This document shows, piece after piece, positions 1-44,750 of a stretch of DNA of 44,750 nt (positions are counted from its first letter, which is position 1; every line of letters starts with the position of its first letter). Source of the stretch: Octopus bimaculoides (taxonomy: Eukaryota). Position numbers and translations under genes: made by a program. The stretch is taken from positions 162,539,215 through 162,583,964 of the forward strand of contig NC_068983.1 of NCBI RefSeq assembly GCF_001194135.2, given 5' to 3'. Under the pieces are notes generated by a model that saw only the letters and a program-made list of their open reading frames with translations, was not told where the DNA came from and did not search any database.

Positions 1-312
1 TTGATACCTCTGTAATTATTTGTATCTAAAGCGTCACCTTTACCTTTGTAGCAGTTGACCATGGTGCTGCTACACCAGTCATTGGGTATGACTCCTTCGT
101 GTATCACCTGGTTCGTAATACGGGTGACTAGGCTATAGCCGACACTGCCAGATGTTTTGAGCATCTCTGCAGTGATTCCTGATGGGCCGGGGGCTTTCCC
201 TGTCTTCATACTCTTAATTGCTTTATCTACCCTGGTACTGTCAACTCGGATAGCTGGTCCCTCTGTTGGGTCGACATACGGCAGACTCTCTTTCTCCCAT
301 TCATTCTCTTTA
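1..312 (-). mobile_element. RTE-clade LINE fragment (region just upstream of the RT core), 5'-truncated, runs off window start; lies in a PDCD2L intron
   Basis: Open minus-strand frame KAIKSMKTGKAPGPSGITAEMLK...IPNDWCSSTMVNCYKGKGDALDTNNYRGI; its end matches the start of the RTE ORF at ~42160-42197. Confidence 0.9.
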
Positions 313-597
313 TTAAGCAATCTATCGTAGTGGCATCTCGAACTTTGTGTTGAGACAAAAGAAAAATAAACTTTACAGGAAATAAAGGTACTGGTGGCAC
401 ATACAAAGCACAGGCAACAGTGTCCTGTAAAGAGCATCCAGTACACACTGTAAAGTGGTTGGCATTAGGAAGGTCAACCACTTCTGTGACTTACTGTAAT
501 AATTCTATTAAAATCAATTCAAACATTATTATCTCGCTCATAGAAGAACTGGCACCATTCCTTGATAATGGAAATTAAAAGAAGTCTGAGATATATT

Positions 598-791
598 GGT
601 TTCAATTTTGGCACAATTTCAGTAAGTGGGTAAGTGGAATTATATCGACCCCAGTGCACAGCTGGTACTTATTTCATTGGCCCTGAAAGGATGGAAAGTA
701 AAGTTGACTTTGGTGGAGTTTGAACTCAGAATGTAAAGACGGATGAAGTACCACTAGGCATTTTGACTGGCGTGCTAATGATCCTGCCAGC
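598..791 (-). mobile_element. tRNA-derived SINE, family B
   Basis: Reverse complement contains GAGTTCAAACTCC (B-box-like) and the family core ...CTTTCCATCCTTTCAGGG...ATAAGTACCAG; about 10 related copies in the window. Confidence 0.75.
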
Positions 792-1033
792 AGTCGAAAG
801 TATATTAACGAAGATAAAGATCAATAATTACTTCCTTCCATATACCAATGTACGATAAAACAGAATTTCTTGATCTGCCATGAGAAGAGAAGCCGTCCAT
901 CAATAATACAAATCTGTTCAAATATTGCTGAGGAAAAGAAAGAACTCAGCCTCCATAGAGCTTGCTTGACACTTCAGCCATGCCACTCACCACTAACTAG
1001 ACTACAAGAAAGTGAGAAAGTGTTTTATATATA

Positions 1034-1500
1034 TCATCATCATCGTTTAACGTCCGCTTTCCATGCTAGCATGGGTTGGACGATTTGACTGAGGACTGGC
1101 AAACCAGATGACTACGCCAGGCTCCAATCTGATTTGGCAGAATTTCTACAGCTGGATCTAACGCCAACCACTCCGAGATTGTAGTGGGTGCTTTTATGTG
1201 CCACTGGCACAAGGGCCAGTCAGGCAGTACTGGCAACGGCCACACTCAAATGGTGTTTTTTATGTGTCACCTGCACAGGAGCCAGTCCAGTGGCATTGAC
1301 AACGATCATGCTCAAATGGTGCTATTTACGTGCCAGTTACGGAAGCCAGACAGCTGCTCTGGCAATGATCACGCTCAGATGGTGCTGTTAGTGCTCCACT
1401 GGCACGGGTGCCAGTCATCGAATTTGGTTTGATTTCGATTTCACTTGCCTCAACAGGTCTTCGCCAGCAGAGTTTATTGTCCAATGAAGGAAAGGTACGC
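1034..1500 (-). mobile_element. 5'-truncated RTE LINE 3' UTR copy with internal ~65-bp tandem units
   Basis: Starts (CAT)n-CGTTTAACGTCCGCTTTCCATGC and is colinear with 40167-40750, which is contiguous with the RTE ORF. Confidence 0.8.
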
Positions 1501-1511
1501 ATATATATGTC

Positions 1512-1551
<40 letters not shown>

Positions 1552-1814
1552 GATATATAATGGAAGGACTTGAAAACCTTTGATCCATTAAATTTAACCA
1601 AGCAATTAATTAATTAATTAAACAGTTCCCTCTGTGGGTGGGAGAGAGAAAAACTTTTAAAACAGTAAGCAAGGGAGATAACTACAATAACATCTATTTC
1701 CATTAAGACAATTTTGAGACACTGAAGGGGAAGATTTGGTCTTTGAAGGCTACTAATCTATAGTTTATTATATTATTATTGATGTTGTTACATTATAATA
1801 TATTATCTGGATCG

Positions 1815-2033
1815 AAGGCAGCAAAGCTAGCAGAATCGCTAGCATGATGGCTTAGCAACATTTCGTCCATCTTTACGTTCTGAGCTCAAATTCCTCCAAT
1901 GTTGAATTTGCTTTTCATCCTTTTGGAGTTGATAAAATAAGAACCAGTTGAGCAGTGGGTGGTGGTGGGGGTGTCGATGTAATTGGCAAAGCCTCTCCTC
2001 GAAATTGCTGGCCTTGTGCTAAAATTTGAAATT
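1815..2033 (+). mobile_element. tRNA-derived SINE, family B
   Basis: AAGGCAGC...GAGCTCAAATTCC...TTTGCTTTTCATCCTTTTGGAGTTGATAAAATAAG...GGCCTTGTGCTAAAATTTGAAA. Confidence 0.75.
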
Positions 2034-2705
2034 AATATATTAGCTGGATTAAAGTCCTGCTTTATCAATAAAACATGTGAAATAAATAATTTCAGAAAGT
2101 GTAAGGGTTGTTCATTGGGCAGAGTGCTTATCTTGAGTTCCGAGACCAAAAGTGGATGAGAAATAAACCATTGCCCTTAGATAGGAGACGAGGGCGATAG
2201 GAACTCAGATTATAAGCATTTCGCCCGGTGTGCTAATGCTTCTGCCAGCTCTGTGCTTTAAGAACTGGAAATGATATCAAATCTGTCCCTCAAGAAAAAC
2301 AAATCTAAACTCAAAGATCATCATCATCATTCAACATCTGTTGACCATGCTGGTGTGGGTTGGATGGTAAGCTGAAAGGTTGCACCAGACTCCAGTCTGA
2401 TTGGCATGGTTCTCTACGGCTGAACATAAATTGTGACTAAGGTTTGGTGGAAGATTTTAATTCAGAACTTATGAAAACAAGACATTTGTACTACAGAGCC
2501 AACTACACTGTGAGTGTAATGGGTGCTTTTATGTGCCACTGGCACAGGTGCCATCTGCTATGACTACGATTTTACTTGGCTTGATGGCTCTTCCTTCTCA
2601 AGCACGATGTGTATAAAAGTAGTTTAAACACGTTAACTACCACCTCCTGTTACTAGGACTTATCAGTGACACCACATAATTTTGATCACGCTGCATACTG
2701 TTTAA

Positions 2706-2906
2706 CCCTTTCGTTACCATATTTCTTTCAATTAATTTTAAATATAACAAAGAATTTAGTGAAATAACTTAGTTATCATTAAGCTAGTGTTAGGAACATA
2801 AATTGTGACTAAGGTTTGGTGGAAGATTTTAATTCAAAACTTATGAAAACAAGACATTTGTATTACAGATCCAGAGGCGGTTTCAGGTGGGTTGGTAACA
2901 AAAGGG
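2706..2906. mobile_element. piggyBac-type MITE, full length
   Basis: TTAA on both sides (2702-2705, 2907-2910); 14-bp TIR CCCTTTCGTTACCA / TGGTAACAAAAGGG (13/14 match); partial copies at ~2423-2500, 17866-18048, 35635-35825 and 36182-36355. Confidence 0.85.
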
Positions 2907-3133
2907 TTAATTACAAGGAAATATAATTTTTTGGCATTTTTACAATATTTCATAATTAAATTTCAATATTTAGCATTCATGTTATTTAAATATATTTGAA
3001 ACCATAGAATAAACTATATTCTCAAAGTATGAAAATGTACCATTTGGTGGTGCATTTGGCAGTTGAGCAAAGTTTATAATGAATCACCAGTGGGACATGT
3101 GGTAATTAATTCGTTAATTAAATATTCACTTAC

Positions 3134-3409
3134 TTGCTCATTTCCTTACACGCTGTGTTTCCAGTCTCTGTATCCTGTTCACCAAGTTTACATTTGTTAT
3201 CCATCATATTGCTGATATCACTTTCAGCTAAACCGTTGCTCGACTGCTCACACCATTCATCAATCTCTATGTCATCGTCCCAAGTGTTATCGTCACAACC
3301 CCAGCAATCAACGAGTTTACTCTTTTTTTCAGTTTCTGAATTGTTGTTGAAGGCATTAGTAGCAGTAGCAGTAGTTGCTTCCGAATTCTGTTCACGGAAA
3401 ATTTTCCAG
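3134..3409 (-). CDS. PDCD2L: PDCD2L coding exon 3 (276 nt)
   Basis: TTTTTTAG acceptor, GTAAGT donor; (C)WKIFREQ...DCWGCDDNTWDDD matches the SWKVFRSQ...DW...DDW acidic region of PDCD2L; phase-compatible with exon 2. Confidence 0.85.
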
Positions 3410-4353
3410 CTAAAAAATTTAAAAAAAAACCCTCAATAACTTGTAATTAGAGAACTTCATTAATTGATTTCAAGGCTTGGGTGATGAAAATTGTGATGCT
3501 AATGTCTCTCCCAAGAGATTACAGGAATAACTAAATCATCATCATCATCATTGTTTAACATTCACTTTCCCATGCTGGCATGGGTTGGATGGTTTGACTG
3601 AGGACTGGCAAGCCAGGAGGCTGCACCAGGCTCCAATCTGATCTGGCAGAGTTTCTACAGCTGGATGCCCTTCCTAACGCCAACCACCATCTACCAAATC
3701 CACTCCCAAGGTTTTGTTCAGCTCAAGGTTATAGTAGGAAACACTTGCCCAAGGTATCCAGAGGGGAACTGAACCCAGAACCATGTGGTGGAGAAGCAAG
3801 CCTCTCACCATACAGCCATGCCTTAGTGTTCATAGTCTATTAATATAACAGCATTCATATAACTTTACTTATTTTCTCACAATAAAACCTATCCAGACCT
3901 ACCACCATCATCATCATCATTTAACGTCCACTTTCCATGCTGGCATGGGTTGGACGGTTTGACTGAGGATTGGCAAACCAGGAGGCTGCACTAGGCCCCA
4001 ATCTGATCTGGCAGTGTTTCTACAGCTGGATGCATAGTGGGTGCTTTTTATGTGCCACCAGCATGGGAACCCGTCAGGGGGCACACTGGCATCGACCATG
4101 CTCAAATGGTGCTTTTTATGTGTCACTGGCATGGGAGCCAGTCAGGTGGCACTGGCATCGACCATGGGAAAGTATTGTCTTGCTTGGAAACAGGCGAAGG
4201 TTGGCAACGGCAAGAATATGTGTCTGGCCATAAAAAATCTGGCTGACCCATGCAAACATGAAAAAGTGGACGTTAAATGATGATGATGAGGAGGAGTAGA
4301 TGGTCTTCAAATGAGTAAAAGAACCAAAAAAAAGTAGAATTTCAGTGACTTAC

Positions 4354-4514
4354 CATTCGCTCTTACCCCAACAACTTGTGTTGATGCAGGAGAATAGATG
4401 TAAAGTTCGGTGATAAGATGACTGCATGAGGGGACAATATAACTGGACAATCTGACACATCAACTGCTGACACTGACAACATTTTGGTATTGCAAGAGGC
4501 TCTGTAAACTGATC
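4354..4514 (-). CDS. PDCD2L: PDCD2L coding exon 2 (161 nt)
   Basis: TAG acceptor, GTAAGT donor; DQFTEPLAIPKCCQCQQLMCQIVQLYCPLMQSSYHRTLHLFSCINTSCW matches the CxxC...VQxYCPL...HRxLHxFxC block of PDCD2L. Confidence 0.92.
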
Positions 4515-4607
4515 CTAGAGACAAAAGTAAGAAATTGATGTCAGTGTTATCATTAGTAGTATTAATATTATGCAGGAAATGTGCTTAAAACAAAAACTGC
4601 TCTTGTA

Positions 4608-4883
4608 ATTTACATTTGATGGATATTTGCCCTCATCTTGTTTGTTAACACAACATTTTGGCTGATATACCCTCCAGCCTTCATCAGGTGTCTTGGGGGA
4701 AATTTCAAACCTGGGTTCTCCTTCTTAAGGTATTTTTCGATGTTATTATCATTATTCAGGTCACTGCCTGGAATTGAACTCGAAATCTTGGGGGTTAGTA
4801 GCCCACACTCTTAACCACTACACTATATGAGAACAAATATCCATCAAATGTACATAATTCCTCATCTCTTAAATATAGAACTG
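4608..4883 (-). mobile_element. tRNA-headed, hammerhead-containing SINE-like element, copy 1, with inverted tail fragment at its 5' end
   Basis: Minus strand: tRNA-like head (A box TAGTGGTTAAG, B box GAGTTCAATTCC), short AAT tract, body, hammerhead motif, tail; 4834-4883 is the tail in opposite orientation. Confidence 0.8.
4647..4692 (-). ncRNA. Minimal type I hammerhead ribozyme motif, mutated (G12>A, C15.2>U)
   Basis: GACAC CUGAUGA A GGCUG-loop-CAGCC AAAA UGUU GUGUU. Confidence 0.55.
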
Positions 4884-5029
4884 TGGGGTTAATTTGTTTG
4901 ACTAAAATTCTTCAAGGTGGAGCTCCAGCACAGCCAAAGCCACATGACCAAAACAAGTAAAAGAAGACCAGTTACAGAGAATCCGTCTGGGATCTTGAAA
5001 CCAGTTATTTTATGTAAATAGAGATTATC

Positions 5030-5830
5030 ACCATCATTGTTTAACATCTGCTTTCCGTGCTAGCATGGGTTGGACGGTTTGGCTAAGGACTGGTGAGCCA
5101 GTGGCTGCACCAGGCTCAATCTGATCTGGCAAGGTTTCTACAGCTGGATGCCCCTCCTAACGCCAACCACTCCATCTACCAAATCCACTCCCAAGGTTTT
5201 GTTCAGCTCAAGGTTATAGTAGGAAACACTTGCCCAAGGTATCCAGAGGGGAACTGAACCCAGAACCATGTGGTGGAGAAGCAAGCCTCTCACCATACAG
5301 CCATGCCTTAGTGTTCATAGTCTATTAATATAACAGCATTCATATAACTTTACTTATTTTCTCACAACCACTCCGAGTGTGCAGTGGGTGCTTTTATGTG
5401 ACACCAGCATGAGGGCCAGTCAGGAAGTTCTGGCAACGACCATGCTCAAAAGATATTTTTTACGTGCTACCTGCATGGGAGCCAGTCCGGTGGTACTGGC
5501 AATGACCACGCTTGAATGTTGCTTTTCATGTGCCAACAGTACGGGTGCCGGTAGGCTGACTCTGACAACAATCACACTTGAATGGTGCTTTTCACGTGCC
5601 ACCGGCACAGGAGCCAATCTGTGACCCTGGCAACGATCACACACAGATGTGCTTTTAACGTTCCACTGGCACGAATACCAATCAGGCGGTACTGTGATCG
5701 GCCACGTTGGTGATTTTGATTCGTTTTCACTTGCCTCAATAGGTCTTCGCAAGTTCATTGTCCAACGAACGAAGGGTACTCATAAGTGGGCCAGTTAAAC
5801 TCCACATTCGGATGTGCTTTTAACGTTCCA
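5030..5830 (-). mobile_element. RTE 3' UTR copy interrupted by a 196-bp insert
   Basis: Colinear with 40167-40750 except for 5172-5367, which is identical to 3687-3882. Confidence 0.75.
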
Positions 5831-6304
5831 CTGGCACACAGAAACTAAAAACTTACAGCAATGTTTACAAGACTAGAGAGTGGGATACTGGCACGGTACT
5901 AGACCAAATGTCTAATTATATTTCTATTCATCTGTTGCCTGAATCGATATTGCTGACCTCTGATAAACTACAAATACCAGTAATATACTGCGTCCATTTA
6001 ATGACTCCATTCCTGCTCTATAAAATGTGGTTGCACATCTCAGAAAGAAGCCCACATTTGCAACACTAAAATCTGAGAGTTGTTGAATGAATGCAAGCAA
6101 TGTGCCAGGCAGATGCAAAGTAAAATGTTGGGGTTCAAGTCTTTTGTGCGATATTCACAGTTAATGGAAAATTAGTAAAACAGTTGGGGGAGGGTAAACC
6201 TCTTCTAGCCTGGTGGGCTGCTGGAATTTTAATTTCTCTAAACAATTCAGTTATTAGTGCGTCAAATGTTTATTTATGAGTTTATGAATTTGTTTTGCAA
6301 GATT

Positions 6305-6627
6305 CTTGTTGTGGAATCGTGTGTTGAAACAGATATTGTTATATTTCGTGATGCTCATTTATTTTTCCTTGTCAAATAAACGCACACACCTATATATTCG
6401 TTCTTTACTCGCTTATTATTGTTCTTATTTTATCTTATGTCCATCGTATGGAAATCTTTCGTCTCGTACCTGTGGACTCTTCAGCAACTCTTTTCAGAAT
6501 GGACTAAACAGAACAGGAACAAACATGTGGATGGAAGAGTCGCTGAAGAGGTCACAGATGTGTGACGAAAGATTTCCAGACAAGCGACGTAAGATAAAAT
6601 AAGAACAATAATAAACGAATGAACAAC
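6305..6627. mobile_element. Foldback/MITE-like palindromic element, truncated by an assembly gap
   Basis: Arms ~6406-6492 and ~6535-6621 are reverse complements (e.g. TTATTATTGTTCTTATTTTATCTTA / TAAGATAAAATAAGAACAATAATAA). Confidence 0.6.
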
Positions 6628-7155
6628 NNNNNNNNNNNNNNNNNNNNNNNNNNNNNNNNNNNNNNNNNNNNNNNNNNNNNNNNNNNNNNNNNNNNNNNNN
6701 NNNNNNNNNNNNNNNNNNNNNNNNNNNNNNNNNNNNNNNNNNNNNNNNNNNNNNNNNNNNNNNNNNNNNNNNNNNNNNNNNNNNNNNNNNNNNNNNNNNN
6801 NNNNNNNNNNNNNNNNNNNNNNNNNNNNNNNNNNNNNNNNNNNNNNNNNNNNNNCAATATATTTTAGAATAATTTTGTGAGCAGCTTAAATGCATGTCGT
6901 TTTTGTTTTGTATGGGTGGGGGATAAGAAATTTGAAAAAGAAGTGTTTAAAATTGTTTTTTTTTTTTAATTTTTAAAATTTTAATGGTGTTTCAGAATGT
7001 GACAGAAGAAAAGAAAAGAAAAGAAAAAAGAAATTCTATGTAATTCGTGACCGCTATTACGAAAGTCCGCCGGTAGATTTTCCTCAAAACCTATCGAGTG
7101 TCGCTGTTTTTACGATAAAATAAACACCACGTCTCTGTGCTACATCTATAATTAC

Positions 7156-7242
7156 GGTTAATGCAATTTCACATCTCTCCTTCAAAATATTAAAAATAAA
7201 AAAAATGCATTTTTCAAGGAGAGATGCGAAACTGCATTAGCC
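7156..7242. repeat. ~32-bp imperfect inverted repeat with A-rich spacer, PDCD2L intron 1
   Basis: GGTTAATGCAATTTCACATCTCTCCTTCAAAA vs reverse complement of 7211-7242, GGCTAATGCAGTTTCGCATCTCTCCTTGAAAA. Confidence 0.75.
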
Positions 7243-7666
7243 TCCTATAATTTTATAATGAATTTTATAACATATCAATATCCTTCAATATAGATAGAAA
7301 AACAAAAATAACTGCTGCTAGAATTTAGAATGTTTCTACTAAGTTCCTTTAAATTATTGAGACTTATTGCCACACATGTTTATATTATACAGAATCTCAT
7401 CAAAATAATAATTTCTAAAAGAGTACTTCCTATTTATAAATTCTTGGAAGGTTTGATGTGTCATTCCAAATTGTCAACAACGTTATTCAGCTGTTTTGGA
7501 GTTTCACATTTCGTCTGCGAAATGTTTTCGACTATTGGAACTAATACATTATGAGCTGAAGAACATAAACAAAAATTCTATTTTAGGAACCATTTATCCG
7601 TTGGACAAGACTTTCATCACGAAATACGATAAGAATTTATACCCAAAAAATCGTTCTAGTACTCAC

Positions 7667-7753
7667 AGGGTATCCACCGATTTTATTGATGAAAGAAGAT
7701 GTCACAACTGTCTTTGGTATAGCAACATCTTTGACACCTAAGAGGACCGGCAT
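7667..7753 (-). CDS. PDCD2L: PDCD2L coding exon 1 (87 nt, ATG at 7753)
   Basis: MPVLLGVKDVAIPKTVVTSSFINKIGGYP then GTGAGT donor; matches the family N-terminus PVLLG.D...K.GG.P; phase 0 joins exon 2; no upstream in-frame ATG before an in-frame stop. Confidence 0.9.
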
Positions 7754-9198
7754 GTTTGTCTTGAAGACGGGAACCTGTTTAAAGGATGGTGGAGTATAAG
7801 AGGCACAATGGTTATAGTTGGTGATAGATTCGGTTACAGAAATGTCGAAGATGTCATTGGGGGTTTAAAGAATTAAATTAAGGAAAGAGAAACTAATCAC
7901 TTTAGAAACTAATTACCACGTGTTGGGAGTGTTTATAGTTGTCTTCCTCTAACACAGGAGAGTTCCCAGTCAGTGCGCACGAGAGTAATTAAGAGCGGAG
8001 AAACGAAGAGAATTTATTATGACGAAGTATGCGAGAAAATGAAAAGAGAGAAAGAAAAAAATGATGAAAAAGAAAGGAGTAAATAATTAAAGAAAAGAGA
8101 CATCTACACTCTAAAAAAGTGTGCGGTGGGGTTGTTTGGGTTTGAAACACCAGAGCATATTTTTTTTTAGATTCTACTCACGCACCGTTTCAAGCTAATT
8201 ACGAACATCAATTATTTTTCGAGAAATTAAGGCCATCCTTCGATATTGATACACGACTTCATAGCAAGACTTCCGCCCGTCCCCGTCCCACAAACCACCT
8301 TTTAAAAAAATTTGACACAACCCCCGCCCCCCCTTTTCGGCTACGGGGAATACGAATCTGCAAAAAAATTGGCAAAAATCGGCATTTTTAAATTACCACC
8401 CACACCTCACCCCCATTTTTTCACTTTTTTCAGAATTTTTTTTTTCAAAATATGCAGAAAAATACGGAGATTATGATTCTGAAAAAAATTTCCAAAAATT
8501 TTTGTAAAATTTTTTTTTCAGAATTTTTTTTTTNNNNNNNNNNNNNNNNNNNNNNNNNNNNNNNNNNNNNNNNNNNNNNNNNNNNNNNNNNNNNNNNNNN
8601 NNNNNNNNNNNNNNNNNNNNNNNNNNNNNNNNNNNNNNNNNNNNNNNNNNNNNNNNNNNNNNNNNNNNNNNNNNNNNNNNNNNNNNNNNNNNNNNNNNNN
8701 NNNNNNNNNNNNNNNNNNNNNNNNNNNNNNNNNNNNNNNNNNNNNNNNNNNNNNNNNNNNNNNNNNNNNNNNNNNNNNNNNNNNNNNNNNNNNNNNNNNN
8801 NNNNNNNNNNNNNNNNNNNNNNNNNNNNNNNNNNNNNNNNNNNNNNNNNNNNNNNNNNNGTGGGGGGGGGGCGGAAGTTTTTCCGACTTCATTCACTTAT
8901 ACAATCATGATAAAGATAAAGAGGCTAAGCCGAAAAAGATGAATGATGTCGTCTCCTCACACTTTGTAGACCAACACTGAAGAAATGGTTTGATTATTAA
9001 TAAAAATTCCATACCTATTTGGGTGGCAGAAATTCACTCCAATTCGTCCTGAAGTCTTTCTCTTGAAACAAAAAATGGTTGTAGTTTTCATAAGTGACAT
9101 GAAACATTACAGTTTTGGAGAGAGGTTAACTAAAATCAAAAAGAACCACCCCATGAGTAAAAATGGTATCTCCTCTCCTAGAACTTGTCAAGATATTC

Positions 9199-9432
9199 CA
9201 GTGGTTCTCATCCACTTTTTAACCCAAAGTGGACTCTCAGAATCATTTGCTGTTTTAAAAATCCTATTATTTTTTAGAATTAAATATTATTAGGAATTGC
9301 ATGAAAAAAGAAAATTAAGATATTTGGTGTATTGAGGAAGTATAAGCAGTTTATTGCAGATAAATATTAACAACAAAAAAAAAAAATCTATGGACCCTCG
9401 AGGATCAGATGGACCCTGGATGAGAACCACCA
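9199..9432. mobile_element. hAT-type MITE
   Basis: Perfect 14-bp TIR GTGGTTCTCATCCA (9201-9214) / TGGATGAGAACCAC (9417-9430); left end CAGTGGTTCTCA is typical of Charlie-like hATs; 8-bp flanks AGATATTC / AGACACTC (6/8 match). Confidence 0.75.
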
Positions 9433-10450
9433 AGACACTCCAGGACACTCACGGCATAAGGCACTTGAAATAGCTCAGTCAGGACACGGACACACACACA
9501 CGTCTCAGTCTGTTTGGACACACGTTGGTGACCAGTGTGTTCTTCATCAGGCGTTCAGCAGAGTGGCTCCTTTGGTATTGCACTCTTTCCACAGAGAATC
9601 AATACTACTGCTAAACTGAGGTCTGATGTGGATTTAAATGGTAAGTACCTTGATGATGTTTGTGACCCCATCTTATATAGGTTCCTAGTACAAAGTTGAT
9701 AAATAAAGTATTTAGTCATAGGGTCTTAATGGTTCCAAATGTGAACCATTCCTCATTACAACATGAAACTAAAGTGGATTTATTCACCAAATTCTTCTCC
9801 TCTGTGATGGTCCTTCCCCCACTGGTGTGGAGCACTAATTTCTGGTCTTGCTTTCAAACTCACCTTCCTTTTTAGATTACCAAAGCTTAAACAATAAAAA
9901 AAATTGATGTAATTGAGCTCCAGTATCTTTTTTTTTTCTTCATTATTCGTAATTATTTGTCGTTAGATTACACTCCAGTTCCTCGTTTAGATTCTCGTCA
10001 TCTCCGCAAAGTTTTCAGGATTTTATTTATGTGAAACTTGAAAGTTTAGGTCAATGTTAGGCTCGCTTTGGAATCTTTTGTCCAGATTCCATTGACCAAA
10101 CGATTCCTGGTTTTGGTCTACGTAAAACAATCCTCTCTCTCTCTCTCTCTCTTTCTCTCCATTGCGTCCTTTTTTCCGCTTATGTTTACTCTTCTTGGTG
10201 GTGGTGCTGGTTGTGGTATTCTCTCGTTTGTAACAAGAACCAGTCCTATCTAGGAAGTGGATGAAAATCTACATTTAGAGCAAACTTGCATTGTTATTGT
10301 GTCTGGGGAGAGTCATAGTGCCTTAATATAACACACTCACTGGTCCAATTTCCACTCCTTTATTATCATCTAATCCTAATCCGAGTAAAAACCTTCTCAA
10401 TTCTAGATCCAGTAGGATTGTCCAAAGATGATGGTAAGATGCAAACATAG
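9433..10450 (-). mobile_element. Probable decayed, internally deleted Penelope-like retroelement
   Basis: Frameshifted remnants: LLGLGL (~10371-10388), KILKTLRR..DEN...KRGTGV (10024-9966, like the ..DKGxGVVI motif), YIR...QGTYHL (~9680-9630, like the GIY-YIG C-terminus), then CUGAUGAAG with a stem II-like hairpin at 9550-9518. Confidence 0.45.
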
Positions 10451-11221
10451 CTTACTCTTTGACCTTTGGGTTAGAGGTTAATAATGTCTTAGGATGTCGG
10501 TGCTTGTGACTCTTTCAATCTGTCATACATCCTTGATACTCAGGTGGATTTGAGATTTACTGCATCTGTAGCTGAATGAGACAAAACACTGAATACCTGT
10601 GACATTTGACATGTTCAGAGGAGCAGGGGTCACTGACATGGAAGCTATTGCTGCTGGCGTTTTGTTTCATCGAAATATCTAAAGATGCTCCAGAAGGGAT
10701 CTGTCAGACTCAGTGCTTCACCTTCACAATAATCCATGGTAATGCTGAGAAGGTTTCAAGTTACTTCAAACTTTTTCAGAGGAGAACACTAACAGAACTG
10801 AGTGTGTGTGTGCATCAATTTACATTATTTATTTAATTCTTTTTATTATTGTATTATTATTGTTATCTCCAGTGTATTCACAACTGTAATCATTGGTTCC
10901 CAACTCGCCCTTTTCTTCTGATGATGGGATGGGTTACAGATCACATTCTGTGCTATAGGAAAAATGCACAGATCTGCCTCTAATTTGCAACTTTCCCAGA
11001 AACAGCTGTAAAGTATCTGCACTTTCCCTATCCTTCACTTTTGAGTTTCTCTCTAGTGATCCCATGGATCACTAGGTTAACCTGGTCTAGGTTAAACCAA
11101 TTTAGACCTACCTCTTCATCACGGAGTATACCTGTCTACGCCGAGCCACTATGAACTTTCACCTTCCAATCTTTCCTGGTTTCCTGCTATATTCACACAC
11201 ACATTCATAATATGTAATGAT

Positions 11222-11391
11222 AGGTGCAAACATGGATGTGTGGGAAAAACTTGGCTTCGGGTTCAGTGTCACTGCACGGCACCTTGAGCAAGTGTCTTCT
11301 ATTATAGCACCAGGCCGACCAAACCCTTGTGAGTGGATTTGGTAGACAGAACCTGAACGAATCCCATCATACACACATACACGCACACATG

Positions 11392-11468
<77 letters not shown>

Positions 11469-11673
11469 GTAATGTATGTATGTGTCAGTGTCTTTGTGTC
11501 TCTGTTTGTCCCCTACCACCGCTTGACAACCGTTAACTAGCGGTTCGGCAAAATACACCGATAAAATAATTACTTGTATTTATTTTTAAGTACTGGTGTC
11601 GGTTCGTTTGACTAAACCCTTCAAATCGATGCCCCAGTACGGTCGCACTCTAAAGACTGAAGCCAGTAAAAGA
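11222..11673 (+). mobile_element. tRNA-derived SINE family D/C (head, microsatellite, tail)
   Basis: GGGTTCAGTGTCACTG...CCTTGAGCAAGTGTCTTCTATTATAGC...GTGGATTTGGTAGAC head, (CT)n(AT)n centre, tail ending GAAGCCAGTAAAAGA; same layout as 18646-19040 and 20730-21068. Confidence 0.75.
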
Positions 11674-11766
11674 CCATAGACAGATAGAATAGAGAGATAG
11701 AGAAATGGCTAGACTAGATAGATATATACGCACTCTATGTACATATATACGAGGTGCCTTTTTATT

Positions 11767-11821
11767 CCGGAAGTACTTTATTTTGTTTCCGAGTACGAAA
11801 CCGAACCGGAAGTGATGTCAC
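11767..11821 (+). promoter_or_regulatory. Putative promoter of the THAP-transposase gene: two ETS sites, the second as an ETS-CRE-like composite
   Basis: CCGGAAGT at 11767-11774 and 11806-11813; CCGGAAGTGATGTCAC at 11806-11821; ~290 nt upstream of the ATG. Confidence 0.55.
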
Positions 11822-12105
11822 TAATTCTCTGTTCCACGCTTTCAGTGGTAATCAAAACAAAACTTTAACACAATTAAGCCAAGATTAGAGTTTATATATA
11901 AATATCAGGTTTTATGGTGATGATGATGAACAATTGTATAGTTCCTTTCTAAATATACAACAAATGCTTTAAAAATGCATAAAGCCAACCACAAAATGAA
12001 GGAGGTCGAAAATAAGCGACAAAAAGTTTGATGCAACAACAACAACAACAACCATCATCAAGGTTGATTAAAGTGTTGGATTGATTAGATCCGGATCGAT
12101 ACTAA

Positions 12106-12485
12106 ATGGCTGAAGATCAAACATCTGGAATGACGACGACTTCGACTTGTATAACAACAACAACCACATCAACATCATCGATGTCCTTATCGAGTGGCAA
12201 GAGTTCGATCAGCTCAGAGACTCCTCCAGTTGCTGCTGTGGCCGTGACCACAATTAAGCCATCATCGGATGAAAATAAAACGAAACTACTACAGTTGTTC
12301 ATCTCAAAGCAAAAAGGACAGAATGCTTTCTGTTGTGTACCACTGTGTAAGAATTCTTCAAAGAAAAATCCCAATTTGCATTTCCACACTTTTCCAAAAG
12401 AAGACAAGATAATTACTTCTGGTGCTCGATGTGGAGAAAATCTTCGGAAAGTTTGGCTTTGTCAAATCCACCGCAAAAAATTCAA
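12106..12485 (+). CDS. THAP/Harbinger(ISL2EU)-transposase-derived gene, exon 1: Ser/Thr-rich extension and first half of THAP
   Basis: ATG 12106; CCVPLC..S...LHFHTFPKE...W motif; AA|GTAAGT donor, phase 2. Confidence 0.85.
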
Positions 12486-13465
12486 GTAAGTTAATTATTT
12501 GAAAGATCCAGATACCCCACCCCTTATTATATATAAACAAAACTTTCAAATTAGATTTTTTTTACAAAGAAATATACTTTACGATTCAGTATTATTAATT
12601 AGTGACTGGATTAATTAAAATTATTTAGTTTTGATTAGCTTTATAGATCTCGAATCGAATGTGTAATGTTACTACTCCTTATTGTTGCAGAAAATTATTA
12701 TCAAGGCTGGACAATCGTTGGCACATCGGATAAAGTGCTTAGTTGCACTTCTTCCGGCTCTTTACGTTCAGAGATCAACTTTGCTTTTCATCCTTTTGGG
12801 GTCGATAAAGTAAGGACCAGTTGAGTACTGGGTTCGATGCAATCAACTTGGACCCTCCAGTGAAATTGCAGGCCTTGTGCCAAAAAATCATCATCATCAT
12901 CATCATCATCATATTATTATTATTATTATTATTACACATTACGTTAAAGGAAAAAAAAACGTTTTATGTTGAAATACAATATTGTTTAGTGTTAATCTCA
13001 TGTCCTAACTCCGAATATTTACTTATTCTTGCCTTTTCTGCGACTCCCTTCTTTTTATTAGTTTCTGATTTCAAGTTGACTTCATGTAAACTGAGTACAG
13101 AGAAGCAGAATTTTGTTGCACAGGGTTTCGATCCCACCTTAAAACTACTTCTGTCACTTCACTTAGAACACCAGGAAGACATGTCTGTCATATTCCCTAT
13201 ATTACACAGTATATAATGTAGGGATATAATCGATTACTTGGTCAGAAAAGTAGCTGTGTACTTTCTGAATCAGTTATAGATTTTTCGATGTCGGCGCAGA
13301 TCGATCGTGTGTGCTACATACACCTATTATTCCCCGTGTCTTGGATGTTGTCTCGCGGGGAAAAGTTCTCAGGTCTTTATTAGTCTACATTTGTATATTT
13401 CACCTTCTGCCTTGCATACATCAATCTTTCATACCACACACACACACACATATATATGTATACAT

Positions 13466-13683
13466 AAGGCGGCGAGCTGGTAGAAACGTTAGCTCGCCGG
13501 GCGAAATGCTTAGCGGTATTTCGTCTGCCGTTACGTTATGAGTTCGAATTCGACTTTGCCTTTCATCCTTTCGGGGTCGATTAAATAAGTACCAGTTACA
13601 CACTGGGTCAATGTAATCGACTTAATCCCTTTGTCCTTGTTTGTCCTCTCTATGTTTAGCTCCCTGTGGGCAATAAAGAAATA
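13466..13683 (+). mobile_element. tRNA-derived SINE family B in the THAP-gene intron
   Basis: AAGGCGGCGAGCTGG...GAGTTCGAATTCGACTTTGCCTTTCATCCTTTCGGGGTCGATTAAATAAGTACCAG. Confidence 0.8.
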
Positions 13684-14019
13684 CATATATGTATACATTT
13701 AAGTTCTGTTTGGAGGAAGGTCCTGTGTCTATGGCTTTTTCTGAGAATTGGAAAAGATGTCTTCCTGGGGTTAAAAGGTAGTAACATAGTTCTACGTAGG
13801 ACGGCCACCTTGCATTGGCAAATAAACTTTCCAGTACAGTATAATTACTATTTAAATCTCATTTAAAGATTTTAAAACTAGCTTTTTTGCACCTGATACA
13901 TAATTAATGTTTTGCATAACCCCTTTGATATCAACCCACCTGAAATTGCCCCTGGTTCTATGATATATGCCTCTTGACTTTTCATCAGAATTTCTTGTTT
14001 ATTTATATTCCAAACACCA

Positions 14020-14220
14020 GCCCCCTTTTTGTCTTTGTAGCAGTTGACTATAATGCTGTTGCTGCACCAGTCATTGAGTATGACTTCTTCTTGTACAAAC
14101 TGATTAAGTATGAGTGTGATTAGGTTGTATTCTACTCCATCAGATATTTGAAGCATCACCACAGTAATTTCTCACCAACCTGTCTTCATATGCTTAATTG
14201 CTTTGTCTATCATATTGCTG
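14020..14220 (-). mobile_element. Older RTE LINE fragment in the THAP-gene intron
   Basis: Translates ...VILNDWCSNSIIVNCYKDK, homologous to the 1-312 fragment. Confidence 0.75.
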
Positions 14221-14532
14221 AGTAAACTGGAGCAATGTGAAATAAAGTGTCTTGCACAAGGTCACAGTGTGCCACCAGTAATTGAACTTACGAGCTTTTG
14301 CTCATGAGTCAAATATCCTAACAACAAAGCCACACACCTTTACAGTCATCTTATATAAGTGTGTAGAAATTTGATACAAGTGAAATTATAATTCTTGTAT
14401 GTTGGCCATATTTCCTGATATTACTCTTGGTAGTAAAAATATACTTCCAAAGATTACTGTTATGTGATGGGTAACACTCAAAAAGGTTTCTTTTTATCAT
14501 TTTGCAATACATTTATTTTTATTTTTTTTCAG

Positions 14533-15793
14533 AATTACAAAAGATACTCTTGTGTGTAGCGAACATTTCAACAACGAAGATTACAAACCAAGAACCAGAA
14601 GGAACAAGCTTTATGGACAACCTGGTCATTCTTTGCGGCTTTATGATAATGCTTATCCAACATTATTTAGCTGGAACAACTGGGGTAGAAGATCCTCTGG
14701 AACAGAGGAATGTCAAATGGAGACAAATAATAATTGTAACTTTGAACATACAGAGGTACCGGTCATTGATATGATGCACAATTATAGCCTTCCAAGTGGA
14801 ATAGACGATGCTGGTACGATAATTCAGGATTTAAGGAGACAACTTGATCAAGCAAAAATTGACAGTTTTCGATTTTCTTTAGAACGGTACAGTGCCGATG
14901 ATGCTTTAGTTGAACATTACACTGGCTTTGATTCTTATGGAATTTTAACCAAATTCTTTCATACTCTTGAAGAGTGGGAACATGCTTCAATTATGCGGTC
15001 CAAGATTCGTGTGAGTAGTAGAACTACTGAGGGGTTGCAGCCGGTTGGCTGTGAGAAGGGGCTTCAACTGATTGACCAATTAGTTTTGTATCAAATGTAT
15101 ATATATCGAGGACTGTCTGTGATGGATTTAGCAGCAAGATTTCTGGTGCCGGTTGATACTGTTTGGGATATAATTATTACCTGGGCAGATATTTTGTTCT
15201 TTTTCCTTGGCGTAATGACAGTTTGGCCCTCGAAAGAAGAAGTGAGAGAAAGTCTGTTGCCGATCAGCCTGAATGATTCCAAACTGAGTGACACTCGAGT
15301 TTGTCTTGAATGTGTGGAATTAAGATCAGAAACATCTGCGTCCCATGTTTTGAAAAGTCTGTCATATAAAGAATATAAATCAACTTATACTCACAAAGGT
15401 CTCATAGCCATCGTCCCAAATGGTACCGTGATATTTGTATCTCCTCTCATGTCTCATTGTCTGTCTGACCAAGATTTAACAATGAAATCTGGAGTTTTAG
15501 ATCTCTGTGAAAAAGGTGACGCTATAGTTGTGGACAGTGATTTTAAGATAAATAAACTGTGTTCCGAGCGTGGAATCAAAGTGTACCATTCCGATTATAA
15601 ACTGTGGGAAACATCAGAAACAACAGAAGATATGACAGTCTTCTGGTCACCCATCAAAAATGTCATGAGAAAAATCCTTGAAAATCAACTTTTTCTCTGT
15701 GTTCCATCGAATATCAAAGAAACGGTCTCACAAATGTGGGCTGTTGCTTGTCTACTTTGCAATTTCCAGATACAACAACCGAAAACAACGTAA
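14533..15793 (+). CDS. THAP/Harbinger(ISL2EU)-transposase-derived gene, exon 2: end of THAP, coiled coil, HTH and degenerate DDE domain; spliced product 546 aa
   Basis: TTTTTTTTCAG acceptor gives in-frame KKFK-ITKDTLVCSEHF...AYPTLF (THAP end); YTGF motif; DLAARFLVP..TV..II.TW (HTH); YK...T.KGLIAIVPNG.VIFVS...SD, GDAIVVDSDF, QMWAVACLLCNFQ (DDE_Tnp_4-like); no internal stops. Confidence 0.88.
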
Positions 15794-16129
15794 CAACTGC
15801 TAATTAAACTGTTAATTACATATGGAATTTTAATGAATTATTTTTATTTTATAACAAAATATAAAAAAAAAAAATCACTCATTATTTCTTTGTTTAATGT
15901 TGGGTCTTTTATTGTGGAATTGGCAATAACTAGCTTTTAATTAGTGTTATTCTTTGTATTTGTAGAGAAGCAAACAAGGTTGGAGGTTAAGATACTGACT
16001 TGTTATCGATATGGTCATGGGTTCAATTCTTACTATAGTCAGAATAAGGTATAAACAAAATATATTATGGTTCAGTGATCATTTGGGGAAGGGTTTCCAG
16101 TTATGAATTTGCTTCAACAAAATACTTTC

Positions 16130-16505
16130 TTCCAACAGTACCGCCTGATTGGCACTCATGCCAGTGGAACGATAAAAGCACATCCAAGTGTGATCGTTGC
16201 CAGGGCTACGGATTGGCTCCTGTGCAGGTGGCACATGAAAAGTACCATTTGAGCATGATCGTTGGCAGCGTTACTTTAGCAGCATGTGAAAAACAACATT
16301 CAAGCGTGGTTGTTGCCAGAACCGTTTGACTGGTCCTCATGCCGGTGGCACATAAAAGCACTCACTACACTCTCGGAGTGGTTGGCATTAGGAAGGGCAT
16401 CCAGCTGTAGAAACTCTGCCAAATCAGATTGGAGCCTGGCTTGCCAGTCCTCAGTCAAACCGTCCAACCCATGCCAGCATAGAAAGCGGACGTTAAACGA
16501 TGATA
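16130..16505 (+). mobile_element. RTE 3' UTR copy
   Basis: Reverse complement of the 40167-40650 sequence, ending AAAGCGGACGTTAAACGATGAT. Confidence 0.8.
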
Positions 16506-16924
16506 ATGAAGGTTAGTTAGGAAAAATAAAGTAAACTGTGAATGGCATCTCCTTTCCTAAGATTTGATCTAAACCCATTTCATTCTCACTTGGGAACTCA
16601 TCCAAAATATTTCAATTTATTGACCAATATGTAACTGCTTTTCCAGTTCATTTGCATCTGGTCCTTGGAGTGCCTTTAGCAGAATTCCTCTTTTGCAAAG
16701 ACTCAGAGGAAACATTTTGTCCCTTCCACCCCTGTTTTTATCTACAAACACTTCTGCTGAGCATTGATCAAGGAATACCTGAAAGAAGTTGCAGGCACTG
16801 CCATTACTAATTTGAAAAATAAAATTGAAACCTATAATTCCAATTTATTAAATTATATCTAAATCTTTTCATTTTGAAAGATTATCTGCCATATATTGTC
16901 AAAGTTCTAACATGTCTCAGAATA

Positions 16925-17150
16925 CAGTTCTATATTTCAGAGATGAGGAATTATTTACATTATTTACATTTGACAGATATTTGTCCTCATCTTGTTTGTT
17001 GTTAACACGTTTCGGCTGATATACCCTCCAGCCTTCATCAGGTGTCTTGGGGAAATTTTGAACCTGGGTTCTCGTTCCTATGGTATTTTTCGATGTTATT
17101 ATTATTATTATTATTATTCAGGTCACTGCCTGGAATTGAACTCAGAATCT
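16925..17150 (-). mobile_element. tRNA-headed, hammerhead-containing SINE-like element, copy 2 (head truncated, full 3' tail)
   Basis: Same body as copy 1; (AAT)n tract; tail ...GTCAAATGTAAATAATGTAAATAATTCCTCATCTCTGAAATATAGAACTG. Confidence 0.8.
17004..17046 (-). ncRNA. Minimal type I hammerhead motif: intact CUGAUGA and GAAAC, 3-nt deletion at the cleavage site
   Basis: GACAC CUGAUGA A GGCUG GAGGGUAUAU CAGCC GAAAC GU GUU. Confidence 0.55.
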
Positions 17151-18645
17151 GGTACTGTCAGTAAAACATTCAGTTTATGCTGAAATTATCCAAGTTTCAA
17201 CATCAATTGGTTGTTTGATTAACCTAACACATCAACACTTGATCATTACTTTAATAATGACTCAAGCTTATTGATTTTATCGGGTGAATATAATTAAATG
17301 AATCAGCCTAATCATTTATCTGGGATTTATTTTGATGGCTTTTGGATTAAGAATCCAACTTCAGTCTTCTACTTTGCTTTCGATAAATTAAGTACTAGTG
17401 AAACATTGGGGTAGGTGTAATCGACCAGTCCCCTCCCCCCAAATTTCAAGGTCTTGTGCCCTCAGTAAAGAGGATTATTTCAAGACTAAGGACAAGAGAT
17501 CGTAGTCTGGGTGAAAGGACATAACTCTGCATGTTAAGAAAATAATGAAATCGCACTGGATCAAAGGTGAGTAAACAGTCTAAAACGTATCCAGTTGTTA
17601 AAATAATAATTTATGTCTTGACAGTCTAGGGTAATCGGTTGTGCTGTAAAATAATGGAGATAAATTGCTACTGTGTTGCAAAGAAAAACTTAATCGATCG
17701 TAAATAGAATTATCTCAATGGAATGATCAACAACTTGAGTGGCACATAAAAGCACCCACTACACTCTCAGAGTGGTTGGCATTAGGAAGGGCATCCAGCC
17801 ATACCATGCCAAATCAGACTGGAGTCTGATGCAGCTTTCCAGCCCCGGTCAAATAGTCCAACCCATGTAGTACAAATGTCTTGTTTTCATAAGTTTTGAA
17901 TTAAAATCTTCCACCAAACCTTAGTCACAATTTATGTTCCTAACAATAGCTTAATGATAACTAAGTTATTTTACTAAATTCTTTGTTATATTTAAAGTAA
18001 TTGAGAGAAACACAGAACATCTCAAAATACAATAACGAAAGGGTGAAATGATGATGATGATGTTGGGACTAAGAAAGGAACGTCTCAGGTTTTCCATGAA
18101 AAAGTTTCTTAAGTTAAAGAATTTTGCAAAGATTGTAAGTACTTCCATTACCATGTCTCAAAACGTTCAATAAAGAGAAGATATTGGAGGACATTGTCAG
18201 TGGCTGTGACTCAAATATTGGAAATGCATGTGAAATGTTGATTAAATGGTAAAAACGCAATGTTCTGAAACACAGTTGAGTTATATAAGTCAAACAGTGT
18301 TTGGTATATACTAGTATTAATAGAGAGAAGGCATGTGGCTTAGTCATTAAGGGGCGTTCATCTCACAACCATATGGTTGTGTGTTCAATTCCCAGTGGCA
18401 TGGTATGTCCTTGAGCAAGGCACTTTATTTCACGTTGGTCCACTCCACTCAAATGATAACAATGAGTATTATATGTAATTTCAAAGAGCCAGTCCTGTCA
18501 CGAAGAACCTCCCAGAGAACTACGCTAGGGATATGCATGTCTGTGGAGTACTCAGCCACTTGCATACTAATTTCATGAGCAGGTTGTTCCATAGATCGAA
18601 TCAACCGGAACCCTTGCAACTGACAGAATGCCAGTATTATCACTA

Positions 18646-19040
18646 CTCTTTTACTTGTTTCGGTCATGACTGCGGCCATGCTGGAGCACTACCTTTATAG
18701 TCGAGCAAATCAATCCCAGAGTTTATTCTTTGTAAGCCTAGTACTTATTCTATCAGTCTCTTTTGCCGAACCGCTAAGTTACGTAGACGAAAACACACCA
18801 GCATCAGTTGTCAAGCGACGTTGAGGGGACAAACACAGACAAACAAACACACACATATATATATACATATACATATATACGACGGGCTTCTTTCAGTTTC
18901 TGTCTACCAAATCCACTCACAAGGCTTCGGTCGGCCCGAGGCTATAGTAGAAGACACTTGCCTAAAGTTCCACGCAGTGGGACTGAACCCGGAACCATGT
19001 GGTTGGTAAGCAAGCTACTTACCACACAGCCGCTCCTGCG
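18646..19040 (-). mobile_element. tRNA-derived SINE family D/C, full copy
   Basis: Minus strand begins GGCGCAGGAGCGGCTGTGTGGTAAGTAGC...CCGGGTTCAGTCCC; central (TA)/(CA) microsatellite; tail ending GAAACAAGTAAAAGA-like. Confidence 0.8.
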
Positions 19041-19693
19041 CCTATATATATTATATATAGCCCAGTGCGCTTATAATAAAATCTACAACTGGTAATATTT
19101 AGATATTAAGTTTCGCATTTATCCTTCCTAGATGTTTTCATATCCTCTAATTTTTGACGAGACATTCATATCCGGCAAGCAGCTGATCTCTATGAATGTG
19201 CACGTTGTTTGCTATTACCATACAGCAATATCTGGTCTGATTTTCGTGAAACCGTTTCATTTAATGTGATCTAAACAAATCAGAACTGGTTGCCGAGCAG
19301 TAAAACTCAAGTACGAATAAGCATCCGCACCACCACCACACGTATGCACAAGTATGTACGATACGTTTCAGTGCAGCTTCCATTTACTTAACTCGCTCGC
19401 AAGACATTGGAGCTATAATAGAAAACATTACGTGCCGCCCAGCGAGAATGAACGAGGTTGAGAATCGAACTTCTTAACTGCACCACCAATGCTTGCTCCG
19501 ATTTATGAACGCACATGCGTTTATNNNNNNNNNNGTTGGTAAGCAAGCTACTTACCACACAGCCACTCCTGCGCCTTATTATAACAACTTGATAAGTGTC
19601 AGTCAGAACTTCAAATTTGAGAAAATTCCCTCAACAATTAAAAACTTGGAAATAAATGGATAAGAAAGAAGCTTGGAAATCAAATAAAGAGAC

Positions 19694-19787
19694 TTTATTA
19701 AGACACAATTATTAAATTTAGCTTTACAAATATACAAAATATTTTTGGGGAATAACAATACAATTTTATAAAAAAAAAAGATTTATT
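19694..19787 (-). terminator. Candidate MCM5 polyadenylation signals
   Basis: AATAAA on the minus strand at 19782-19787 and 19694-19699, downstream of the stop. Confidence 0.45.
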
Positions 19788-19832
19788 AGGATATTTGTCC
19801 TCTGTCTACAACCTTCAGTTTGTGGCAAAGAA

Positions 19833-39003
<19,171 letters not shown>

Positions 39004-39054
39004 TTTCCTGAACAAATTTAGTTACAGATGAAGACAAACAACAAGATTTTAGAA

Positions 39055-39084
39055 GCGGGCAAATTGGCGGGAGATATTTCGCGC
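39055..39084. promoter_or_regulatory. E2F-type sites in the MCM5 proximal promoter
   Basis: TTTCGCGC (39077-39084, matches TTTSSCGC), TTGGCGGGAG (39064-39073) and GCGGGCAAA (39055-39063), 50-80 nt upstream of the ATG. Confidence 0.65.
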
Positions 39085-39571
39085 GTTTTTTGTCCCGTTC
39101 TTACAAAAATCGTAGGAAAAGACGAAACGAAAAATAGGATTTAATTTTGGTTTTAAAGAAAATAGAAAATAGAAATAATAATTTTAGAGATAGACTTTAA
39201 ACAGAAAAAAGATATCTTTTTACAATGATAAAAATATGATTTAGGTCAATAACTTAGTGTTTTAAGTATTTTTCGTAATTTGCTTTATTATAATCGAGTC
39301 GTCGAAGTACACAGGAGTAATTTTATAGTAACTTAATAGTTAAAACAATGAATGTAAGACAGCTGTAAGAACGAATAAATCTGGGAAATATTTATAGAGC
39401 TATATATTTAAAAAATAACAACAAAAAGACAACGGTGGAGTGATGTGACTCTCAGTCAAAACTGTTTGAATTTAAATTAAAGTACATTCTAAGATTTTAC
39501 AACTAGTTGTCTATCTCTGAACTCCAGTGCATGACCAGAACTCAATTCATTTTTGTTATAAACAGTGGTAA

Positions 39572-39760
39572 GACAGGCGACGAGCTGGCAGAATCGTTAG
39601 CACGCCGTGCGAAATACTTAGCCGTATTTCGTTTGCCGTTACGCTCTGAGTTCAAATTCCGTCGAGGTCGACTTTGCCTGTCAGCCTTGCGGGGGTCGAT
39701 AAATTAAGTACCAGTTGCGTACTGAGATCGATCTAATCGACTGCCCCCCCCCCAATAAAT
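39572..39760 (+). mobile_element. tRNA-derived SINE family B
   Basis: ACAGGCGACGAGCTGGCAGAATCGTTAGC...GAGTTCAAATTCC...GACTTTGCC...GGGGTCGATAAATTAAGTACCAG. Confidence 0.8.
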
Positions 39761-40166
39761 AACGGTACGAAATTTTAGCTAGGTCTTGTTAACTATANNN
39801 NNNNNNNNNNNNNNNNNNNNNNNNNNNNNNNNNNNNNNNNNNNNNNNNNNNNNNNNNNNNNNNNNNNNNNNNNNNNNNNNNNNNNNNNNNNNNNNNNNNN
39901 NNNNNNNNNNNNNNNNNNNNNNNNNNNNNNNNNNNNNNNNNNNNNNNNNNNNNNNNNNNNNNNNNNNNNNNNNNNNNNNNNNNNNNNNNNNNNNNNNNNN
40001 NNNNNNNNNNNNNNNNNNNNNNNNNNNNNNNNNNNNNNNNNNNNNNNNNNNNNNNNNNNNNNNNNNNNNNNNNNNNNNNNNNNNNNNNNNNNNNNNNNNN
40101 NNNNNNNNNNNNNNNNNNNNNNNNNNNNNNNNNNNNNNNNNNNNNNNNNNNNNNNNNNNNNNNNNN

Positions 40167-42200
40167 GTCGTTTAATGTCTGCTTTTCATGCTGGCATGGG
40201 TTGGACGATTTGACTGAGGACTGGCGAACCAGATGGCTGCACAAGGCTCCAATCTGATCTGGCAAAGTTTCTACAGCTGGATGCCCTTCCTAACGCCAAC
40301 CACTCCGATAATGTAGTGGGTGCTTTTATGTGCCACAGGCATGATGGCCAGTCAGGCAGTTCTGGCAACGACCATGCTCAAAAGGTATTTTTTACATGCT
40401 ACCTGGACAGGGGCCAGTCTGGCAGCACTGGCGACGACCTCGCTCGAATGTTGTTTTTCATGTACCAGTAAGGCGACGCTGGCAACAATCACGCTTGAAT
40501 GGTGTTTTTTTACGTGCCACCGGCATGGGAGCCAATCCATGGCCCTGGCAACTATTATGCTCGGATGTACTTTTAACATTCCACTGGCTCATGTTCCAAT
40601 CAGGCAGTACTGTCATTGGCCATGTCAGTGATTTTTATTTGATTTCACTTGCCTCAATAGGTCTTCGCAAGCAAAGTTTATTGTCCAATGAATGAGGGGT
40701 ACCCATAAGTTGGCTGGTTACACCCACTGGCATAGGCCACGGGCTATGGTCTCACTTGTCGGTCTTCTCAAGCACAGCATATTTCCAAAGGTCTCAGTCA
40801 CTAATCATTGCCTTGGTAAGGGCCAATATTCGAAGGTCATGCTTCACCACCTCATCCCAGGTCTTCCTGGGTCTACCTCCTCCACACGTTCCCTCAACTG
40901 CGAGGGTGTGACACTTTTTCACACAGCTGTCCTCATTCATTCGCAACACATGACCATACCAGCGCAATCGTCTCTCTTGCACACCACAACCGATGCTTCT
41001 TATGTTCAGCTTTTCTCTCAAGATACTTACACTCTGTCGGGTATGCACACTGACATTACTCATCCATCGTAGCATACTGGCTTCATTTCTTGCAAGTTTA
41101 CACATGTCCTCAGCAGTTACGGCCCATGTTTCACTACCATGTAGCATGCCTGTTCGTACACATGCGTCATACAGTCTACCTTTTACTCTGAGCGAGAGGC
41201 TCTTTGTCACCAGCAGAGGTAAGAGCTCTCTGAACTTTGCCCAGGCTATTCTTATTCTAGCAGCTATACTTTCAGCGCACACTCCCCCGCTAATGACTTG
41301 GTCACCTAGATAGCGGAAGCTATCGACTACCTCTAGTTTTTCTCCCTGGAATGTGGCAGAAGTTGTTCTCTGCACATTTTCAGTGTTTATTGCTCCTGAG
41401 CATCTGCCACATACAAAAACTATCTTCACAGTTAGCCGTTCTTTGATATTGCTGCACCTCTTATGTGTCCATAGCTTACACTGGGTACATCTTACAGAGT
41501 TTCTACGTATGCCTTTTCTACAGATCGAGCAGGGCCATCTACCTGAAGGGATTTGTGGTTTGTCTGCCTTCCTACTTATTAGGACTTTGGTTTTAGCTAG
41601 GTTGACTTTAAGGCCCTTTGATTCTAATCCTTGCTTCCACCCCTGAAACTTCTCCTCTAGTTCTGATAGTGACTTGGCAATTAGAGCAAGGTCATCAGCA
41701 TAGAGGAGCTCCCAGGTGCATCCTGTCTTGAATTCTTCTGTTATTGCCTGGAGGACTATGATAAATAGGAGGGGGCTGAGGACAGAACCTTGGTGGACCC
41801 CTACCTCCACCCGGAATTCTTCACTGTACTCGTTGCCAACCCTCACCTTACTGACAGCGTCCCTGTACATGGCTCGCACAGCTCTCACTAACCATTCTTC
41901 TATCCCAAGTTTCCTCATTGACCACCAGATAAGGGATCGGGGGACCCTGTCAAAGGCTTTCTCCATGTCAATGAAAGCCAGGTACAGAGGTTTATCTTTG
42001 GCTAGGTATTTCTCCTGCAGTTGTCTTACCAGAAATATAGCATCAGTGGTGCTTTTCCCTGGCACAAACCCAAACTGCATCTCATCTAAACTAACTCTCT
42101 TCGTAATTAGTTGGGCTATGATCCTCTCCGTGACCTTCATTACCTGATCCAACAACTTGATACCTCTGTAATTATTTGTATCCAATGCATCACCTTTAGG
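40167..42200 (-). mobile_element. RTE-clade LINE, 5'-truncated, young (RT ORF 42218-40794 open; ~590-nt 3' UTR)
   Basis: NYRGIKLL, QFGFVPGKSTTDAIF, DMEKAFDRVP, GVHQGSVLSPLLF, LLYADD (41691-41702), FRYLG, RLRWYGHV, GRPRKTW; no frameshift over 474 codons. Confidence 0.95.
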
Positions 42201-42379
42201 GTGCAACAGAAGTAACACCCTTTTCTATTTGTATTTTTTTATAATTTTCTGCAGCATAAATTTCTTTTTTTTTTGTTTTATATGATATAATTTTATAATG
42301 TATCTTTTTTTTCTCTTTATTTCAGGAATTTTAGATAAATAAGGCCATGCAATTAAATTTCAAATGTGGAAGGAAATCT

Positions 42380-43320
42380 CTAGATTCAGAAACCCTAAAG
42401 TAAATTTAGTAAAATCAGGGGTTTTAGTTGGCAAGAAAAATGACAGGATTCAACAACCATCTGGGAAGGGATCATGTTTGATATGCAGAAAGGGAGTTGG
42501 TAGGAATTAGATTCGGTGCCTCCAATTACTGATGTACAAACAGTATTTATTTTTCATATTAGAGTTTATTCAGGAGTATACCCAAAGGTTTTTACAATTA
42601 AATACATTTGCAAGTTAAACATATTAGATACAACCAAAAACAGACCTAAATGTCTGTTGTGTTTGTCTCCATTGACTGTGGAAAAGTAGTTGCTGATGCT
42701 GCTGTTTCAGCTATTTTTATAGTCTTATCAGAAAAATGTTTTCCCTATATTTACTGCTACCATGGAACTATATTTGCAGCCACTTCTGTTACATTTTAAC
42801 TCAGCTAGGCAGACTGATTTTCATATTTGACACATTCTTTGTTGTTAGTTCTATTATATAAATTATTGATGTGTGCTAGCAGTGTTTATTTTTCATACTA
42901 ATGTTTACTATGGGATATGCTCAGTGTAAACTATGTGTATAGGTGTTAGGTGGGATCGCAGGTAGAGTGTTTGAGAAGGCTGGTGTAATTAGTAGTAAGA
43001 AGATCTATAAAATGAATTCTCTCAATTGACCAGAGGGTCCTAGAAGTGATTGATAACTTCTGTTACCTAGGTAACCAAATTAGTAGTGGAGGAGGGTGAT
43101 TTGAAAGCATAGCAACCAAAATAAGAATGTGCTGGAAAAAAAGTTCAGAGCTTTATTATTTCTGTTGGTAAGAAAGGGGTTCTTTCTCAGTTAAGGGCAG
43201 ATGCTATGATGCATGGGTACAAAGTTTGAAATGGCGCAATAATGAATGATGGACATTGAATGCAGATAATGTGTGAAGGTTAGAAAGAGATGAAACGAGC
43301 AAACTTCTCTGGGTGTCTGT
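42380..43320 (+). mobile_element. Decayed RTE LINE fragment in opposite orientation, interrupted at ~42540-42920
   Basis: Remnants homologous to KVNL.K..VL...PSG..C.ICRKG and LEVIDNFCYLG.QISSGGG of the neighbouring RTE. Confidence 0.7.
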
Positions 43321-44317
43321 TATGTTTTAATACAGATTTATCCGCGTGAAAGCCCGTCCAGCAATTATGGTGTGAACATGTGAGCAATATATATATTCAA
43401 AAATACACACTGATTAAAGCAGAACTCAAAAATGCACGTGCAAAACAAAGCAATATGCAAATTAGAAGAACAATTATTTGTAGAAATTAACAAAATACAA
43501 ATATATTTACTAAACAAGGCAAAGTCACCAAACTCAGTTGGATACCGAGTCAGAACTGAATGAGAGCAATATAACAATGTCTAACATTGGTATGAAGGAC
43601 TGTGTGTAAATGGGTTGGAAGAAAAATACGACATAATAAGAGAGGAGTTTATGTTTGAGTTGAAATAGGTTGAATACAGAGGAATTATAACCTGGAATTA
43701 TCTACAAATGTATTCATACTCTTCCTTGGACTAAAATGTAAAAGAAAACCTGAAAAATCAATAATAAATCCAAAGAAAACTATTTCTAACAATAATCATG
43801 TATGATTTCAGAATAATTAAAAGGTCAACTTAGATTGAACAAACATGTGATCATAGACATTCCAAAACTGACCATCTTGCCTGGTTTGTTGCATTTACCA
43901 AAGTTAGTTTCGTTTATCATAGTTGTTATTTAAAATCCTGCTTGAATTGACTTTACATCATTCTATATTTGTTAAAAGAAACTGGAGCCAGTTTATTTGA
44001 GTAATTCCGTCTGCTACAGATCGATGTCTATACCAATTCTTAATTTCGCTATTCACATTGAAATCGTTATAAGTAGTAAGGGACATAAACATACAATGCT
44101 TGGAAGAAGTTAGAAAAAGTTATTTCCCTTTGGAAATAAGTTTGAGTTTGCATGGCTTCCCTTTACGTCAACGTGCTCGCTATCTCCACAAACACACACA
44201 CAAATAAATACGTACAGCTGCACACATATACGTATATGTTCCTATACATACATATACGTGTGGACACTGCCTCATGTATCAGAGGCAACTAAGAGAAAAC
44301 CCCACCAAAACTAAGTA

Positions 44318-44470
44318 AAGGCGCACGCGTGGCTGTGTGGTAAGAAGTTTGTTACCCAACCACATGGTTCCAGGTTCAGTCTTGGCCAAGTGTCTTCTAC
44401 TCTAGCAGTAGACCGGCCTAAGCCTTGCGAGTGGATTTCGTAGATGGGAACTGAAAGTAGCCCATCTTTT
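44318..44470 (+). mobile_element. tRNA-derived SINE family D head
   Basis: AAGGCGCACGCGTGGCTGTGTGGTAAG...CCAGGTTCAGTC...GGCCAAGTGTCTTCTAC...GAGTGGATTTCGTAGA, followed by (GT)n(AT)n. Confidence 0.75.
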
Positions 44471-44479
44471 ATATGTGTG

Positions 44480-44521
<42 letters not shown>

Positions 44522-44750
44522 ATTATATGTATTTCTTCTATCTTAATGAATAAAAATTCTTCGGATAGAATAAATGGGTTAATAGAAACCAATGTAGCAA
44601 AGAACACAAAATAACTTTGGTGTTGTTCCTGTTTTTAAGGCAGGAACTCCTTGAAATTTTGGGTATTTGAGTATATTTAAAAATTTAAGGAATGGAGAAA
44701 ACGCATGTTATAATTGCATACTTTATTTCTACATATGTTTCAAAGGATTA

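Follow-up and report, generated by a model that had tools for sequence, protein, structure and literature searches.

In this study, a gene in a 44,750-nt stretch of the Octopus bimaculoides genome (hereafter the window, whose numbering is used throughout) was analysed, and it is very probably a host gene of coleoid cephalopods captured from a transposase of the ISL2EU group (PIF/Harbinger-ISL2EU-Spy superfamily). The best explanation overall, to which we assign a probability of about 0.7, is that this captured transposase would now serve as a non-catalytic DNA-binding regulator. An earlier note on this DNA had proposed a domesticated host gene, and that proposal is supported here by synteny, by purifying selection, by a non-canonical catalytic triad and by the lack of transposon hallmarks. 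The gene represents a clean case of domestication, being ancient and constrained, with catalytic residues lost in lineage-specific steps.

Gene structure and domain content

The spliced coding sequence comprises 1641 nt and encodes 546 amino acids followed by a stop codon, in two exons joined at a GT/AG junction on the forward strand, on which the parts of the gene described below also lie. Exon 1 (12106-12485), as delimited by the open reading frame and the splice donor, contains the ATG, with an in-frame TAA immediately 5' of it, encodes a low-complexity N-terminus rich in Thr and Ser (residues 1-75) followed by the first half of a THAP domain, and was also found in O. sinensis, Argonauta and one decapod. 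The donor at 12486 reads GTAAGT, and because the acceptor is TTTTTTTTCAG directly followed by A, exon 2 was placed at 14533-15793, where it encodes the C-terminal THAP half, a linker, a helix, the helix-turn-helix (HTH) region, the RNase H-like DDE_Tnp_4 fold and the stop codon. The intervening intron (12486-14532; 2047 nt, with GT...AG ends) interrupts a codon after its second base, and its position and phase are identical in all cephalopod copies examined (O. sinensis, Argonauta, decapod A and paralogue B), its length being about 9 kb in decapod A. Exon boundaries, splice sites and coding length therefore bear out the uninterrupted 546-aa spliced frame described previously. Of the SINE and RTE insertions reported in the intron, the former stood, as two copies of a SINE-like interspersed repeat (12771-12885 and 13467-13631) with further copies elsewhere in the window, while the latter was left unconfirmed, the candidate 94-aa ORF of the RTE fragment yielding no Pfam match. 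An Rfam search of 11000-17000 returned no match.

The THAP domain (12331-14668, residues 76-172) exceeded the Pfam gathering score (E = 1.1e-13, 52 bits), and its coding parts, 12331-12485 and 14533-14668, are separated by the 2047-nt intron as had been claimed. Its zinc ligands C76, C81, C135 and H138 are all present, together with P97, W117, F139 and P169 (the AVPTIF-box proline); these signature residues are identical across all orthologues covering the region, and the cephalopod THAP loop is lengthened by a conserved insert of about 10 residues. In a sequence search of the PDB the finger matched the solved THAP1/2/11 structures, and only THAP domains were returned, with no solved Harbinger or IS5-like relative. 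Downstream lies the motif MHNYSLPS (14774-14797, residues 208-215), which every A and B copy of the cephalopods shares unchanged apart from N210, replaced by S in Argonauta. In the family alignment this motif falls on the [DE]HxY column of the transposons, where about 112 rows are occupied and D/E stands in 72, H in 75 and Y in 68. M-H-N-Y departs at its first position from [DE]-H-x-Y, the HCF-1 binding motif that such THAP proteins carry between the finger and the coiled coil.

The DDE_Tnp_4 fold (15308-15763, residues 386-537) also scored above the gathering score (E = 1.3e-14, 54.5 bits), and the HTH_Tnp_4-like region (15062-15199, residues 304-349), at 19.1 bits, fell below its gathering score of 27 and is helical in the predicted structure, so that the THAP, HTH and DDE domains named at first reading were recovered, the HTH weakly. 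A model of the whole protein from 7 sequences had too low a pLDDT (34) to be used and was replaced by an AlphaFold2 model of residues 203-546, built from only 21 sequences with a pLDDT of 78.6, rising to about 90 in the DDE_Tnp_4 core; its best fold matches were the catalytic cores of retroviral integrase, Mos1 and ISCth4. The earlier claim of a coiled coil was reduced by this model to one predicted helix of about 20 residues (14810-14869, residues 220-239, model residues 18-37) and nothing beyond it, possibly a dimerisation helix.

Conservation of the locus and selection

The PDCD2L-MCM5 locus had been put forward as the place to look for orthologues, and the gene was found between these two neighbours in O. 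bimaculoides, Octopus sinensis and Argonauta hians; PDCD2L also lies upstream of the orthologue in Sepia pharaonis. In octopods and one cuttlefish the gene stands head-to-head with PDCD2L, and MCM5 was not found in the 71 kb that follow it in Sepia, nor within 10 kb at the orthologous locus L003. In a search of 1.84 billion representatives the orthologues scored 832-1027 bits versus 292 bits for the next relative; word-indexed profile searches added few relatives, and the exhaustive search of representatives was required. Sequence comparison indicates that this is an orphan gene, cephalopod-specific among the sequences searched, and that it predates the octopod-decapod (octopus-squid) split.

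Pairwise dN/dS was tested against neutrality with a binomial test. Ratios were 0.063 between the window and O. sinensis (dS 0.24, p = 2e-31), 0.14 between the window and Argonauta (p = 1e-41), 0.07 for the decapod A pair (p = 3e-53) and 0.17 for the paralogue B pair (p = 6e-9), and per domain they were 0.08-0.19 in the DDE fold and 0-0.07 in the HTH_Tnp_4-like region. Over these four independent pairs dN/dS is far below 1 (0.06-0.17), not near it, and strong purifying selection has acted on the full length of the gene from before the octopod-decapod divergence onward. Spliced full-length transcripts of both paralogues occur in cuttlefish RNA runs, cuttlefish being the only animals in which they were seen, and one of these transcripts terminates in a run of A that would fit a poly(A) tail.

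The hallmarks of a mobile element were searched for at the same locus. Within 10500-17500 the gene is not enclosed by any inverted repeat, no AT target-site duplication flanks it, and tblastn with two YqaJ proteins gave no match in the window or at the orthologous loci L001, L002 and L003, in agreement with the initial reading that neither terminal inverted repeats (TIRs) nor a partner ORF are nearby. The window holds no second copy, and each species has one protein cluster, on one contig; near-identical copies with TIRs or target-site duplications were thus not encountered, and a single copy at the same locus across octopods and cuttlefish fits the immobile gene that had been suggested. The transposase domain architecture and the repeats in and around the gene might instead speak for a transposon copy, active or recently dead, a decaying pseudogene or a chance ORF rather than a host gene. 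However, a single copy syntenic in three genera, free of TIRs and of a partner ORF, with an ORF intact in every species examined and a dN/dS that rejects neutrality at p values from 6e-9 to 3e-53, makes any of these highly improbable.

Catalytic residues in the A and B lineages

ISL2EU-group transposases carry the catalytic motif D...K...D...D...P...R(3)E (PMC4122938), and the triad columns were placed by MAFFT alignment with 150 family representatives. Site 1, which is D in 124 of the 150, is E386 (15308-15310), and Glu stands here in all seven cephalopod sequences. Site 2 is kept as D461 (15533-15535; D in 128 of the 150), and elsewhere reads N in Argonauta and one decapod and E in paralogue B. 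Site 3, E in 112 of the 150, is K502 (codon 15656-15658) within the R(3)E motif at 15644-15658, the Arg of which is replaced by W498 in the octopus gene; at this motif decapod A has R...D and paralogue B R...E. The states are accordingly E-D-K in octopus, E-D-D in decapod A and E-E-E in paralogue B, with N at site 2 in Argonauta. The family PPF motif is gone, and the P of the catalytic motif is absent in octopods. The E, D and K that had been read at the expected catalytic positions were therefore confirmed as a non-canonical triad and not an intact DDE, and in the structure prediction E386 lies in the first strand, D461 at a strand end and K502 in a long helix. From these replacements we infer a catalytically dead protein in octopus.

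Decapods have a second, older paralogue (B) beside A, and bootstrap support in a neighbour-joining tree was 100% both for the cephalopod clade and for the A clade. Considered initially as the orthologue of a remote mollusc, for example Nautilus, P0006 (43% identity) proved to be a paralogue, since the same RNA run (SRR8281684) holds the cuttlefish A orthologue P0163; relatives of P0006 occur in sequencing runs numbered adjacent to those of P0004. The alignment indicates that Glu at site 1 was already present in the ancestor of all cephalopod copies, so that the change from the first catalytic Asp preceded the A/B duplication, and that sites 2 and 3 are lineage-dependent. In the octopod lineage the third residue changed to Lys and the accompanying Arg to Trp, with Argonauta losing the second Asp as well. 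Since sites 2 and 3 differ between lineages, the loss of catalytic residues looks stepwise, and since decapod A and paralogue B keep three acidic residues, loss of catalysis may be limited to octopods. The series E-E-E, E-D-D, E-D-K and E-N-K offers a natural test of when and how a transposase fold ceases to work as an enzyme.

The same residues bear on whether the protein is still an enzyme, that is, a non-canonical nuclease or recombinase using E386, D461 and another metal-binding residue in a host DNA transaction. An invariant E386 and an RNase H-like fold constrained like the DNA-binding parts (dN/dS 0.08-0.19) would also fit a retained metal- or DNA-dependent activity; acidic triads persist in decapod A and paralogue B, and the domesticated relative HARBI1 is generally known to keep its triad. 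However, the octopod third position is Lys and its partner Arg is Trp, the PPF motif is lost too, and Argonauta, with N at site 2, has one acidic residue left and yet remains under purifying selection. In retroviral integrases, conservative replacement of the corresponding Asp residues by Glu largely abolishes activity, which counts further against an enzyme, and we regard a catalytic octopod protein as unlikely. Similarly doubtful is a divided history, in which the active site of an ancient coleoid A/B family was remodelled from D to E before the duplication and fixed since, the decapod proteins (E-D-D and E-E-E) still carrying out a metal-dependent host DNA transaction and octopod A being a pure DNA-binding regulator.

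Putative function and comparison with known systems

Because key catalytic residues are lost, a DNA-binding regulator is likelier than a cutting enzyme, and the sequence features taken together make a non-catalytic DNA-binding regulator the probable state of the octopod protein. Such a protein would no longer cut or join DNA; its intact C2CH THAP zinc finger would bind specific DNA sites, the conserved helix, the HTH and the RNase H-like fold would form a scaffold for dimerisation or partner binding, and the invariant MHNYSLPS is a putative docking site. By analogy with plant ALP1 and human THAP proteins, it might regulate transcription or chromatin. Cephalopods are a clade known for genomic novelty, and since the gene is cephalopod-specific, older than the octopus-squid split, tightly constrained and subject to lineage-stepwise catalytic loss, it is a candidate lineage-specific regulator.

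The nearest relatives are two-ORF ISL2EU elements, which encode a THAP-HTH-DDE transposase and YqaJ, and many of the best-scoring ones match across the THAP region too. The ISL2EU affinity proposed at the outset was upheld in both family members examined, the transposase being fused to YqaJ in P0059 and adjacent to a YqaJ ORF in P0196 (locus L014). The ISL2EU-like element at L014 is enclosed by a candidate TIR, an inverted repeat of 14 nt without mismatches, and the flanks carry no AT duplication. Intact two-ORF elements of this group are present in public assemblies, and with THAP and HTH kept while the catalytic residues degenerate, a dead transposase could be imagined whose THAP domain attaches to related ISL2EU elements at their ends and so blocks their mobilisation. 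Conservation in two old paralogues from before the octopod-decapod split, however, clashes with the turnover of transposon families, the nearest intact transposases are just about 27-34% identical, and no related element lies in the window, hence such a transposon repressor seems improbable to us.

The ISL2EU group belongs to the PHIS or PIF-Harbinger superfamily of DNA transposons (PMC4482050, PMC4122938). With it the cephalopod gene shares the order of an N-terminal THAP, then HTH, then DDE_Tnp_4, and its K415, D439 and G-D-x4-D-x2-F block align with conserved family landmarks. It differs in being a single-copy, syntenic gene that has no TIRs, AT target-site duplication or YqaJ partner, in an E-D-K triad versus an intact D-D-E, in a DDE_Tnp_4 score of 54 bits versus 126-141 bits for intact members, and in an identity of at most about 34% to any non-cephalopod member. 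To our knowledge, host-gene examples from this superfamily are of the Harbinger/PIF type, and the literature searched contained no host gene assigned to the THAP-bearing ISL2EU group, nor one described for cephalopods.

Among such genes, Arabidopsis ALP1 is a domesticated PIF/Harbinger transposase and an accessory subunit of PRC2 (PMC4671723). Compared by description, ALP1 is likewise a host gene that derives from a transposase of this superfamily and has a degenerate triad (DGA), and it resembles the cephalopod gene in its ancient conservation, in having one conserved intron close to the 5' end and in its old paralogues with differing triad states. However, ALP1 stems from the Harbinger/PIF branch, has no THAP domain, has the Myb-derived partner ALP2 and is a plant gene of independent origin. 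HARBI1 and DPLG, compared by description, are single-copy, syntenic genes under purifying selection, as the cephalopod gene is. Vertebrate HARBI1 and Drosophila DPLG are reportedly independent DDE_Tnp_4 domestications. HARBI1 keeps an intact DDE, has no THAP domain and pairs with the Myb-like NAIF1, whereas the cephalopod gene has a THAP domain of its own and a degenerate triad. For both HARBI1 and the DPLG genes, PMC9179366 cites Kapitonov & Jurka 2004 and Casola et al. 2007. Human THAP proteins differ from the cephalopod protein in having no transposase fold, and the latter has MHNY in place of [DE]HxY and the insertion of about 10 residues in the THAP loop. Its C2CH finger nevertheless aligns to the solved THAP1/2/11 structures, a likeness to human THAP1 and THAP11. 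In THAP1 a short H-x-Y motif and then a helix come after the finger, an order that the cephalopod protein shares. New regulators have arisen repeatedly from domesticated transposases, as ALP1, HARBI1 and the THAP proteins exemplify.

Gene structure and locus

The gene under study consists of two forward-strand exons, 12106-12485 and 14533-15793, with an in-frame TAA preceding the ATG at 12106, a donor matching the consensus (GTAAGT), an AG that follows a polypyrimidine tract and ends at 14532, and a stop codon at 15791-15793. As the earlier note had proposed from the sequence, the spliced coding sequence (1641 nt, 546 aa) encodes a protein with THAP, HTH and DDE_Tnp_4-like domains; in Pfam, THAP spans residues 76-172 (E 1.1e-13) and DDE_Tnp_4 residues 386-537 (E 1.3e-14), and HTH_Tnp_4 at residues 304-349 reaches 19.1 bits, below the cut-off of 27. 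The solved domains of THAP1, THAP2 and THAP11 align with the THAP part, where the zinc ligands C76, C81, C135 and H138 and the signature residues P97, W117, F139 and P169 are all present. In RNA runs, Logan contigs (about 2 kb) representing cuttlefish A (P0163, an orthologue of the window gene) and its paralogue B (P0006) contain the full coding sequence with exons joined and UTRs, and one of them ends with a stretch of A residues compatible with a poly(A) tail.

Both the codon that the intron interrupts and its phase agree with those in O. sinensis, Argonauta, S. pharaonis (intron of about 8.8 kb), a decapod contig (about 9 kb) and paralogue B, in whose genomic contig the acceptor site falls exactly at the exon junction. 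The intron of the window gene harbors two copies (12771-12885 and 13467-13631) of one of two short interspersed SINE-like families whose copies are 70-89% identical; the same family also occurs at 631-791, 24063-24255, 26135-26306, 27987-28172 and 39575-39742, and the other at 3532-3688, 16372-16509, 23440-23591, 26816-26960 and 32425-32580. The start codon is preceded, at a distance of about 640 bp, by a (TA)n microsatellite (11424-11467). On the reverse strand, 40797-42224 encodes a 476-aa non-LTR retroelement ORF with an RVT_1 domain (E 4e-33) and a PHD-like finger, and related copies are also found in the Argonauta locus.

This is a host gene rather than a mobile element. In line with the earlier note, which saw no TIRs or partner ORF nearby, no inverted repeat bracketed the gene within 10500-17500, no YqaJ-like ORF was found in the window or in the orthologous loci, and tblastn of the protein against the window matched only its two exons. 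The first coding exon of PDCD2L (about 7640-7864, reverse strand) lies about 4.2 kb upstream, head-to-head, so that a shared bidirectional promoter region is possible, and MCM5 exons (19836-23268, reverse strand) follow downstream, tail-to-tail. The suggested search for orthologues at this syntenic position succeeded in O. sinensis (LOC115209356, 96% identical) and Argonauta hians (79%), where the gene is flanked by a PDCD2_C gene and MCM5, both on the reverse strand; gene order in the window is collinear with O. sinensis, and non-coding DNA of the two loci is about 82-88% identical. Synteny was partial in Sepia (Acanthosepion) pharaonis, where the PDCD2_C gene again lies upstream on the opposite strand but MCM5 was not found within 71 kb downstream. 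In the deposited 754-aa model there (CAE1138293.1; CAHIKZ030000002.1, 10001-81520), the orthologue's final residues give way to about 190 unrelated ones taken from far downstream; as transcripts yield a protein of 569 aa, the model appears to be an annotation fusion.

Source family and catalytic triad

Searching 1.84 billion representative proteins exhaustively with a profile returned 6278 relatives at E <= 0.001, with the cephalopod orthologues scoring 832-1027 bits and the next protein 292 bits. The best non-cephalopod relatives are THAP, HTH_Tnp_4 and DDE_Tnp_4 proteins of a starfish, fishes, gastropods and a sea spider that keep the intact motifs IIDCTE, MADKGF and RxHVERAI. One relative (P0059) carries a fused YqaJ domain and another (P0196, from a cluster of 31 members) adjoins a 559-aa YqaJ ORF, and this two-ORF layout, which is defining for ISL2EU elements (PMC4482050, PMC9179366), bears out the ISL2EU-type assignment made earlier. 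In an ENA assembly, the P0196 element spans 4842-8791 of its locus with the two ORFs convergent; a 14-nt perfect inverted repeat (4286-4299 and 9273-9286) marks its possible ends. Identity between the cephalopod genes and these relatives does not exceed about 34-37%, and the cephalopod protein scores 54 bits against DDE_Tnp_4, whereas intact members reach 126-141 bits.

The codons pointed out in the earlier note correspond to E386, D461 and K502. MAFFT was used to align the window protein with six homologues from cephalopods and with 150 representatives of the family. In this alignment, site 1 is D in 124/150 representatives and E in Octopus, Argonauta, decapod A and paralogue B; site 2 is D in 128/150, D in Octopus and decapod A (N in one), N in Argonauta and E in paralogue B; and site 3 is E in 112/150, K in Octopus and Argonauta, D in decapod A and E in paralogue B. 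The R of R(3)E (114/150) is W in Octopus and Argonauta and R in decapod A and paralogue B, and K415 and D439 likewise fall on the corresponding positions of D...K...D...D...P...R(3)E, the signature published for the family (PMC4122938). In an AlphaFold2 model of residues 203-546 (mean pLDDT 78.6, pTM 0.76), which predicts a helix at residues 220-239, E386 lies in the first strand, D461 at a strand end and K502 in a long helix, the canonical positions of an RNase H-like fold. The triad placement made by eye was thus correct. The best PDB fold matches were retroviral integrase cores and the Mos1, ISCth4 and Mu transposases, with weak E-values (from 3e-3) and probabilities up to 0.99.

Selection and order of events

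dN/dS, estimated from codon alignments by the Nei-Gojobori method and compared with neutrality in a binomial test, was far below 1 in all four pairs: 0.063 for the window and O. sinensis (dN 0.015, dS 0.238, p 2e-31), 0.14 for the window and Argonauta (p 1e-41), 0.07 for two decapod A sequences (p 3e-53) and 0.17 for two paralogue B sequences (p 6e-9). Intron divergence between the two Octopus species is about 13-15%, thus the rate at silent sites about equals or exceeds that of non-coding DNA. Regional dN/dS was 0-0.12 in THAP, the middle region and HTH; the loosest regions long enough to judge were the low-complexity N-terminus and residues 350-385 (0.11-0.19), and a short linker of few codons (residues 173-202) reached 0.27 in the decapod pair. 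The DDE fold itself gave 0.08-0.19, which argues that the transposase fold is retained for a reason, even where the triad is lost.

Paralogue B (P0006 and P0167; loci L004-L006 and L009-L010), with the triad E-E-E, is a second, older paralogue in decapods. P0006 is 43% identical overall, and 38-42% identical to the A genes over conserved C-terminal columns; the notion that it is an orthologue from a distant species was rejected because run SRR8281684 contains both P0006 and the cuttlefish A transcript. A neighbor-joining tree that included transposon outgroups unites all cephalopod sequences in a single clade and places paralogue B outside the octopod and decapod A clade (bootstrap 100% for both); no octopod B-type protein was found in a search whose query profile included P0006. 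The E at site 1 and the intron, common to all, point to an order in which transposase capture, the D-to-E change and intron fixation would have come first, followed by duplication into A and B and then, some 270 million years ago, by the divergence of octopods from decapods. The remaining changes would be lineage-specific, namely N (Argonauta and one decapod) or E (B) at site 2, and K (octopods) or D (decapod A) at site 3.

Putative function and comparison with known systems

Apart from a single Asn-to-Ser substitution in Argonauta, the motif MHNYSLPS (14774-14797) is unchanged across all A and B proteins of cephalopods, and it aligns with a [DE]HxY column widespread in related transposases. 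Human THAP proteins bind HCF-1 through [DE]HxY, but the cephalopod version fails its first position, thus the HCF-1 link suggested by this motif is only a lead. According to alignment and model, the octopod protein combines an intact THAP finger with a well-folded RNase H-like core whose active site is degenerate; the finger would provide specific DNA binding and the remainder dimerisation or partner recruitment. By analogy with THAP proteins and ALP1, a PRC2-associated protein with a likewise degenerate triad, DGA (PMC4671723), we infer that the octopod protein is most likely a transcription or chromatin regulator. Residual catalysis is possible in decapod A and paralogue B, judging from the three acidic residues that both retain. 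Together, these proteins provide a natural and well-documented range of triad states open to experimental use.

Public databases list the proteins only as uncharacterised, our literature searches returned no description of such a gene, and the accessible part of a survey of transposon-derived transcription factors that includes Octopus bimaculoides does not mention it. Domestication of transposases of this superfamily is well known from HARBI1, Drosophila DPLGs, ALP1 and HDP1, and the mechanism that we propose follows the usual pattern; the novelty lies in the source group, THAP-bearing ISL2EU elements, and in the clade, coleoid cephalopods.
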